A stretch of 64,000 nucleotides of DNA, taken from positions 32,001-96,000 of the forward strand of contig CBDANQ010000059.1 of assembly GCA_965197725.1 (NCBI GenBank). The letters run 5' to 3'. The position numbers were made by a program, and so were the translations under genes. Under the pieces are notes generated by a model. It ran no database searches. It saw nothing but the letters and a program-made list of their open reading frames with translations, and was not told where the DNA came from. Below, one piece after another: positions 1 to 64,000 of the stretch (position 1 is the first letter of the stretch; every line of letters starts with the position of its first letter). This DNA is from Longimicrobiales bacterium (GTDB taxonomy: Bacteria; Gemmatimonadota; Gemmatimonadetes; Longimicrobiales; Gaopeijiaceae).

Positions 1-942
1 TAGGTCGAGCGTCCAGCCGTCGGGGGAGTGTCGGACCGCCTCAACGCTCACGCCGCGTAGTACTTCGAGACGCCCCGTGGCGTCGCCATCGGAGTTCGCT
101 CCGGTGTGCCCGTCGAGATGCCGCTCGACTCCCTCGAGCGACGCCTGAAGCGCCTCAATGAGTCGGCCCATCCCGACCCGCAGGGACAAAAACGGGGCGC
201 CGGGGCGGAGGCTGCCGATCGACTCGGCCCGCTCGCGTGCTTGGGCCCTCAGCCCGCGCGTCACGCTTCCCGACTCTCGCTCAGCTTGCACGAGCACTGG
301 GAACGTCGCCGCAATGCTCAACTCCTCGGGGCTGCTCCCGTGCAATCCTCCGAGCAAAGGCTGCAACAGCCTCTCGTAGAGCTCGGAGCCGAATCGGCGG
401 CGCACGAAGGACGCCACGGTCTCGTCACCGTCGGACGTTCGCCTGGGGATCCAGGGCTCCATCGCGACGCGGGCGCAGCCTAGAGGGCTGAGAATCCCCG
501 AGGTCCACAGCGGGCCGAGCTTGGTGGGGACGAGACCCGTGAGCCCGTCGGGAAACGGCACGAGGGCCCCTGCCCTGCGAACGAAGGCGCGCGGCCAGCC
601 CGGCTCGCTTCCGACGAGCTCATCAGCTAGGCCCAGCTCTTCGGCCAGGGCGCGGGCCCACGGCTTGCGAGCCAGGAAACTGTCGGCGGCGGCCTCCACG
701 ATGAAGCCGTCGAAGGACTCGGTGAGGATCTTCCCCCCGAGCCGGTCGTCTCGCTCGAGCAGGACGACGCGCGCGTTCAAGGGAGCGGTATCGACGGGCT
801 CCGCTTCCGGGCCAGTCCCGGGCAGGCCAGTCCCGGGCAGGCGAGCCCCGGGATTCAGCAGTCGGTGCACGACGGTGAGGCCCGCGAGACCGCCGCCGAC
901 CACCGCTACGATCGGGGCGTGCGGGGCCTCGGGAGGGGACAC
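1..942 (-). CDS. hemY: Protoporphyrinogen/coproporphyrinogen oxidase (HemY/CgoX), 5' part; runs off the window start
   Basis: Not in the ORF track. Manual translation from GTG 942 gives ...VAVVGGGLAGL...VVLLERDDRLGGKILTESFDGFIVEAAADSFLARKP...DETVASFVRRRFG (FAD-binding HemY motifs). The frame is open to position 1 and lies directly downstream of hemE. Confidence 0.88.
   Translation of the reverse strand, partial: MSPPEAPHAPIVAVVGGGLAGLTVVHRLLNPGARLPGTGLPGTGPEAEPVDTAPLNARVVLLERDDRLGGKILTESFDGFIVEAAADSFLARKPWARALAEELGLADELVGSEPGWPRAFVRRAGALVPFPDGLTGLVPTKLGPLWTSGILSPLGCARVAMEPWIPRRTSDGDETVASFVRRRFGSELYERLLQPLLGGLHGSSPEELSIAATFPVLVQAERESGSVTRGLRAQARERAESIGSLRPGAPFLSLRVGMGRLIEALQASLEGVERHLDGHTGANSDGDATGRLEVLRGVSVEAVRHSPDGWTLDL
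811..840. repeat. 15-bp perfect tandem duplication (gccagtcccgggcag x2) inside hemY
   Basis: Read directly; encodes LPGTG-LPGTG on the minus strand. Confidence 0.9.
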
Positions 943-955
943 GCTGGCAGGCCGA

Positions 956-1996
956 TCAGCCGACGGCCGCGCCGTTCCAGGAACGCAAAGTCTCCAGAAC
1001 CACGGAGATACTGTCGACGGGAGTCGTCGGATTCACGCCGTGCCCGAGGTTGAAGACATGCCCCGGGCGCCCGTTCGCGCAAGTCAGGATCTGCTGCACG
1101 CGCTCGCGGATGAAGTCGTGCGGCCCGTAGAGCACTGTGGGATCGAGATTCCCCTGCACGCCTTTGCCCTCACCGACCCTCGCCCACCCTTCGTCGAGCG
1201 GAACGCGCCAGTCGAGCCCGATGACGTCGCCGCCGGCCTCGCGGATGTCCTCGAGAAGCTCGCCCGTGCCGACCCCGAAGTGGATCGTGGGGCGGTCGAG
1301 GTCGCTCAACGCCTCGAAGATGGCCGCGCTGTGCGGCTTGATGTAGCGGCGGTAGTCCTCCGGACCGAGAGAGCCGACCCAACTGTCGAAGAGTTGCAGC
1401 ACCTGGGCGCCGGCGTCGGCCTGCGCGGTCAGGTATGCGATCGTCAGCGTGACGAGCTTCTCCATGAGCGCGCGGAACGTCTCCGGCTCGTCGTACATGA
1501 AGCTCTTCGTCTTGATGAAGTCCCGCGTTGGGCCTCCCTCGATCAGATAGCTGGCCAGCGTGAACGGAGCTCCCGCGAAGCCGATCAACGCGGTGTCCGC
1601 CGGAAGCTCTGCGCGCACCATACCGAGCGCCGCGAGCGTAGGCGCGAGAGCCTCGCGAGGATCGATCGGCCGGAGCGCCGTCACGTCCTCGGCGGTGCGT
1701 ATCGGATTCGCGATCGACGGGCCCACATCGGGCACGAATGTCAAATCTATCCCCATGGAGACGAGCGGCAGGAGGATATCCGCAAAGATGATGGCTCCGT
1801 CCATGCCGAAGCGACGGATCGGCTGAAGCGTGACTTCGGAGGTCAACTCGGGGTCGGCGCAGATCTCGAGCAGCGTGTGCTTCTCGCGCACCGCCCGGTA
1901 CTCGGGCAGGAAGCGTCCCGCCTGCCTCATGAACCACGCCGGCGTGCAGTCGACGGGCCGCCGCCTACACGCGGCGACGAGGCGAGGTTCACTCAC
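956..1996 (-). CDS. hemE: Uroporphyrinogen decarboxylase
   Basis: WFMRQAGRFLPEY, IIFADIL, LQLFDSW and VFNLGHG motifs. Start placed at GTG 1996 (GTGA overlap with the chdC stop). Confidence 0.95.
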   Translation of the reverse strand: MSEPRLVAACRRRPVDCTPAWFMRQAGRFLPEYRAVREKHTLLEICADPELTSEVTLQPIRRFGMDGAIIFADILLPLVSMGIDLTFVPDVGPSIANPIRTAEDVTALRPIDPREALAPTLAALGMVRAELPADTALIGFAGAPFTLASYLIEGGPTRDFIKTKSFMYDEPETFRALMEKLVTLTIAYLTAQADAGAQVLQLFDSWVGSLGPEDYRRYIKPHSAAIFEALSDLDRPTIHFGVGTGELLEDIREAGGDVIGLDWRVPLDEGWARVGEGKGVQGNLDPTVLYGPHDFIRERVQQILTCANGRPGHVFNLGHGVNPTTPVDSISVVLETLRSWNGAAVG

Positions 1997-2703
1997 GGCC
2001 AGAGCTCGGTCGGCTGATCGGCGGGAACGTGCGTAGCTACGTGCACGGGGGCGTCCAGGAGCGTATACGGCCGGGCCGCCGTCGCGCGAAGTTCGCGCAC
2101 GAGCTCGGAGAACCGGGGCAGATCGTCGGACTCGTAGACCACCACGAACTCGTGGTCTTGCAGACCCGTGGAGTAGAGGAGCAACTGGGAGATGCCCGCA
2201 TAGCTCCTCCCGATCCTGATGTGCTCGTTCATCATCGCCTGACGGCCGGGTTGGTGGATCAGATACCACTCGGCCGTCTTGGAAAACGGATACGCGATGA
2301 GGTACGGCAGGATGTCGGAGCCGAACGGGTCGATGCGCCCGGCCTCCCGAGCGCCGCGGTACTGGGTTGCGCGCGTGAAGCCCCACAGCACGTCGACCAT
2401 GCTCACGTACCGCCGGAACGGGCGCAATGCACTCGAATAAGCATTGAAGAAATTGTGGGGGTTGGAGTTCCCCTTCATGCGTACGGCGCACCAGAGGATG
2501 AAGTCCGTACCGACGCGTGTGGGGGAAGTCCGATAGTGCCGGACGCCTTCCGCCACGCCGGACGTGGTCTCGGCCCACGCGACCTGCAGGTCCGCGCGCT
2601 CCTCCTCACTCAGGCGCCAGTATTCGTCGGTGAGCGTGAAGACACCGAAATGGTTGAGTGAGCTCTCGAGCTCGTCGTTTACGGTGTCGTCTTCCGTAGC
2701 CAC
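1993..2703 (-). CDS. chdC: Coproheme decarboxylase / chlorite dismutase family protein (HemQ)
   Basis: [19 protein letters not shown] and [14 protein letters not shown] motifs; embedded in the hem operon. Confidence 0.85.
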
Positions 2704-3680
2704 TGGGCTACCTCCTCCGCATGGTAGGTGATCACGAGGTCGGCCCCTGCTCTCTTCATGCCCAACAGGGACTCCGTCACTACGGCCTTCTCATCGAGCC
2801 AACCCGCGAGGGCCCCCGCCTTGAGCATGGCATACTCACCGCTGACGTTGTATGCGACGAGCGGCAGGGACGGGAACGAGTCCCGGAGTGAGCGCACGAT
2901 GTCGAGGTACGCGAGCGCGGGCTTGACCATGAGGAAGTCGGCACCCTGCTCGACGTCCAGCCTCGCCTCGCGCAGTGCCTCGCGCGCGTTGGCCGGATCC
3001 ATCTGGTGCGAGCGACGATCCCCGAACGCGGGCGCGCCGTCCGCGGCGTCCCGAAACGGTCCGTAGAACGACGACGCGTACTTCACGGCGTACGACATGA
3101 TCGGGATCTCGCCGAAACCCGACCCGTCGAGCGCCTTACGGATCGCGCCGACCATGCCGTCCATCATGCCTGAGGGCGCCACGACGTCGGCACCGCTCTG
3201 TGCTTGTGACACGGCGATCCGAGCCAGGGCGTCGAGCGTCGGCTCGGTATCGATCGAGTTGTCGTCCCGCAGGAGGCCGCAGTGCCCGTGATCGGTGTAC
3301 TCACACAGGCACGTGTCCGCGATGATGACCAGGTCGGGGCACCGTTCGCGAATCGCGCGGGCGGCGCGTTGGACGATGCCGTCCTCGGCCCAACTCTGGC
3401 TGCCCAAAGGGTCTTTGTGCTTCGGGATCCCGAACAGAACCACTGCCCGGATTCCGAGACCCGCTGCGTGTTCGGCGTAGGCGGCGGATTCCTCGACCGA
3501 CCGTCGGAACACGCCCGGCATGGAGGAGATCTCAGCCACGCCGCCGCCTTCCTCGACGAAGAGCGGCAGGATCAGGTCCTCGACGACCAGGCGCGTCTCG
3601 CGGACGAGGGCCCGTAGGGCGGCAGTGCGACGCAAACGCTGTGGGCGCTGGCTCGTGTACCGGGGGGAGTCTGGGCTCAT
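2679..3680 (-). CDS. hemB: Porphobilinogen synthase (Zn-type)
   Basis: [39 protein letters not shown] and YNVSGEY motifs; ATG 3680 overlaps the hemD stop. Confidence 0.96.
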
Positions 3681-4465
3681 GGTGCGGTCGATGAGGTGTG
3701 ACGGACCCAACCTTCGTACGTACTCAGCGCGTCCACCAGCCCCCGAGAAGTCGACTCGCTCGCCTCGACGTCCACACGCACGCCGAGCTCTCGGGCGGCG
3801 TTGCTCGTGACCGGACCGACGCTCGCGACGACAGCCTCTTCAATGACGTGCGCGCGGGCCACACCGAGAGCCTCGACCAGCCCTCGGATCGTCGACGGGC
3901 TCGTGAAGGTGATTGCGTCGACGCCTTCGTCCAGCGCCTCGAGACCAGCCTCGGTCACCGCCTGCGGCCGAGTGCGATAAGCAGCGACCGAATCGACTCC
4001 AGCGCCCACGTCCCGGAGCAGGCCGGGCAGCGTGTCGTCGGCCAGGTCGGAGCGGGGTAGCAGAATCCGGACCCCGTCCACATCGCCCAAAGACTCCGGG
4101 ATCTGGTCGCCCCGATGGTCACTGGGCATCGCAGCCACCGTCAGCCCCGCGTCGCTCAGTACCGCTCGCGTCGCCGGCCCCACGGCAGCCAGTCGCAGGT
4201 TGGCGACACGCCCCAGGTCCAGCCCCAGCGTGGTGGTGCGCTGCAAGACCGACCGAGCCGCGTTTGCGCTGGTGAACACCAGCCAGTCGTACTGCGCGGC
4301 TGAGCGCAACGCACGGTCGAGCGGCTCGAAGCTGGACGGCGGAGCGATGGCGACCGTGGGTACGAGGATGGGCACCGCGCCCGCCGCCTCCAGAAGCCCG
4401 CATATCTCGGCGGACTGGGCAGCGGGTCGCGTCACCACGATCCGGCGCGACTCGAGCGCGTTCAT
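3677..4465 (-). CDS. hemD: Uroporphyrinogen-III synthase
   Basis: [22 protein letters not shown] and TFTSPST motifs. Confidence 0.92.
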
Positions 4466-5379
4466 GCGAGCAGCTCCCGAGCACCCAGGCTGAGCGCCTC
4501 CTCCGCCAATGCGCGCCCCAACTCGAGCGGGTCCCCGCCGACGGACGATACGCGAATGCTCTCGCCACTGTGCAACGCTCCGACGAAACCGTGCAGCTCC
4601 AGCGGCGCTCCCTCGACGTGCCGAGCCAGGGCGCCAACCGGGAGCGAACAGCCACCCCCCAGCACGGATAAGAAGGCCCGCTCCGCATCCACCTCAGCGC
4701 GCACGGCCGCCTCGTCGATCAGCGCGAGTAGGGCCCGCGCCTCGTGGTCGTCCTCCCGACACTGGACCGCGAGCGCACCCTGTCCGGGAGCGGGCAAGAA
4801 CCTCTCGATGGGCAGGAGCTCCCTCACGTGCTCGGTGAGCCCCAACCGGTTCAGGCCGGCGGCGGCGAGCACGACCGCATCGAGCGGGCCGTCGACGGCC
4901 TTCGAGACGCGCGTCTCCACATTGCCACGCACCGGCTCGACCACGAGGTCGTCTCTGAACGCAAGGATCTGCGCGCGCCGGCGGGGGCTCGAGGTCCCGA
5001 CCTTGGCGCCGCTCGGCAACGAAGCCAGCCCACCCTCACGGGCAGATACGAGCGCGTCGCGCGGGTCGTCCCGGCTCAGGATGGCGGCGGTCACGATGCC
5101 GGTGTTGTCCCGGATGGGAAGATCCTTCAGCGAGTGGACCGCGACCGCGACCCGTCCCTCGAGGAGAGCGCGGTCGATCTCGGACGAGAACGCAGCGCCA
5201 CCCAGATCGGACAGCACCGCGCCCACTTCGCGATCTCCGAGCGTGAAGAGCGGTAAGGCGCGGGCGTGGAGGCTCGGGGACGCTTCGTTCAGCCGTTGGG
5301 AGACGTGATCGGTCTGCCAGAGGGCAAGTGCGGACGAACGCGTTCCGAGCAGGAGTTCTCCTCGGAAAGTCTTTGGCAT
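4462..5379 (-). CDS. hemC: Hydroxymethylbilane synthase
   Basis: GTRSSALALWQ, AVHSLKDLP, GTSSPRRRAQ, RGNVETR, LPAPGQGALA and GGGCSLP (cofactor Cys) motifs. Confidence 0.95.
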   Translation of the reverse strand: MPKTFRGELLLGTRSSALALWQTDHVSQRLNEASPSLHARALPLFTLGDREVGAVLSDLGGAAFSSEIDRALLEGRVAVAVHSLKDLPIRDNTGIVTAAILSRDDPRDALVSAREGGLASLPSGAKVGTSSPRRRAQILAFRDDLVVEPVRGNVETRVSKAVDGPLDAVVLAAAGLNRLGLTEHVRELLPIERFLPAPGQGALAVQCREDDHEARALLALIDEAAVRAEVDAERAFLSVLGGGCSLPVGALARHVEGAPLELHGFVGALHSGESIRVSSVGGDPLELGRALAEEALSLGARELLA

Positions 5380-5403
5380 GCTGAGTCGGATTAGATCAGT
5401 CTT

Positions 5404-6807
5404 CTAGGTCTCTTCGTCGAGAGCGAAGAGCTGTCGCACAACCTTGGAATACTCGTGGAAATGACCGTCGGCCGATGCCGATCGCAACCGCAGCGACGGT
5501 TCGTGCAGGAGCTTGCGCACCAAAGCGCCACTGAAGTGCTCGATGCGGCTCCGGGTTTCAGGATCGATGCCCTCGAATTCGCCGAACAGGCGTGCAATCT
5601 CGCTCTCCCGCAGCCCTTCGGCCCGCTGCCAGAATGCCGCGAGCACGGGCTGAACGCGCCCGATCGCCCGCGCTTGATCGTACTGGACGACCTCCTGCTC
5701 GACGATGGCCTCGGCCAGTCCGACCTCTTGGTGCCGTCCCTCGAGGTTGGCGTCACTCACGGCCCGTAAGTCGTCGAGCCCGAAGAGTCGCACGCTTTCG
5801 AGCTCGCCCACCGCCGGCTCGACATCGCGAGGCACAGCCAGGTCGACGATGATGAGCGGCCGGTCCGTCGCGCGTCCTGCGATGGCCTGCGCCACGAGGT
5901 CACGGGTCAAGATCGGCTCCATCGAGCTGGTGGTCGCGAGCACCACGTCGCTGTCCGGCAGCAGTGTGGAGAGTTCTCCCAGCCGGGCCGCGCTGCCGCC
6001 GAAGTCGTCGGCCAACGCACCCGCGTGTCCGGCGCTACGGTTCGCGACCGTCAGCACGGCGCCGCCGGCCTTCTCGATCGAAGCGCACGCGAGTCGTCCG
6101 ACTTTGCCTGCGCCGACGACCAGGACGCTCTTGCCCTCGAGGGAATCCAGCTCGCGCTCGGCGAGCTCGATCGCCACCGAGCTGAGGCTGATGCGTCCCC
6201 GACCGATGCCGGTTTCTGTCCTGGCGCGCCCGCTCGCTCGTCGCGCCGCCTCGGCCATCGCGATCAACGCGACGTTCCACCCTTCCGCATCGACGGTCCG
6301 CGCGAATCCACGCGACACCTGACCCGCGATCTCGTGCTCCCCGACCACGAGCGAGTCGAGTCCGGCGGCGACTTTGCACAGATGACGCACGGCGTCGGAA
6401 CCGCGATGCACGTAGACGAACGCCTCGGGATCCAAGTCCACGCAGTCCGCGGCCTTCAGGAATATCTCCGCACCGATCGAATGAATCATTTCTTCGACCG
6501 CATCGGCGCCCACAGCCAGATAAAACTCCACCCGATTGCACGTGCTCACGACGGCCATGTTGGACGGCCTGAGGCAGATGGCGCCATCGCCCGCGTGGAC
6601 CTCGGAGCCGTCCATCGCCTGCTGCACGATCGTCACGGCGGCTTCCAGGAACTCCATGGGCGCGACCCGTAGGCTCGTTCCCACGCACAGTTCGATGAGC
6701 GCCGGCTCATGGTCGTCACGGTGCGGGGTGAGGCCTTCCAGCCCTCCCACTTTAGGAGATACTGAGTCTACGGCGCCGTCTCCGGCCAAACGTGGGCGCT
6801 CGGTCAT
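5404..6807 (-). CDS. hemA: Glutamyl-tRNA reductase
   Basis: STCNRVEFY, GLDSLVVGEHEIAGQV, VVGAGKVG and DLAVPRDVE motifs. True start may be slightly downstream. Confidence 0.93.
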   Translation of the reverse strand: MTERPRLAGDGAVDSVSPKVGGLEGLTPHRDDHEPALIELCVGTSLRVAPMEFLEAAVTIVQQAMDGSEVHAGDGAICLRPSNMAVVSTCNRVEFYLAVGADAVEEMIHSIGAEIFLKAADCVDLDPEAFVYVHRGSDAVRHLCKVAAGLDSLVVGEHEIAGQVSRGFARTVDAEGWNVALIAMAEAARRASGRARTETGIGRGRISLSSVAIELAERELDSLEGKSVLVVGAGKVGRLACASIEKAGGAVLTVANRSAGHAGALADDFGGSAARLGELSTLLPDSDVVLATTSSMEPILTRDLVAQAIAGRATDRPLIIVDLAVPRDVEPAVGELESVRLFGLDDLRAVSDANLEGRHQEVGLAEAIVEQEVVQYDQARAIGRVQPVLAAFWQRAEGLRESEIARLFGEFEGIDPETRSRIEHFSGALVRKLLHEPSLRLRSASADGHFHEYSKVVRQLFALDEET

Positions 6808-7799
6808 GATGCGGCGGTCAGGGACGTGAGTGGCGCGTTTGTGTTGGTGCCCAGCGCGTCGATGACGAGATCCGCCAGCACACCACCCATGTCCGGATGA
6901 TCGTGCGGGGTCGCGACGCGGTGAAATCCCATGCCCAGCTTCTCTACGGACACCCGAAACTTCAGGTCGAGTTCGTCCAGCGTCTCCGACTGCTCGTGGA
7001 TGAAGCTCAGCGGGACGACCACGACGTGTTCGGCTTCAATCGTCGGCATCATTTTCGCATTCGAAGGCTCGGTCCATTCGATGGCCCGGTTCGTGTGGTT
7101 CTGGTATCCGAGCTCGTACCCATCCACGCCGACGGCGTCCGCGATCAGGCGGCACGACTCCTCCACGTGCTCCTGATACTGGCTCCCTTCCTCCAGATAG
7201 GAGATCGGAGTGCCATGAGCCGAGAAGTAGAGGCACACGCCCGGGTCGTGAGCGTCGAGACCGCGCTCGGTCATCAGCGTTCGGATGCCGTGGGCTCGGA
7301 GCTCCACGTACTTGGGGTTACGGTGCCAACCCCCGACGAACACAGTCTCCACAAGCCAGGAAAGCTCGTCGAGCTCCTCGCGCACCGTGTCCAGCGCGGC
7401 CACCGTCGTGGTCGGCCCGCTGACGGGGTACAGGGGAAGCGCCACCAGTTGCTTGACTCCGCTCTCGCGGCACCGCTGCAGCGCATCCGAGATGGTGGGG
7501 GTCGTGAACTGAGTTCCGACGAAGACGTGGGCAGAGTGACCGCGTTCCTTCAGCGCCGCCTCGAGGGCCTCGCCGTGAGCGTGCGCATGGGCGTTCATCG
7601 GGGAGCCGCCGATCTCCTCGTACGCCTCCATGAGTCCAGGTGCGCGAGCCTCGGCGAGCTGCCGTGCTCGCTCGGCGCCGGAACCAGGTTCCAATCTGCG
7701 GTTCGCGAGGAAAATGCGTTCCAGGAAATCGATCACAAGCTCGGGGTCCGAGCCCTCAGGCTCGCCAAATGCGAGCAAGACGACGCCAAGCCGGCTCAC
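6804..7799 (-). CDS. hemH: Ferrochelatase (likely coproporphyrin ferrochelatase)
   Basis: GVVLLAFGEP, YEEIGGSP, LPLYP, FSAHGTP, WTEP and FIHEQSETLDELD motifs. Confidence 0.9.
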   Translation of the reverse strand: MSRLGVVLLAFGEPEGSDPELVIDFLERIFLANRRLEPGSGAERARQLAEARAPGLMEAYEEIGGSPMNAHAHAHGEALEAALKERGHSAHVFVGTQFTTPTISDALQRCRESGVKQLVALPLYPVSGPTTTVAALDTVREELDELSWLVETVFVGGWHRNPKYVELRAHGIRTLMTERGLDAHDPGVCLYFSAHGTPISYLEEGSQYQEHVEESCRLIADAVGVDGYELGYQNHTNRAIEWTEPSNAKMMPTIEAEHVVVVPLSFIHEQSETLDELDLKFRVSVEKLGMGFHRVATPHDHPDMGGVLADLVIDALGTNTNAPLTSLTAAS

Positions 7800-8058
7800 G
7801 TATCCGCCCGCCTGTCGATGCTCCAGGTCATGGATGCGCCATTCACGGTGTGAAGGGGAGCGCGTGGAATGGAGAGTGACATTTCCTAGTGTCGAAGCCG
7901 GAGGGTCCCTACCGATTTCCGCCGCACGGTCTATTCCGCAACATCGACGGTAGAGCCATAGCAGGCCAGGGACAATTCGTACATCTACCCATGCGCGCGA
8001 TCCGCAATTTCTCCCATTCCCTCGGGGGTCCCGTGCGCGGGGAGCGGAAATAGGCTCC

Positions 8059-9105
8059 CTACGTGGGCATCTGCCAGCAGTGCCTTAAGAATCGGCGATC
8101 GGCGCGTTGCGGCGTCGCGATGTCCTCGAAGAAGCCCTCGAGGTAGCGCATGCTGCGGTTCCTATCACCGTCTTCCAGGTACGGGAAGTCGCGGTAGAGG
8201 GCCATGATGTCGGTCTCGGCCGCGCGGAACCGCTCCAGGATTGGCTCCGGATCGAGACTGCTGCGACACCAGCCCCGGTACAGGCGATCCTGAACTCTCT
8301 TGATGCCGAGCGAGGGATCGGGGACCGAGTACGGCGCTTCCACAATCCCTGAGAAGTCGAGGTCGTAGGGGACGGGCAGCGCGACGCCACCGATGCCGAG
8401 CACTTCGACGTTGTGCCCCGCCACTTCGGACCAGTCCGTGTTCCCGATCATGTACTGGAAGATCGCCATGGTCTGGGTGGTGGTCGGCTCGAAGACGCCG
8501 TGCGGAAGGTTCTTGCCCTCCGGGATGTCGAAGACCTCGAAACCCATGCCGACCCGCGCGGCAAGCGCGGCGGCGTCTTCGATGAAGAAAGCGAGGCGCG
8601 TGAACGGGTCGTCGTCACCGCTCTCGTCGACGTACGTGATGCGCGCAAGACGCACGTCGAAGGACGTCGCGGTGATCATGGCGAAGGTGCGGTACGCGAG
8701 GTACTCGTTCAGGACCAGCTGCTCGTACGAGTCCCGGTTCGAACGGCACGGGTTCACGATTTTTAGCTTGTCCTGCCCCTCGAACTCGGTGCCCTCGGTC
8801 TGCTTCTTCTTGAGGTTCAGCCTGAGCGGCGGGAAGGGGCAGTTCCGCTTCTCGAGGCGGAAGCGACCGCGCGTACGAAGCTGTGCCTCGATCGTGACGT
8901 CTCCGCCGGCTTCGGTGGTCACTGTGACGGTGGCCGGACGCTCCGGTGACTCGCGCCGGTCGTCTTTCAGCAGCGAAAAGTCCGCGGTGAGCGTGAGCTC
9001 GATCGCTTCGTCCGACGCAAAGAGCGGCGCGGGCTCGGCCTGCTGCGCGAAGGCAGGAAGCGCAATGGCGAGCGCCATTGTCGCCAGAAGTGTCGTTCTC
9101 ATCAT
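8059..9105 (-). CDS. Secreted hypothetical protein with CotH/atypical-kinase-like motifs
   Basis: Signal peptide MMRTTLLATMALAIALPAFA from ATG 9105; motifs RTRG, EYLAYR, FQYMIGNTDWS...HN and PYDLDFSG. Confidence 0.65.
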   Translation of the reverse strand: MMRTTLLATMALAIALPAFAQQAEPAPLFASDEAIELTLTADFSLLKDDRRESPERPATVTVTTEAGGDVTIEAQLRTRGRFRLEKRNCPFPPLRLNLKKKQTEGTEFEGQDKLKIVNPCRSNRDSYEQLVLNEYLAYRTFAMITATSFDVRLARITYVDESGDDDPFTRLAFFIEDAAALAARVGMGFEVFDIPEGKNLPHGVFEPTTTQTMAIFQYMIGNTDWSEVAGHNVEVLGIGGVALPVPYDLDFSGIVEAPYSVPDPSLGIKRVQDRLYRGWCRSSLDPEPILERFRAAETDIMALYRDFPYLEDGDRNRSMRYLEGFFEDIATPQRADRRFLRHCWQMPT

Positions 9106-9152
9106 CCCCCACAATCTATCGTCAACCTCACCACCCCACACCATCCGTCTCT

Positions 9153-9334
9153 GTGCGCCGTACGGCTGTCCGACCGGCCGAGCTGCTCGAGCGCGCCCAC
9201 GCGTCGGCTTCACCCGGAAAACCGAAGTCGTTGTCCACGACGCCGATGACCCGAGCGCGCACGCCCTGGACCTCGAGACTGACGTCCGAGAGGTCTCGCC
9301 CTGCGAGCTCAATCTGCCAGAAGCCGTGTGACGC
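9153..9334 (-). pseudogene. Fragment of a MacB/ADOP-type ABC permease periplasmic domain
   Basis: Manual translation SHGFWQIELAG...RVIGVVDNDFGFPGEADAW, then a frameshift, then LEQLGRSDSRTAH. No start codon or transmembrane segments. Confidence 0.55.
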
Positions 9335-9483
9335 TCTCCCCTCCGACGAGGGTCTGCTGCGATAGCGACGAGGCTCGTCCCCGCGCTGCGTGTGACGTGG
9401 ATCGACCCCTTCAAGGTCCTCAAGGCCGAGTAGCGCAGACGCCGGGGGAAGCGGGACATCAGGGGTGTGAGGTATCTTTGCAC

Positions 9484-11040
9484 ATGACCGCTCTCCTGCG
9501 CCTGTCGCTCGTCATGATCCTCGCCGGGTGCGCCGTGAACCCGGCCACCGGTCGTCGGGAGTTCTCCCTCATCAGCGAGAGTCGGGAAATCGAGATGGGC
9601 CGAGAGGCGGACGCAGACATCTCCGCCTCGCTCGGACTGGTCGATGACCCCGCGCTCCAGAGCTACGTCTCCGACATCGGGCACCGTCTGGCCGCGGTCT
9701 CCGAGCGCCCGCACCTCCCGTGGTCTTTCAAGGTCGTCGACGATCCACTCGTCAACGCATTCGCGCTGCCCGGGGGATTCATTTTCGTGACGCGTGGCAT
9801 CCTCGCCAACTTCGAGTCAGAGGCGGAGCTGGCAGGCGTACTCGGGCACGAGATCGGTCACGTCACCGCGAAACACTCGGTATCCCAGATGAGTCGGCAG
9901 CAGCTCCAACAGATCGGGCTGGGTGTCGGCATGATCTTCTCGTCCAGGGTCCGTCGCTTCGGTGACGTTCTGGGCGTGGGCCTCCAGCTCATGAACCTCC
10001 GATACTCACGGGGGAACGAGTCCGAGTCCGACGAACTGGGCGTGCGCTACATGACCCGGACCGCCTACGACGCCGAGTCGATGATCGGAGTCTTCCAGAT
10101 GCTCGCGGCGGTGTCCGGTGGCGAGGGGGAACGGATTCCGCAGTGGCAGCTCACGCACCCCTACCCCGAGAACCGCGAGACCGACATTCGTGAGTTGATC
10201 GCCGCATCGGGGAGTGCGGCCCGGGGCACGGTCGGCCGAGGCGAGTACCTGGATCGTCTCGGCGGCCTCGTCTACGGGCCGAACCCGCGGGAGGGGTACT
10301 TCATCGGCGACCGTTTTGTGCACCCTGACCTCGAGTTCGACGTGACGTTCCCGGAGGGCTGGACAGCGGTGAACGAACGCTCGTACGTGGCAGCGTTGAG
10401 TCCCGCGGAGGACGCAGCGGTGATCCTTCGGCTCGCGGAGGGCGCCACCGATCCGCGCGCCGCCCTACGCTCCTTTCTCGCCCAAGACGGCGTCTCTGGC
10501 CGCGCCGCGCGCAACGATGAGAGGGACGGGATCTCGGTCAGCCGCGCTATTTTCACCGCCAACTCCGCCGACGGCGCGCTGCGTGGCGAGGTGGGGTTCA
10601 TTGGTCTCGACGGGCGCGTATATCAACTGCTGGGGTTTGCCAACGACGTCACCTGGCGGCAGTACTCGGGCGTGGTGGCGGCACCTCTCTCGAGCTTTAC
10701 TCGACTCACGGACCCACGGACACTCGAGGTGCAGCCGTGGACCCTAGAAATAGTCGCGCTGCCTGAGGATATGTCGGTTCGAGACTTCCACGGCCGGAAT
10801 CCCGGTTCGGTCTCCGTCGAGGAGCTCGCGAGGTTGAATAGTCTAGCGCCGGACGCCGTAGTGCCTGCGGGCACGCGCCTCAAGCGTGTCGTAGGCACAA
10901 CCCTCCCGGGCCAACCAGATGTCGCACGAAGAGCGCCTTGCGGCGACCTTCGACGCGACATGGTCACAGCACTGGAGGAGGCCGGGGTCCCTACGCGCTC
11001 GGAGGGTCCATCGCGAGCATCGCATACGGGGAACCAATAG
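9484..11040 (+). CDS. M48 family zinc metalloprotease lipoprotein (BepA/YfgC-like) with LysM-like C-terminus
   Basis: Lipobox LAGC, VNAFALPGG, HEIGH, YSRGNESESD and THP motifs; start at ATG 9484. Confidence 0.9.
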   Translation: MTALLRLSLVMILAGCAVNPATGRREFSLISESREIEMGREADADISASLGLVDDPALQSYVSDIGHRLAAVSERPHLPWSFKVVDDPLVNAFALPGGFIFVTRGILANFESEAELAGVLGHEIGHVTAKHSVSQMSRQQLQQIGLGVGMIFSSRVRRFGDVLGVGLQLMNLRYSRGNESESDELGVRYMTRTAYDAESMIGVFQMLAAVSGGEGERIPQWQLTHPYPENRETDIRELIAASGSAARGTVGRGEYLDRLGGLVYGPNPREGYFIGDRFVHPDLEFDVTFPEGWTAVNERSYVAALSPAEDAAVILRLAEGATDPRAALRSFLAQDGVSGRAARNDERDGISVSRAIFTANSADGALRGEVGFIGLDGRVYQLLGFANDVTWRQYSGVVAAPLSSFTRLTDPRTLEVQPWTLEIVALPEDMSVRDFHGRNPGSVSVEELARLNSLAPDAVVPAGTRLKRVVGTTLPGQPDVARRAPCGDLRRDMVTALEEAGVPTRSEGPSRASHTGNQ

Positions 11041-11508
11041 CTACACTCGGCATCGACGTCGTCGCGTCAGTCAATTCCGAGAAACTTGGTGTCCTTCTGT
11101 AGGCGCTTTCCGCCCGGCGATTTCTATCTGGATGTCGACGCGGCGGATGCTGCCATGCGTCAAGGCGCTCAGTTCAACATCATCCATCCCACGTCCGGGC
11201 TGAAGATCGACGTCTTCCCGGACAAGAAGGACGAGGTCGCCAGGAGCCAGATCGAGCGCGGCCGTCGCCTCCCTGCTCTGCCGGGCCCCACGGCTGTCTT
11301 CTCCTCGGCCGAGGAGCTGATCGTGAAGAAGCTCCAGTATTACCGACTCGGTGGCTCCGACAAGCATCTGCGAGACGTGCGTGCGATGCTCGATATCTCC
11401 GGAAGGGAAATCGACTTGGAGCGTATTGGTGAATGGGTCGACCGGCTCGATCTTTCCGAGGAATGGAGCTTGGTGCCGGGTATCCCATCATCCCATCTCC
11501 ATGACTGA
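10960..11508 (+). pseudogene. Frameshifted nucleotidyltransferase (AbiEii/DUF6036-like)
   Basis: Joining three frames gives MVTALEEAGV/YALGGSIASIAYGEPIATLGIDVV.../FYLD...FNIIHPTSGLKIDVF...ELIVKKLQYYRLGGSDKHLRDV. Frame breaks near 10990 and 11100. Confidence 0.7.
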
Positions 11509-11568
11509 CCTCGAAAGCACGTGACCGCCGTTTCGAGAGCGGTACCCATCCTCACAACCGGAGGCTCC

Positions 11569-13143
11569 ATGGCAGCTGCCCGACGGCGGCGCTCCGCAAG
11601 AGCTCGGGCTACGCCGACGCCGACCTCGCGGCAGGTGCTCTATCTACCCCTAGCGCTGACGCTCGGCCTGCTGGGGCTGTCGCTCCTGCCACGTGTGCAG
11701 GGCAACCTTCGTCTCGCGTGGTCGTTCTGGGGTACGGCCGGAGCGCTCCTGATCTGGCAGACCGCGCTCTTCCTGCGACTCCGGGGTGCTTCCGCCGGCC
11801 GGTCGCTCCAGAACGTGCTCCGGCCACAGCACTACGTGCAGGCGGTGGTCCAGATCGCGGTGTTCGCCTACTGGGGATGGTACTGGCGACCCGTCTACGA
11901 CTTCGCCTTGCTCCTGGCCGCGCAGCTCGTGTTCGCCTACGTCTTCGACATGCTGCTCGCGTGGTCGCGGCGCGAGACGTACGTGCTCGGCTTCGGTCCG
12001 TTCCCGATAATCTTCAGCATCAACCTCTTCCTGTGGTTCAGGGACGACTGGTTCTACCTACAGTTCCTGATGATCGGGGTCGGCTTCCTCGGGAAGGAGC
12101 TCGTGCGCTGGCACCGCGCAGGCCGGAAGGTGCACATCTTCAACCCGTCCGCCTTCGCGCTCGGGCTCTTCTCGCTCGTGCTGATCACTACGGGCACCAC
12201 CGATCTCACGTGGGGACAGGAGATCGCCTCGACGTTGACGCTCGCGCCGCTGATTTACCTGTACCTGTTCCTGCTGGGCCTGATCGTGATGTACTTCTTC
12301 TCGATCACGCTCGTCGCCGGTTCCGCCGCGGTCGTGCTGTTCGGACTGAGCGCACTGTACGCGTCTCTGACGGGGGTCCCCTACTTCCTCGACTCCGACA
12401 TCCCCGCCGCGGTCTTCCTCGGCCTCCATCTCCTGATAACCGACCCGTCCACCTCGCCGCGGACATCACCTGGGAAGCTCCTCTTCGGAGGTTTGTACGG
12501 AGCGGGTGTGTTCGGCCTCTACATGGTCCTGGGGGCCGCCGGGGCGCCAACGTTCTACGACAAACTCCTGGCCGTGCCGCTTCTGAACCTGAGCGTTCGC
12601 GGGATCGACAGTGTGGTTGACCTCGCCCGGGAAAGCCCCGCGCTCGCCCGCTGGCAACTTAAATGGGCTCCCCTGCGCGCCAACCTAGCCCACATGGCCG
12701 CCTGGATCGTGTTCTTCGGAGCGATGACCGCGATGGGCAAGGCCGACGGAAAGCACACGGGTGACAGCCTGCCGTTCTGGGAGCAGGCGTGCGTGCAAGG
12801 CCGCTCCAACGCTTGCACTCGGTTGATCCAGCTGCAGACCACGTATTGCGGCGACAACTCGGCATGGGCGTGCAACGAGCTCGGCATACACTTCACGCAG
12901 GGGGAAATCGTGGCCTCCGATTCCGAGCTGGCGCGCGGCTACCTCGCGCGAGCCTGCGAACTCCGGTTCCAGGCCGCATGCGTCAATCTGTTGGACCCGG
13001 GTGGCTTCAACCGCACCGACCCCCGGCTCCTCGATCTCAGACTGCTGCTGCGAGAGGCGGGCCAGAACCTTATGGAGATGTCTGAGCCGGAGTTGTACAC
13101 CCGCGCGTGTGATCACGACTGGGCCTTCGCGTGCAGTCGATGA
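11569..13143 (+). CDS. Polytopic membrane protein with RnfD/NqrB-like motifs and a Cys-rich Sel1-like C-terminal domain
   Basis: HIFNPSAFAL and LLITDPSTSPRT motifs, many transmembrane segments, C-terminal AC/CxxLG repeats. Confidence 0.7.
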   Translation: MAAARRRRSARARATPTPTSRQVLYLPLALTLGLLGLSLLPRVQGNLRLAWSFWGTAGALLIWQTALFLRLRGASAGRSLQNVLRPQHYVQAVVQIAVFAYWGWYWRPVYDFALLLAAQLVFAYVFDMLLAWSRRETYVLGFGPFPIIFSINLFLWFRDDWFYLQFLMIGVGFLGKELVRWHRAGRKVHIFNPSAFALGLFSLVLITTGTTDLTWGQEIASTLTLAPLIYLYLFLLGLIVMYFFSITLVAGSAAVVLFGLSALYASLTGVPYFLDSDIPAAVFLGLHLLITDPSTSPRTSPGKLLFGGLYGAGVFGLYMVLGAAGAPTFYDKLLAVPLLNLSVRGIDSVVDLARESPALARWQLKWAPLRANLAHMAAWIVFFGAMTAMGKADGKHTGDSLPFWEQACVQGRSNACTRLIQLQTTYCGDNSAWACNELGIHFTQGEIVASDSELARGYLARACELRFQAACVNLLDPGGFNRTDPRLLDLRLLLREAGQNLMEMSEPELYTRACDHDWAFACSR

Positions 13144-14051
13144 AAGGCGCGGTTCCGCTCGCCTTCTTAGCGATCGTCGCCTCCGTGTGGATCGCGCTTC
13201 GACTCTCGCCGGGCCCGCCTGCGCGGGCCGCGAGGGAGGCACCGCCCCCTGCCGTTCTCGGCGAGGTCGCCGGCTTTCGAGCGGACGCATGGTTTCTCCC
13301 CGACGAGGAGCTGCTCGGCTTCGTGGAGATTCCGGCCGGGGTGTTTCTGATGGGTAGCGACCCGAGCGTCGATCCGCGCGCTTTCGGCATCGAGCGGTGG
13401 TCCAGCGCGAGGCCGCAGGGGACCGTGGACCTACCGGCCTTCTACATGGGGCGGTACGAGGTCACGGTCGCTCAGCTCAGTGCGTTCGTCGAGGCCACGG
13501 CATACACCATAGACCCGCAGGCGCTTCAGGCGCCTCCCGATCATCCTGCGAAATCCGTCTCCTGGCCCGATGCGCTCGCATACGCTCGCTGGCTCGACGC
13601 GACGCTCCGGGACTCGTCGGCGACACCGCCACGACTTGCGGCGCTGCTCCGCGACGGCTGGCGGATCACCTTGCCGACGGAGGCCGAGTGGGAGAAAGCC
13701 GCGCGGGGCGCCGACGGCCGAGTGTATCCGTGGGGGAACGAGCCCAGGCGGGACCGCGCCAACTACGGCGGAAGAAGCACCACGCCGGTGGGCAGCTACG
13801 AATGCCCGGAGTGCGCCTTCGACCTCTCCGACATGGCCGGAAACGTCTGGGAGTGGACTCGGAGCCCCTATCAGCCCTACCCATACGACGCGACGGACGA
13901 CGGCGACGGCCTCGAGGCGGAGGCGCTGTGGGTGATGCGCGGCGGCTCGTTCGGGGACCCCGAGGGCTTCGTCCGCGCTGCCAACCGCGGGCGTGCCGAT
14001 CCAGGGGCTCGACGGCCGTTCATCGGGTTTCGCGTATCAATCTCTCGGTAG
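13140..14051 (+). CDS. FGE-sulfatase (SUMF1/EgtB-like) domain protein
   Basis: FLMGS, RYEVTVAQ, LPTEAEWEKAARG, YPWG, DMAGNVWEW, RGGSF and GFR motifs; ATGA overlap with the upstream gene. Confidence 0.9.
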   Translation: MKGAVPLAFLAIVASVWIALRLSPGPPARAAREAPPPAVLGEVAGFRADAWFLPDEELLGFVEIPAGVFLMGSDPSVDPRAFGIERWSSARPQGTVDLPAFYMGRYEVTVAQLSAFVEATAYTIDPQALQAPPDHPAKSVSWPDALAYARWLDATLRDSSATPPRLAALLRDGWRITLPTEAEWEKAARGADGRVYPWGNEPRRDRANYGGRSTTPVGSYECPECAFDLSDMAGNVWEWTRSPYQPYPYDATDDGDGLEAEALWVMRGGSFGDPEGFVRAANRGRADPGARRPFIGFRVSISR

Positions 14052-14529
14052 CCGTAGCCTTCTCCGCCCACGCCTCTGACGCCCCGTCGGTCGACTTCAC
14101 GGCGACGATGATACTCCCGGCCGCGAGATGTTGGTCGAGCGGACCCGGCCTCCCGCCCAGGCGCGGGAGTCGGCACTCGTAGAACACGGTCGCCACGGTG
14201 CACAGGATCGCTCCCAGTGCGAGGCCTTCGAAAGTGATGATGCCGGCCGTCGGCAGAGGGACGATGGGCATGCCCCCGGTCGGCAAGGGGTACGCCTGCG
14301 ACGTGAGACTCGTCAGCAGGAATGCTGCGGTCCCACCCAGCACCGCCCCGACAACCGCCATGAGCGGAACCCGCGAGCGGACCTCGAGCCCCACTGGACA
14401 CACTTCGTGAACGAGGGGGATCGAGCTACGCACCTCGATCTCGCTGGCGGTGACGCCGGCCTCGGCGAGCTGTTCGAGCGCGTCCTGCGCGTCGGAGGCG
14501 GAATCGAAGGCCGCGTGAAGCCAGCTCAT
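14020..14529 (-). CDS. ActD-like (DUF3341) membrane subunit
   Basis: Two transmembrane helices, YPLPTGGMP...ITFE; follows the NrfD-family gene. Confidence 0.75.
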   Translation of the reverse strand: MSWLHAAFDSASDAQDALEQLAEAGVTASEIEVRSSIPLVHEVCPVGLEVRSRVPLMAVVGAVLGGTAAFLLTSLTSQAYPLPTGGMPIVPLPTAGIITFEGLALGAILCTVATVFYECRLPRLGGRPGPLDQHLAAGSIIVAVKSTDGASEAWAEKATATERLIRETR

Positions 14530-15900
14530 CTAGACCTCCTCGCCTACGGGCTGAGCGCTCGCTGGAACGGGACTCGCGATGTGATCGCCTTCGCGAACCT
14601 CCCAGATGGAGACGATGGGAGCGAACTGTACGAACAGGAAGTAGAGCATCATGAACATGCCAAAGGAGCCGACGAGAATCCCTATTTCCACCCAACTGGG
14701 CTGATACGTGCCGAGGGTGAAGTCGAGGTGCGGCATGCGAAGGGTCCCCACCACGATGAGGAAGCGCTCGATCCACATTCCGACGAGAACGCCCAGGCCA
14801 ACGATCGCGGTGGCCACCGGTCGCCTCCCCCAGCGGAACGACAGCACTCCTAGGGGCACGACGATGTTGACAAAAAGCATCCCCCAGAAGATCGGGGCGT
14901 ACTCGCCCGATACCCGCTCCCAGAAGACGGCCATCTCGGACGGCTCGCTGCCGTACCACACGGTCAAATGCTCCGCGAAGGTGAAGTATCCCCATATGAC
15001 AGTAAAGCTGACGAAGAGCAGACCGAGATTGTTGAACGCTTCGTCGCTCAGATACTCCTGAAGCCCCAGGCCGCGCCGCAGCACGTACATCGCGACCATC
15101 AGCACCGCGATCCCGGAATAGATGGCGCCGACCACGAAATAGGGACCGAAGATCGTGCTGTGCCACATCGGCTGAAGCGTCATGGCAAAATCCCACGACA
15201 CCACCGTGTGGACGGACACGGCAACCGGGATGATGATTACCGCCATCACCTTGATCCCGGCCTCGAGCGAGTGCCACTGCTGGGTACTACCTCGCCAGCC
15301 CATCGCCAACAGGCGAAAGAGGCGAGCCTTGAGGCTCGCCGGGGTCTCAGCGAGGGCGCGATCGCGCAGGATCGCCATGTCCGGCAGCAGAGGCAGAAGA
15401 AGGTAGAGCACACTCCCGGTCAGATACGTGCCGATCGCCATCATGTCCCAAAGCAGCGGCGAGCGGAAATTGGGCCACAGGCCACGCGAATTGGGGAATG
15501 GGATCATGAACCAAAAGAGCCAAGGGCGGCCCAAATGGATCAGTGGGAAGAGACCACCGATCGACAGCGCGAAGACGGTGATGGCCTCGGCGCTGCGCGT
15601 CACGGGCCGCCGCCATTCGGCGGAGGTGACGCGCAGGATTGCCGAAATCAGCGTCCCGGCGTGGCTGATGCCGATCCAAAAGACGAAGTTGGTAATGTAG
15701 AAGCCCCAGAACACGGGACGGTTGATGCCCGCGACCCCGATGTCGTTCTTGATCTGGTAGCCCCAGGAGAAGAAGAGCAGGCCCGTGATCGCTCCGGTCA
15801 CGAGACTGCCCGCGATCAGTCCAGGCCGAATGCCGCTGAGCGGCCGTAAGAGAGCCTCTTCCTTGGACGCGCCGGCCGGTCTCCCCACTCTACTCCCCAC
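14530..15900 (-). CDS. NrfD/ActC-family quinol-interacting membrane subunit
   Basis: WGFYITNFVFWIGISHAGTLISAILR, HLGRPW, NFRSPLLWD and SVHTVVSWDFA motifs. Alternative start at 15888. Confidence 0.92.
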   Translation of the reverse strand: MGSRVGRPAGASKEEALLRPLSGIRPGLIAGSLVTGAITGLLFFSWGYQIKNDIGVAGINRPVFWGFYITNFVFWIGISHAGTLISAILRVTSAEWRRPVTRSAEAITVFALSIGGLFPLIHLGRPWLFWFMIPFPNSRGLWPNFRSPLLWDMMAIGTYLTGSVLYLLLPLLPDMAILRDRALAETPASLKARLFRLLAMGWRGSTQQWHSLEAGIKVMAVIIIPVAVSVHTVVSWDFAMTLQPMWHSTIFGPYFVVGAIYSGIAVLMVAMYVLRRGLGLQEYLSDEAFNNLGLLFVSFTVIWGYFTFAEHLTVWYGSEPSEMAVFWERVSGEYAPIFWGMLFVNIVVPLGVLSFRWGRRPVATAIVGLGVLVGMWIERFLIVVGTLRMPHLDFTLGTYQPSWVEIGILVGSFGMFMMLYFLFVQFAPIVSIWEVREGDHIASPVPASAQPVGEEV

Positions 15901-16573
15901 CCCTCAGGTAGAACACCGAGGGGTGAGTGCCCAGGTCCTCCAGTAGCTGTGAGGCGCGCTCGCTCGTCGCGAGCCGGGTTACGCGGCTCTCCGGATCTGC
16001 CAGATCACCGAAGACGATCGCCTGCGCTGGGCAAGACTGCGCACAGGCTGTGTTGACTTCGCCGTCCCGCACCTCTCGGTCCTCGTCCTTCGCGATGTCT
16101 TGCGCGTCCTGGATCCGCTGCACGCAGAAGGTGCACTTCTCCATCACCCCTGCCGGGCGCACGCTGACATCGGGATTGAGCTGCCGTTCGAGCGGTTCCG
16201 GCCACTCCCCACCGTGCCAATTGAAGACGCGCACTGTGTAGGGGCAGTTGTTGGCACAGTACCGAGTACCGATGCAGCGGCTGTACACCATCGCGTTGAG
16301 CCCCTCGGGCGTCCGATAGGTCGCGTAAACTGGACAGACCGGTTCGCAGGGCGCCGCCGCGCAGTGCTGGCAGAGCACAGGAGTGAAACGAACCTTCACG
16401 TCCGGGAAGGTGCCCTCGTAGTGTCGCTCGATGCGCAGCCAGTGCATCGAGCGTCCCTTGAGGGCTTCGTCCTCGCCCACGGTCTGGATGTTGTTCTCCG
16501 CGTGACACGCCACGACACAGGCTCCACAGCCGGTGCAGCGGTCGGTGTCGATGGCCATTCCCCAGCGAGTCAT
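15890..16573 (-). CDS. 4Fe-4S dicluster subunit (ActB2/QrcC/NrfC-like)
   Basis: CTGCGACVVAC, CQHCAAAPCEPVCP, CIGTRYCANNCPY and EKCTFC...CAQSCP motifs. Confidence 0.93.
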   Translation of the reverse strand: MTRWGMAIDTDRCTGCGACVVACHAENNIQTVGEDEALKGRSMHWLRIERHYEGTFPDVKVRFTPVLCQHCAAAPCEPVCPVYATYRTPEGLNAMVYSRCIGTRYCANNCPYTVRVFNWHGGEWPEPLERQLNPDVSVRPAGVMEKCTFCVQRIQDAQDIAKDEDREVRDGEVNTACAQSCPAQAIVFGDLADPESRVTRLATSERASQLLEDLGTHPSVFYLRGGE

Positions 16574-18819
16574 CCGACGTCCTCCCCGCCAGCGTCTTGC
16601 GGCGCCCAGCCCACCGGAATTCTCTCACCCACACCCCGGTCGCTGTAGCTCCGACCCGAGCGCGCCATCTCACCGGGTCCGAGCCGCTCGATGCGGACCC
16701 GCGTCGCCGCCCACGCCGGTGCCGACGTGTCCTCGACCTGGAGCCGTCCCACCAAGTCAAGCGGGTTGGCCCCACGGCCCCGGGCGTATCGACCGTACTC
16801 GCGATGCCCCAGCCCCAGCGGCATGCCGATGACCCCTGGCCGGACCGCGGGGTCGACGACGGCTTGCACCTCGAGGGACCCCGAGGGCGAGTCGATGCGG
16901 AGGTGGTCTCCGTCGCGCACGCCGAGCTGTTCCGCATCCGCCGGGGACAGCTCAGCCCAGCTGTTCCACATGACGGTAGACATCGGATCGGGGAGCTCCT
17001 GGAGCCAGGGCCGGTTCGCTCCTCGCCCCGCGGCGGTCTTCAACGACTCGAAGGGAAGGAGCAAATAGGGGTACTGGGCGGCGGCGCCCTCGAAGCGGCT
17101 CAGCCCCGGCTCCGGGGCTGTACCGGTCGGGCCCGGAGGCGCCACCTGTGGCGCTCCGTCGCCGAAGATGCCCCCGCGCGCCAAGGCCTCGGAGTAGTAG
17201 TCGGATGCGTCTGAGCCGCCCGCGCCGGGCAGACGATCGAGATCTTCCTCGATCCGTGTGCGCACGAGATTCTCGAGGCTCGACCACGGGAAACTGCTGG
17301 CAACCGGCTCGCCCAGCGCGGTGGCGAGGGCAAGGATCACGTCGGCTGGATGGTTCCCGCTGCCGAGGGGATCGATCACGGCTCGACTCAGGCCGAGCAC
17401 TGGCAAGCCCACCGAGGCCGCCGGCTCCACTGCATTGAAACGCTCCAGCTCGGTGTTCAACGGCAGAACCAGGTCGGCGTGGAGCGTCGTGTCGTCGCGG
17501 AAGCTGCTCAGAGCGACGATGGTCTCGACGTCGGCCAGAGCCTGGTCCAGTCCCCAGCTCGCCGGAAGCGTGTGCAGAGGATCGGCGTCGACTACGAGCA
17601 AGAGCTGCACGGGCGAGCCCGACTCGCCGCGGAGTCGTGCCGCGAGCTCCGCCACCGAGGCCGGTCCGGACTCCGGTCCCGAGTCCGAAGGAGCGATGCC
17701 TCTCGCCAGTTCCAGGTCCCTCGGCGCGAACACGCCTCCGGGACGGCCCAGATTGTCGAGCAGGAGGTTGAGCCCGAGCGCCGCGACCACGTTGGTGAGC
17801 CCGTTGCTGTGGGCGGCCGCCGAACCGCCGGCCACGACCACGCGGTTCTCTGCCGCGCCCAGCTCCTGGGTGATGCGGCGAATCCTCTCTGCGGGTACAT
17901 CGCAAAGCTCAGCGGCTTCATCGAGATTCGGCGGGTCATCGGGGAAGAGCCGGCCGTACCGGCTCCGTGCCGCCCCGCCAACCACGCCTTCGGACAACAG
18001 AACGCCGGCCATGGCTCGCGCCAGGACCCCCTCGGTGCCTGGGCGCACCGCGAGCCACTCGTCGGCGTTCGCGGCGGTCAGCGACATGCGCGCCTCCACC
18101 TGGACGAGCTTGCCCCTGCGGCCCAAACGGCCCCGCCGCATCTCGGCAACCGCCCTGGTGTAGTGGACCGGACTGCGCCAGCGGTCGAGGATGGGCGAGC
18201 CGATGGACACGACATAGTCCGAGCGCCCCACGTCGAAGTAGGGGATGTCGTCGACGCCCAGGCTGATCTGCGCTGCCCGGCGCTCCGCCTCAAGCTCGGG
18301 AGCTTCGAGAAAAGCCGGTGATGGCGAACCCAACGCGGCAGCGAAACGACGCAACAGGGCACCTGTGAGACCGGAACGATCGGCGCCCACGAAAGCGAGT
18401 CGGTCCGCCGGCGTGCCGGCAATCGCGTCCACGGCCCCGGCCAGTCCCTCCTCCCACGAGAAGCCCTCGAAGCTCCCCTGCCGGCGATCCCCGACGCGTC
18501 GCTGAGGGTTCAAGATGCGATCGGGGTTATAGACCTCTTGCAGGAGGGAATGGCCCAGCGCGCACACACCTCCCCGGTTCACTGGATGATCCGGGTTGCC
18601 TTCGATTTTCTTGGCGTTTCCGTCGACGACCCGGACCTGGATCCCGCACCCGGCCGAGCATTGCTGACACACCGAAGGATGCCATACGCTCTCGCCCTGG
18701 AGCACGCCGGGACGCCGGGGCACTTGCGCCATGAACTGCTCGTCCTGACCCCGGCAGGCCTGGAGCAGTGATACGCCGGCTCCCAGAGCCGATGTCTTCA
18801 GAAAATCTCGTCTGCGCAA
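16570..18819 (-). CDS. Tat-exported molybdopterin-oxidoreductase-family subunit (ActB1/QrcB-like)
   Basis: RRRDFLK Tat motif plus lipobox-like LQAC; CQQCSAGC...GNPDHPVNRGGVC; ANADEWL; NRPWLQELPDP. Confidence 0.88.
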   Translation of the reverse strand: MRRRDFLKTSALGAGVSLLQACRGQDEQFMAQVPRRPGVLQGESVWHPSVCQQCSAGCGIQVRVVDGNAKKIEGNPDHPVNRGGVCALGHSLLQEVYNPDRILNPQRRVGDRRQGSFEGFSWEEGLAGAVDAIAGTPADRLAFVGADRSGLTGALLRRFAAALGSPSPAFLEAPELEAERRAAQISLGVDDIPYFDVGRSDYVVSIGSPILDRWRSPVHYTRAVAEMRRGRLGRRGKLVQVEARMSLTAANADEWLAVRPGTEGVLARAMAGVLLSEGVVGGAARSRYGRLFPDDPPNLDEAAELCDVPAERIRRITQELGAAENRVVVAGGSAAAHSNGLTNVVAALGLNLLLDNLGRPGGVFAPRDLELARGIAPSDSGPESGPASVAELAARLRGESGSPVQLLLVVDADPLHTLPASWGLDQALADVETIVALSSFRDDTTLHADLVLPLNTELERFNAVEPAASVGLPVLGLSRAVIDPLGSGNHPADVILALATALGEPVASSFPWSSLENLVRTRIEEDLDRLPGAGGSDASDYYSEALARGGIFGDGAPQVAPPGPTGTAPEPGLSRFEGAAAQYPYLLLPFESLKTAAGRGANRPWLQELPDPMSTVMWNSWAELSPADAEQLGVRDGDHLRIDSPSGSLEVQAVVDPAVRPGVIGMPLGLGHREYGRYARGRGANPLDLVGRLQVEDTSAPAWAATRVRIERLGPGEMARSGRSYSDRGVGERIPVGWAPQDAGGEDVG

Positions 18820-18909
18820 CCCTTCCCCCTAGTCGTACTCGTAGTGATACTCGGTTGATACTCGACTCGGTGTTGGCGATACTCGGGCCTTGGTCGCCCG
18901 CCGCGGTGC

Positions 18910-19410
18910 TCAGTGGTGACAGGTGAGGCAATCTATGCTTGCGTCGTTCTCCCTGTGGCACGACACGCACCAGCCCATGTCCGCTGTGTTAATCACCCGC
19001 TGGGCCACCGTCATCTGGCTGACGTCGCCGTGACACGTGGCGCATTCGACCTCGGCTCGAATGTGCGGTTTGTGCTTGAAATGGATCATCGCGGACGCCG
19101 GCATCACGTTCACTTTACGCCACAGCAACGGCTCACCGGTCTCGAGGTGCTCCATGAACTTCAGTACCTCCGGATGGTCCGGTATGGCGCGGCGGCGGTG
19201 ACAGACGGCGCAGGACGAAATCGCGGGCAGGCCGGCTTGCGCCTGGGTCTCAACGCCCTGGTGGCAACGCGTACAGGCTATGTCGTTCTCGCTGTGTGTC
19301 CGATGATTGAACGCGATCGGTTGCGCCGGCGGTGGCGGCGGCGGGTCGGAGCAGCCAGCCAGAAACGCCGTCGCGACGGCGAGGCCGAGGCAGCAGAGTC
19401 GAGGACGCAT
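18910..19410 (-). CDS. Pentaheme cytochrome c lipoprotein (ActA/QrcA-like)
   Basis: Five CxxCH motifs (CTRCH, CAVCH, CATCH, CVSCH, CLTCH), QPIAFNH, lipobox LAGC. Confidence 0.9.
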   Translation of the reverse strand: MRPRLCCLGLAVATAFLAGCSDPPPPPPAQPIAFNHRTHSENDIACTRCHQGVETQAQAGLPAISSCAVCHRRRAIPDHPEVLKFMEHLETGEPLLWRKVNVMPASAMIHFKHKPHIRAEVECATCHGDVSQMTVAQRVINTADMGWCVSCHRENDASIDCLTCHH

Positions 19411-19425
19411 CCGGGCGGAGTTGAT

Positions 19426-19659
19426 CTAGCGCCTGACGGATCTGAGGAACGCGCCGCCACCTGACACGACCGCTCCATATACGTTGCCCGCTGCGTCGAC
19501 GGCCACCCCTTCTGGATTCGAGCCATCGGGATAAGGCAGGTCATTGATCGGGTCTGACACCTGAGCGACGGCTTCTCCTAGGGGTGCCGCAGCCGCCAGA
19601 AAGCGCCCCACCGCAAGGGTCGACCTCACTCGTTTCACGACCGTCACGACGCTCCGCAC
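19426..19659 (-). pseudogene. Internally deleted NHL-repeat protein (N-terminus joined to C-terminus)
   Basis: Signal-like N-terminus and AQVSDPINDLP followed directly by a single NHL blade, PEGVAVDAAGNVYGA; only 77 aa. Confidence 0.55.
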
Positions 19660-19880
19660 CTGTTGCAGGCTTCCTCTCTCCTGACCCGGATGGGGAGACT
19701 AGATGGTGTGGGGAGGCCGGGCAAGGGAAGCTGCGCAACGAGTAGGTCGGGCTTCGATGCGAGCGCCTCGCTTTCCGCCTGGCCGGTCAGCGGGGCAGGT
19801 GCGACGGCCAGTAGCAGCCCGATCGCGAGGACCGGGCCGACGAGCACGGGACGGAGTCGGGGCGTAGAGGGCTCTACCAC
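19644..19880 (-). CDS. Short ORF with signal-peptide-like N-terminus, probably a truncated gene
   Basis: VLVGPVLAIGLLLAVAPAPLTGQ followed by unrecognisable sequence. Confidence 0.3.
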   Translation of the reverse strand: MVEPSTPRLRPVLVGPVLAIGLLLAVAPAPLTGQAESEALASKPDLLVAQLPLPGLPTPSSLPIRVRREEACNRCGAS

Positions 19881-19967
19881 CCTCCCGTCACCACCATCGG
19901 ATCGGACGTCAAGAAGAATTGATACCGCCGAAGTGTGTTTCGGATGATCCTTCCATCTTCTCCAGGG

Positions 19968-21020
19968 TCAGGTTCCGGACGCTTCCGGCCTCAATGAGCG
20001 CACCTGCTTGCCCGCGCGCCAGATCTCCTCGTCGGCGAGCTCGGCCAACTCTTTCTCCAACCCCTCTCGGTAGTCGTCCGCGCTGCACGTCTCGATCACG
20101 ATCCGGGCCTCGTCTCCTGAGCTGACACTCTGATACAGCTCATCGAAGAGTGGAGCTACGGCGTCTCTGAACCGATGGCGCCAGTCGAGCGCCCCACGCT
20201 GGGCTGTCGTCGAGCAGTTCGCGTACATCCAGTCCATGCCGTTCTCGGCCACCAGGGGCATGAGGCTCTGAGTGAGCTCCTCGACCGTTTCGTTGAAAGC
20301 CTCGGATGGCGAGTGCCCGTTTTTTCGCAGGCAGTTGAACTGAGCCTCGAACACACCGGCGATCGCGCCCATCAGGACGCCGCGTTCGCCCGTCAGATCG
20401 GAGAGGACCTCCTTACGGAAGTCGGTCTTGAACAAGTACCCGGAGCCGACCCCGATGCCGAGCGAGACGACCCGGTCCTTCGCTCGACCGGTCGCGTCCT
20501 GGAAAATGGCGTAGCTCGAGTTGAGTCCTTTTCCCTGAAGGAAAAACCGACGCAGTGAAGTTCCCGAACCCTTCGGCGCGATCAGGACGACGTCGATGCC
20601 CTCGGGGGGGATGACCCCCGTGTCTTCCTTGAAGGTGATCGCGAAGCCGTGGGAGAAGTACAGGCACTTTCCGGGCGTCAGGTGGGACCGGATCGTACTC
20701 CACTGCGCGATCTGACCAGCGTCGGACAGCAAGTACTGAATGATGTCGCCCCTCCTGGCTGCCTCATCGATCTCGAAGAGGTTGTCCCCATCGACCCAAC
20801 CGTCCGCCACGGCCTTGTCCCAGCTCCTCGTGCCCCGCCTTTGGCCGACGATCACGTCGAAGCCGTTGTCCTTCAGGTTCAGAGCCTGTCCCGGTCCCTG
20901 AACGCCATATCCGAGCACCGCGATGGTCTCACTCGCGAGGCACTCGCGGGCTCGGTCCAACGGCCACTCGTCTCGAGTGATCACGTTCTCCAACTCGTCG
21001 CCAAACTGAATCTGTGCCAT
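19968..21020 (-). CDS. ilvC: Ketol-acid reductoisomerase (Ilv5/Bacteroidetes-like type)
   Basis: GYGVQGPGQALNL, FSHGF, APKGSG, SDLTGERGVLMG and NCSTTAQRGALDW motifs. Confidence 0.95.
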   Translation of the reverse strand: MAQIQFGDELENVITRDEWPLDRARECLASETIAVLGYGVQGPGQALNLKDNGFDVIVGQRRGTRSWDKAVADGWVDGDNLFEIDEAARRGDIIQYLLSDAGQIAQWSTIRSHLTPGKCLYFSHGFAITFKEDTGVIPPEGIDVVLIAPKGSGTSLRRFFLQGKGLNSSYAIFQDATGRAKDRVVSLGIGVGSGYLFKTDFRKEVLSDLTGERGVLMGAIAGVFEAQFNCLRKNGHSPSEAFNETVEELTQSLMPLVAENGMDWMYANCSTTAQRGALDWRHRFRDAVAPLFDELYQSVSSGDEARIVIETCSADDYREGLEKELAELADEEIWRAGKQVRSLRPEASGT

Positions 21021-21024
21021 GTCT

Positions 21025-21074
21025 CCTGTGCCTCTGTGTGCTCGAGTCGCCTGTGCCTCTGTGTGCTCGAGTCG
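21025..21074. repeat. 25-bp perfect tandem duplication in the ilvN-ilvC spacer
   Basis: cctgtgcctctgtgtgctcgagtcg at 21025-21049 and 21050-21074. Confidence 0.92.
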
Positions 21075-21104
21075 CCGGACGTGGGCGTTGGGTTGATGCG
21101 GAAA

Positions 21105-21611
21105 CTAGTCCCGTGCGGGGGCGCCGAAAATCGGTGAGCCCCGGGCCACCGCAATGGCGCCACTCCGCGCCACGGACTCGATCTCGGCCAAGCGCGCCAG
21201 GTCCTTCATAAAGCGGTCGATCTCGGGCCCACTCCCGATCAGCTCCAAGGTGCCATGCCCCTCGTCGTAAGCAAGGACATGCCCGCCAAATTCCTCCAGC
21301 ATCGCCGCCAGCCACGCTCGCGAATTGTCGGGCGTACGCACCTTGAGCAGGGCGAGCTCGCGCTCAATATGGTCTACGCCCGTCATGTCCGCGATGCTCA
21401 CGACGTCTACCAGCTTGCCGAGCTGGTTGAAGATCTGACGGATGACGTCGTCCGAGCCCAACGTGACCAGAGTCAGTCGCGAAACCGCCACGTCGTCCGT
21501 GGGCGCGACGTTCAGGCTCTCGATGTTGAAGCCACGGGACGAAAAGAGGTTGGCGACACGGGACAGCGCCCCGGCGTGATTCTCGAGCAGAATGGAGATG
21601 ATGTGTCGCAT
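21105..21611 (-). CDS. ilvN: Acetolactate synthase small (regulatory) subunit
   Basis: MRHIISILLENHAGALSRVANLFSSRGFNIESL ACT domain; ARSG at the C-terminus. Confidence 0.93.
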   Translation of the reverse strand: MRHIISILLENHAGALSRVANLFSSRGFNIESLNVAPTDDVAVSRLTLVTLGSDDVIRQIFNQLGKLVDVVSIADMTGVDHIERELALLKVRTPDNSRAWLAAMLEEFGGHVLAYDEGHGTLELIGSGPEIDRFMKDLARLAEIESVARSGAIAVARGSPIFGAPARD

Positions 21612-21678
21612 TTGGAAAGTTGGGCTCGGAAGCGTAGCTATTGCAATGGGCCTGGTCCTCGTGGAGTTTGCACCCCTC

Positions 21679-23529
21679 ATGAATATCAAGGATCCAACGC
21701 AGCCAGACCGGACACATCTGCTTGCCGGCCGGATCATGAGCGGTGCAGAGATTCTCGTGCAAGTGCTGGCCGACGAGGGTGTCGCTACCGTGTTCGGCTA
21801 CAGTGGCGGCGCGATTCTGCCCACCTACGACGCCGTCTTCCGGTACAACGAGGAGCACGCCGAAGGCGACGTCGAGCCCATGCCCCTCGTCGTCCCGGCC
21901 AACGAGCAAGGTGCCGGGTTCATGGCCGCCGGCTATGCGCGCGCAAGCGGGGGCGTCGGCGCGGTGATCGTGACCTCGGGTCCGGGGGCGACGAACTGCG
22001 TCACCCCGGTCCGGGACTGCATGGCGGACTCTATCCCCATCGTGGTCATTTGCGGGCAGGTGCCGACGGCATCGATCGGGACGGACGCCTTCCAGGAAGC
22101 ACCCGTGGTGGCCATCATGGGCGCCGTCGCGAAACACGTGCTTCTGGTGACGGACGCGGAGCAGCTCGAAGCCACCGTGCGCACGGCCTTCGAGATCGCC
22201 CGTACGGGACGGCCGGGACCGGTGGTCGTGGACGTTCCCAAAGACTTGCAGAACTGGGAGGGGGCCTTTCGCGGTGAAGGCCGACTGGAGATCCCCGGCT
22301 ACCGGCAGCGACTGGACGTCATCCAAGCCAACACCCTGAGCGAAGACCGTTGTGCGGAGTTCTTCGCGATGCTCGCGGAGAGTAGGCGACCGCTGATCTA
22401 CGCCGGTGGGGGAGTCATCAAAGCGAACGCGAGTTCGGGACTTCGCGCCCTGGCCGAGACCTTCGAGATCCCCGTCGTCACCACGCTCATGGGGCTGGGC
22501 TGCATGGATACCACCCGGCCGCTCTCCCTCCACATGCTGGGCATGCACGGGACCGCGTATGCAAACTACGCTACGGACGACTGCGATCTACTGATCGCGA
22601 TGGGCGCTCGCTTCGACGACCGTGTGGCGGGCGTCCCGACACACTTCGCGGCCAATGCGCGCCGCGTCCTCCACTTCGACATCGATCCCTCGGAGATCAG
22701 CAAGGTCAAGAATGCCGACTGGCACTACGTGGGGTGCTTGCGGGAGGCTCTCGATTCTCTCGTCGCCCATGGCTCTGGGACGGGGTTTTCGGGAGACTTC
22801 TCCGAGTGGCACGCCGAGATCGCCAACCTCAAGTCCACGTACGCTCTGAACTACGACCGCGAGAGCGAGCTCGTCCAGCCCCACTACGTGCTCGAGACCA
22901 TGAACCGCATCACCAAGGGCGAGGCGATCGTCTCGACCGGCGTGGGCCAGCATCAGATGTGGGCTGCACAGTACTGCGACTTCCGGGAGCCGCGCCTGTG
23001 GCTCACCTCGGGCAGCATGGGCACGATGGGCTTCGGTCTGCCGGCGGCGATCGGCGCACAGTTCGCGTGCCCGGACAAGCTCGTCATCGTCGTGGACGGT
23101 GACGGCAGCATGCGCATGAACCTCGGCGAGCTGGAGACCGTGACGACCTATGATCTGCCGATCAAGGTCATGGTGCTGAACAACTACGGCGACGGCATGG
23201 TCATGCAGTGGCAGCGGCTCTTCTTCAAGGGACGGCTGTCGGGGAGTGACAAGTCCCTGCGCAAGAAGGACTTCGTGAAGACCGCCGAAGCCGACGGGTT
23301 CCAGTACGCCAGGCGGTTGGATCGCAAGGAGGACGTCCTCCGAATGCTGGAGGAATTCCTGAGCTTCGACGGCCCCGCATTCCTGGAGGTGATCATCGAC
23401 CCGGGGGCCGGCGTATACCCCATGGTGGGGCCGGGTCTCTCCTATCGCGACATGATCACCGGCGACTTCATTCCCGACCGGTACGATGTGGAGGAGCCCG
23501 AAGAGCCCGACGCCTCAGAGATGTTCTGA
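21679..23529 (+). CDS. ilvB: Acetolactate synthase large subunit
   Basis: FGYSGGAILP, TSGPGATN, GARFDDRV, GVGQHQMWAAQ and GDGS...LNN ThDP motif. Start at 21679 or 21736. Confidence 0.95.
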   Translation: MNIKDPTQPDRTHLLAGRIMSGAEILVQVLADEGVATVFGYSGGAILPTYDAVFRYNEEHAEGDVEPMPLVVPANEQGAGFMAAGYARASGGVGAVIVTSGPGATNCVTPVRDCMADSIPIVVICGQVPTASIGTDAFQEAPVVAIMGAVAKHVLLVTDAEQLEATVRTAFEIARTGRPGPVVVDVPKDLQNWEGAFRGEGRLEIPGYRQRLDVIQANTLSEDRCAEFFAMLAESRRPLIYAGGGVIKANASSGLRALAETFEIPVVTTLMGLGCMDTTRPLSLHMLGMHGTAYANYATDDCDLLIAMGARFDDRVAGVPTHFAANARRVLHFDIDPSEISKVKNADWHYVGCLREALDSLVAHGSGTGFSGDFSEWHAEIANLKSTYALNYDRESELVQPHYVLETMNRITKGEAIVSTGVGQHQMWAAQYCDFREPRLWLTSGSMGTMGFGLPAAIGAQFACPDKLVIVVDGDGSMRMNLGELETVTTYDLPIKVMVLNNYGDGMVMQWQRLFFKGRLSGSDKSLRKKDFVKTAEADGFQYARRLDRKEDVLRMLEEFLSFDGPAFLEVIIDPGAGVYPMVGPGLSYRDMITGDFIPDRYDVEEPEEPDASEMF

Positions 23530-24228
23530 CGGGTCTGCGGGCGACCCCTCACCTGGACTCAGGAGACCGACCAGCTTGTGCAGGTGAGGGCCTGCGTCCC
23601 GAGGAGATGCGCAGCGAGGGAGGCACATAATGCCTGCCGCACCGAGCTGCCAAGGGGTCGCCAGGAGGAACTTCTCGAGGGCCGCGGCGTTGCTCCCGGT
23701 CGATTCGTCAGGCGTTGATGGGGCCGAGAAAACCACTCCGAGAGCCTCGACGCCACCTGAGGTCGCCACGGCGATGCTGAGAAGCACGGAATTCAATACT
23801 CCGAGCTGGTCTGGGGCGACGATCAATACCGGCGCGGACAGTTCGATCGCCAGATCGAGTGAAGTCTTGCTCCAAGTCAGCGGCGACAGGAGTCCGCCCG
23901 CACCCTCGATCAGCACGATGTCCGCGGACGAGGACTCGATACGCTTCAGCCAATTCGACCAATCGAGAATCCTTCCCTCCGCATCGGCCGCAACCGGTGG
24001 CGCAACTGGTTTCGACAGGATCGTCAACGCTTCCCGCGGCCCGACCTGACGGGTTGCGGCGGCGATCACGAAACCGTCCCGCGAATCTGGCGGAACCGTG
24101 TCCGCCCCTGACTCCACGGGCTTGATCGCGGTCACCGTAATGAGCCTCTCGGACAACGCCAGCCCGAGAGCGGCCGTGACGAATGTCTTGCCGACTCCAG
24201 TACCCGAGCCCGCGACCACGAGTCTCAA
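23515..24228 (-). CDS. bioD: Dethiobiotin synthase
   Basis: GSGTGVGKT, KPVESG and IEGAGG motifs. Confidence 0.9.
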   Translation of the reverse strand: MRLVVAGSGTGVGKTFVTAALGLALSERLITVTAIKPVESGADTVPPDSRDGFVIAAATRQVGPREALTILSKPVAPPVAADAEGRILDWSNWLKRIESSSADIVLIEGAGGLLSPLTWSKTSLDLAIELSAPVLIVAPDQLGVLNSVLLSIAVATSGGVEALGVVFSAPSTPDESTGSNAAALEKFLLATPWQLGAAGIMCLPRCASPRDAGPHLHKLVGLLSPGEGSPADPSEHL

Positions 24229-25556
24229 CCGAACTCGACCTCCAGGCCGTGCGCTAGTGCCGCAGCGATCTGAGTGATCTCGGGAAGCGTTACGGAAAGC
24301 GGTGGCATGAGCACAACCACATCACCGAGAGGTCTTAGGAAAACGCCCTCATCCCGAGCATGCCGACACACCCGAAATCCGCGGCGTTCCCCGACCGGGA
24401 AGGGGGATCGGGTTTCATGATCTTCGACGAGCTCGACGCCCACAGCTAGTCCATATTGCCGTATGTCTCCAACGCGGCTGTGCGACCGAAGTGACTCCAG
24501 CTCATCGGTGAGATGGGCGATCTTGGCTGGGAGACCTTCCAGGATGCCGTCGCTCTCGAAGATATCCAAGGTCGCGAGCGCCGCGACACAGCCGAGCGCA
24601 TTCCCCGTGTAGGTGTGTCCGTGGAAAAAAGTGCGGCCGTCCTCCGGCGCCCCGAGGAACGCGCTGAAAATCGCTTCCGTGGCGAGGGTCGCCGCAAGCG
24701 GCAGGTAGCCACCCGTCAACGCTTTCGCCATACAGAGAAGGTCCGGTGTCACACCTTCCCTCTCTGAGGCGAAGAAGCGACCGGAACGCCCCATGCCCAT
24801 GGCGACCTCATCGAAAACCAAGAGTACGTCGTGCTCCTGGGTCAACTGACGTACTCGACGCAGGTAGCCCTCAGGGTACGGGATCATGCCTCCGGCACCC
24901 TGCATGCCCGGCTCCAAGATCACCGCGATCAAGTGGTCCGACTTCTCCAAGAAGATTCTCTCGAATTCAGCCAGATGATCCGTGTCGGGATCACGGTACA
25001 CGTAGGGTGAAGGCGCCCGAACGACGTCGAAGAGCAGCGGGCGAAACCTGGCGTGGAACAGATCGATGCCCCCGACGGACACCGCACCGACGGTGTCCCC
25101 GTTGTAGCCGTTTCTAAGCGCCATGAAGCGATTACGACCGGTCCGCCCACTTTGTTGGCAGAACTGATGGGCCATCTTGATGGCGATTTCGGTGGCCGTC
25201 GATCCATTGTCCGAAAAGAAAACTCGCGTCAGGCCGGAAGGTGCGAGGTCGACCAGGCGCTTTGCCAGAACCACTCCGGGACCGGAAGCGTTACCCAGGA
25301 AAGTGGCGTGGGCGATCCGGTCCAATTGGTCCCGTATCGCTTGGTCGATCTCATGCCGCCGATGGCCGAACGGGCTGCACCAAATCGAAGCCACGGCGTC
25401 CAGATACCGGTTGCCGTCCACGTCGATCAGATAGTGCCCGTCCCCTTCGACTACCATGAGAGGTTGGTCCTGTCGATACGTCGAGTGTGGCGTGAACGGG
25501 TGCCAGACGTGCGCGTCATCCCACGCGATCAGCGTGTCCTTGTCGGGAAGCTCCAT
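24225..25556 (-). CDS. bioA: Adenosylmethionine-8-amino-7-oxononanoate transaminase
   Basis: HVWHPFT, SDNGSTA, DEVAMG, AKALTGGYLPL and FFHGHTYTGN motifs. Confidence 0.95.
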   Translation of the reverse strand: MELPDKDTLIAWDDAHVWHPFTPHSTYRQDQPLMVVEGDGHYLIDVDGNRYLDAVASIWCSPFGHRRHEIDQAIRDQLDRIAHATFLGNASGPGVVLAKRLVDLAPSGLTRVFFSDNGSTATEIAIKMAHQFCQQSGRTGRNRFMALRNGYNGDTVGAVSVGGIDLFHARFRPLLFDVVRAPSPYVYRDPDTDHLAEFERIFLEKSDHLIAVILEPGMQGAGGMIPYPEGYLRRVRQLTQEHDVLLVFDEVAMGMGRSGRFFASEREGVTPDLLCMAKALTGGYLPLAATLATEAIFSAFLGAPEDGRTFFHGHTYTGNALGCVAALATLDIFESDGILEGLPAKIAHLTDELESLRSHSRVGDIRQYGLAVGVELVEDHETRSPFPVGERRGFRVCRHARDEGVFLRPLGDVVVLMPPLSVTLPEITQIAAALAHGLEVEFG

Positions 25557-25561
25557 CGTTC

Positions 25562-26566
25562 CTAGTCGGAGGTCGGAGTTTGAGGGACCACGGCGGGCTC
25601 GAAGCCAGCCTCGGCAATCATCCGCAAATCCTCGGATGACTTGGCGCCGGGCGTGGTCAAATAGCCTTCGGTGAACATCGAATTCGCGGCGAACAGCGCG
25701 AGCGACTGCATGGACCTAAGCGTGGCCTCACGTCCACCAGCGACCCTGAGGTCAACCTCCGGAAGCACGAACCGAAACATGGACAAGGCGCGCAAGCACG
25801 CCACCGGGCTCATGCGGGGCTTTGAGCCGAGGGGAGTTCCGGGCCTCGGATCAAGGAAGTTGAGAGGAACTGACTCGACCTCGAGCTCTCGAAGAAGAAG
25901 TGCCAGATCGACCCAGTCCGCCACGTCCTCACCCATCCCGAGGATTCCACCGCAGCATGCCTCCAAGCCGGCCGCTCTGGCCAGCTTCACGGTACTGACC
26001 CTGTCTTGGATCGAATGGGTCGTAACGATCTCGGGAAAGTGGCGCGGTGAGGTCTCGAGATTGTGGTTGTACCGATCGACGCCAGCCTGCTTCAGCTCGC
26101 CGGCCTGTCCATCGGCTAGCAGCCCCAAGGACGCACAGAGTCTGAGACCCGGCATCTCACCCTTGATCTGTCGGGAGGCCTCGCAGATGGTCTGAAGCTC
26201 CCTGGCAGACGGTCCGCGTGTGCTGGTCACCATGCAATAGGTCACGGCCCCGGAAGCCAGGGCGCCACGTGCGCCCGAAATAAGATCTTCTACCGTCTTG
26301 ATCGGGTAACGCTGCGCATCGCCCTCGTACCGTGTGGATTGACTGCAAAACTTGCAGTCCTCCGGGCAGAGGCCGCTCTTCGCGTTCTGAAGAACGTGCA
26401 GGTTCACCGATCGGCCATGAAATCGGCGCCGTATCTTGAACGCGGCACTCAAGAGCGTGAGGACCTCCACATCCGGGCTGGACGCCAGATCCATCGCCTC
26501 TTCTCGACTTATCGCAGAACCTGAGATGACCTCCTCAGCCATCCCATCGTAGTCTATCGAGTTCAT
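25562..26566 (-). CDS. bioB: Biotin synthase (radical SAM)
   Basis: NAKSGLCPEDCKFCSQ, YNHNLET and YLTT motifs. Confidence 0.96.
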   Translation of the reverse strand: MNSIDYDGMAEEVISGSAISREEAMDLASSPDVEVLTLLSAAFKIRRRFHGRSVNLHVLQNAKSGLCPEDCKFCSQSTRYEGDAQRYPIKTVEDLISGARGALASGAVTYCMVTSTRGPSARELQTICEASRQIKGEMPGLRLCASLGLLADGQAGELKQAGVDRYNHNLETSPRHFPEIVTTHSIQDRVSTVKLARAAGLEACCGGILGMGEDVADWVDLALLLRELEVESVPLNFLDPRPGTPLGSKPRMSPVACLRALSMFRFVLPEVDLRVAGGREATLRSMQSLALFAANSMFTEGYLTTPGAKSSEDLRMIAEAGFEPAVVPQTPTSD

Positions 26567-27777
26567 CGAGCTCCTTGTTTTCTCGGGGTGGGAGGTACTC
26601 GCGGTAGGATCCTGGACAGGGCCAGGAGAAGACCCTCTAGATCAGCGTCCGTGTGGACTGCGCTCACGGTGATTCTCAGTCTCGCCGTGCCCCGAGGGAC
26701 CGTCGGTGGCCGAATCGCGCCCACCAGGTATCCGGCGGCCAGGAGTTCATTCGCGATCGCGCTCGTCCGCTTCAAGTCTCCTATGACGAGCGGCAAGATA
26801 TGTCCGGGTATGTCCGTAGGAAGTGGCACCCCAATCTCTCGGAGCCCTTCACTGAGATACTTAGCGTTGGCCCACAGCGCATCGCGACGCCACTCTTCAC
26901 GTCTGGCAACGTCGAGCGCGGCAGTCACACCGGCTGCCAAGGCCGGAGGCGTGCCCGTCGTGAATATGAACGACCGCGCGCGGTTGAGCAGGAAGCGCCT
27001 AAGATCCTCGCTGCCCGCGACGAACGCTCCAGAGACGCCAAGCGCTTTGCCCAAGGTGCCAATGGTGACATGCACCATGCCGTGCACGCCGCAACGATCA
27101 GCCGAGCCTGACCCGTCTCGGCCCAGCACCGCGGTACCGTGAGCGTCGTCGACATAGCTCAGGGCTTGGTGGCGATCGCAAAGCGAGACGAGCTCCCGCA
27201 ATGGAAAGACATCCCCGTCCATCGAGTATACGCCCTCCACCACCACGAGTCGCCCGTCGTATTTCCTCTGGTCTTCGATGAGCAGACGCTCCAGCGTCAC
27301 CAGATCGCCGTGGGGAAACACGCGAGTCTCGGCGCGCGACAGCCGACACCCGTCGATGATCGACGCGTGATTGAGGGCGTCTGAGTAGATGACGTCGCGC
27401 GGCCCCGCGAGGGCCGGCAAAGCCCCCACATTCGCGGCATAGCCCGAGCTGAACAGGAGGGCCGCATCCACTCCCTTCAAGGCGGCAAGTTCCCGCTCAA
27501 CCGCCTCATGAAGCACGTGGTTCCCGGATATGGACCGCGAAGCCGCCGCCCCGACACCGACACACTCTAGCGAGTCTACGACCGCGGCGGTGACGTCCGG
27601 ATGGCTAGCGAGACCAAGGTAATCGTTCGACGAGAAGTCGACGACGCGCTGACCACCCAGCAGAATCCCCGCCCCTTCCCGCCCCTCGATCACCCTCAGG
27701 GAGCGAAGGAGACCCGCATGCTCTAGATTGTCCAGTGTTCGTTCGATGCCCTCCAGAGTGAGCCTGGTTCTCACCAT
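26563..27777 (-). CDS. bioF: 8-amino-7-oxononanoate synthase
   Basis: FSSNDYLGL, DALNHASIIDG, SMDGD, DDAHG, GTLGKA and IRPPTVP motifs. Confidence 0.94.
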   Translation of the reverse strand: MVRTRLTLEGIERTLDNLEHAGLLRSLRVIEGREGAGILLGGQRVVDFSSNDYLGLASHPDVTAAVVDSLECVGVGAAASRSISGNHVLHEAVERELAALKGVDAALLFSSGYAANVGALPALAGPRDVIYSDALNHASIIDGCRLSRAETRVFPHGDLVTLERLLIEDQRKYDGRLVVVEGVYSMDGDVFPLRELVSLCDRHQALSYVDDAHGTAVLGRDGSGSADRCGVHGMVHVTIGTLGKALGVSGAFVAGSEDLRRFLLNRARSFIFTTGTPPALAAGVTAALDVARREEWRRDALWANAKYLSEGLREIGVPLPTDIPGHILPLVIGDLKRTSAIANELLAAGYLVGAIRPPTVPRGTARLRITVSAVHTDADLEGLLLALSRILPRVPPTPRKQGAR

Positions 27778-27871
27778 TCCATAGCAGCCCCGGTTCGGTG
27801 GTCACGATCTACACCTAGGGGGGCCTACTCCATTCTCCGCGCTTGGATCCCGAAGACGAGTCCCGCCCCGC

Positions 27872-30800
27872 TCAGGGCGCGCTAGGAGGCTCCAACACAG
27901 AACCGGACGCACGGCGTCCATGCCGACCCGCACGCTGTCCGGGCGCAGGCGTGGCGTCCCCGAGATCCGCCACGGAGATCCGCTCCTGAAGCGTCTCTAG
28001 CTGGCGAAGCACTAGATCGACCCGCCCCTCTTCCATCGCGACGGAATTGGGAGCCACCGTCCAGAAGCCACCCACCGCGGCCGACCAGTCGTTCAGGATC
28101 TCGCGAGCGAGTACCGAACCCGTCCCCTTCAGGTGGCGCTCGATCAACGCCTTCAGCAGTTCGATCTCTCCAGCCTCGCTGGTCCGTTCCAAGATCACGA
28201 ACTCTCGGTTCACACTGGTCGGGAAGTCGCCGCGCGGGTCCAGCACGAAGGCCAGGCCGCCGGACATACCGGCGCCGAAGTTACGGCCGGCCTCACCCAG
28301 GACGACCACCACCCCTGCCGTCATGTACTCACACCCATGCTCACCGACACCTTCCACCACCGCCACGCCACCCGAGTTCCGCACCGCGAAGCGTTCGCCG
28401 GCGCGACCCGCGATGAAGAGGCTCCCACCCGTCGCGCCATAGAGGACCGTGTTCCCGACGAGGGTGGCGTCGGCCCCTTGGAACTCCGCTCTGGCCGGCA
28501 GCCCGATGGCGATCTCGCCCCCGCTCATCCCCTTGGCGACGTAGTCGTTGGCCTCGCCCACCAGGCGGAGACGCACACCGTTCACGAGCCAGGCGCCGAA
28601 CGACTGTCCGGCGGAACCGCTGAAGTTCAGATCGAGCGTGCCCTCCGGCAGACCCGCGTCGCCGTGGACGCCGGCAATGCGCACCGAGATGCGCCCGCCC
28701 ACTGTACGGTCCGTGTTCTCGATCCCGTACGATCCCCGGAAGGGCGTGCCGTCCTCGAGCGCGCTTCCGAGCTGCTCGATGATGTGGTCGTCCAGCGGAG
28801 CGCCGGGGCGATCATTGCGATCCTGAACACAATGCAGAGGCGCTCCCGCCGCCGGCGTGATGAGCTTCGACAGGTCGGCGCCCCTCCACCGATGATCCTC
28901 GTCTGCGGGAATCTGTCGGAGGAGGTCCGCGTGACCCATGAGGTCCTCCAGCCGCTCGTAGCCCAACTCGGCCAGGATCTCGCGCACTTCCTCAGCGACA
29001 TGAGTGAGAAAGTTGATGAGCATTTCGGGCGTGCCGAAGTACTTCTTGCGGAGCTCCTCAGCCTGCGTGGCGATCCCCACCGGGCAGGTGTTGATATGGC
29101 ACTGTCGCGCCATCTTGCACCCGATGGCCATCAACGCACTCGTGCCAAAGCCAAACACATCCGCCCCCAGGAGGGCGGCCATGACGACGTCGCGCCCGGT
29201 GTGGAGTCCACCGTCGACGGCCAGGGTCACGCGCCCCCGGAGTCCATTCATGACCAAGGTCTGTTGCGTTTCCGCCAAGCCGACCTCCCAGGGGCTCCCC
29301 GCGTACTTGACCGACGACAGTGGCGAGGCGCCCGTACCACCGTCCGCGCCACTGATCTGGATCGTATCTGCGTACGCCTTGGCTACGCCCGCGGCGATGG
29401 TCCCGACACCCTCTGACGCGACCAACTTCACGCCGACCTTCGCCTTTAGGTTGGCGGTCTTGAGGTCGTAGATCAGCTGAGCCAAATCCTCGATCGAGTA
29501 GATGTCGTGGTGCGGAGGCGGAGAGATCAAAGGCGTTCCCGGGAGCACGTGCCGGAGGCTCGCGATGTACGGGGTGACCTTGTGGCCCGGGAGCTGGCCG
29601 CCCTCTCCCGGCTTGGAGCCCTGCGCCATCTTGATATCGAGCTGGCGTGCCCCGGCCAAATACGCTGGAGTCACTCCGAAGCGACCCGATGCGACCTGCT
29701 TGATGTGCGAGTTCGCATCCCGCATATCGCCATCAGGCGCATAGCGGCGGGGGTCCTCACCTCCCTCGCCGGTGTTGGCGAGGCCTCCGATCCGGTTCAT
29801 GGCGCGAGCCACGTCCTCGTGGGCCTCACTACTCAGCGCACCCAACGACATCGCGCCCGTCTGGAATCGGCGAAGCACCTGATCTACCGACTCCACTCGC
29901 TCTATATCGATCGGCCCGTGGTCCGTCGCGAACTCCAGGAGGTCGCGCAAGGCCGCTGGCGGGCGGGAGTGAACGAGCTCGGAGTACGCGCGGTACTCCT
30001 CCCGGCCACCCCCCTGGACGACCGCGTGTAACGCTCTCCAGACCGGCGGCTCGTTGGCGTGATAGTCGCTGTCGCGGCGGTACTTGTACCAGCCACCGCG
30101 CTCCAGGGCCTCCCCAGCGAACGCCCGCTCATGGCGCTCGCCCACGTCCTCGGCGATCTCGCGAAATCCGATGCCGCCAATACGGGACGTGGTGCCTGGG
30201 AAGGAGCGCTGGATCACCTCGTCGCCGAGCCCCAGCGCCTCGAAGATCTGAGCTCCATGGTACGACGACACGGCGGAGATACCCATCTTGGACATCACCT
30301 TGAGGACGCCGGCCTCGGCAGCCAGGAGGTAGACCCGGACCGCCTCCTCAGGGTCGCTCTCCCCGAGCTTTCCAGCGTCGGCGAGACCACCCACCGTCTC
30401 CAGGGCGAGATACGGGTAGATCGCCGAAGCGCCGAAGCCGATTAGCGCGGCCAGGTGGTGCACGTCGCGCGCGTCGCCCGCCTCGGCCAGAATGCTGGCG
30501 CGCATGCGCCGGCCGGTCCGGATCAGGTGGTGGTGCACGCTGGAAACCGCGAGCAACATCGGGATCGGCGCTCGCAGCTCATCCACCAGACGATCACTGA
30601 TGACGAGCACGCTGTGCCCCTCGTCCACAGCCGATGCCGCAGCCTGGCACAGTTCGTCTAGCGCGCGCGTGAGTCCGTCACAACCCTCCGCTACCGGGAA
30701 GCTGGCCGACAAGTCGGCGAAGCTGAACCGCTCGGGGGGCGTGCGCCGCAAAGACGCCCACTCCGCGGCGGAGAGTACAGGGCTTCTAAGGTGCAGCAGC

Positions 30801-32473
30801 TGAGCCGCCTCCGGCCTCTCCTCGAGGATCGAATGACGCACGCCGAGATAAGTGTGGAGCGACATGACGACCCGCTCCCGGAGCGAGTCGATCGGTGGGT
30901 TCGTCACCTGCGCGAAACGCTGCCGGAAATAGGTGTAGAGCGACCGCTGTGCGTCGTTCAGGGCCGAAGGCGGCGTATCGTCACCCATGGAGCCGACGGG
31001 CTCCTTGCCGTCTCGCGCCATCGGCGTGAGCACGTCCCTGACCTCTTCCCGCGTATACCCGTGCAGCACCTGCATTTTCGGGACGTCGGACGTCAGGACG
31101 ACGTTGGCTCGGCTTTCGCGGTCAACCGGCGCGTGATCGAGGTGCTGGAGGTTGCCCTGGACCCAGCGGCCATAAGGCCGGGCCATCGAGAGCCTCAGCT
31201 TGATGTCGCGGTTGCGCAGGAACCGACGCTCTGCCGTGTCCACGGCGATCATCTCTCCGGGCCCCACGCGTCCGGATTCGACGATCTCCTTGAGCGGCAG
31301 TCCGAGAAGCCCCACCTCCGAGCTCATCACTACGAGGCGGTCCGACGTGACTTGGTAACGGGCGGGACGCAGACCGTTGCGATCCATCGCGGCGGCCACG
31401 ACCACTCCGTCCGTAAACGCAGTCGCCGCGGGCCCGTCCCACGGCTCCATGAGGCAAGCGTGATATTCGTAAAAAGCACGCAGCTGGGGATCCATGTCGG
31501 GCATGTTCTCCCACGCCTCGGGAACCAGCATCGCCATCGCGTGCAGCACATCACGCCCCGACGTCGTGAGCAGCTCCAGAGCCTCGTCCAAAGAGGCGGT
31601 GTCGGAGCCGATCGGCTCGATGACCGGAATCAGGTCCTGCAGCTTCTCTCCCCAGACGGGGGACGTGAGCTCAGGCTCTCGCGCGGACATCCAGTTGCGG
31701 TTCCCGAGAAGCGTATTGATCTCACCGTTGTGCGCGATGAATCGGAACGGCTGAGCGAGCTTCCAATTCGGTAGCGTGTTGGTGGCAAAGCGCTGGTGAA
31801 AGAGCGCCAGAGCGGAATGGGTGCGCACGTCCGCGAGGTCCGGGAAGAAACTCCGGAGCTGGGGAGCGACCATCAGGCCCTTATAGACGACCGTCCGGGC
31901 CGACATCGATACGATGTACGCGTCGACTTCGTGCTCGCGATACGCGGCTTCGGCCCTCCTGCGCGCAAGGTAGAGTACCCGTTCGAACTCGATGCTCGAC
32001 AGGTCCGGCGCTTTAGCGAGAAGGAGTTGCTCGATTCCAGGAAGCGACTTCAGTGCCAGACCGCCGAGCATCGAAGGGTCGACGGGCACGGTCCGCCATC
32101 CCAGCACGTCGAGACCGCTACGCTGCGCGGCTGCTTCCAGGAGCTTACGGGCTCGGGGACGGGCGCTGGTCTCATTGGGAAGGAAGACCATCGCCACGCC
32201 GAGGCGGTCGAGCTCGTTGGACCTTAGACCCCAATGCGCGGCGTCCTCCGCCAGCAGCTCGTGGGGAATCTGGATGGTGAGGCCGGCACCATCGCCGGAT
32301 GCTGCGTCCGCCGAAACGGCACCCCGATGCGTGAGACCGACGAGCGCCCGTACCGCCAACTCGACTACCCGGTGACTCGCCTCGCCGTCGATGCTGGCGA
32401 CGAACCCCGTGCCGCAGCCGTCGTGCTCGAAGGCCGGGTTATAGAGTGGTGGTAGATCGCCTTGGCGCGTCAC
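27872..32473 (-). CDS. gltB: Glutamate synthase large subunit
   Basis: HDGCGTGF N-terminal Cys, HNGEINT, EPWDGPA, QVTNPPID, KMAQGSKPGEGGQLPG, CKMARQCHINTC and GXGXG domain. Start uncertain (GTG 32473 chosen; frame open to 32713). Confidence 0.96.
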   Translation of the reverse strand: MTRQGDLPPLYNPAFEHDGCGTGFVASIDGEASHRVVELAVRALVGLTHRGAVSADAASGDGAGLTIQIPHELLAEDAAHWGLRSNELDRLGVAMVFLPNETSARPRARKLLEAAAQRSGLDVLGWRTVPVDPSMLGGLALKSLPGIEQLLLAKAPDLSSIEFERVLYLARRRAEAAYREHEVDAYIVSMSARTVVYKGLMVAPQLRSFFPDLADVRTHSALALFHQRFATNTLPNWKLAQPFRFIAHNGEINTLLGNRNWMSAREPELTSPVWGEKLQDLIPVIEPIGSDTASLDEALELLTTSGRDVLHAMAMLVPEAWENMPDMDPQLRAFYEYHACLMEPWDGPAATAFTDGVVVAAAMDRNGLRPARYQVTSDRLVVMSSEVGLLGLPLKEIVESGRVGPGEMIAVDTAERRFLRNRDIKLRLSMARPYGRWVQGNLQHLDHAPVDRESRANVVLTSDVPKMQVLHGYTREEVRDVLTPMARDGKEPVGSMGDDTPPSALNDAQRSLYTYFRQRFAQVTNPPIDSLRERVVMSLHTYLGVRHSILEERPEAAQLLHLRSPVLSAAEWASLRRTPPERFSFADLSASFPVAEGCDGLTRALDELCQAAASAVDEGHSVLVISDRLVDELRAPIPMLLAVSSVHHHLIRTGRRMRASILAEAGDARDVHHLAALIGFGASAIYPYLALETVGGLADAGKLGESDPEEAVRVYLLAAEAGVLKVMSKMGISAVSSYHGAQIFEALGLGDEVIQRSFPGTTSRIGGIGFREIAEDVGERHERAFAGEALERGGWYKYRRDSDYHANEPPVWRALHAVVQGGGREEYRAYSELVHSRPPAALRDLLEFATDHGPIDIERVESVDQVLRRFQTGAMSLGALSSEAHEDVARAMNRIGGLANTGEGGEDPRRYAPDGDMRDANSHIKQVASGRFGVTPAYLAGARQLDIKMAQGSKPGEGGQLPGHKVTPYIASLRHVLPGTPLISPPPHHDIYSIEDLAQLIYDLKTANLKAKVGVKLVASEGVGTIAAGVAKAYADTIQISGADGGTGASPLSSVKYAGSPWEVGLAETQQTLVMNGLRGRVTLAVDGGLHTGRDVVMAALLGADVFGFGTSALMAIGCKMARQCHINTCPVGIATQAEELRKKYFGTPEMLINFLTHVAEEVREILAELGYERLEDLMGHADLLRQIPADEDHRWRGADLSKLITPAAGAPLHCVQDRNDRPGAPLDDHIIEQLGSALEDGTPFRGSYGIENTDRTVGGRISVRIAGVHGDAGLPEGTLDLNFSGSAGQSFGAWLVNGVRLRLVGEANDYVAKGMSGGEIAIGLPARAEFQGADATLVGNTVLYGATGGSLFIAGRAGERFAVRNSGGVAVVEGVGEHGCEYMTAGVVVVLGEAGRNFGAGMSGGLAFVLDPRGDFPTSVNREFVILERTSEAGEIELLKALIERHLKGTGSVLAREILNDWSAAVGGFWTVAPNSVAMEEGRVDLVLRQLETLQERISVADLGDATPAPGQRAGRHGRRASGSVLEPPSAP

Positions 32474-32936
32474 CCTTCCCACCCGGTCGGGGCGGATCGG
32501 TGTACGCCCCCGACGGCTCCCCTCGCGGGAAAGCCGCAGTTCGTACACCAGGTCTTTGGACGCAAAACGGTCATCGGACTCCCATATTTCGTGTTCTGAC
32601 GCCCGGGGAACACCGGGCGTAACGCAGCCAATCCTCAAAAGCGGCCTGTACCGGATTTCGGCGGCGGCCATGCCTGAGGAGGCGGGTAGCTGCTCAGAAC
32701 AGTGGAGCATCATAAGCTACAGGACCCTATTACGCAAGGGATCCTTGCAGCCTATGCGCTGAACACGCTCCAGCGCGGCTCAGCGATTGCCGCGATAACT
32801 CCTCAGCGCGGCGAGCTCAGCTCCGTGAGTCCCGGACTCATCCGCCGCTACGCGGCCGACTTGCCCAACCGCGTCCCGCGGCGTAGCTTGCCGGTCGGTT
32901 CGGTAACAATTTTCTTCACGCTGTAGGGGAGTAGGG

Positions 32937-34163
32937 ATGATGCCTAAGCGCAAACTGATCTTGGCGCTAGCGTTCGTAGTCTCAATCACGGCCCTCGCTT
33001 GCGCCGCAGACGCGCTCGACGACTTGGCCATGAACCAGGACGGGATGGTCCCGACCTTCGAGGTCGATCCGTTCTGGCCGAAGCCACTACCCAACCAATG
33101 GATCATGGGCGCGACGATTGGGGTGGACGTCGATTCCCGGGATCACATCTGGCTCGTCCACCGGAACACCGACGACCAGTACGCGCTAAGGACGGAGCTC
33201 GGCTCGGCACAAGAGCCCCCGCTGAGCGAGTGCTGCAATCCCGCGCCTCCGGTGCTCGAGTTCGACCAGGACGGCATTCTGGTTGGCTCCTGGGGAGGCC
33301 CGACGGATACGGGTGAGTACGAGTGGCCGACGTCCAACCACGGCCTCACCGTGGACCACAACGACAACGTCTGGATCGGCGGCAACGGCAGAACGGACTC
33401 GCACGTAGTGAAGTTCTCCCGCGATGGCAAGTTCCTCGCGCAGTACGGTCGAGCTAACGCGCGCGCGGACGGGGATGGCTTTGCCGAGGACAGCCACGAC
33501 CGGAACAACTTCGGCCGGGTAGCCAAGATCTTCGTCGATCCCGTGGCCAACGAGGCGTATCTCGGAGACGGGTACATCAACCGGCGGGTGGCGGTTCTCG
33601 ACGCCAGCACCGGTGAGCTGAAGCGCTACTGGGGCGCCTACGGCGATCCTCCCGACCAAAGCGAGATTCCGGACCGCTACGTGCCGGGCGAGACCCCGCC
33701 GAAGGAGTTTCGGCCACCCGTGCACTGTGCGGAGCTCTCGAACGATCGACTCGTGTACGTGTGTGATCGCCCGTCGAACCGGATCTCCGTATTCCAGACG
33801 GATGGCACCTTCGTGGAGGAGCATATCATCAACCCCGCGACCATGAATCAGGGGTCGGTCTGGGATCTCGACTTCTCCCCCGACGAAGATCAGACGTTCA
33901 TGTACCTCGCCGATGGCCAGAACATGTTTGTGTCCGTCCTCCGGCGAGAGACGATGGAGGTCCTGTACCGCTTCGGCGACGGCGGTCGGCAGCCCGGGCT
34001 GTTCTTCGCGGTGCACTCCCTCACAGTGGACTCCTCGGGCAACATCTACACGACGGAGACCTACGAGGGTAAGCGCATCCAGAAGTTCACATACATGGGC
34101 ATGGGTTCGGTCCCATCGGGATATGACGTGATTTGGCCGGCGGACAAGCGGCGAGGGGGCTGA
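32937..34163 (+). CDS. Secreted NHL-repeat beta-propeller (peptidyl-alpha-hydroxyglycine lyase-like)
   Basis: Signal peptide; FEVDPFWPKPLPN, HGLTVD, DGYINRRV, VYVCDR and HSLTVDSSGNIY motifs. Confidence 0.8.
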   Translation: MMPKRKLILALAFVVSITALACAADALDDLAMNQDGMVPTFEVDPFWPKPLPNQWIMGATIGVDVDSRDHIWLVHRNTDDQYALRTELGSAQEPPLSECCNPAPPVLEFDQDGILVGSWGGPTDTGEYEWPTSNHGLTVDHNDNVWIGGNGRTDSHVVKFSRDGKFLAQYGRANARADGDGFAEDSHDRNNFGRVAKIFVDPVANEAYLGDGYINRRVAVLDASTGELKRYWGAYGDPPDQSEIPDRYVPGETPPKEFRPPVHCAELSNDRLVYVCDRPSNRISVFQTDGTFVEEHIINPATMNQGSVWDLDFSPDEDQTFMYLADGQNMFVSVLRRETMEVLYRFGDGGRQPGLFFAVHSLTVDSSGNIYTTETYEGKRIQKFTYMGMGSVPSGYDVIWPADKRRGG

Positions 34164-34186
34164 CGCTAGCCGAAACCCCAACCGAG

Positions 34187-34222
34187 GGGGCCCCACCCAT
34201 CAGGGTGGGGCCCCTTCCTTTT
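34187..34222 (+). terminator. Intrinsic terminator
   Basis: 12-bp perfect stem ggggccccaccc/gggtggggcccc, 4-nt loop, then ttcctttt; 24 bp after the NHL gene stop. Confidence 0.8.
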
Positions 34223-34365
34223 GCGCGAAGCGGCCTACCCACATCTGCGTGAGGCAGCTACCGCGAAGGCAGCTTGAAGACGTAGAGCGCGTTGCAGGAG
34301 TCGGGGTGGTGAACCGCCGGCGAAACCGCACGTACAACGTTGCACAGCAAGGAAGGAGAATATAG

Positions 34366-36075
34366 ATGAGCGCGATTCTGCTCATGGCCACAGGGCTCGG
34401 GGCGTTCACGTTAGGCTACCTCTTGTACTCGCGCTTCATCTCTGAGCGAGTCTTCCAGCTGAGTGCGGACTTCCGGACGCCCGCCCACGCCCAGGAGGAC
34501 GGGGTGGACTTCGTGCCCACCAACCGGTGGGTCCTGTGGGGACACCACTTCACCTCCGTGGCAGGCGCCGCGCCAATCGTGGGCCCCGCCATCGCGGTGG
34601 TATGGGGTTGGCTGCCCGCCTTTCTCTGGGTCACCCTAGGCACGGTGTTCTTCGCGGGAATCCACGACGCGGGAGCCCTGTGGGCCAGCGTGCGCAACAA
34701 AGGCAGATCCATAGGGGCTCTGACCGAGGCGGTGGTCGGGCAGAGGGCCCGCGCGCTCTTCATGATCGTCATCTTCCTGCTGCTCCTGATGGTGAACGCC
34801 GTGTTCGCCATCATCATCGCCGGGCTCTTCGTGAGCTTCCCGAGCAGCGTAGTCCCGGCCTGGTTCGTGATCGGCGTCGCGATCTTCATCGGCTACCTAC
34901 TGTACCGCAAGGGCGTCCCGCTCCTGTGGCCCTCCATCATCGGCGTGGCGCTCCTGTACGGATCGATGTTCGTGGGCGTCGCGGTGCCGTTGAGCCTTCC
35001 GGAGACCATGGTCGGCCTGGATGCACCGGGCATGTGGGTCATTCTCCTGTTCGCGTACGCGGCCGTCGCATCGCTGCTCCCGGTCTGGCTTCTCCTGCAG
35101 CCCCGCGACTACATCAATGGACTCCAGCTCTTCATCGGACTCGGCATCTTCTTCCTTGCGGTTCTGTTCGCGAACCCCACCGTGGTGGCCCCGGCCTTCA
35201 ACACGTCACTTCCGGACGACGTGCCGCCGATGATCCCGCTGCTCTTCGTGACGATCGCCTGCGGAGCGATCTCCGGCTTCCATGGGCTAGTCTCGTCGGG
35301 GACCACTTCGAAGCAGATCGACAACGAGAAGGACGTACGCTTCGTGGGCTTCCTGGGCACGGTGGGTGAGGGCTCCCTGGCGCTGGCGGCGATCATTGCC
35401 TGCACCGCGGGCTTTGCTACGCAGGGGGACTGGCAGACCTATTACACGTCGTTCGCGTCCGGTGGACTGCCGGCGTTCGTGCAAGGCGGCGGGGGCATCC
35501 TCGCTACTGGGCTCGGGCTACCCGTCGCGTTCGGCGAGACGCTGTTGGCCGTAATGGCGATCCTCTTCGCCGCCACGACCATGGACACCGGGGTCAGGCT
35601 GCAGCGCTATGTCGTCCAGGAGTGGGGGACGATCTACGACGTCCCGGCACTCACCGGGAGGGGGCTATCGACGCTCCTGGCCGTGGGCAGCTGCCTGGTC
35701 CTGGCCTTCGGAGCGGGGGGCGGAGCTGGGACAGGCGGCCTCGTCATCTGGCCCTTGTTCGGCACGACCAATCAACTCCTGGCCGGACTCACGCTGCTCG
35801 TACTGAGCGTCTTCCTTCTCAAGAAGGGCCGGCCTACGGTCTATACGCTTGTACCGATGGTCTTCATCCTAGGCATGACGGTGCTCGCGCTGCTCTGGCA
35901 GCTCCGGGATTTCTGGGGGCAAGGCAGCTACTTCCTCGTCGCCCTCGACGTAGTGATCCTCGGGACCACGATCTGGGTGGCCCTGGAGTCTCTTGCCGCG
36001 CTGCAGAAGGCGCGTAGCGGCCCTAAGGAGGAGGAAGCAGAGGATTCGGCGGACGCCCTGACGCGCGCCGAGTGA
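34366..36075 (+). CDS. cstA: Carbon starvation protein A family transporter
   Basis: DGVDFVPTN, GHHFTSVAGAAPIVGP, LLLQPRDY, TIACGAISGFH and WPLFGTTNQLLA motifs. Confidence 0.94.
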   Translation: MSAILLMATGLGAFTLGYLLYSRFISERVFQLSADFRTPAHAQEDGVDFVPTNRWVLWGHHFTSVAGAAPIVGPAIAVVWGWLPAFLWVTLGTVFFAGIHDAGALWASVRNKGRSIGALTEAVVGQRARALFMIVIFLLLLMVNAVFAIIIAGLFVSFPSSVVPAWFVIGVAIFIGYLLYRKGVPLLWPSIIGVALLYGSMFVGVAVPLSLPETMVGLDAPGMWVILLFAYAAVASLLPVWLLLQPRDYINGLQLFIGLGIFFLAVLFANPTVVAPAFNTSLPDDVPPMIPLLFVTIACGAISGFHGLVSSGTTSKQIDNEKDVRFVGFLGTVGEGSLALAAIIACTAGFATQGDWQTYYTSFASGGLPAFVQGGGGILATGLGLPVAFGETLLAVMAILFAATTMDTGVRLQRYVVQEWGTIYDVPALTGRGLSTLLAVGSCLVLAFGAGGGAGTGGLVIWPLFGTTNQLLAGLTLLVLSVFLLKKGRPTVYTLVPMVFILGMTVLALLWQLRDFWGQGSYFLVALDVVILGTTIWVALESLAALQKARSGPKEEEAEDSADALTRAE

Positions 36076-36107
36076 ACCCCGGCGTGCTCGCGCGGTAGAA
36101 ACGAGTT

Positions 36108-36557
36108 ATGCAAAAGGCGGAATCGAGCGCTCGGCCGAGCGTCATTCTGATCCGGGAATGGGAAATGCAAATGTCCTCTTCCGGGTGCTGTGGCCGGTTG
36201 GAGGGGGACTTCCTAACGCAAAGGGGAGAACGGTGCTTTCCCGAGCGGCGCGCAAGTATGGAGGCGATGGGCCCTCTGTACCGAGACCTGCGCTCGCGCT
36301 ACGGCGACAAGCTTGAGATCAACGTGGTGGATCCGCGCAACCTCATTTCCGTCATGATCCTCTTGGTGCGAGACGCCCGCGCCCACGGGGTCGGCATTCC
36401 GGACGCGCTTCGCACCCTGTTCCGCCTCAAGGTGAATACCGTTGTCGTGAACGGGCGCCTCCTGGCCCGGGGGCAGTGGCCCGAACCCGCTGAGGTGTAT
36501 GCCGTGCTGGGGGATCCACCAGCCGCCTGGGAGGAAGCCGCCGGTGGGATTGCGTGA
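36108..36557 (+). CDS. Hypothetical protein with SGCCG motif, possibly thioredoxin-like fold
   Basis: In operon after cstA; GCCG near the N-terminus, VVDPRN, VVVNG. Confidence 0.65.
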   Translation: MQKAESSARPSVILIREWEMQMSSSGCCGRLEGDFLTQRGERCFPERRASMEAMGPLYRDLRSRYGDKLEINVVDPRNLISVMILLVRDARAHGVGIPDALRTLFRLKVNTVVVNGRLLARGQWPEPAEVYAVLGDPPAAWEEAAGGIA

Positions 36558-36807
36558 CCGGCTAGCGCGGGCTGGAGAGCTCGTCCGAGAGTTCTACGAG
36601 GTGCGCCACCGTGGGGCGCTCGCGCGGGAGCGCCGAGAAGAGGACGACCTCTTCATGCTCCTGGTCTTCTCGGAGATGATGGGAATCGCAAACCCGTCGA
36701 GCTACTACACGCTGGAGCTGCTGCCCCTCTTGTACGAGGGCTTTCATGAGTGGCACATCCGCATGGGCATGGATCACTCGCCCCTCGAGCACTTTCGCTG
36801 CTGCTAG
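36544..36807 (+). CDS. Small protein ending in Cys-Cys (cory-CC-star-like)
   Basis: DDLFMLLVFSEMMGIANP...YYTLELLP...FHEWHIRMG...RCC*; GTG 36544 with GGAGG RBS. Confidence 0.8.
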   Translation: MGLRDRLARAGELVREFYEVRHRGALARERREEDDLFMLLVFSEMMGIANPSSYYTLELLPLLYEGFHEWHIRMGMDHSPLEHFRCC

Positions 36808-36849
36808 AGAGCGGTATCGCATGCAGTCCGTCAGGACGCCCACCGGTCC

Positions 36850-37863
36850 ATGACCCCTCTTGATCTGAAGGGCCGCTCGATCCTCTTCGTGGGCGGCAAG
36901 GGCGGAGTGGGAAAGAGCACCACGGCAGGGGCGCTCGCCGTAGGCATGGCCGAAGCGGGAGCACGCGTCCTCCTGGTCTCCACAGACCCCGCCCACTCCC
37001 TGGGCGACCTGTTCGGGACGTCGATCGGCGACCGAGAGCGCGAGATCCTCCCCGGGCTCGACGCGCTGGAGATCGACCCGGAAGCGGAGGTGGAGAGCTA
37101 CCTCGCTCGCGTGAAGGCGACGATGAGGCAGTACGTGCAACCTGCCATGTACTCCGAGATCGAGCGTCAAATCGAGCTGACCCGCCACTCGCCCGGCGCG
37201 GAGGATGCCGCGCTGATGGACCGGGTGACGGCACTGATGGACGAGGGGCCGAAGAGCCACGATCGCGTCATCTTCGACACGGCACCCACGGGCCACACGC
37301 TTCGTCTGCTCGCGCTCCCGGAGATCATGGCTGCGTGGACCGAGGGGTTGCTCCGGAGCCGCGACCGGTCCGATTCTCTGGGCAAGGCGGTGGACCGGCT
37401 CCAGCGTCGCAAGGCATCCACCGGCCACGACATGTCCTGGTTCGACGACGTCGAAGAGGCCCCCGGGGACGAGCGCACTCGGAAGATCCGCGAGGTCCTG
37501 TTGGAGCGCCGGCGCCGGTTCTCCCGGGCCAGACGGCTTCTGCTGGACCCCAAGGTGACTGCCTTCGTGCTCGTCCTCATCCCAGAGAAGCTCCCCATTC
37601 TCGAGAGCGAGAAGACGCTCGAGGTCCTCCACAACCACAAAGTCCCGGTGTCCGGAGTGGTGGTGAACCGGGTACTGCCCGACGCACCCCTGGGTGACTT
37701 CCTGGAGAGCCGGCGCGCACAGGAAGCCGAATACCTGGAGCGCGTGGACCGGAGTTTCGCCAAGCTCCCCCGCGTGAGGGTGCCGCTGCGGTCTAGCGAT
37801 GTGGTAGGAATGGCGGCGATCCGGGAGGTGGGGGCGTATCTCCTCTCCCCGTCGAGCCCTTAA
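36850..37863 (+). CDS. Single-domain ArsA/Get3-family ATPase
   Basis: GGKGGVGKST, STDPAHSLGD, DTAPTGHTLRLL and VVVN motifs. Confidence 0.92.
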   Translation: MTPLDLKGRSILFVGGKGGVGKSTTAGALAVGMAEAGARVLLVSTDPAHSLGDLFGTSIGDREREILPGLDALEIDPEAEVESYLARVKATMRQYVQPAMYSEIERQIELTRHSPGAEDAALMDRVTALMDEGPKSHDRVIFDTAPTGHTLRLLALPEIMAAWTEGLLRSRDRSDSLGKAVDRLQRRKASTGHDMSWFDDVEEAPGDERTRKIREVLLERRRRFSRARRLLLDPKVTAFVLVLIPEKLPILESEKTLEVLHNHKVPVSGVVVNRVLPDAPLGDFLESRRAQEAEYLERVDRSFAKLPRVRVPLRSSDVVGMAAIREVGAYLLSPSSP

Positions 37864-37894
37864 GGTACGAATGTCCGTCCCTGCACCGGCGTCT

Positions 37895-38008
37895 CCCGAC
37901 CCTGAGCAGTGGGTCGGGTATGATGGGGACCGCACGGTCGACGAGATGGTCCACCTGTGGGTGGACGTCGCGTACCTCGAGCTGGAGGAGCTGTTCCGGC
38001 CGATGTGA
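37895..38008 (+). pseudogene. C-terminal remnant resembling the copper type II monooxygenase-like/cytochrome c family
   Basis: Manual translation PDPEQWVGYDGDRTVDEMVHLWVDVAYLELEELFRPM*; no N-terminal part present. Confidence 0.45.
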
Positions 38009-38215
38009 CGTGTGAGAGGCGTGCCCCGGTCTGGTTGCCCCGCGTGTGCGAGGACGGGCTGAGAAGAGACGGGGGGAGGAGTCGTCGAGGCAGGCGGGGA
38101 CCGGAAGCGTCTCGAGGCCAACACATCTGTGCCAATGCGGAAACTTCTAGCTGGGCGGGAAGCAGCACCCAGCGAGTTCATCACGGACGGCGACCGGGCT
38201 GCAGCTGCGCTTAGC

Positions 38216-39942
38216 TTAGCTCGGGAGCCAGGCAAAGCGAACCTGGGCCAGATAGTTCGACCGGTCCTGATCCGTGAAATTGAAGCGCGTGACACGCTCG
38301 TATCCGAGTCGGACGGACGTGCGCAGGTCCGAGCCGGCGTGCTCGCGCGTCCAGTCGACGATGGCCCTGAGGCGGATCTCGTCGGGGTTGTCGGCCGTTC
38401 GTCGCCGGGGGATCTTGCCTTTTGGCATGGCCCAATCATCCCCGCTGTATCGCTCCCACGCGCCGGCAACGCTCACGACATCGAGCCGATCTCGCCAATC
38501 CAAGCCACCCTGCCACGATGTGGCGAGAGGACCGATCGCATACCCGATCAGACGTCCGCCGACGGTAAGGCCGTCGCGGAGCTGGTGATGAGTATGCGCG
38601 CGCATGCGCGCGGTGTGACCCTCGAGCCAAAGGTCGAGACGTCCCCTGCGGCCCCGCCCCACAGCCTTCATTCCGAGGGTCCAGGCGGCGTCGCCCCAGA
38701 AGGACTGAGTGTGACCGATTATTGTCACGTCCAGGTCGGTCGAGAGTCCCTCGAGGTAGAACTCCAGACCTTTGCCAGGCAACGTGACGCGTACGTCGCC
38801 CATAACGACCTTGTCCGAAATCTCCTCACCCTGAGGCCTGATGAGAAAGACGTCGAAGATTCGGTCCTTCACCGTTGCACGGGGGGCGCCTTCGCCTCCC
38901 TGGTTGTTCAGCAGGCTCAGGCCTATTTCCACGGACCGGCTGGGGCGTAGGCTCGCCTCGAAGACGATCAGTTTGCCGTGCCGTATCAGACGGTCGCCGC
39001 CTCTAGGTCTGCGATCCAAGCGGCTCCAGTGACGGACCCTAGGACTCCAAGAACCCAAGGAAGTCGTGCCGCGCGTTCGTGAGACACCCGCACCATGTCG
39101 AGTCCGCGAGCGTTGTGAGAGAGCAAGGGTCCGGCCAACCGGCCGTGACCGCTGGCGACGTGGTTCCGACCCACCTCTAAAGCCATTCCAGCGAATACAC
39201 CACGGACGTAGGCGTCAAGAAGTGTCGAGCCTTCGCCGCTGGACGTCCCGGTAGGGCGAGAATGCCACACGCGTGGTCGAACCTGGAGTGCCACTCGTGG
39301 AATGAGCTGAATATCGGCGGTCGCCTCACCCGCCCCCGTCCAGCCGTCGGCGAGGACACGACCCTGATTGCGCTCCAGCAGCGGGTTCAGGTCGCCTTCG
39401 ATGAGGCCCTCGTCGTAGCTAACCCGGATTGGCCGGGCCGGACTGTCTGCCGACGTCAGATCGAACGCCGCGGACCTTGCCGAGAAACCGGCGTCGGCGC
39501 GGCCGCACACATCGTCCGTCGCTTCGCACAGTAAGGATATCTCCTGCGCGAAGCGCGCCTCGAGACGGCTGAGCGCCTCGTAAAAGCGAGCTCGGCCTTC
39601 GTCGGAGCCATCCAATGCAGTGCGAGCATGTGCAGCGAAACGCGCAAAGGCCATGCGAGAATACGGACGCTGAGCCATCAAGGGCACCTCGACCAGGCCG
39701 ACGGCGAAGAGCGCGTCGAGGTCTGCGTAAGCCGGGTCGAGGTTGGGGACGTAAGGGGAGCTCTGGGCCGTGGCGTCCGCCGGGCTCAGGATCGCCACAC
39801 CGAGCAGTAGCACGAGAACGTTGTGGGCCCCGCGTACCGAGGAGACGACCCGAGCCCGGTGCTCTCTAGAATCCCGTCGCGAGACCTGGACTTGCGCGCC
39901 GATGTGCCCGTCTCCTTCCGCTTGGTCGTCGAGGAGGGTCAC
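38216..39942 (-). pseudogene. Capsule assembly Wzi-family outer membrane protein split by one frameshift
   Basis: ORFs 38986..39942 (QRPYSR, EVGRNH, LLSHNARGLDM) and 38216..39058 (ends in FAWLPS-type beta-strand) join near 39002. Confidence 0.7.
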
Positions 39943-40904
39943 CTCCGGGATCCGGCCGGCGAAAACCGCCGCTCATCCCACAGCCGATCTACGAGGCCGG
40001 CGACCACCCGGACTCGATGGCGCAAGGCCTCAATGACCGCCGGGCTTCGGGCCGATATGTCGGTCCGCTCTCCGGGATCCGCAACCAGATCGTAGAGCGC
40101 CCACCGTTCCGCCGCCTGAGACTCAATGTACTTGAAGCGACCCTGCCGCACGCCTTTCAAGCGAAGGTGGAATGGATTCGAGAGATATACGGAACGGCCC
40201 GTAACGACCCGGCGGAGGGATGTACCGACCGCGTGATTCCGGCCGGTCAGGCCCACGATGTCCATCAAGGTCGGGAAGAGGTCCACCTGGCTCCCCACGG
40301 CGTCGATGCGAATCGGCCCGTGCACACGCCCGGGAGCCCATATGAGAAGCGGCACCCGGAACGACTCCTCATAGAGGTGGCGAACGGGCATGAAGTTCTC
40401 GTCGTGCTCGCCCATCGGCACCCCCGTGTCGCCAAGTACCACCAACACGGTGCGCTCCGAAAGCCCGGCAGCGTCCAAGAGCGCGATAAAGTGGCCCAGC
40501 GCCTGGTCCGAGTACGAGAGCGTACCCAGGAAGTCGCCGTCCTCTCCGTCGGGACGGGCGCGAGGGCCAGTCGGCTCGAACCCCTCGGGTAGTTGCCAGG
40601 GATGGTGGTTCGAGATCGTGAACGCGGTAACGAACCCCGTGCCGCCCTCCTCGTCGTGGGCGGCAAGCCAAACCGCGATGTCTTCCATGAGCCATGGGTC
40701 GTCGACGCCCCAGCTACCGCGGGTCGCCTCCGGATACCGTCTGGCCATCTCCTCGCCGCCCCTGATTGTCGGGAACCCGTGCACCCCGAAGAACTCGGTC
40801 TGAAGCTCGAAATCGAGTGGACCATTGTGAAAGTAAGCGACCTGATAGCCGGCTGTACCCAACACGTCCTGAATTCCTATCAGGGGGTATCCCACGTCGT
40901 CGCT
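39939..40904 (-). pseudogene. C-terminal part of an LTA-synthase/sulfatase-family protein, fused in frame to a transposase
   Basis: WGVDD, TISNHHPW, YSDQALG, VVLGDTG, RVPLLI, SQVDLFPT and LYDLVADPGE motifs; membrane N-terminus absent. Confidence 0.75.
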
Positions 40905-42110
40905 CTGCACGGCACGGGGGGTTCCAACCCCGAACCGCTTGCGCATGAGAAGGCCGAGGTTGAAGGCCGCCGCGTGGATCAACATCCGTTTTCGAATCTC
41001 CTCCTGGCCCCGTATGTGGACGCGACGCAGCCCTCCGGTCACAAGCAAGTGCGCAAACCCCCGCTCCACCTTCTCGCCGCGCTGGCGCAGCAGCCGCATC
41101 CCCCGGTTGCCGCGGATCCGGCGGCGGTTGTCGTAGGTCGGCGTCTGCGCGTCCCGGTTGTTCTTCCATTTCCGGCGCCCGCGGTTGGGCTCGCTCACAT
41201 AGCTGCGCAGCTCCCGCTCCTTCACGCCCGTCATGGTCTTGTTCGAGTGGTAGCCTTTGTCGGCCACCACTTCCTCGGGCTCTACCTGCACTACTTCCAG
41301 CTGCCGCTCTGCCTCGTCCAGCGTGTTGGGCAGCGACGCCACATCTCCCCCGTCCATCGTCTGCACCGTCACCGCCACAAGCGCACCGGTCTCCATGTCG
41401 ACCGCCTGCTCCAACTTGTGCGCCAGGCGCGTCCTGCCGTCCTTCATCTTCGTGATCCGCGCCTCCGGGTCGTGCGGATGCACCCAGTCCTTGTTCGAGC
41501 CCTTCTTCGGACGCTTCCGGTCCAGCGTCGTCAGATCCTTGCGCGTCGGCGTCTCGATCCCCGACGCCCGGGCCACCTGCTCCAGCCATTCATCGTAGCC
41601 CAACCCGTCGTCGCGCCGCACGATCGTGCGCATCGCCGCATTCGCCTCCAGCGTCGTCGAGTCGACGCCCAGCGTCTTGCCGCTCAGCAACCCCGACCCC
41701 TTCAGCAGCTCCAGCACCCGCCCGAACACCGCCGCGTGCGCTTCCACGCTCAGGCGCTTGCGCGTCTTCGACAGGGTCGAATGCTCCGGCGGGTTCTTCG
41801 CCCACCCGTATCCCAGAAACTCACGCAACGACAACGAGTCCCCACACCGCCAGGCAATGCCCCGCTCCGAGCCGATCCCTTCCAGGTAGCCCACCATCAT
41901 CATTCGGAAATACACCCCGGGAGCAATCCCCGGCCGACCCCGATTGTCCGCGTAGAACTCACGGCATGCCTCTTCCGCGAACTCGTCAAACCCGCTTTTC
42001 GCCAGAAGCTCGTTCAAGGCCCGGTAGAACGGGTTGTCCAAGGCCCGAATCTCGCTCGCCACCACGAACATCTCGCCCTGCCGAGCCTCGGGCCGCTTGC
42101 CTACCGCCAT
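40905..42110 (-). CDS. DDE transposase (DUF772 + DDE_Tnp_1-like); frame continues into the sulfatase remnant to 39939
   Basis: GRPGIAPGVYFRM, SERGIAWRC, PEHSTLS, GVDSTTLEANA, DPEAR, VADKGY, VERGFAH and AAAFNLGL motifs. Confidence 0.88.
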
Positions 42111-42187
42111 CGCCGTCCTCGCTGCAAAAACCCTCGTGTCCTCCTGATTTAACACAACAGCGATGACCGGACTTTATCCACGGTCTG
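40905..42187 (-). mobile_element. IS element (IS1182/IS5-like DDE) with one end missing
   Basis: Begins next to CTAG (42188-42191) that interrupts the upstream gene; carries the transposase; no distal end or transposase stop codon found. Confidence 0.75.
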
Positions 42188-42887
42188 CTAGCGTTTCGTG
42201 CCAAAGCTCGAGCGTGTAGCTCCCCGGCGGGATCCCGGAGATCCGGACGAAGCCGAGCTCGTCGGAAACCGCGTGAAAGGGGTGGACATCAACTCGAATG
42301 TAGGCTCGCATCCAGCCATGGACATCACACAACACCGCGATTATCCCCGGACGCCGGAATACTCGGGAGACGGTCATTCCCTCCGCCGGCAGAGCTACGT
42401 TGGACCTGAGGGGACCGTAGTAATGAGTGGTATGCATGACCGGGTCACTGTTCCTCGCCACGATCGTGTCCCCTACCCTCGCTACGGCCACGTGCGGAAG
42501 GAACTGACATTCGCGGTTGTCGATTACGAGCCTTTGCGGGGGTCCCGCAGCAACCGCAACCGCGGGGACGTCGAGCAATGCCGCGATCACATGCTGGACG
42601 CCTCGGGTCTCCGCCGACACCAACAAGTCATCGAGGCTGTGTTCGAGACCGCATGCCTCTGGGTCCGTCGTATTCCGTACACGTGTTGATGCTGGCAACG
42701 ACTTACCTGCGAGACGCACGAAACCCTCCAATGCACCCGTCGGGCTCACCTGAGTTTGTTCGGGCTCGGCTGAGGAACCACGCTGCGCGGGCTGGCCATC
42801 ACCACACGCGGCTAGAGGAATGAAGAGCATGAGAAACAGACACGCTCTGTTCCGGCGCACGCTCACTCCCACCGTCAAGAGACTCAA
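42174..42887 (-). CDS. Lipoprotein with cupredoxin-like/carboxypeptidase-regulatory-like domains, C-terminally truncated by the IS
   Basis: LAAC lipobox, CQFLPHV, NSDPVMH, CDVHGWM, IPPGSYTLELWHETL; the final ADRG* comes from IS sequence. Confidence 0.7.
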   Translation of the reverse strand: MSLLTVGVSVRRNRACLFLMLFIPLAACGDGQPAQRGSSAEPEQTQVSPTGALEGFVRLAGKSLPASTRVRNTTDPEACGLEHSLDDLLVSAETRGVQHVIAALLDVPAVAVAAGPPQRLVIDNRECQFLPHVAVARVGDTIVARNSDPVMHTTHYYGPLRSNVALPAEGMTVSRVFRRPGIIAVLCDVHGWMRAYIRVDVHPFHAVSDELGFVRISGIPPGSYTLELWHETLADRG

Positions 42888-43106
42888 TTCGTCGACTGTA
42901 GCGCGTCAGTGGACGTAGGGAGCTGTCGCATGTGATTATTCCCTGCCCTGATAGGCGGTACGAACTCCTCAACCCAGTCGCAGGGCAGCGCGGGTGACCG
43001 ACGAGTCGCAACCAACACCGCTGGCCGGTGGTTCAGTGGCGTATCACCACCATCATATGGTGCACTCCGGAGCCATGCACCAGCTTCCATAGCGGTAGTT
43101 GACGAC

Positions 43107-43162
43107 TGAATCGCCCCGGGTTTACCGGGGACCCGGTTTTCGTGAGTGTCACCAGCGATTCA
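43107..43162. mobile_element. Solo IS3-family (IS51-group-like) terminal inverted repeat remnant
   Basis: tgaatcgccccgggtttaccgg resembles TGAACCGCCCCGGG-type IS3 ends; the segment closes with gcgattca; no transposase follows. Confidence 0.5.
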
Positions 43163-43210
43163 CCGCCCTCTCGGGGCCACGAGGACCATGCCGTCGGACG
43201 CTTTTAACCC

Positions 43211-43239
43211 TTTACGCCTCCGGAGACGGGAGTTAGCTT
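43211..43239 (+). promoter_or_regulatory. Candidate sigma70 promoter for the tRNA-tuf operon
   Basis: TTTACG-17 bp-TAGCTT in an AT-richer patch 120 bp upstream of tRNA-Tyr. Confidence 0.4.
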
Positions 43240-43259
43240 TTTAAGCTTGTTCGTAAAAG

Positions 43260-43290
43260 GCCGCCTCAGTTGCCTGGGGGCGGCTCTTTT
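43260..43290 (+). terminator. GC hairpin plus U-tract upstream of tRNA-Tyr
   Basis: gccgcctcag-ttgc-ctgggggcggc-tctttt. Confidence 0.45.
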
Positions 43291-43358
43291 CCGCATCTGG
43301 GAGGTCGTGCGGAGAGGTCGGCCGGGCGCCCCGACGGGACGGTTCGGGTGCGAGAGCC

Positions 43359-43440
43359 GGTGGGGTACCGAAGCGGTCAAACGGGGCAGACTGTAAATCT
43401 GCTGGCATAGCCTTCGGAGGTTCGAATCCTCCCCCCACCA
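43359..43440 (+). tRNA. tRNA-Tyr(GTA)
   Basis: Acceptor stem ggtgggg/ccccacc, anticodon loop ctGTAaa, long variable arm, GGTTCGAATCC. Confidence 0.96.
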
Positions 43441-43482
43441 CTTCGTGACTCGCTGGCAGATGAAAAACGGAGGGGAGGCGCT

Positions 43483-43556
43483 GCGGGAGTAGCTCAGTTG
43501 GCTAGAGCATCAGCCTTCCAAGCTGAGGGTCGCGGGTTCGAGTCCCGTCTCCCGCT
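43483..43556 (+). tRNA. tRNA-Gly(TCC)
   Basis: Acceptor stem gcgggag/ctcccgc, anticodon loop ctTCCaa, GGTTCGAGTCC. Confidence 0.96.
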
Positions 43557-43589
43557 TGCAGCGAAGCGGTTGCTGTGAAGAATCGATGC

Positions 43590-43661
<72 letters not shown>

Positions 43662-43713
43662 TGCTGCCGTACTCGGTAGCACAAAAGACACGACCCGATT
43701 CAGAGAGACAGCG

Positions 43714-44907
<1,194 letters not shown>

Positions 44908-44920
44908 GGGGTTATAGCTT

Positions 44921-45245
44921 AGGGTTTCGACGAGAAACGGGTTCCTCTCCGCGAAAGGGCTAGCGCAACATCGCTGCGAGGAACCCGTTCCCCGACGAAC
45001 CCTGGACATATCAGGAAACAGTGGCAACAGGCCGCTCGGGTCGGGTTACCTGCCGGTCGTGGGGGACTCCGGCTCCACCGCAATGCGGATGAGTCGGGGC
45101 ACGGGGAACACGAGTTTGTATGAAGACCAAGACGGTGGTGCAACCACCGTGCAGAAGAGAGAGGCAGGCGGAATAAGTAAGAAGACGGGATACACTAGCG
45201 GCCGAACGGCTGAGCAAGAGCGGGGGACGGGACCACGGTCCCCCT
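44921..45245 (+). other. Structured intergenic region (several hairpins) between tuf and rpmG
   Basis: 12-bp stem 44936-44947/44978-44989 inside an outer stem 44921-44926/44998-45003; further hairpin at 45132-45150. Confidence 0.5.
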
Positions 45246-45267
45246 TCACAAGAGCAAAAGAAAAGAG

Positions 45268-45417
45268 ATGCGCGACAAAGTGATCCTTGCCTGCCAGGAG
45301 TGTAAGGAGAGGAACTACAACAAGACGAAGAACAAGCGTCTTCATCCCGAGCGCATTGAGCACCGGAAGTACTGCCCGCGATGCCGGACGCACACGCAGC
45401 ACAAGGAAACGAAGTAG
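45268..45417 (+). CDS. rpmG: 50S ribosomal protein L33 (Zn-ribbon form)
   Basis: Manual translation [49 protein letters not shown]; too short for the ORF track. Confidence 0.96.
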
Positions 45418-45419
45418 CG

Positions 45420-45632
45420 ATGGCTGTTGTCGAGAAAATCAAGGAAACGAAGACCTTCGTCGGGGAGTGTTGGATCGAGCTCCAGAAGGTGACGTGGCCT
45501 GACGCGGATCAGCTCAAGAGTGCGACGATCGTGGTCGTGGCCTTCACCATCGTGGTCTCGCTCATCATCTGGATGATGGACAAGTTCTCTGGTTGGGTTG
45601 TGGAGATGATCATGGGGATTTTCGGAGCCTGA
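45420..45632 (+). CDS. secE: Preprotein translocase subunit SecE
   Basis: ELQKVTWP plus one transmembrane helix; lies between rpmG and nusG. Confidence 0.93.
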   Translation: MAVVEKIKETKTFVGECWIELQKVTWPDADQLKSATIVVVAFTIVVSLIIWMMDKFSGWVVEMIMGIFGA

Positions 45633-46186
45633 TGGCTGAGGCTGCGGCGGATACGCGCTGGTACGCGATCCAGACCTATTCCGGGCACGAGAACAAGGTC
45701 CAGCGGCTCGTTGAGCGGCGGATCGAGGATGAGCCGGGCGAGGGGGACGCGCAGGAGATCCGCGAGGTTCTGGTCCCGACGCAGGAAGTGACCGAGATCC
45801 GCAACGGGAAGCGTGTGACCGTCACGAAGCGACTTTACCCCGGCTATGTGCTGGTCGAGATGGTTTTGAACGAACGGACCCAGTACGTGATCAACAACAT
45901 CCAGGGCGTGATCAAGTTCGTAGGGCAGGGGCGTGCACCTCAGCCGCTACGCGAAGAAGAGATCAACAAGATTCTCGGCGTCGAGGTCACGGCCGAGACT
46001 GAAGACCGCGAGGAGATCCTCTTCCACGTGGACCAGGTCGTCGAAGTCACGCAGGGGCCGTTCACCGACTTCAGTGGAACGGTTCAGGAGGTGTACGCCG
46101 ACAAGGGGAAGGTCAAGGTCGAGATATCGCTGTTCGGTCGGCCAACCTCCGTCGAGCTCGATTACACGGATCTGAAGGGTTATTAG
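45632..46186 (+). CDS. nusG: Transcription termination/antitermination factor NusG
   Basis: WYAIQTYSGHENKV, YPGYVLVEM, KOW motif GPFTDFSG, FGRPT. Confidence 0.97.
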   Translation: MAEAAADTRWYAIQTYSGHENKVQRLVERRIEDEPGEGDAQEIREVLVPTQEVTEIRNGKRVTVTKRLYPGYVLVEMVLNERTQYVINNIQGVIKFVGQGRAPQPLREEEINKILGVEVTAETEDREEILFHVDQVVEVTQGPFTDFSGTVQEVYADKGKVKVEISLFGRPTSVELDYTDLKGY

Positions 46187-46189
46187 ACG

Positions 46190-46615
46190 ATGGCGAGAAA
46201 AGTCATTGGCTTCATCAAGCTTCATGTGCCGGGTGGCCAAGCCAACCCGGCGCCACCGGTCGGTCCCGCTTTGGGCCAACACGGTGTCAACATCATGGAG
46301 TTCTGCAAGCAGTTCAACGCCAAGACCCAGGACAAGCAGGGCATCACGATCCCTGTGGAGATCACTGTTTACGCGGACCGGTCCTTCTCGTTCATCACCA
46401 AGACGCCGCCGGCGTCGGTGTTGATCTTGCGCGCGATCGGTCTGCCTAAGGGCTCTGGTGAGCCCAATCGCGAGAAGGTCGGGAATATCTCCCGGGCGCA
46501 GCTCGAAGAGATTGCGTCGACCAAGATGGAAGACCTCAATGCCAACGACATGGACACCGCCGTGCGGATGATCGCCGGCACGGCCAGATCGATGGGTGTG
46601 GAAGTGGAGGGGTAG
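46190..46615 (+). CDS. rplK: 50S ribosomal protein L11
   Basis: [15 protein letters not shown] and AGTARSMG motifs. Confidence 0.98.
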
Positions 46616-46690
46616 CAGGCACCGACCCCGCCCAGACCACCGGCTGTGAGCCGTCACACGGTGGGAGGGTTCACGAACGGCTCGTAAAAG

Positions 46691-47389
46691 ATGGCTACAA
46701 CAGGCAAACGTTACGTTTCCGCGCGCTCCGGCGTCCCGGTGGGCGTCAAGTTCGCTCCCGACGAGGCGGTCAAGCTCGTCAAGGAGCTCGCGTTCGCGAG
46801 GTTCGACGAAACCGTCGAAGTCGCGACCCGACTCGGGGTCGACCCTCGGCAGGCGGACCAACTCGTGCGCGGCACCGTCGTTCTCCCTCACGGGACCGGC
46901 AAGGCCGTGCGCGTTCTTGTCATCGCCGAGGGTGAGAAGGAGACTGAGGCAGCAGAGGCCGGCGCGGACTATGTGGGTGTCGAGTACCTCGAGAAGATCC
47001 AAAGTGGATGGCTGGATTTCGAAGTCTGCGTGGCGACCCCGGACCTCATGGGCAAGGTCGGCCCGCTGGGCCGGGTGCTCGGTCCTCGTGGCTTGATGCC
47101 GACCCCCAAGGCAGGAACGGTGACGTTCGATGTCGGTCGCGCCGTCGGGGAGATCAAGGCGGGTAAGATCGAGTTCAGGGTCGACAAGACCGGAAACGTA
47201 CACGCGCCGATCGGGAAGGTGTCGTTCTCGGAAGATCAGTTGAGGGACAACCTGGGCGCCTTCATGGACCAGATCGTGCGTTCGAGGCCCTCCGCAGCCA
47301 AGGGCACGTACCTCAGGAGCGTGACGGTCTCCAGTACCATGGGACCGGGCGTGGCCATCGACCCGAACCTGTACCGTAAGGGGGCCTGA
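46691..47389 (+). CDS. rplA: 50S ribosomal protein L1
   Basis: [26 protein letters not shown] and STMGPG motifs. Confidence 0.98.
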
Positions 47390-47916
47390 TGGACCGCGCG
47401 ACGAAAGAGGGTTTCGTCTCGGATCTCCGTGACCGCATCAGCAGGGCGCCAGTGGTCTACCTGACGGACTTCACGGGGCTCGACGTGAAAGCGATGACGC
47501 TGCTGCGTCGGTCCATCAAGGCGTCGGGTGCCGAGTACCTCGTCGTCAAGAACCGTCTCGCCAAGCGAGCCTTCGCGGAGACGGGGCTTCCGGACATCTC
47601 GGAGAGTCTCGAGGGGCCGACGGGGATGGTGTTCGGGTACGAGGACGCGGTGGCGCCTGCCAAGGCGCTCAGCGACTTCGCGAAGGCCCACGACAAGAAG
47701 CCGGTGTTCAAGGTCGGGATCATGGACAACGAGATCCTGCGCGCTGAGCAGGTGGACGCGATCGCGAAGCTGCCGTCGCGGGACGTGCTCTATTCGATGC
47801 TTGCCGGCGTGTTGGAGGCCCCGATGGCTGCTCTTGCGAGCGCGCTCGAGGCCAAGCTTCAGGAGACGGCCGGACTCATCGATGCCCTCAGAGAAGAGCG
47901 CGAGAAGACACGCTGA
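47389..47916 (+). CDS. rplJ: 50S ribosomal protein L10
   Basis: DFTGLDV, VVKNRLA, GPT and LPSR motifs; start overlaps the rplA stop. Confidence 0.96.
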   Translation: MDRATKEGFVSDLRDRISRAPVVYLTDFTGLDVKAMTLLRRSIKASGAEYLVVKNRLAKRAFAETGLPDISESLEGPTGMVFGYEDAVAPAKALSDFAKAHDKKPVFKVGIMDNEILRAEQVDAIAKLPSRDVLYSMLAGVLEAPMAALASALEAKLQETAGLIDALREEREKTR

Positions 47917-48021
47917 GCGGCCGGATCCCGGGCACCAGGGGGACGCGGGCGTGTCCCGGTAACAAAAAGGTCAACCCAATCGCCGGCAGATAGCCGGGTG
48001 AATCAGGAGGAAGCAGGAACC

Positions 48022-48402
48022 ATGGCGACGAATCACGAAGAGCTGCTCGAGACCATCGGCAACATGACCGTTCTCGAGCTGTCGGAGTTCGTTGACGCAT
48101 TCAAGGACAAGTTCAACGTCACGGCGATGGCGGCTCCGGTTGCGATGCCGGCCGCGGCCGGTCCGGGGGCTGACGCTGCCGCCGAGGAGAGGGACGAATT
48201 CGACGTCGTTCTCGAGGGAGTCGGCGACAAGAAGATCCAGGTTATCAAGGTCGTGCGCGAGCTCACCAGCCTCGGTCTCAAGGAGGCGAAGGAGCTCGTA
48301 GATGGTGCTCCGGGCACGATCAAAGAAGGTGCGACCAAGCAGGAGGCCGAGGAGATGAGAGCCAGGCTCGAGGACGTCGGCGCCGCAGTCGCGCTCAAGT
48401 AG
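48022..48402 (+). CDS. rplL: 50S ribosomal protein L7/L12
   Basis: [14 protein letters not shown] and [23 protein letters not shown] motifs. Confidence 0.98.
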
Positions 48403-48560
48403 AGCGCTGGGTTTGCAGCCTGCCTCAGGGCAGCGAACGCGAACCTGACGACTGCGCCCGCGCCGCCGCGTGGGTCGCAAGTGATCGCGTGACAACATGG
48501 GATAGCCAAACGCAACGCTGCTCACCCGTTGTCAGGGTGAGCCGTTAAGGGGGACGTACG

Positions 48561-51500
48561 TTGGAACTGCGCAAAGACAACCGCCCGATCCTGGATTTTG
48601 CCAAGCTCGGTCGTGTCATGCCGATGCCGAACTTGCTGGACGTTCAGCTCCGCTCGTTCGAGCAACTCGTCGATCCCGACATCAATCCCGACGAGCAGTG
48701 GGATTTCGGGCTCGACCGTGTCTTTTCTGAGATCTTTCCGATCTCGGATGTGAACGACTACTTCACGCTCGAGTTCGTCAGTGCGGCGCTGGGCGAGCCG
48801 AAGTACTCCGTCGAGGAGTGCATCGAGCGTGACATGACGTATGCGGCGCCGCTCAAGGCCACGCTCCGCCTCATCGTCTGGGAGCAGCCGGAACAAGACG
48901 AAGAGGAGAGGAAGAAGCGGCGGAAGAGGAAGAAGAAGGAGCCGCCCCCGGCGGACCGTCGGCCGGTCGACATCATCGAGAAGGAGGTCTATCTCGGCGA
49001 CCTGCCGCTCCTGACCGAGCTCGGCACGTTCATCGTCAACGGCGCCGAGCGCGTCGTGGTGAGCCAATTGCACCGGTCTCCGGGCGTGGTGTTCGAGGAG
49101 AGCATCCACCCGAATGGTACGAAGCTCTACAGCTCTCGGATCATCCCGTTCCGCGGATCATGGGTCGAGTTCACGCTCGACATCAATGACATCTGCTACG
49201 TCCACATCGACAAGAAGAAGAAGTTCCCGGCGACCGCCCTATTGAGGGCGCTAGGCTACGGAACCGACGCGGAGATCTTCCGCCTCTTTTACGACGTGAG
49301 CCAGGTCAAGCTCACCGGGAAGAACGCGACCACGCTCGAGGAGCTCGAGGGCAAGGTCGTTGCCGAGGAGTTCGTCGATCCGGAGACCGGCGAGATCCTC
49401 ATCGAGAACGGCGAGGAGATCGCTGAAGAGGTCAAAGAGATCCTCGAGCGTCTGGGCACGAAGAAGCTCAAGATCTATACGACGGATCGGCAGACGCCTC
49501 GGGGCGACAGCCCCATGATCAAGAACACGATCAAGAAGGACCCGACCGAGAGTGAGGAAGACGCGCTGCACGCGATCTACTCGCTGCTCCGACCGGGTGA
49601 GGCGCCGAACGTCGACACGGCTCGTGCCGCGCTCGAGAGGGTCTTCTTCAGCCCGAAGCGCTACGACCTCGGCCGCGTTGGCCGGTACAAGATCAACCAA
49701 CGGCTGGGCGTGGACATCCCTCCCACACAGACCGTGCTCACCAAAGACGATTTCATCTCCATCGTTCGCCATCTCATCGAGCTCAACGAGGGACGCGGTT
49801 ACACGGATGACATCGATCATCTCGGCAACCGCCGGGTGCGTACCGTCGGTGAGCTCATCGCCAACCAGTTCTCCGTCGGCTTGAGCCGCATGGCGCGCCT
49901 CGTGAAGGAGCGCATGTCGATCAATACCGACCCAGAGAAGGTGAATATCGACGACCTGGTCAACGCGCGGACCGTGTCGGCCGTGATCCAGGCCTTCTTC
50001 GGGTCGTCGCAGCTCAGCCAGTTCATGGACCAGACCAATCCTCTCGCCGAGATGACGCACAAGCGTCGGCTGTCTGCGCTCGGTCCGGGTGGTCTGACGC
50101 GTGAGCGCGCGGGCTTCGAAGTCCGTGACGTGCACTATTCCCACTATGGGCGCATGTGCCCGATCGAGACGCCGGAGGGTCCGAACATCGGGCTCATCAC
50201 GTCGCTCACGACCTACTCGCGGATCAACGATCTCGGCTTTGTCGAGACGCCGTACAGGGTGGTGAACAAGGGCAAGGTCACGAGCAAGATCGAGTGGCTT
50301 TCCGCCAACGAAGAGGAAGATGCCCGCATCGCCCAGGCCAACGCGCCGCTCAGCGACAAGGGAAACTTCTTGAAGGAGTTCGTCCTCTGCCGTGAGAAGG
50401 GTGACTTTCCGCTGCTCCGCCCCAGCGACATCGACTACATGGACGTCTCGCCGGACCAGCTGGTCTCGGTCGCTGCGGCGTTGATTCCGTTCCTGGAGCA
50501 CGACGACGCGAACCGGGCGCTGATGGGCTCGAACATGCAACGCCAGGCGGTGCCGCTCCTCTTCACCGACGCGCCGTACGTGGGCACCGGTCTCGAGGCG
50601 AAAGTGGCATCGGACTCCGGTGCTGTGATCACCGCGCGCCGGGGAGGCAACGTCGTGCACGTCACCGCCGACGAAATCCTGGTCGACACCGGCTCGATAA
50701 AGACCGGCGAGACGGACCAGCCGCTCGCGAGGCTCGTGCGATTCGACCGGTACCGCCTCAAGAAGTTCTGGCGGACCAACCAGGACACCGCGATCAACCA
50801 GCGTCCGCTGGTGTCGATCGGCGAGACCGTCGAGCCTGGCGACATCATCGCGGACGGTCCGAGCACCGATGCCGGCGAGCTCGCTTTGGGCCGCAATGTG
50901 CTCGTCGCGTTCATGCCCTGGTACGGTTCGAACTTCGAGGATGCGATCGTCATCAGTGAAAAGCTGGTGAAGGACGACGTCTTCACCTCGATCCATATCC
51001 AAGAGCTCGAACTGCACGTCCGGGACACCAAGCGCGGAATGGAAGAGATCACGCGCGAACTCCCGAACGTCGCCGAGGAGAGCCTCGTTGATCTCGACGA
51101 GCGCGGCATCGTGCGGATTGGGGCGAGGGTCAAGGCTGGCGACATCCTGTGCGGCAAGATCACGCCGAAGGGCGGGACCGAGCTCTCTCCGGAGGAGAAG
51201 CTGCTCACCGCGATCTTCGGTGAAAAAGCCAAGGACGTGAAGGACTCGTCGCTGCGCGTGCCTCCGGGAATCACGGGCACGATCATCGACGTGAAAATGT
51301 TCTCTCGCCGGATCGACGATCCGCTGCTCGAGAAGGAGCACGGCGCCAAGATCGGTGACTTGCGCACCTTGGAGCGTGAGGAGATCCAGCGCATCTCCGA
51401 CGTGCGTGACGAGGAGCTACGCGGCATCCTCAATCGCCAGACCGTAAGCCTGATGCTCAAGAAGGGCACGGTCGAGCCGCTCTTGAAAGAGGGCACGAAG

Positions 51501-52813
51501 TTCACGAAGGAGAGCATCGAGGAGATCAACTTCAGAAAGGTCGATCTCGCGACGTTCAAGCTTCAGAACAAGGATGCCAGCGAGAGGATCCGGCGGCTCG
51601 TGGGTGAGGCCCAGGGCCGCATCCAGCGGGTCAAGGAGAAGACCGAGGAGCAGATCGACAAGGTCTTCCAGCCGGATGAGCTTCCGCCGGGCGTCGTTCA
51701 GCTCGTGAAAGTCCATGTCGGAGAGAAGAGGAAGATCTCCGTCGGCGACAAGATGGCCGGACGCCACGGGAACAAGGGCATCATCGCCAGGATCGTGCCC
51801 GAAGAGGAGATGCCGTTCCTCCCGGATGGGACCCCGGTCGAGATCGTTCTCAACCCGCTGGGCGTGCCGTCACGCATGAACGTCGGGCAGATTCTGGAGA
51901 CTCACCTCGGATGGGCCGGCAGGGTACTCGGCTTCGAGTCCAAGACTCCGGTATTCCAGGGAGCCACCGAGAACGAAGTCGGCGCGCTTCTCAAGCTTGC
52001 CGGAATGAAATGGGTCACGAATGCTCTGCACGTCGAGGCCCAACCGCCGGTCACCGAGGACGGGATCGAACAGCTAGTGGCCGTTGCCAACTTGCTTCCC
52101 GTCGTCATGGCTGGCGGCGATGAGGGCAACGGCAACGGCACGCACCGGGTGGGGCACACCCATGGTATCGGCCAGTCCCTCGACGCTTACCTGTCGCTCG
52201 AGCTGAGCAAGAAACAGCAGAAGTTCATCGACGACCTCGTAGGGTTCCTGGTCACCGCCGCCGAGGAGATCTCGGCGCGGGCGGACGACAAGATGGCGAA
52301 GCTCTTCCCGGCGATTCAGAAGCTCAAGGGCCGCTCGAACATCAAGTCTGGTCTCGACGACGCGGTCGTCGAGCTCATGGAGTACGCGGAGATCTTGCCC
52401 AACGGAAAGATTCGGCTCCGAGATGGCCGGAGCGGTCGCCCCTTCGACTTTCCGGTCACCGTTGGCTCGGTGTACATGCTCAAGCTCAGCCACCTCGTGG
52501 ATGACAAGATCCACGCGCGCTCGATCGGACCGTATTCGTTGGTTACACAGCAGCCGCTCGCCGGGAAGGCACAATTCGGCGGGCAGCGCTTCGGTGAGAT
52601 GGAGGTGTGGGCGCTCGAGGCGTACGGTGCGGCGCACACGCTACAGGAGATCCTGACCGTCAAGTCGGACGACGTGCAGGGTCGCTCGAAGGTCTACGAG
52701 GCCCTCGTGAAGGGAGACAACATGCCGAAGCCGGGAATTCCGGAGTCGTTCAACGTACTCGTGAAAGAACTTCAGGCCCTCGGCCTGAGCGTAACGCTCG
52801 GGGAGGAAGCGTA

Positions 52814-52814
<1 letters not shown>
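48561..52814 (+). CDS. rpoB: RNA polymerase beta subunit
   Basis: [25 protein letters not shown] and [17 protein letters not shown] motifs. Confidence 0.99.
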
Positions 52815-57100
<4,286 letters not shown>

Positions 57101-57128
57101 ACGGGTCCCGGGCGGGCCGCTGGTCTCC

Positions 57129-58043
57129 GTGATCATGCCCTGCCGAAACGGAATGCCCTTCGTGGGTCACGCCGTTGAGCGCGTCCTGGCTCAGAAAGCG
57201 CCCCTGGAACTTCTGTTCGTGAATGTGGGCTCCACCGACGGCAGCCTGCAGGAGGTCTCTTCGATCGACGACGATCGAATCCGAGTGATCGAGGCACCGG
57301 CCGGCACGGCTCCCGGGCGTGCGCGCAACCTCGCGGCCCGGCAGGCCCATGGTGACGTACTGGCCTTCGCGGACGCCGACGATCTCTGGCGGCCGGACAA
57401 GCTCGAGCGCCAACTGCGCCTCAGGTCGGAATCCGGCGCGGCGCTCGTATACAGCGACTGCCGGGTGATCGACGGTGCCGGCCGGTTGCTCGGGGCCTAC
57501 CTCAGCCGTCATCGTCCGACGGAGGGGACCGTCACGGACCGGCTCCTCGAGGAGAACTTCGTCCCGCTCTCGACGGTTCTCGTGGACCGCACGGCGTTCG
57601 AGGGTGTGGGCGGGTTCCATGAGGGCTTCCGTGTAGCGTGCGACTACCTGTTCGCGATTCGTCTCTCGCTTCGCGCCGCCTTCGCCCTCGATCCAGAGAC
57701 TCTGGTGGACTACAGAATCCACGACCGAAATCTGACAGCGGACTTCCGGCGCACTTATGCCGAGAATGTCCGTGTCTTCGACCTGTTGCTGGCGGACGAC
57801 GTGGCGAGCTTCGGGGCCGCGTGCCTCCGGAGGGGTCGCAGCCTCGTCCTCTGGCGCTGGGCCATCCGGGAGGGGATGGCTGGGCCGGCGGCATGGACTG
57901 AGGCCGGGCAGCGAGCCGGCGAGGCGCTCCGGTCGGTCGGCCCCGCGACGGGCGTCGCCACGCTTGCCTCTGCGGTCCGCGGCGGCCTGCGCGGCCTTCC
58001 GCTCCGCATCCGGATGGCTCGCGCCCGAGGAAACACCAGGTGA
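57129..58043 (+). CDS. GT2 family glycosyltransferase
   Basis: PLVSVIMP, GSTDGS, ARNLA, AFADADDLWRPDKLERQL and YRIH motifs. Start uncertain: homology begins before the first GTG/ATG. Confidence 0.88.
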   Translation: MIMPCRNGMPFVGHAVERVLAQKAPLELLFVNVGSTDGSLQEVSSIDDDRIRVIEAPAGTAPGRARNLAARQAHGDVLAFADADDLWRPDKLERQLRLRSESGAALVYSDCRVIDGAGRLLGAYLSRHRPTEGTVTDRLLEENFVPLSTVLVDRTAFEGVGGFHEGFRVACDYLFAIRLSLRAAFALDPETLVDYRIHDRNLTADFRRTYAENVRVFDLLLADDVASFGAACLRRGRSLVLWRWAIREGMAGPAAWTEAGQRAGEALRSVGPATGVATLASAVRGGLRGLPLRIRMARARGNTR

Positions 58044-58876
58044 AGAAGGTTCGCTTCAGCGTCGATGGCGCCGTTGTGGAGGTCGAGATCGACGATCCGG
58101 CGGAGGCTGAACGCGTCGCCGCGCTCTTCCCGACGTACGTCGTGGAGCTGGAGGACTCCGAACCGCAGGCTTTGATTTCGGTGCAGACCGATGCGGATGG
58201 CGGCACGGTTCGCTCCGGCGACCGTATTCAGCGGTATGAATGGAAGAGCGACCTGCTCTCCGGCGTCGAGTTCGAGGCGAACCAGCGTCTGCTTGCCACC
58301 CAGGCGGGGTACGTGCACTTGCACGCGTCGGGCGCGGTGGTGGACGGAAGTGCCGTTATCGCCGTCGGGCAGTCCGGTTCTGGCAAGTCCAACATGGCGA
58401 TGGCGTGGCACCGGGCGGGCTACCGTTTGCTTGGGGACGACGCCGTCCTGCTCGGGAACGACGGCAAGGTGCGAAGTTTTGCGCGGCTGATAAAACTGGA
58501 CGTGGACCGCGCCAGTGCCTTCGGGGTCGAGGTCGAGCGCACTCTGGCGTTCGACTCGACCTCTGCCGAGATCTGGTATGATCCGTCCGATGGTGCGGGT
58601 TGGGCGACAGACTTGGTCCCACTTCGGACCGTGGCGTGGGTCCGTTGGCGGCCAGGGTCGCGGCTGAGGGTACGCCGCCTGGAGCCGGCGGAGTCACTCA
58701 ATCGGATGATTAGCGAGCTCTTCAAGACCGGGCTCGGGCCCGCGGAAGCCATGCCGGCTCTCGCGCGCGTGGCTTCCGAGGCAGAACTGTTGGAGGTCGA
58801 GTTCGAGGACGCCGTGGAAGCGGCAGCCGTCTTGGCCTGTGTCGCTTCCGTCTCTAGCAGTCCGTGGAAGAAATAG
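58040..58876 (+). CDS. HPr-kinase-related P-loop kinase
   Basis: LHASGAVVDG, Walker A GQSGSGKS, LLGDDAVLL; GTGA overlap with the GT2 stop. Confidence 0.85.
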   Translation: MKKVRFSVDGAVVEVEIDDPAEAERVAALFPTYVVELEDSEPQALISVQTDADGGTVRSGDRIQRYEWKSDLLSGVEFEANQRLLATQAGYVHLHASGAVVDGSAVIAVGQSGSGKSNMAMAWHRAGYRLLGDDAVLLGNDGKVRSFARLIKLDVDRASAFGVEVERTLAFDSTSAEIWYDPSDGAGWATDLVPLRTVAWVRWRPGSRLRVRRLEPAESLNRMISELFKTGLGPAEAMPALARVASEAELLEVEFEDAVEAAAVLACVASVSSSPWKK

Positions 58877-58887
58877 GTTCCCAGCGG

Positions 58888-59964
58888 ATGATGGGTGGGA
58901 GAGAAGGCAGACACGAGCTCGGTATACGGGGCATCCTGAGTCGAATGCTCGGCTCGCGCATGCCGCCGGCCTCGGAGGGAGAGCGGGTGTACGGGCTGCT
59001 CTGGGACGAGACGCTCCTGGAGGCGCGCGCCGACGTGGGGCGGTTGCTCGGCACTCATGAGATCCCCTACCTCATGTACAAAGGTGGGGCGCTGTTGGGT
59101 GAGCAGTACCGGACCGGTGACGTACTGATGGTCGATCTGGACGTGCTGGTTCCGCTCGTTGCGTGCGAACGGGCGGCGGCGGCCTTCGAGGCCGAGGGTT
59201 GGCGAAAGAAGGACCCGGTGGGCGGCCCGGCGCTGCCAGGCGCACCCGGCGCTGTCTTCGCCCGCCCGTTCGCCGACGGGGCGTTCAGCGCTCTGGATGT
59301 GGACGTACACTGGCGAGTCGCCCCGGTCGACCGGCTATTCCCCTGGCGTGGTGAGCCAATTCCAGAGGAGGTCTGGCGATCCGCCGTGCGTGCGGGTTCC
59401 GCGCCGGTCCCGCGCACGGGGCACCACGCCGCCATGCTCGTGCACCACCTGGTGCGACACGACTTCCTCCACTTCCGCAGCGTGTTCGATCTGGTTCAGC
59501 TGTGGCCGGCGCTGCTCGCTCCCGAGGAGAGTGCTGCTTTCGCCTCCCTCGCGGCCAGCTTCGGAGTATCTCGCGCGGCCGGCTGGCTGTGTCGGGCACT
59601 CGAGGTCGACCTCCGACTCGAAGCGCTTGGCTCGCAGGCGCCACGGTCTCCTTCCGCGCGCGCTCCGAGCAGCCTCCGCTCCGTGCTATCGCTCGTAGGT
59701 CTGGCGCTCGATGCATCGAACCGCGACCTCGAGGCCATGACGTTCTCGCGGGGGCTCCGGCGCCTGAGGACGGTGGATCGTCCGCTACGTGCGTCGCGCA
59801 CGCTCTTGATGGACGCGCTGGCTCCGCCGGATGAGTATCTTCGATGGCGATGGCCCGGTACGCGGGCCCCGGTACGGCGACTCAACCACCTGGGTCGGTT
59901 GCTCGGACGGCTGATCGAAGACGACCTGACTTCCCCCCTCCCGGACGATGCCCCGGAGATTTGA
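58888..59964 (+). CDS. Nucleotidyltransferase (NTP_transf_5-like)
   Basis: YKGGALL...Y, DLDVLVP, DVDVHW and HHLVRH...DL motifs. Start at 58864 or 58888. Confidence 0.82.
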   Translation: MMGGREGRHELGIRGILSRMLGSRMPPASEGERVYGLLWDETLLEARADVGRLLGTHEIPYLMYKGGALLGEQYRTGDVLMVDLDVLVPLVACERAAAAFEAEGWRKKDPVGGPALPGAPGAVFARPFADGAFSALDVDVHWRVAPVDRLFPWRGEPIPEEVWRSAVRAGSAPVPRTGHHAAMLVHHLVRHDFLHFRSVFDLVQLWPALLAPEESAAFASLAASFGVSRAAGWLCRALEVDLRLEALGSQAPRSPSARAPSSLRSVLSLVGLALDASNRDLEAMTFSRGLRRLRTVDRPLRASRTLLMDALAPPDEYLRWRWPGTRAPVRRLNHLGRLLGRLIEDDLTSPLPDDAPEI

Positions 59965-60230
59965 TGAGCGCGACGCCCAAGGCCAGAGAGGACGTGGTGT
60001 TCCGACCCCTTGCGGACGAGTGGGTCCTGTTCGACCCCCGCCGTCATCTGCTGCACGTGCTCAACCTCACCGCGGCTTTGGTCTGGACCCACTGCGACGG
60101 GGAGACCTCGCTGGAGGCGCTCGTCGAGGAAGTGGAGTCCGCGTTCACGGATCCGCCACCACGCAGCGACCTCGTCCGAGACGTGGACGAGGCTCTGCAG
60201 CGCTTCCGTAACGAGGAGCTCTTTCTGTGA
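59964..60230 (+). CDS. PqqD-family / RiPP recognition element (RRE) protein
   Basis: 88 aa: VVFRPLADEWVLFD...HVLNLTAALVWTHCDG...LVRDVDEALQRF; ATG overlaps the upstream TGA. Confidence 0.9.
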   Translation: MSATPKAREDVVFRPLADEWVLFDPRRHLLHVLNLTAALVWTHCDGETSLEALVEEVESAFTDPPPRSDLVRDVDEALQRFRNEELFL

Positions 60231-60958
60231 GCCTCGGCCACTACGTGAGCATGCTCGGAGACCGTCGCCGCATCGAGGGCTTCCAGCAGGGCCTGGCTAG
60301 TGCAGTCCATCCGGGCGACAACGTGCTGGACGTGGGCACCGGGCTGGGGACCTATGCGTTCTTCGCTGCCCAGGCGGGCGCGGGGCACGTATGGGCGGTG
60401 GACCGCGATCCCGTGATCCATGCGGCTGCCATGGTGTGCAAGGCCAACGGCTTCGACGACCGCATCACGTTCTTGCGGGGCGAGATATCTGAGGTCGAGC
60501 TTCCGGAGCCGGCCGACCTGGTGGTCTTCGAGGACTTTCCGATCCGCCTGTTCGACGACCGGACATGGTGCCTCGTGCGGGACGTCCTGGGCAAGCACCT
60601 TCGGCCGGGTGGGCGCGTCTTTCCAACACGGATGCGCCTGAACCTCGGCTTGGCGGCCGGTCCCGAGCCCGAGGCATTGGTGGCGCTCGGCGAGGAGGAC
60701 GCGGTCTGGGGGCAGACGCTTCTGCCGGTATCTCCTCCGCTAAAGGTTCCCGCGCGGGGACAGGTGCGGGCCAGTGTGCGCCCGGAGCCCCTTCCCGACG
60801 GGGCTCCTGGGTGGCTCTCGTGGGCCGTCGAGTATGGAGTCGAGGCGCGCAACGGACACGAGTTCGCGGCAGAACCCTCTTCACTTGAGGACCTCTACGG
60901 CGATATCTTGGGTATGAAGGCCGCCGAGACCCTCCCCTCGAGGGAGATCGTGCCATGA
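60227..60958 (+). CDS. Class I SAM-dependent methyltransferase, PRMT-like
   Basis: HYVSMLGDRRR, VLDVGTGLG, AAQAGAGHVWAVD, ANGFDDRITFLRG, VELPEPADLVVFE and VWGQ motifs. Confidence 0.85.
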   Translation: MSLGHYVSMLGDRRRIEGFQQGLASAVHPGDNVLDVGTGLGTYAFFAAQAGAGHVWAVDRDPVIHAAAMVCKANGFDDRITFLRGEISEVELPEPADLVVFEDFPIRLFDDRTWCLVRDVLGKHLRPGGRVFPTRMRLNLGLAAGPEPEALVALGEEDAVWGQTLLPVSPPLKVPARGQVRASVRPEPLPDGAPGWLSWAVEYGVEARNGHEFAAEPSSLEDLYGDILGMKAAETLPSREIVP

Positions 60959-61224
60959 CCGATCAGAGCCGTAAAGAGTTCTTGAAGAAGCTCGCACAGG
61001 GGAGCATCTACGCCGCTCCCGTCGTGTCGACGCTGCTGGCTCCTCGCCCGGCGAGCGGAGGGGGGCCGGGCTCCCCGATGATGATGATGGGCATGGGCGG
61101 CATGGGTATGGGCATGGGCGGCATGGGCATGGGCGGCATGGGCATGGGCGGCATGGGCATGGGCATGCCCCAGCAGCGGAATCTGCCGGATGCACCCTGG
61201 TTCAAGCCTCGTCCCGGTCGCTGA
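60955..61224 (+). CDS. Putative precursor/substrate peptide with Tat-like/YxxP leader and Met/Gly-rich core
   Basis: ATGA-coupled to the methyltransferase; SRKEFLKK...IYAAPVVSTL leader; residues 42-71 are only M and G. Confidence 0.8.
   Translation: MTDQSRKEFLKKLAQGSIYAAPVVSTLLAPRPASGGGPGSPMMMMGMGGMGMGMGGMGMGGMGMGGMGMGMPQQRNLPDAPWFKPRPGR
61078..61167 (+). repeat. Coding microsatellite (atg)4 followed by ggcatg/ggcggcatg repeats
   Basis: Encodes MMMMGMGGMGMGMGGMGMGGMGMGGMGMGM (15 Met, 15 Gly). Confidence 0.95.
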
Positions 61225-61310
61225 GGGCCGCGGCCTCGGGGCCGCGAAGCTCACTACGATATAGGCCTCCGGAGGGCCGCTGTCGCTAACGGACCACTAC
61301 CCCGAACCCG

Positions 61311-61338
61311 TTGACACCCCCAGTACCCCCCTTACCTT
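61311..61338 (+). promoter_or_regulatory. Candidate sigma70 promoter of the str operon
   Basis: TTGACA-16 bp-TACCTT, about 95 bp upstream of rpsL. Confidence 0.6.
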
Positions 61339-61391
61339 TCTATGCTCTAGTCGGACCAGCGATTCGCAACGACAGCGAAGAGCCAAATACG

Positions 61392-61415
61392 ACGCGCCGA
61401 CAGGCGCGTTTTTTT
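61392..61415 (+). terminator. Terminator-like hairpin in the rpsL leader
   Basis: acgcgcc-gaca-ggcgcgt followed by T6. Confidence 0.5.
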
Positions 61416-61431
61416 CACGATCAGAGGGCAA

Positions 61432-61803
61432 ATGCCGACGATCAACCAGCTCGTGAGGAAGGGCCGCAAGGCTGTGCACAAGAAGAACAAAGCGCCGGCC
61501 CTTCAGCAGAACCCGCAGAAGCGCGGTGTCTGCACTCGCGTGTATACGACGACTCCGAAGAAGCCGAACTCGGCGCTTCGGAAAGTTGCTCGTGTGCGGC
61601 TCACGAGCGGGTACGAGGTCACCGCGTACATCGGGGGTGAGGGACACAACCTCCAGGAGCACTCGATCGTGCTCATCCGTGGCGGCCGGGTGAAGGACCT
61701 TCCGGGTGTTCGGTACCACATCATCCGTGGTACGCTGGATACGTCAGGGGTCGGCGATCGTCGCCAGGGACGCTCCAAATACGGGGCCAAACGGCCCAAA
61801 TAA
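61432..61803 (+). CDS. rpsL: 30S ribosomal protein S12
   Basis: [22 protein letters not shown] and [13 protein letters not shown] motifs. Confidence 0.99.
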
Positions 61804-61814
61804 GGCAAGAATAG

Positions 61815-62285
61815 ATGAGCCGTCGTTCCCGGGCTGAAAAGAGGGAGACGCCTCCCGATCCGCGCTTCGAGTCGCGCACCGTCACCAAGTTCATCAACAA
61901 CTTGATGCTGGGCGGCAAGAAGTCGGTCGCCGAGAAGATCTTCTACGACGCGGTCGAGATTCTCGAGCAGCGAACCGGTCAGCCGGGGGTGCAGGTGTTC
62001 GAGCAGGCGCTGACCAACGCCAAACCGGCGCTCGAGGTGAAGAGCCGCCGCGTCGGTGGCGCGACGTACCAGGTGCCGATCGAGGTTCGACCGGAGCGCC
62101 GCGCCGCGTTGGCGACGCGCTGGCTGATTTCATACGCGCGCGGCCGTTCGGAAAAGAGTATGTCCGAGCGGCTCGCCGCGGAGCTTCTCGCCGCGAGCCG
62201 CGGTGAGGGCACGACGATCAAGAAGAAGGACGACACGCACCGGATGGCTGAGGCGAACAAGGCGTTCGCGCACTACCGCTGGTAG
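61815..62285 (+). CDS. rpsG: 30S ribosomal protein S7
   Basis: [12 protein letters not shown] and [15 protein letters not shown] motifs. Confidence 0.99.
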
Positions 62286-62381
62286 CGATCGACGAATAGG
62301 ACCGCGCCGCCGGCATGGGGTGTAAAGACAACTTGGGACGCGATGGCCCTCGTTCTTCGGGAACCGGGGCCCTCTCCGATC

Positions 62382-62444
62382 AAAGGAGCGCGGACGACTG
62401 TGGGCCCTCAGGGGCCGCAGCTGCAGGAGCCGCGCTCCTTTTTT
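62382..62444 (+). terminator. Long hairpin with U-tract between rpsG and fusA (terminator/attenuator-like)
   Basis: aaaggagcgcgg (62382-62393) pairs with ccgcgctccttt (62430-62441) around an inner stem; the 3' arm ends in T6. Confidence 0.5.
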
Positions 62445-62501
62445 ACGCCCCATGACGCAACGACGGACGGAATGCACAGGGACAGAGAAGGACTTAGATA
62501 G

Positions 62502-64000
62502 ATGCCCAGGAAGACGCCACTGCCGCAGCTCCGCAACATCGGCATCATGGCGCACATCGATGCCGGTAAGACCACGACCACCGAGCGCATCCTGTTCTAC
62601 ACGGGACGCGTGCATCGCGTGGGCGAGGTGCACGATGGTGCTGCGACCATGGACTGGATGGAGCAGGAGCAGGAGCGGGGGATCACGATTACCTCCGCAG
62701 CCACGACGGCTCATTGGCTGCGCAACGATACTGACTACCGAATTAACATTATCGACACTCCCGGTCACGTGGATTTCACGGCCGAGGTCGAACGGTCGCT
62801 GCGCGTTCTCGACGCTGCGGTGGCCGTTTTTTGCGCGGTGGGTGGTGTGGAGCCGCAGTCCGAGACGGTTTGGCGCCAGGCGGACCGTTACACGGTGCCG
62901 CGCATCGCTTTCGTCAACAAGATGGACCGCGTCGGCGCTGACTTCATGAACGTCGTCCGCATGATGAGCGAGCGGCTGGGTGCGAACGCGCATCCGGTGC
63001 AGTACCCGCTCGGCGAGGGTGAGCTCTTTACGGGGGTCGTCGACATCGTCGAGCGGAAGGCGATCATCTACGAAGACGAGATGGGCTCGAAGTTCTCCGA
63101 AGGTCAAGTGCCCGATGGACTCAAGGACCAGGTCGAGGAGCTCCGGCACACACTTCTCGAGGCCGCGATCGAGCACGACGACGAGCTCATCGAGAAGTAC
63201 CTGGCGGGTGAGAAGCTGTCGACCGATGAGTTCCGCCACGCGATCCGCGCGGCGACCATCAAGGGCGTTCTCTTCCCCGTCTTCTGCGGTTCGGCCTTCA
63301 AGAACAAAGGCGTACAAACCCTGCTCGACGGCGTAATCGACTATCTGCCGTCGCCGGTGGACGTCCCTGCCATTCAGGGTCACCTGCCGCACCATGATGA
63401 GACCTTCGAAAGCCGTGAGGCGAGCGACGACGCACCCTTCGCGGCTTTGGCGTTTAAGATCGCGACCGACCCCTACGTCGGTAAGCTGACATTTTTCCGC
63501 GTCTATTCGGGTTCGCTTCCCTCCGGCAGCTACGTGTACAACGCCACGAAAGATCGGCGCGAGCGCGTGGGCCGCATTCTGCAGATGCACGCCAACAAGC
63601 GTGAGGAGCGGGACGAAGTGTTCGCGGGTGACATCGCCGCGGCGATCGGCCTAAAACAGGTGAAGACCGGCGACACTCTGTGCATCGAAACCCACCCGAT
63701 CATCCTAGAGGCGATGAGCTTCCCGGAGCCGGTGATCGCGGTCGCGATCGAGCCGAAAACGAGGGCCGACCAGGACAAGCTCACGAACGGGCTGGTCAAG
63801 CTCGCCGACGAGGATCCGACGTTCCGCGTTTTCACCGATCCGGAGACGAACCAGACGATCATCTCGGGCATGGGTGAGCTCCACCTCGAGATCATCGTTG
63901 ATCGTCTCAAGCGTGAGTTTGGTGTGGAGGCCAACATCGGCCGTCCGCAGGTAGCGTACCGCGAGACGATCCGCAACCGTGCCGAGAAAGTGGAAGGCAG
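62502..64000 (+). CDS. fusA: Elongation factor G (partial, runs off the window end)
   Basis: Manual translation [35 protein letters not shown]...[10 protein letters not shown]...NKMDR...[10 protein letters not shown]. Confidence 0.98.

Follow-up and report, generated by a model that had tools for sequence, protein, structure and literature searches.

A Longimicrobiales genome with a damaged copy of an operon that is conserved in Gemmatimonadota and probably makes a linear modified peptide

We analyzed a 64,000-nucleotide stretch of a Longimicrobiales contig (the window; genome G000, 88.9% complete) and found that the six-gene cassette it carries is a damaged, decaying copy of a real, conserved bacterial operon. 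We put the probability at roughly 60% that this is a conserved Gemmatimonadota operon for a linear modified peptide resembling the linear polyphosphorylated peptides (LPP) of Paenibacillus alginolyticus (lppA-K-B-S-D-N; Popov et al. 2026, PMC13381572). Judged from sequence, the operon most likely puts phosphate and a methyl group on a small exported peptide. Its conserved core comprises an HprK-like kinase, an RRE, a PRMT-fold methyltransferase, and a precursor. A nucleotidyltransferase (NTase) may be present or absent, and the core includes no cyclase, B2, or dedicated peptidase. The family adds a new variant to a peptide class that was introduced in 2026.

Table 1. Features of the cassette in the window.
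Feature	Position	Strand	Match or remark
GT2 glycosyltransferase	57096..58043	+	PF00535, E 2.8e-24; genus-specific addition, by distribution; start uncertain
HprK-related kinase	58040..58876	+	TIGR04352, E 1.3e-11, and PF07475, E 3.4e-5, both below cut-off
62-bp relic: CTAG target and end of IS1182-like element, then deletion into NTase	58854..58915	.	
NTP_transf_5 nucleotidyltransferase (NTase)	58864..59964	+	PF14907, E 2e-15; N terminus replaced
Stand-alone RRE, PqqD family, intact	59964..60230	+	PF05402, E 3.3e-12
PRMT-fold SAM methyltransferase with in-frame deletion	60227..60958	+	Class I methyltransferase domain match
Precursor leader, residues 1-35	60955..61059	+	Twin-arginine-like SRKEFLK; YAAPVV RRE motif
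Precursor core	61060..61224	+	Ser40; Met/Gly repeat (61078-61170); Pro-rich tail with APW

The six ORFs, all on the forward strand, lie where an earlier note on this DNA had placed them, flanked by rpoC (ending at 57100) and rpsL (starting at 61432), and the four overlapping stop/start codons it had read are in the sequence (GTGA at 58040, TGATG at 59964, GTGA at 60227, ATGA at 60955). Profile searches bore out its domain assignments (GT2, HPrK-like kinase, NTP_transf_5, PqqD/RRE, and, for the PRMT-like enzyme, a class I methyltransferase match). The fifth junction, between kinase and NTase, had been put within about 12 bp and is in fact a 13-bp overlap (58864-58876) created by a mobile-element relic. 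The damage to this copy and its Tat-like leader had both escaped the note. A promoter and terminator scan was uninformative (0 promoters; 4 terminator-like sites versus 2.7 expected), and a cluster look-up of 10 proteins returned no informative names. No RNA run was listed among the sequencing runs that contain this DNA, which bears in no way on expression, and runs with a small share of it were left out of any reading of habitat.

The small peptide is conserved in homologous cassettes. A peptide-led search found the leader in 26 of 401 genomes of the class, with the methyltransferase directly upstream of the peptide in 23 of the 25 leader-bearing genomes other than G000, and a methyltransferase-led search found the peptide in 49 of 58 loci, immediately after the methyltransferase in 47 of the 49. 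These peptide-bearing loci also carry the RRE (47), the kinase (46; none seen in the other 3), and the NTase (25), and the methyltransferase is the precursor's most constant partner; the counts are not independent events, because the genomes are related and the two locus sets overlap. The six genes as such are not a conserved unit, as had been supposed: in addition to the patchy NTase, the window's GT2 clade is found in 0 of the 58 methyltransferase-found loci and in 0 of 49 other cassettes, and by this distribution GT2 is a genus-specific addition. Nine downstream GT2 matches were rejected as cassette members, lying more than 3 kb away and, where annotated (L059, L060), in another operon. Cassettes are surrounded by housekeeping genes rather than polysaccharide loci. 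We found no dedicated peptidase, cyclase, or radical SAM enzyme in a Pfam scan of 146 proteins encoded at 15 loci (one of them the stand-alone precursor locus in G025), no cyclase-like match across the 49 peptide-bearing loci, and no SpI-like (SipW-type) leader peptidase in the window cassette, the 146 proteins, or a motif scan of all 58 loci. A check for an MsbA-like exporter gave one hit in the 15 loci, an ABC_membrane transporter adjoining the peptide near kdtA (L055). These results agree with the earlier proposal of an RRE-guided, cyclase-free cassette with a small precursor.

The precursor leader opens with a twin-arginine-like stretch, carries the RRE motif YxxP, and leads up to an (A/G)-Q site that resembles a cleavage site, with Ser beyond it; in the window, the cut is predicted after A33-S34-G35. 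Across 51 peptides, the first Arg is invariant and the second is present in 50, the window's RK being the exception, while the Tyr and Pro of YxxP are kept in 50 and 51, respectively, and Gln occupies the +1 position in 40. RK is found in G000 and its congener G002, the leader being otherwise conserved (dN/dS = 0.15 over 31 codons). A Ser lies within 7 residues of the cleavage-like site in 47 of the 51 peptides, the other 4 having none near the site, and in 108 of 140 wider relatives; by analogy with LPP, Ser40 is a candidate phospho-acceptor in the window. The earlier description of a Met/Gly-rich peptide fits the window, where residues 42 to 72 consist of 15 Met, 15 Gly, and 1 Pro, and does not fit the family, whose cores are also His-, Lys-, or Met-rich, Met/Gly being one type of several. 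That the repeat is unique to the window genome was likewise rejected, as at least 5 Met occur in 39 of 140 relatives. Cores lack Arg in 14 of the 51 peptides, and the only invariant arginines are those of the leader.

Tat substrates typically carry an S/T-R-R-x-F-L-K motif, an h-region, and a signal peptidase site. Among the 51 leaders, S/T/D-R-R-x-F-L-K occurs in 47 (as does RRxF[LVI]), the h-region is moderately hydrophobic (mean best 13-residue KD, 1.41), the leader ends in a small residue and then Gln, and a TatC gene is present in 5 of 5 genomes tested. The leader may double as a Tat signal; cleavage by a housekeeping signal peptidase at (A/G)-Q would then free a peptide rich in Met, His, or Lys in the periplasm, where, more speculatively, it could bind soft metals. 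In ESM Atlas, the window peptide scores at best 0.87, and the nearest named clusters, which serve as leads only, are Tat-signal proteins (0.79-0.80). We consider it unlikely that the chemistry is the same but the RRxFL helix is an enzyme docking site, or the methyl acceptor of the PRMT-fold enzyme, with a product that stays cytoplasmic or is exported otherwise. The motif, h-region, and leader end argue for export by Tat instead, as do cassettes without a conserved peptidase or exporter; the docking helix draws support from weak Tat HMM scores (TIGR02811 matches 24 of 46 precursors weakly and TIGR01409 matches 6, while the window's own RK peptide matches no Tat model), from the toleration of RK in G000 and G002 under a still conserved leader, from the leader arginines being the only invariant ones, and from RRE::leader::Cys-rich-core fusions with internal TRK/TRR motifs, whose ESM Atlas clusters are mostly Acidobacteriota (score 0.96). 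In a sister cassette, an RRE is fused ahead of a similar (R/K) leader (P0158, P0159), and because the fusion makes this motif internal, it cannot be an ordinary N-terminal signal there.

The enzymes are consistent with a phosphorylated and methylated peptide. The RRE's best PDB match is LppB (9x8z, E 4e-7), and its Asn34 (46/46) and Asp73 (42/46) correspond in the alignment to LppB Asn33 and Asp70, the contacts for leader Pro and Tyr, suggesting that the RRE binds the leader YxxP motif; against this, the position of LppB Phe74 is Ala or Thr in the family. The kinase has intact His (HASG), Walker A (GQSGSGKS), and Asp-Asp motifs and, by analogy with LppK, which phosphorylates core Ser3 (PMC13381572), would phosphorylate the Ser just past the leader. 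The intact methyltransferase family matches PRMT6 (E 5e-49; TM, ∼0.7) and shares with type I PRMTs (PRMT6, CARM1, PRMT1) a Rossmann fold, arm, and beta-barrel over ∼280 to 300 positions, present in the G002 protein; in the window's copy, the arm and five strands of the barrel are gone. Unlike type I PRMTs, the family is bacterial and RRE-coupled and lacks the second Glu of the double-E loop and the His of THW: the first Glu is kept (FED invariant in 17/17 rows, a count free of the circularity of the larger set, where FED was in the search pattern), position +9 is Glu in only 5 of 42, and the conserved Trp has no preceding His among the 39 of 42 rows listed (1 row mis-anchored). The acceptor is probably not a core arginine; as a speculative first guess, it could be the phosphate added by the kinase. 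In pseudomycoidin, PsmN is required for hexose on phosphate and is proposed to feed a glycosyltransferase, as the passages of PMC6993621 consulted describe, and a GT2 partner fits this suggestion. By the same analogy, the NTase where present, here with the recruited GT2, might cap the phosphate with a sugar or nucleotide.

A more far-reaching version, which we entertain tentatively, makes the family a separate RiPP class: one leader would serve as RRE dock and Tat signal, a housekeeping signal peptidase would remove it, and a PRMT-fold enzyme with a rebuilt pocket would perform a reaction new to the fold (a methyl phosphoester on phosphoserine, or twin-arginine methylation gating export). The product would be a metal-binding peptide of the periplasm, phospho-methylated and rich in Met/His. 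The combination of RRE, HprK, PRMT fold, and Tat-like precursor is not described in the literature searched; entries for clusters of this type may exist in LPP Supplementary Data 1-2 and in RRE-mining tables. The passages checked of PMC11832590 do not describe the cassette, and the main text of PMC13381572 has no whole-word match for Tat, twin-arginine, methyltransferase, Gemmatimonad, or Gram-negative.

The earlier note had recognized the combination from no described RiPP class, but a cyclase-free linear class with kinase, RRE, and NTase is already described (LPP, main text of PMC13381572), and it is the closest one. As that text presents LPP, the two share a stand-alone RRE plus an HprK-like kinase, in part of the family an NTP transferase, a YxxP leader, a Ser near the core start, polyphosphorylated in LPP, a variable C terminus, and the lack of a cyclase. 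The family differs by its additional PRMT-fold methyltransferase, by a twin-arginine-like leader start, and by lacking an SpI-like peptidase and a conserved MsbA-like exporter, both part of the LPP cluster. The LPP leader reads YxxPxVLxHQxIxFETxxS, of which the family shares YxxP-x-(V/I) and lacks HQxIxFETxxS. The NTP transferase is a core member in LPP, whereas the family has it in 25 of 49 loci, and the hosts are Gram-negative Gemmatimonadota rather than Bacillota. The kinase-RRE-NTase module is thereby extended beyond lasso peptides and Bacillota LPPs.

With the lasso peptides that are phosphorylated or phosphoglycosylated (paeninodin, pseudomycoidin with PsmK/PsmN), the family has in common an HprK-like kinase and an NTP_transf_5-type enzyme; in those peptides the Ser is C-terminal, whereas the family's candidate lies near the core N terminus and the family has no cyclase or B2. 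That the window makes a standard lasso peptide with these two enzymes encoded elsewhere is extremely improbable and already largely refuted: no B2 match was found in G000 (88.9% complete), G002, or G336, G000 has a partial Asn_synthase match only and a single PqqD match, the cassette RRE, and most cores lack Asp/Glu at positions 7 to 9. In family f2 genomes, lasso-like clusters (L019, L022, L023) do place a related PRMT-fold enzyme and kinase next to Asn-synthase-like genes, and PqqD, B2, and Asn-synthase matches adjoin one another elsewhere in G265 and G277, but the lasso-linked methyltransferases form a separate long branch (quick tree, 47 rows). A Nitrospiraceae locus with a related leader (L132) has an Asn-synthase-like match ∼2.5 kb past the methyltransferase.

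Nor is the cassette simply the described HPr-rel-A system (TIGR04352/TIGR04353), which likewise pairs an HprK-related kinase with a PqqD-family chaperone: the window's proteins score far below both cut-offs (HprK_rel_A on the kinase, 44.2 of 200 bits; PqqD_rel_X on the RRE, 21.8 of 35). We know of no characterized product of that system. Quite improbable, too, is that the enzymes modify a surface glycan or protein, as guessed for HPr-rel-type systems, and that the small ORF encodes an ordinary mini-protein exported by Tat. HprK_rel_A and PqqD_rel_X are the best NCBIfam matches, GT2 is similar to polysaccharide glycosyltransferases and is the sole survivor in G003, and enzyme-free stand-alone precursors exist (G112 contig C23; G025); these points are countered by the low scores, the joint conservation of YxxP and RRE contact residues, the peptide's place directly 3′ of the methyltransferase, and the housekeeping neighborhoods.

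The damage to the window's copy is extensive. Compared with G002, the methyltransferase has an in-frame loss of 270 bp (90 residues) near 60688, which leaves it 243 aa long; residues 155 to 244 of the 338-aa G002 protein are gone, with two helices, five strands, and the invariant N176, W229, and L232, and the enzyme is probably inactive. Bases 58854-58915 have 41 other matches within the genome, mostly the end of a ∼1.5-kb element flanked by CTAG, with a transposase best matching IS1182 (NF033551, E 6e-55, below cut-off) and about 40 near-identical copies; at this site, G002 has a 290-bp multi-copy MITE. The 62-bp relic contains the NTase "start" and supplies the kinase's last few codons and stop. 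According to an alignment with G002 and seven other orthologues, it swaps the first 31 native NTase residues for 17 IS-derived ones, leaving a native part (58916-59964) in which the KG and DxD motifs persist. At the family N terminus, GT2 lacks an ATG (57096 is ATT); the true ATG and the upstream rpoC terminator, present in congener G003, are deleted in the window and G002, which makes the start uncertain (ATT 57096 behind GAGGAG, or GTG 57129/ATG 57135). In the leader, the twin arginine has become RK. Logan contigs from one sample, sequenced in two runs and probably the source, cover 58886-61137 (no gaps) and 61135-61575 and contain both the methyltransferase deletion and the IS/NTase joint, the latter with only 30 letters to its left. 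An assembly artifact was rejected for the deletion, which a single contig spans in both runs; the Met/Gly repeat copy number is unconfirmed because no listed piece bridges the repeat.

All five enzyme genes have dN/dS of 0.13 to 0.36 versus G002 (GT2, 0.25), indicating that purifying selection acted during most of the period after the split, so the decay must be recent. Among relatives, all that is left of the cassette in G003 is GT2, fused to the final codons of the peptide gene; G001 has no cassette at the corresponding site; and the relatives found in runs X3 and X4 carry the joint of a 1655-bp deletion spanning NTase, RRE, and methyltransferase. A frameshift in the G002 peptide lies in a C-run within which two database entries (P0060, P0062) differ; it may be a sequencing error and was excluded from the decay count. 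In the window genome, the methylation step thus appears lost, the NTase truncated, and peptide export probably weakened by RK; the kinase, RRE, and GT2 may still be functional.

It is possible, if somewhat unlikely, that this one copy is streamlined rather than decaying, and that GT2, kinase, truncated NTase, and RRE yield a phospho-glycosylated Met/Gly peptide with methylation dropped. Every frame is open and coupled, dN/dS stays below 0.4, the kinase and RRE motifs are intact, and GT2 codon changes polarized with G003 show no replacement excess on the G000 branch (3 replacement/7 silent, versus 12/11 for G002; 17 ambiguous). Decay is favored by four lesions in a single cassette, by the many near-identical IS copies, by the losses in G003 and the X3 and X4 relatives, and by the dropped gene being the precursor's most constant partner. 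The window is a warning that a tidy look of coupled genes can hide an IS relic and a barrel deletion; because the copy is damaged, coexpressing its own genes is the wrong experiment, and the intact orthologues in other genomes are the ones suited to it. The family keeps to fixed sites among housekeeping genes, in a phylum that has received little natural-product study, and it allows direct tests of which acceptor a bacterial PRMT-fold enzyme uses and of whether a RiPP leader doubles as a Tat signal. GT2 is itself a recurring partner of the kinase-RRE-NTase module: elsewhere its clade accompanies the kinase and NTase without a methyltransferase, a point in favor of the streamlined reading, and 5 of 9 homologue loci inspected place it beside an HprK-like kinase and/or NTP_transf_5.

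Six plus-strand ORFs lie between rpoC and rpsL in the window, encoding GT2, an HprK-related kinase, an NTP_transf_5 nucleotidyltransferase (NTase), a PqqD/RRE protein, a class I methyltransferase, and an 89-aa peptide. The cassette is real, and the window holds a damaged copy; its gene content, order, conservation, and lesions are established. Nearly all homologues of its genes are in records with Gemmatimonadota in the title. Four overlapping junctions described in the earlier note are present in the sequence; the fifth, placed there within about 12 bp, is actually an IS relic. We found no description of an RRE, HprK, PRMT-fold, and Tat-like precursor combination in the literature searched, supplements aside.

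Genes flanking the cassette (window coordinates)
Feature	Position	Relation to cassette
rpoC	52607-57100	5' flank
rpsL	starts 61432	3' flank

Searching 401 class genomes with a four-row peptide profile recovered the leader in 26 of them, the window's genome (G000) included, with E <= 3e-5; eleven more gave only matches at E > 1e-3, and none of the four examined among these has the leader. The methyltransferase gene lies directly upstream of the peptide gene in 23 of the 25 other genomes, the exceptions being G214 and the unpublished G025. At the G214 locus (L070:7028-10098), a family precursor has no methyltransferase nearby, with an HTTM-domain gene near it and PqqD on the opposite strand. A methyltransferase-led scan, whose set overlaps and is kin to the peptide-led one, yielded 58 loci (kinase in 53, RRE in 53, NTase in 32), and the conserved small peptide expected of homologous cassettes is borne out in 49. 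These 49 carry RRE in 47 and kinase in 46, and the peptide follows within 250 bp of the methyltransferase in 47; by record title, 47 are Gemmatimonadota and 2 "uncultured bacterium." The six genes proposed earlier do not hold as a unit: the window's GT2 occurs in 0 of the 58 loci and NTase in 25 of the 49. With a less strict motif, related RR...YxxP peptides turned up at one locus each in Nitrospiraceae and Nitrospinota, and a protein library gave 256 representatives at E <= 0.001. Because the cassette, without this GT2, follows rpoC in four of the 58 loci and in genome G336, and precedes rpsL in G112, the rpoC/rpsL site is, on this distribution, old for the cassette.

Precursor anatomy was read from 51 peptides and from a wider set (140 parsed of 150 representatives). 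The leader runs R-R-x-F-L, then Y-x-x-P-(V/L)-(V/I), then (A/G)-Q ~17 residues past the Tyr; a Ser stands at most 7 residues after (A/G)-Q in 47/51 (108/140 in the wider set), followed by a stretch rich in His, Lys, or Met/Gly and then by a tail rich in Pro. The Met/Gly-rich core first noticed thus exists, but as only one type beside the His- and Lys-rich ones; that Met/His cores bind metal is a guess. One locus, L096, has two tandem precursors, one Met/Gly-rich and the other with a Cys pair. The best PDB match of the RRE is LppB, the RRE of linear polyphosphorylated peptides (LPP), whose Asn33 and Asp70 fix the leader Pro and Tyr according to PMC13381572; they align with Asn34 (46/46) and Asp73 (42/46) of the family RRE, and Phe74 is not kept. 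Tat models match precursors weakly (TIGR02811, 24/46; TIGR01409, 6/46) and the window peptide not at all; a TatC gene is present.

By analogy with LPP (PMC13381572), the RRE would bind the leader and the Ser would be phosphorylated; by analogy with pseudomycoidin (PMC6993621), the NTase, with or without a GT, would place a sugar on the phosphate. General motif rules suggest Tat export and signal peptidase cleavage. Arg, Lys, His, and Met are absent from 14, 7, 14, and 17 of the 51 cores, respectively, and so, judging by sequence, no residue of the core is a good candidate for a methyl acceptor shared by all members. Association with the kinase is closer for the methyltransferase than for the NTase, including in lasso-like clusters, and neither the second double-E-loop Glu nor the THW His has been kept in the family; on both grounds we speculatively favor the phosphate as acceptor, with leader arginines second. 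WbdD, the kinase-methyltransferase that caps O-antigen, is a precedent for a methylated phosphate.

The cassette is predicted to resemble LPP in mode of action but lacks its SpI peptidase, exporter, and full leader motif; no S26 motif occurs across the 58 loci. Nor does it belong to the lasso peptides. As the earlier note held, lasso cyclase and leader peptidase are missing: B2, the transglutaminase-like leader peptidase, has no match in G000, G002 (a congener), or G336, and G000, 88.9% complete, has only a partial Asn_synthase match and one PqqD match. Single loci among the 58 show a cyclase-like match (L132, bearing a distant leader peptide) and a radical-SAM-like motif (L129, where no peptide was found). 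Lasso-like clusters in family f2 genomes (L019, L022, L023) combine an Asn-synthase-like gene, a kinase, and a related PRMT-fold enzyme with pocket motif SDLRG; L019 and L023 add a PqqD-like gene and short precursor, and Arg is absent from both cores seen.

The window methyltransferase is missing 270 bp, in frame. A profile search identifies its intact G002 counterpart (338 aa) as a full PRMT homologue (PRMT6, E 5e-49), whose model (pLDDT 84.6) matches the PRMT fold at Foldseek TM ~0.7. Because the deleted residues 155-244 include two helices, five strands, and the invariant N176, W229, and L232, we infer that the window enzyme is inactive. Elsewhere, the 446-aa P0069 joins methyltransferase and precursor in a single chain, by natural fusion or frameshift. 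The window leader has RK, shared with G002, versus RR in 50/51 peptides. In two runs of a single sample, which is probably the source, Logan contigs span 58886-61137 without a gap, so the deletion and the IS/NTase joint are present in reads; the Met/Gly repeat is unbridged. Cassette loss recurs in the genus: congener G003 has GT2 joined to the peptide gene's final codons; in congener G001, rpoC runs straight to rpsL; and a 1655-bp deletion joint is seen in relatives from runs X3 and X4. dN/dS against G002 is 0.25 for GT2, 0.36 for kinase, 0.28 for NTase, 0.31 for RRE, and 0.13 for methyltransferase (0.02-0.09 for rpoC, rpsL, rpsG, and fusA); since cassette values reach only 0.13-0.36, the decay is, by this measure, recent, and some of the cassette may remain functional.

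The evidence for an IS relic at the fifth junction is that 58854-58915 matches 41 other places in G000, every match ending at 58915, and that most copies run on into an element of ~1.5 kb with CTAG on either side, the best match of its transposase being IS1182. This element (e.g., L162:43-1545) has ~40 near-identical copies at CTAG targets; three (window, C56, C29) are broken at or near base 62, some with a 4-bp duplication there, possibly a deletion hot spot. The window NTase has lost its first 31 residues and gained 17 IS-derived ones, its Pfam-matched core unchanged. At the same site G002 carries a multi-copy 290-bp element, a MITE (L016:12133-12422) whose inverted ends are similar to the end of the IS; it has dozens of matches across G001-G003, and G000 retains remnants. 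With the MITE taken out, the stop codon of the kinase gene and the start codon of the NTase gene overlap (GTGA); the ancestral fifth junction therefore had the same coupling as the other four.

The rpoC terminator and GT2 ATG, present in G003, are missing in G000 and G002, and GT2 has stayed under purifying selection despite losing its ATG in both (57085-57135); the likeliest rescue start would be an ATT overlapping the rpoC stop, behind GAGGAG. Window GT2 has no match in the 58 loci, yet an HprK-like kinase and/or NTase adjoins its closest homologues in 5/9 inspected loci (set from 13 genomes outside the genus, among 201 searched); GT2 is thus plausibly a recruited partner rather than a core gene. 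In two of those five, the RRE forms one protein with an (R/K)-leader and Cys-rich core. This sister cassette (L158:7242-10685, G486; L156:148-2721, G519) runs GT2, kinase, and fusion, the last with an AQA-AS site; NTase comes next in L158, L156 stops at a contig edge, and both lack a methyltransferase. Similar fusions occur in Atlas clusters, mostly Acidobacteriota. Upstream of rpsL (61311-61431), a TTGACA at 61311 and a hairpin with T-run at 61391-61417, kept in G001-G003, are possibly a promoter and leader attenuator.

Follow-up and report, generated by a model that had tools for sequence, protein, structure and literature searches.

A bacterial precursor peptide family with a twin-arginine-type leader beside RRE, kinase and PRMT-fold genes: a candidate pathway for phosphorylated, exported peptides

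Introduction

A 64,000-nt stretch of DNA from a Longimicrobiales bacterium (contig CBDANQ010000059.1, positions 32,001 to 96,000; here called the window) contains a short open reading frame directly behind the gene for a PRMT-fold methyltransferase. An earlier note on this DNA had taken it for a precursor peptide with a Tat-like and YxxP-containing leader, a Met/Gly core and a Pro-rich tail. This raises the question of what kind of peptide the locus encodes, which of the neighboring enzymes act on it, and how a product with no obvious protease or exporter would leave the cell. Here, we address the question by comparing the locus with its homologues, by structure prediction and by comparison with known peptide systems (PMC numbers refer to the portion of each article that was available).

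Results

The precursor is a genuine gene at the end of a six-gene cassette

The translation of the frame on the plus strand matched the one given earlier exactly, at 89 aa (Table 1). Its ATG overlaps the stop codon of the upstream methyltransferase gene, a ribosome-binding-like GAGGGAG lies 8 nt upstream of that ATG, and the frame was scored as coding by a codon model trained on its own genome. There are 24 close homologues, in which the leader and tail are kept and the middle is variable, as had been anticipated, and a leader profile built from 23 loci, run against 1.84 billion representatives, matched 230 clusters at 50% identity (E≤0.001); with one exception, the 150 clusters listed are at most 154 aa long. 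Homologues and clusters in these numbers show that the frame did not arise by chance, and the 89-codon frame is a genuine gene. No second copy of the leader was found elsewhere in the genome, and a search for a sigma-70-like promoter found none.

Table 1. Features of the cassette, in positions of the window
Feature	Positions	Strand	Remarks
GT2 glycosyltransferase, accessory	57129..58043	+	start approximate; close clade only
HPr-kinase-like P-loop kinase	58040..58876	+	His, Walker A and Asp-Asp motifs intact
IS1182-type element end, 62 bp	58854..58915		replaces ~370 nt present in genome G002
NTP_transf_5 nucleotidyltransferase	58916..59964	+	5' end lost; start possible only inside IS remnant
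Stand-alone PqqD/RRE	59964..60230	+	PF05402 above cut-off
PRMT-fold methyltransferase	60227..60958	+	in-frame 270-nt deletion, junction within 60684-60693
Precursor peptide gene	60955..61224	+	89 aa; translation, homologues, codon model
Leader, residues 1-35	60955..61059	+	predicted type I signal peptidase cut after Gly35
Twin-arginine-type motif S-R-K-E-F-L-K	60967..60987	+	RR in most relatives
RRE-binding motif Y19-x-x-P22-x-V24	61009..61026	+	conservation; modelled in RRE cleft
Ser40, candidate phosphorylation site	61072..61074	+	early Ser conserved; phosphorylation proposed
Met/Gly tract, 30 residues	61078..61167	+	tandem expansion; candidate methyl-acceptor region
Pro-rich tail	61168..61221	+	Pro-Trp motif conserved at 61195-61200

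None of the families in Pfam or NCBIfam spans the precursor, which gave only a sub-threshold keratin-head match; no dedicated family was seen among the 11 and 57 relatives scanned, and the ESM Atlas returned only leads below 0.9. The precursors form a bacterial family without an existing name, whose peptides probably undergo phosphorylation and methylation before export.

At E≤1e-4, and with a few weak, unchecked matches counted in, the leader profile matched 38 of the 313 other genomes of the taxonomic family and 27 of the 401 genomes of the class; one of the four other genomes of the genus had a match. Among 65 peptide-anchored loci, a count that leaves out five loci reached via the methyltransferase and two false matches, the kinase was present at 56, the RRE at 50, the methyltransferase at 43 and the nucleotidyltransferase at 21. 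L139, one of these 65 loci, belongs to the unpublished genome G037, which is also among the 27 class matches; the locus counts as a negative only, and none of the conclusions rests on it. Conserved-leader homologues beside PqqD genes, which the earlier note had put forward as the check on its reading, are therefore the usual arrangement. Of the nine loci without a kinase, four are found at the edge of a contig, and three or more are additional copies, the genome having a cassette at another site; eight loci have the kinase and RRE only. When 483 neighboring genes from 39 loci were clustered, only the kinase, RRE, methyltransferase and nucleotidyltransferase recurred broadly; no peptidase, cyclase or peptide exporter did, in line with the missing peptidase and transporter noted for this locus.

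In the window, the cassette is a six-gene run between rpoC and rpsL, in the order GT2 glycosyltransferase, HPr-kinase-like kinase, NTP_transf_5, PqqD/RRE, methyltransferase and, last, the peptide. The GT2 gene was seen only in the window genome, in the same-genus genome G002 and at locus L159. The cassette (57129-61224) interrupts the rpoC-rpsL junction, a position shared by 9 of the 39 loci, and rpsL, rpsG and rpoC recur among the neighbors.

Several variants were observed around the family. About nine loci (L126, L128-L132, L134, L135 and L137) form a subfamily with an F-x-x-P leader, a Gly/Lys-rich core and a later Leu-Ser-Pro-Thr motif, in which the kinase and RRE are joined by an HTTM/SdpB-like membrane pair and there is no nucleotidyltransferase. 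Lasso-like clusters at L140-L143 combine a cyclase-like gene, an RRE, a kinase, a transferase, an ABC exporter and a third type of PRMT-fold gene with Asn-rich cores; no B2 peptidase was recognized among the genes scanned there. More distant proteins (P0149-P0174) carry the same leader on unrelated cores, some of them Cys-rich. In G002, the same-genus precursor P0026 (L068:9461-9718) is frameshifted in a C run, possibly by an assembly error, and has an in-frame twin, P0007. Two candidate loci were dropped as chance matches, L072 (from the named-genome scan, a match inside a larger protein) and, likewise, L156; P0076, seemingly a methyltransferase fused to a precursor, looks to be the artefact of a frameshift.

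The window copy carries apparently recent damage in two genes

Compared to G002 (~91% identical), the window methyltransferase lacks residues 155-244, a block of 90 that includes much of the β-barrel, and it is probably inactive. One contig from the probable source run spans the deletion junction at depth 3, a contig of a relative has the extra 270 nt, and the methyltransferases of L157 and L159 are full length. At the nucleotidyltransferase, for which there is no solved relative by sequence, the ~370 nt replaced by the insertion sequence (IS) remnant include the start of the gene. The parent element is 1.5 kb long with CTAG termini and 42 matches in the genome; we infer its IS1182-type name from its DUF772 and DDE domains. 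Two other copies in the genome break at the same 62-bp point. Elsewhere in the window, at 38219-42155 on the minus strand, the frame of a truncated transposase (DUF772, DDE) continues into that of a sulfatase, beside a capsule-assembly Wzi gene that is split in two.

Relative to G002, dN/dS is 0.16-0.33 for the cassette genes and 0.02-0.12 for rpsL, rpsG and rpoC; from these values the damage looks recent. The nucleotidyltransferase and methyltransferase look broken in the window strain, which would then make at most a phosphorylated peptide.

For this strain, it is possible, though clearly short of even odds, that the whole copy is a decaying remnant and its long tract the product of neutral repeat slippage. 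The deletion absent from the relatives and the IS remnant fit such decay, as do an otherwise kept Arg that is Leu here and the fact that the cassette was not found in three of the four other genomes of the genus. Against it, the kinase motifs and the RRE and precursor frames are intact under the dN/dS values given above, the same Arg is also replaced in the intact-looking relative L159, and the loci with only a kinase and RRE indicate that a minimal pathway could still run. The window copy is the wrong one for follow-up; relatives hold intact cassettes.

The Met/Gly tract is an expanded stretch of a variable core

Precursor residues 42-71 comprise 15 Met and 15 Gly, encoded by 15 ATG, 14 GGC and one GGT codons; the runner-up among the 3166 genes called in this genome has a Met/Gly run of 7. 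The DNA of the tract is a tandem repeat with a 15-nt unit in 3.8 perfect copies. Contigs of the probable source run are identical to the window over 58886-61137 and 61135-61500, and none of the listed contigs spans the repeat, so that the copy number of the tract is that of the window's assembly. We compared 111 cores of at least 25 residues: the longest Met/Gly run elsewhere is 13, the range in 22 close relatives is 1-13, and 21 of the 111 have no Met at all. A pure Met/Gly 30-mer as the core of the family is accordingly not supported; judged by its repeat structure, the run in the window is a strain-level local expansion of a variable Gly-X segment, in which X is Met, His, Lys, Asn or Arg depending on the lineage.

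Met-rich motifs bind Cu(I) and Ag(I), and the Met/Gly tract (elsewhere His/Gly) could be the working part of the peptide, a periplasmic ligand for these ions that methylation would tune or protect. Met makes up 9.9% of the first 30 core residues compared to 1.9% genome-wide, Met and His are anti-correlated across cores (rho -0.39), and 72 of the 111 cores have three or more Met and His residues, all as a metal ligand would have it. We nevertheless consider this role rather improbable: no copper or silver gene recurs beside the cassette in the 483 neighboring genes of 39 loci, nine of the 111 cores have neither residue, and the 30-mer is unique to the window copy. It would in any case be compatible with our main explanation, a phosphorylated and Tat-exported peptide.

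Other core features are more constant. A Ser falls within the first eight core residues in 96 of the 111 cores, mostly at +3 to +5 (shuffle mean 56, maximum 72), Pro-Trp is found in 83 (shuffle mean 19) and a Ser/Thr-x-Lys motif in 51 (shuffle mean 10); the cores are related, so the Ser and Pro-Trp tallies are not independent. On this computed conservation Ser40, previously suggested as a phospho-site, is a likely candidate. In the close clade, the tail terminates in Pro-Gly-Arg.

The leader combines a probable RRE-binding motif with a predicted twin-arginine-type signal

No second PqqD/RRE was found in the genome. The nearest solved relative of the one beside the precursor is LppB (9X8Z, E 1e-4); Asn33 of LppB aligns with an invariant Asn and the Tyr-binding Asp70 with an Asp in 15 of 17 RREs. 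Among the 118 best new representatives of the family (P0027-P0144), on which the leader statistics are based, Tyr19 is conserved in 93%, and position Tyr+5 is always occupied by I, V, M, L or F. In the predicted RRE-leader complex, which scored 0.70 against 0.00 for the best control, contacts agreed by at least 94% between runs with partner pLDDT of at least 67; the mark applied to this score is reached by 116 of 157 solved pairs and 2 of 215 mismatched pairs. Since similar RRE complexes are already solved, passing this mark may reflect memory, and the model shows likeness rather than binding. It nonetheless agrees with the proposal that the RRE docks on YxxP. The modelled interface takes in leader residues 13-29, the entire hydrophobic region, with additional touches to residues 3-11.

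The same leader resembles a Tat signal. The arginine pair is RR in 117 of the 118 leaders, followed by Phe in 86%, so that the family carries the Tat consensus S-R-R-x-F-L-K, in which replacement of Arg by Lys is poorly tolerated (PMC5539426); the window copy has RK, which occurs in 12 of 22 close relatives and is restricted to their clade. Peak hydrophobicity has a median of 1.40, compared to 1.48 for 26 RRxF-type N-termini of the genome, a set that includes some non-signals, and an uncharged stretch of at least 13 residues is present in 85 of the 118 leaders and absent from 33. For a cut after residue 35, the -1/-3 rule, which asks for a small residue at -1 and accepts small or aliphatic residues at -3, holds in 114 of the 118, and in 2-60 for thirteen other registers; Gln is at +1 in 85, as in many secreted proteins of the same genome. 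Pro at -6 (111 of 118) is partly built into the anchoring pattern and is not independent evidence. The family thus shows the moderately hydrophobic h-region and the signal peptidase site of Tat substrates, and the genome encodes TatC, two TatA/B and one signal peptidase I. The Cys count is even in 17 of 18 Cys-containing cores, eight of which share one motif, as expected from disulfides formed outside the cytoplasm. In P0070, P0087, P0089, P0095, P0105, P0117, P0120 and P0124, a conserved two-Cys motif follows the Met tract and likely forms a small disulfide loop. Curated Tat signal models did not match the window precursor; one of them, TIGR01409, was above cut-off in 3 of 57 relatives.

It is quite unlikely that the leader is a handle for the RRE and enzymes only, with the peptide remaining in the cytoplasm or being cut by an unlinked protease. 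The model places residues 3-11 on the RRE (contacts include residues 3, 6-7 and 10-11), so the RR pair could be conserved for RRE binding, as part of the binding helix; moreover, the hydrophobic region is interrupted, with a basic residue 4 before Tyr in 93 of the 118 leaders and a charged residue or His 6 after it in 46, and the window's clade has RK. What weighs against a mere handle is the full Tat consensus, the sharp signal-peptidase register with its Gln at +1, the even Cys counts and the link of one subfamily to HTTM/SdpB-like membrane proteins. We therefore favor a leader with both roles. The Tat-like character assigned to it in the earlier note is borne out by computation for the signal type and for a cut after Ala-Ser-Gly35, while the RK form on which it was based proves to be the minority form; the suggested double use, RRE docking plus export and cleavage near ASG, is consistent with the YxxP model, the Tat-type signal and the predicted cut site.

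The PRMT-fold enzyme lacks arginine-binding residues and tracks Met and His

The intact G002 methyltransferase has CARM1 as its closest solved relative by sequence (E 3e-20), and its predicted fold (pLDDT 88) is nearest to PRMT6 and CARM1, with a TM of about 0.7; the intact relative thus appears to have the PRMT fold, from which the window copy is short by 90 residues. In PRMTs, the double-E and THW motifs form the arginine pocket (PMC8623767). The first double-E Glu, like the Asp that follows it, is invariant across 46 cassette enzymes and the Trp of THW is kept, while the second Glu is lost in 43 and kept in 3, and the THW His is found in 0 of 45; the pair of glutamates with THW that marks a PRMT is accordingly not what the cassette enzymes have.

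To which residues, then, does the presence of the enzyme correspond? Counted over the 57 kinase-bearing loci away from contig edges, Met or His occurs in the first 30 core residues at 44 of 45 loci with the methyltransferase and at 1 of 12 without it; ~72% of random 30-mers contain Met or His. Arg and Lys do not track the enzyme: 14 of the 45 partner cores have no Arg, and Lys was rejected as the methyl target with 25 of 45 with the enzyme and 8 of 12 without. The exception with the enzyme, L135, has a different enzyme with an intact double-E and has Gly-Arg repeats; the exception without it, L063, has a methyltransferase elsewhere in the same genome. Sought genome-wide in 15 genomes, the methyltransferase was not found in 12. 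On the kinase tree, methyltransferase and Met/His were lost together three times, in a clade of eight loci, at L120 and at the edge locus L123. Counterexamples are L015, also at an edge, where a fragment of the methyltransferase occurs without Met/His, and L121, with Met and no methyltransferase found in an assembly that is 89% complete. An enzyme that lacks the arginine-binding residues and tracks Met/His rather than Arg makes methylation of Met or His the best guess; with few independent events, we regard this as a tentative lead, somewhat below even odds.

It is very unlikely that the enzyme is a genuine arginine methyltransferase with the Pro-rich tail or the twin arginines as its substrate. 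CARM1 and PRMT6 are its nearest solved relatives and the tail of the close clade ends in Pro-Gly-Arg, yet the second Glu and the THW His are lost at the rates given above, nearly a third of the partner cores are Arg-free, and the sole locus whose enzyme has the double-E intact, L135, is the one with Gly-Arg repeats, as expected for a real PRMT. The tail Arg residues, formerly proposed as methylation sites, are thus disfavored on these same counts, and Met/His remains the better candidate target. AerE/PoyE was set aside as a model for the enzyme: in the available text AerE is likened to GenN and PrmC, and PRMTs are unmentioned.

L135 is of interest in its own right as a candidate true bacterial arginine methyltransferase system: two Gly-Arg-repeat precursors (L135:6331-7322 and 10693-11708) lie near a PRMT-fold gene with both double-E glutamates, the frame of which is broken near its start. 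At L053, L054-L060, L062, L064, L066 and L067, many full-length methyltransferases have an extra C-terminal winged-helix segment, with a weak PqqD match in L064, that is absent from the window's clade.

Discussion

A proposed pathway

Taken together, we propose a linear, ribosomally made and enzyme-modified peptide that is bound by the RRE, phosphorylated and exported by Tat, a scheme to which we assign a probability of roughly 0.6. In the cytoplasm, the stand-alone RRE would grip the YxxPxV motif of the leader, as modelled, and the HPr-kinase-like enzyme would phosphorylate the early core Ser (Ser40 here). The nucleotidyltransferase, where present, may then build on the Ser phosphate, and the PRMT-fold enzyme, where present, may methylate Met or His in the Gly-rich tract, the weakest step of the scheme. 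The same leader would next be read as a twin-arginine signal, Tat would export the peptide, and housekeeping signal peptidase I would cut after residue 35. An RRE that covers the hydrophobic region of the signal would retain the precursor until it is modified, and we suggest that the cassette has no dedicated protease or exporter because its leader doubles as a Tat signal. Points against the scheme include the RK of the window leader and the 33 leaders without a 13-residue uncharged stretch.

A bolder version is doubtful, and we would put it well below even odds: a RiPP class, previously undescribed, whose leader would serve the RRE as a handle and Tat as a signal, and whose RRE, as a chaperone, would proofread the precursor for export. 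A PRMT-fold enzyme without an arginine pocket would methylate Met (to the sulfonium) or His repeatedly along the Gly-X tract, and the cell would secrete a phosphorylated peptide, either poly-sulfonium or methyl-His in type and possibly a ligand of soft metals. A Met sulfonium has precedent in RiPPs (PMC11285071, PMC10664482), and bacterial PRMT-like peptide methylases have been noted (PMC3417536). If true, an S-methyltransferase that modifies methionine at many sites would be chemically new and of use for labelling peptides; the cassettes also offer substrates with which bacterial PRMT-fold enzymes, themselves related to the arginine methyltransferases of eukaryotes, can be tested.

Comparison with known systems

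Phosphorylated lasso peptides share the discrete RRE, HPr kinase homologue and nucleotidyltransferase with the cassette, which has no cyclase, B2 peptidase, ABC exporter or ring-forming acid, and has its Ser near the core start, not C-terminal. Lasso ring closure needs an Asp or Glu at core position 7-9; core residues 36-71 of the precursor contain neither, and by its gene content the cassette is not a lasso system. That the precursor is a lasso peptide matured by enzymes encoded elsewhere has next to no chance: its YxxP leader, RRE, kinase and nucleotidyltransferase are lasso-type parts, and lasso-like loci with a related methyltransferase occur in the same taxonomic order, but no B2 peptidase was found in the 89% complete genome, the sole Asn-synthase match looks like a tRNA thiouridylase, and the core start is free of acidic residues. 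Known phosphorylated and phosphoglycosylated lasso peptides are paeninodin and pseudomycoidin (PMC8498205).

Among protein families, NCBIfam HPr-rel-A likewise places an HprK-related kinase beside a PqqD-family chaperone, while the models TIGR04352 and TIGR04353 are far below cut-off here, at 44 vs 200 and 22 vs 35 bits. With the eukaryotic type I PRMTs CARM1 and PRMT6, the cassette enzyme has in common the Rossmann and β-barrel domains, the first double-E Glu and the THW Trp, and it differs in the lost second Glu and THW His and in the invariant Asp after the first Glu. Its setting in an RRE cassette, not an NRPS operon, separates it from the bacterial PRMT sister groups described in the available part of PMC3417536. 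Longipeptin A is the closest parallel for Met S-methylation in a RiPP, tentatively by LopH; that enzyme resembles an MTHFR domain, not a PRMT, and the product is a lasso with one modified Met (PMC10664482). A literature search that had most subscription papers and supplements outside its range found no description of a Tat-leader RRE cassette with a PRMT-fold enzyme.

The nearest relative is the pathway for linear polyphosphorylated peptides (LPP; LppA/K/B/S/D/N) of Paenibacillus alginolyticus, a member of the Bacillota (PMC13381572); the LPP supplementary cluster tables, outside that search, could bear on the range of LPP-type clusters. Both systems have a discrete RRE, with LppB the nearest solved one, an HprK-like kinase, an NTP transferase (here at 21 of 65 loci) and no cyclase. 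Both also have a YxxPx[V/I/L] leader motif, with RRE binding only modelled for the cassette, a conserved leader before a variable C-terminus, a Ser near the core start and signal-peptidase-type cleavage, which is predicted here. LppA has Tyr at -16 followed by Ala1-Gln2-Ser3, with Ser3 phosphorylated (PMC13381572), and the cassette peptides have Ala/Gly and Gln at the same offsets from Tyr. They differ in that LPP clusters encode an archaeal-type signal peptidase, LppS (SipW-like), and an MsbA-like exporter, LppD, neither of which recurs in the cassette; the one S26 peptidase of the window genome is on another contig. The cassette instead has a twin-arginine N-terminus and an Ala/Gly-Gln cut site in place of F-E-T, its Ser lies 1-3 residues later, and it adds the PRMT-fold methyltransferase. 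At the LPP offsets, Phe at -3 occurs in 1, Thr at -1 in 5 and Ser at core position 3 in 3 of the 118 leaders. Tat, methyltransferases and Gram-negative hosts are unmentioned in the available text of PMC13381572. Without LppS, LppD and the F-E-T end, the cassette is, on its gene and motif content, not an LPP member. It works as LPP does, with a matching register, yet seems to rely on Tat and the housekeeping signal peptidase. The pathway for linear phosphopeptides, described in 2026, would thereby extend to a family that carries no protease or exporter of its own.
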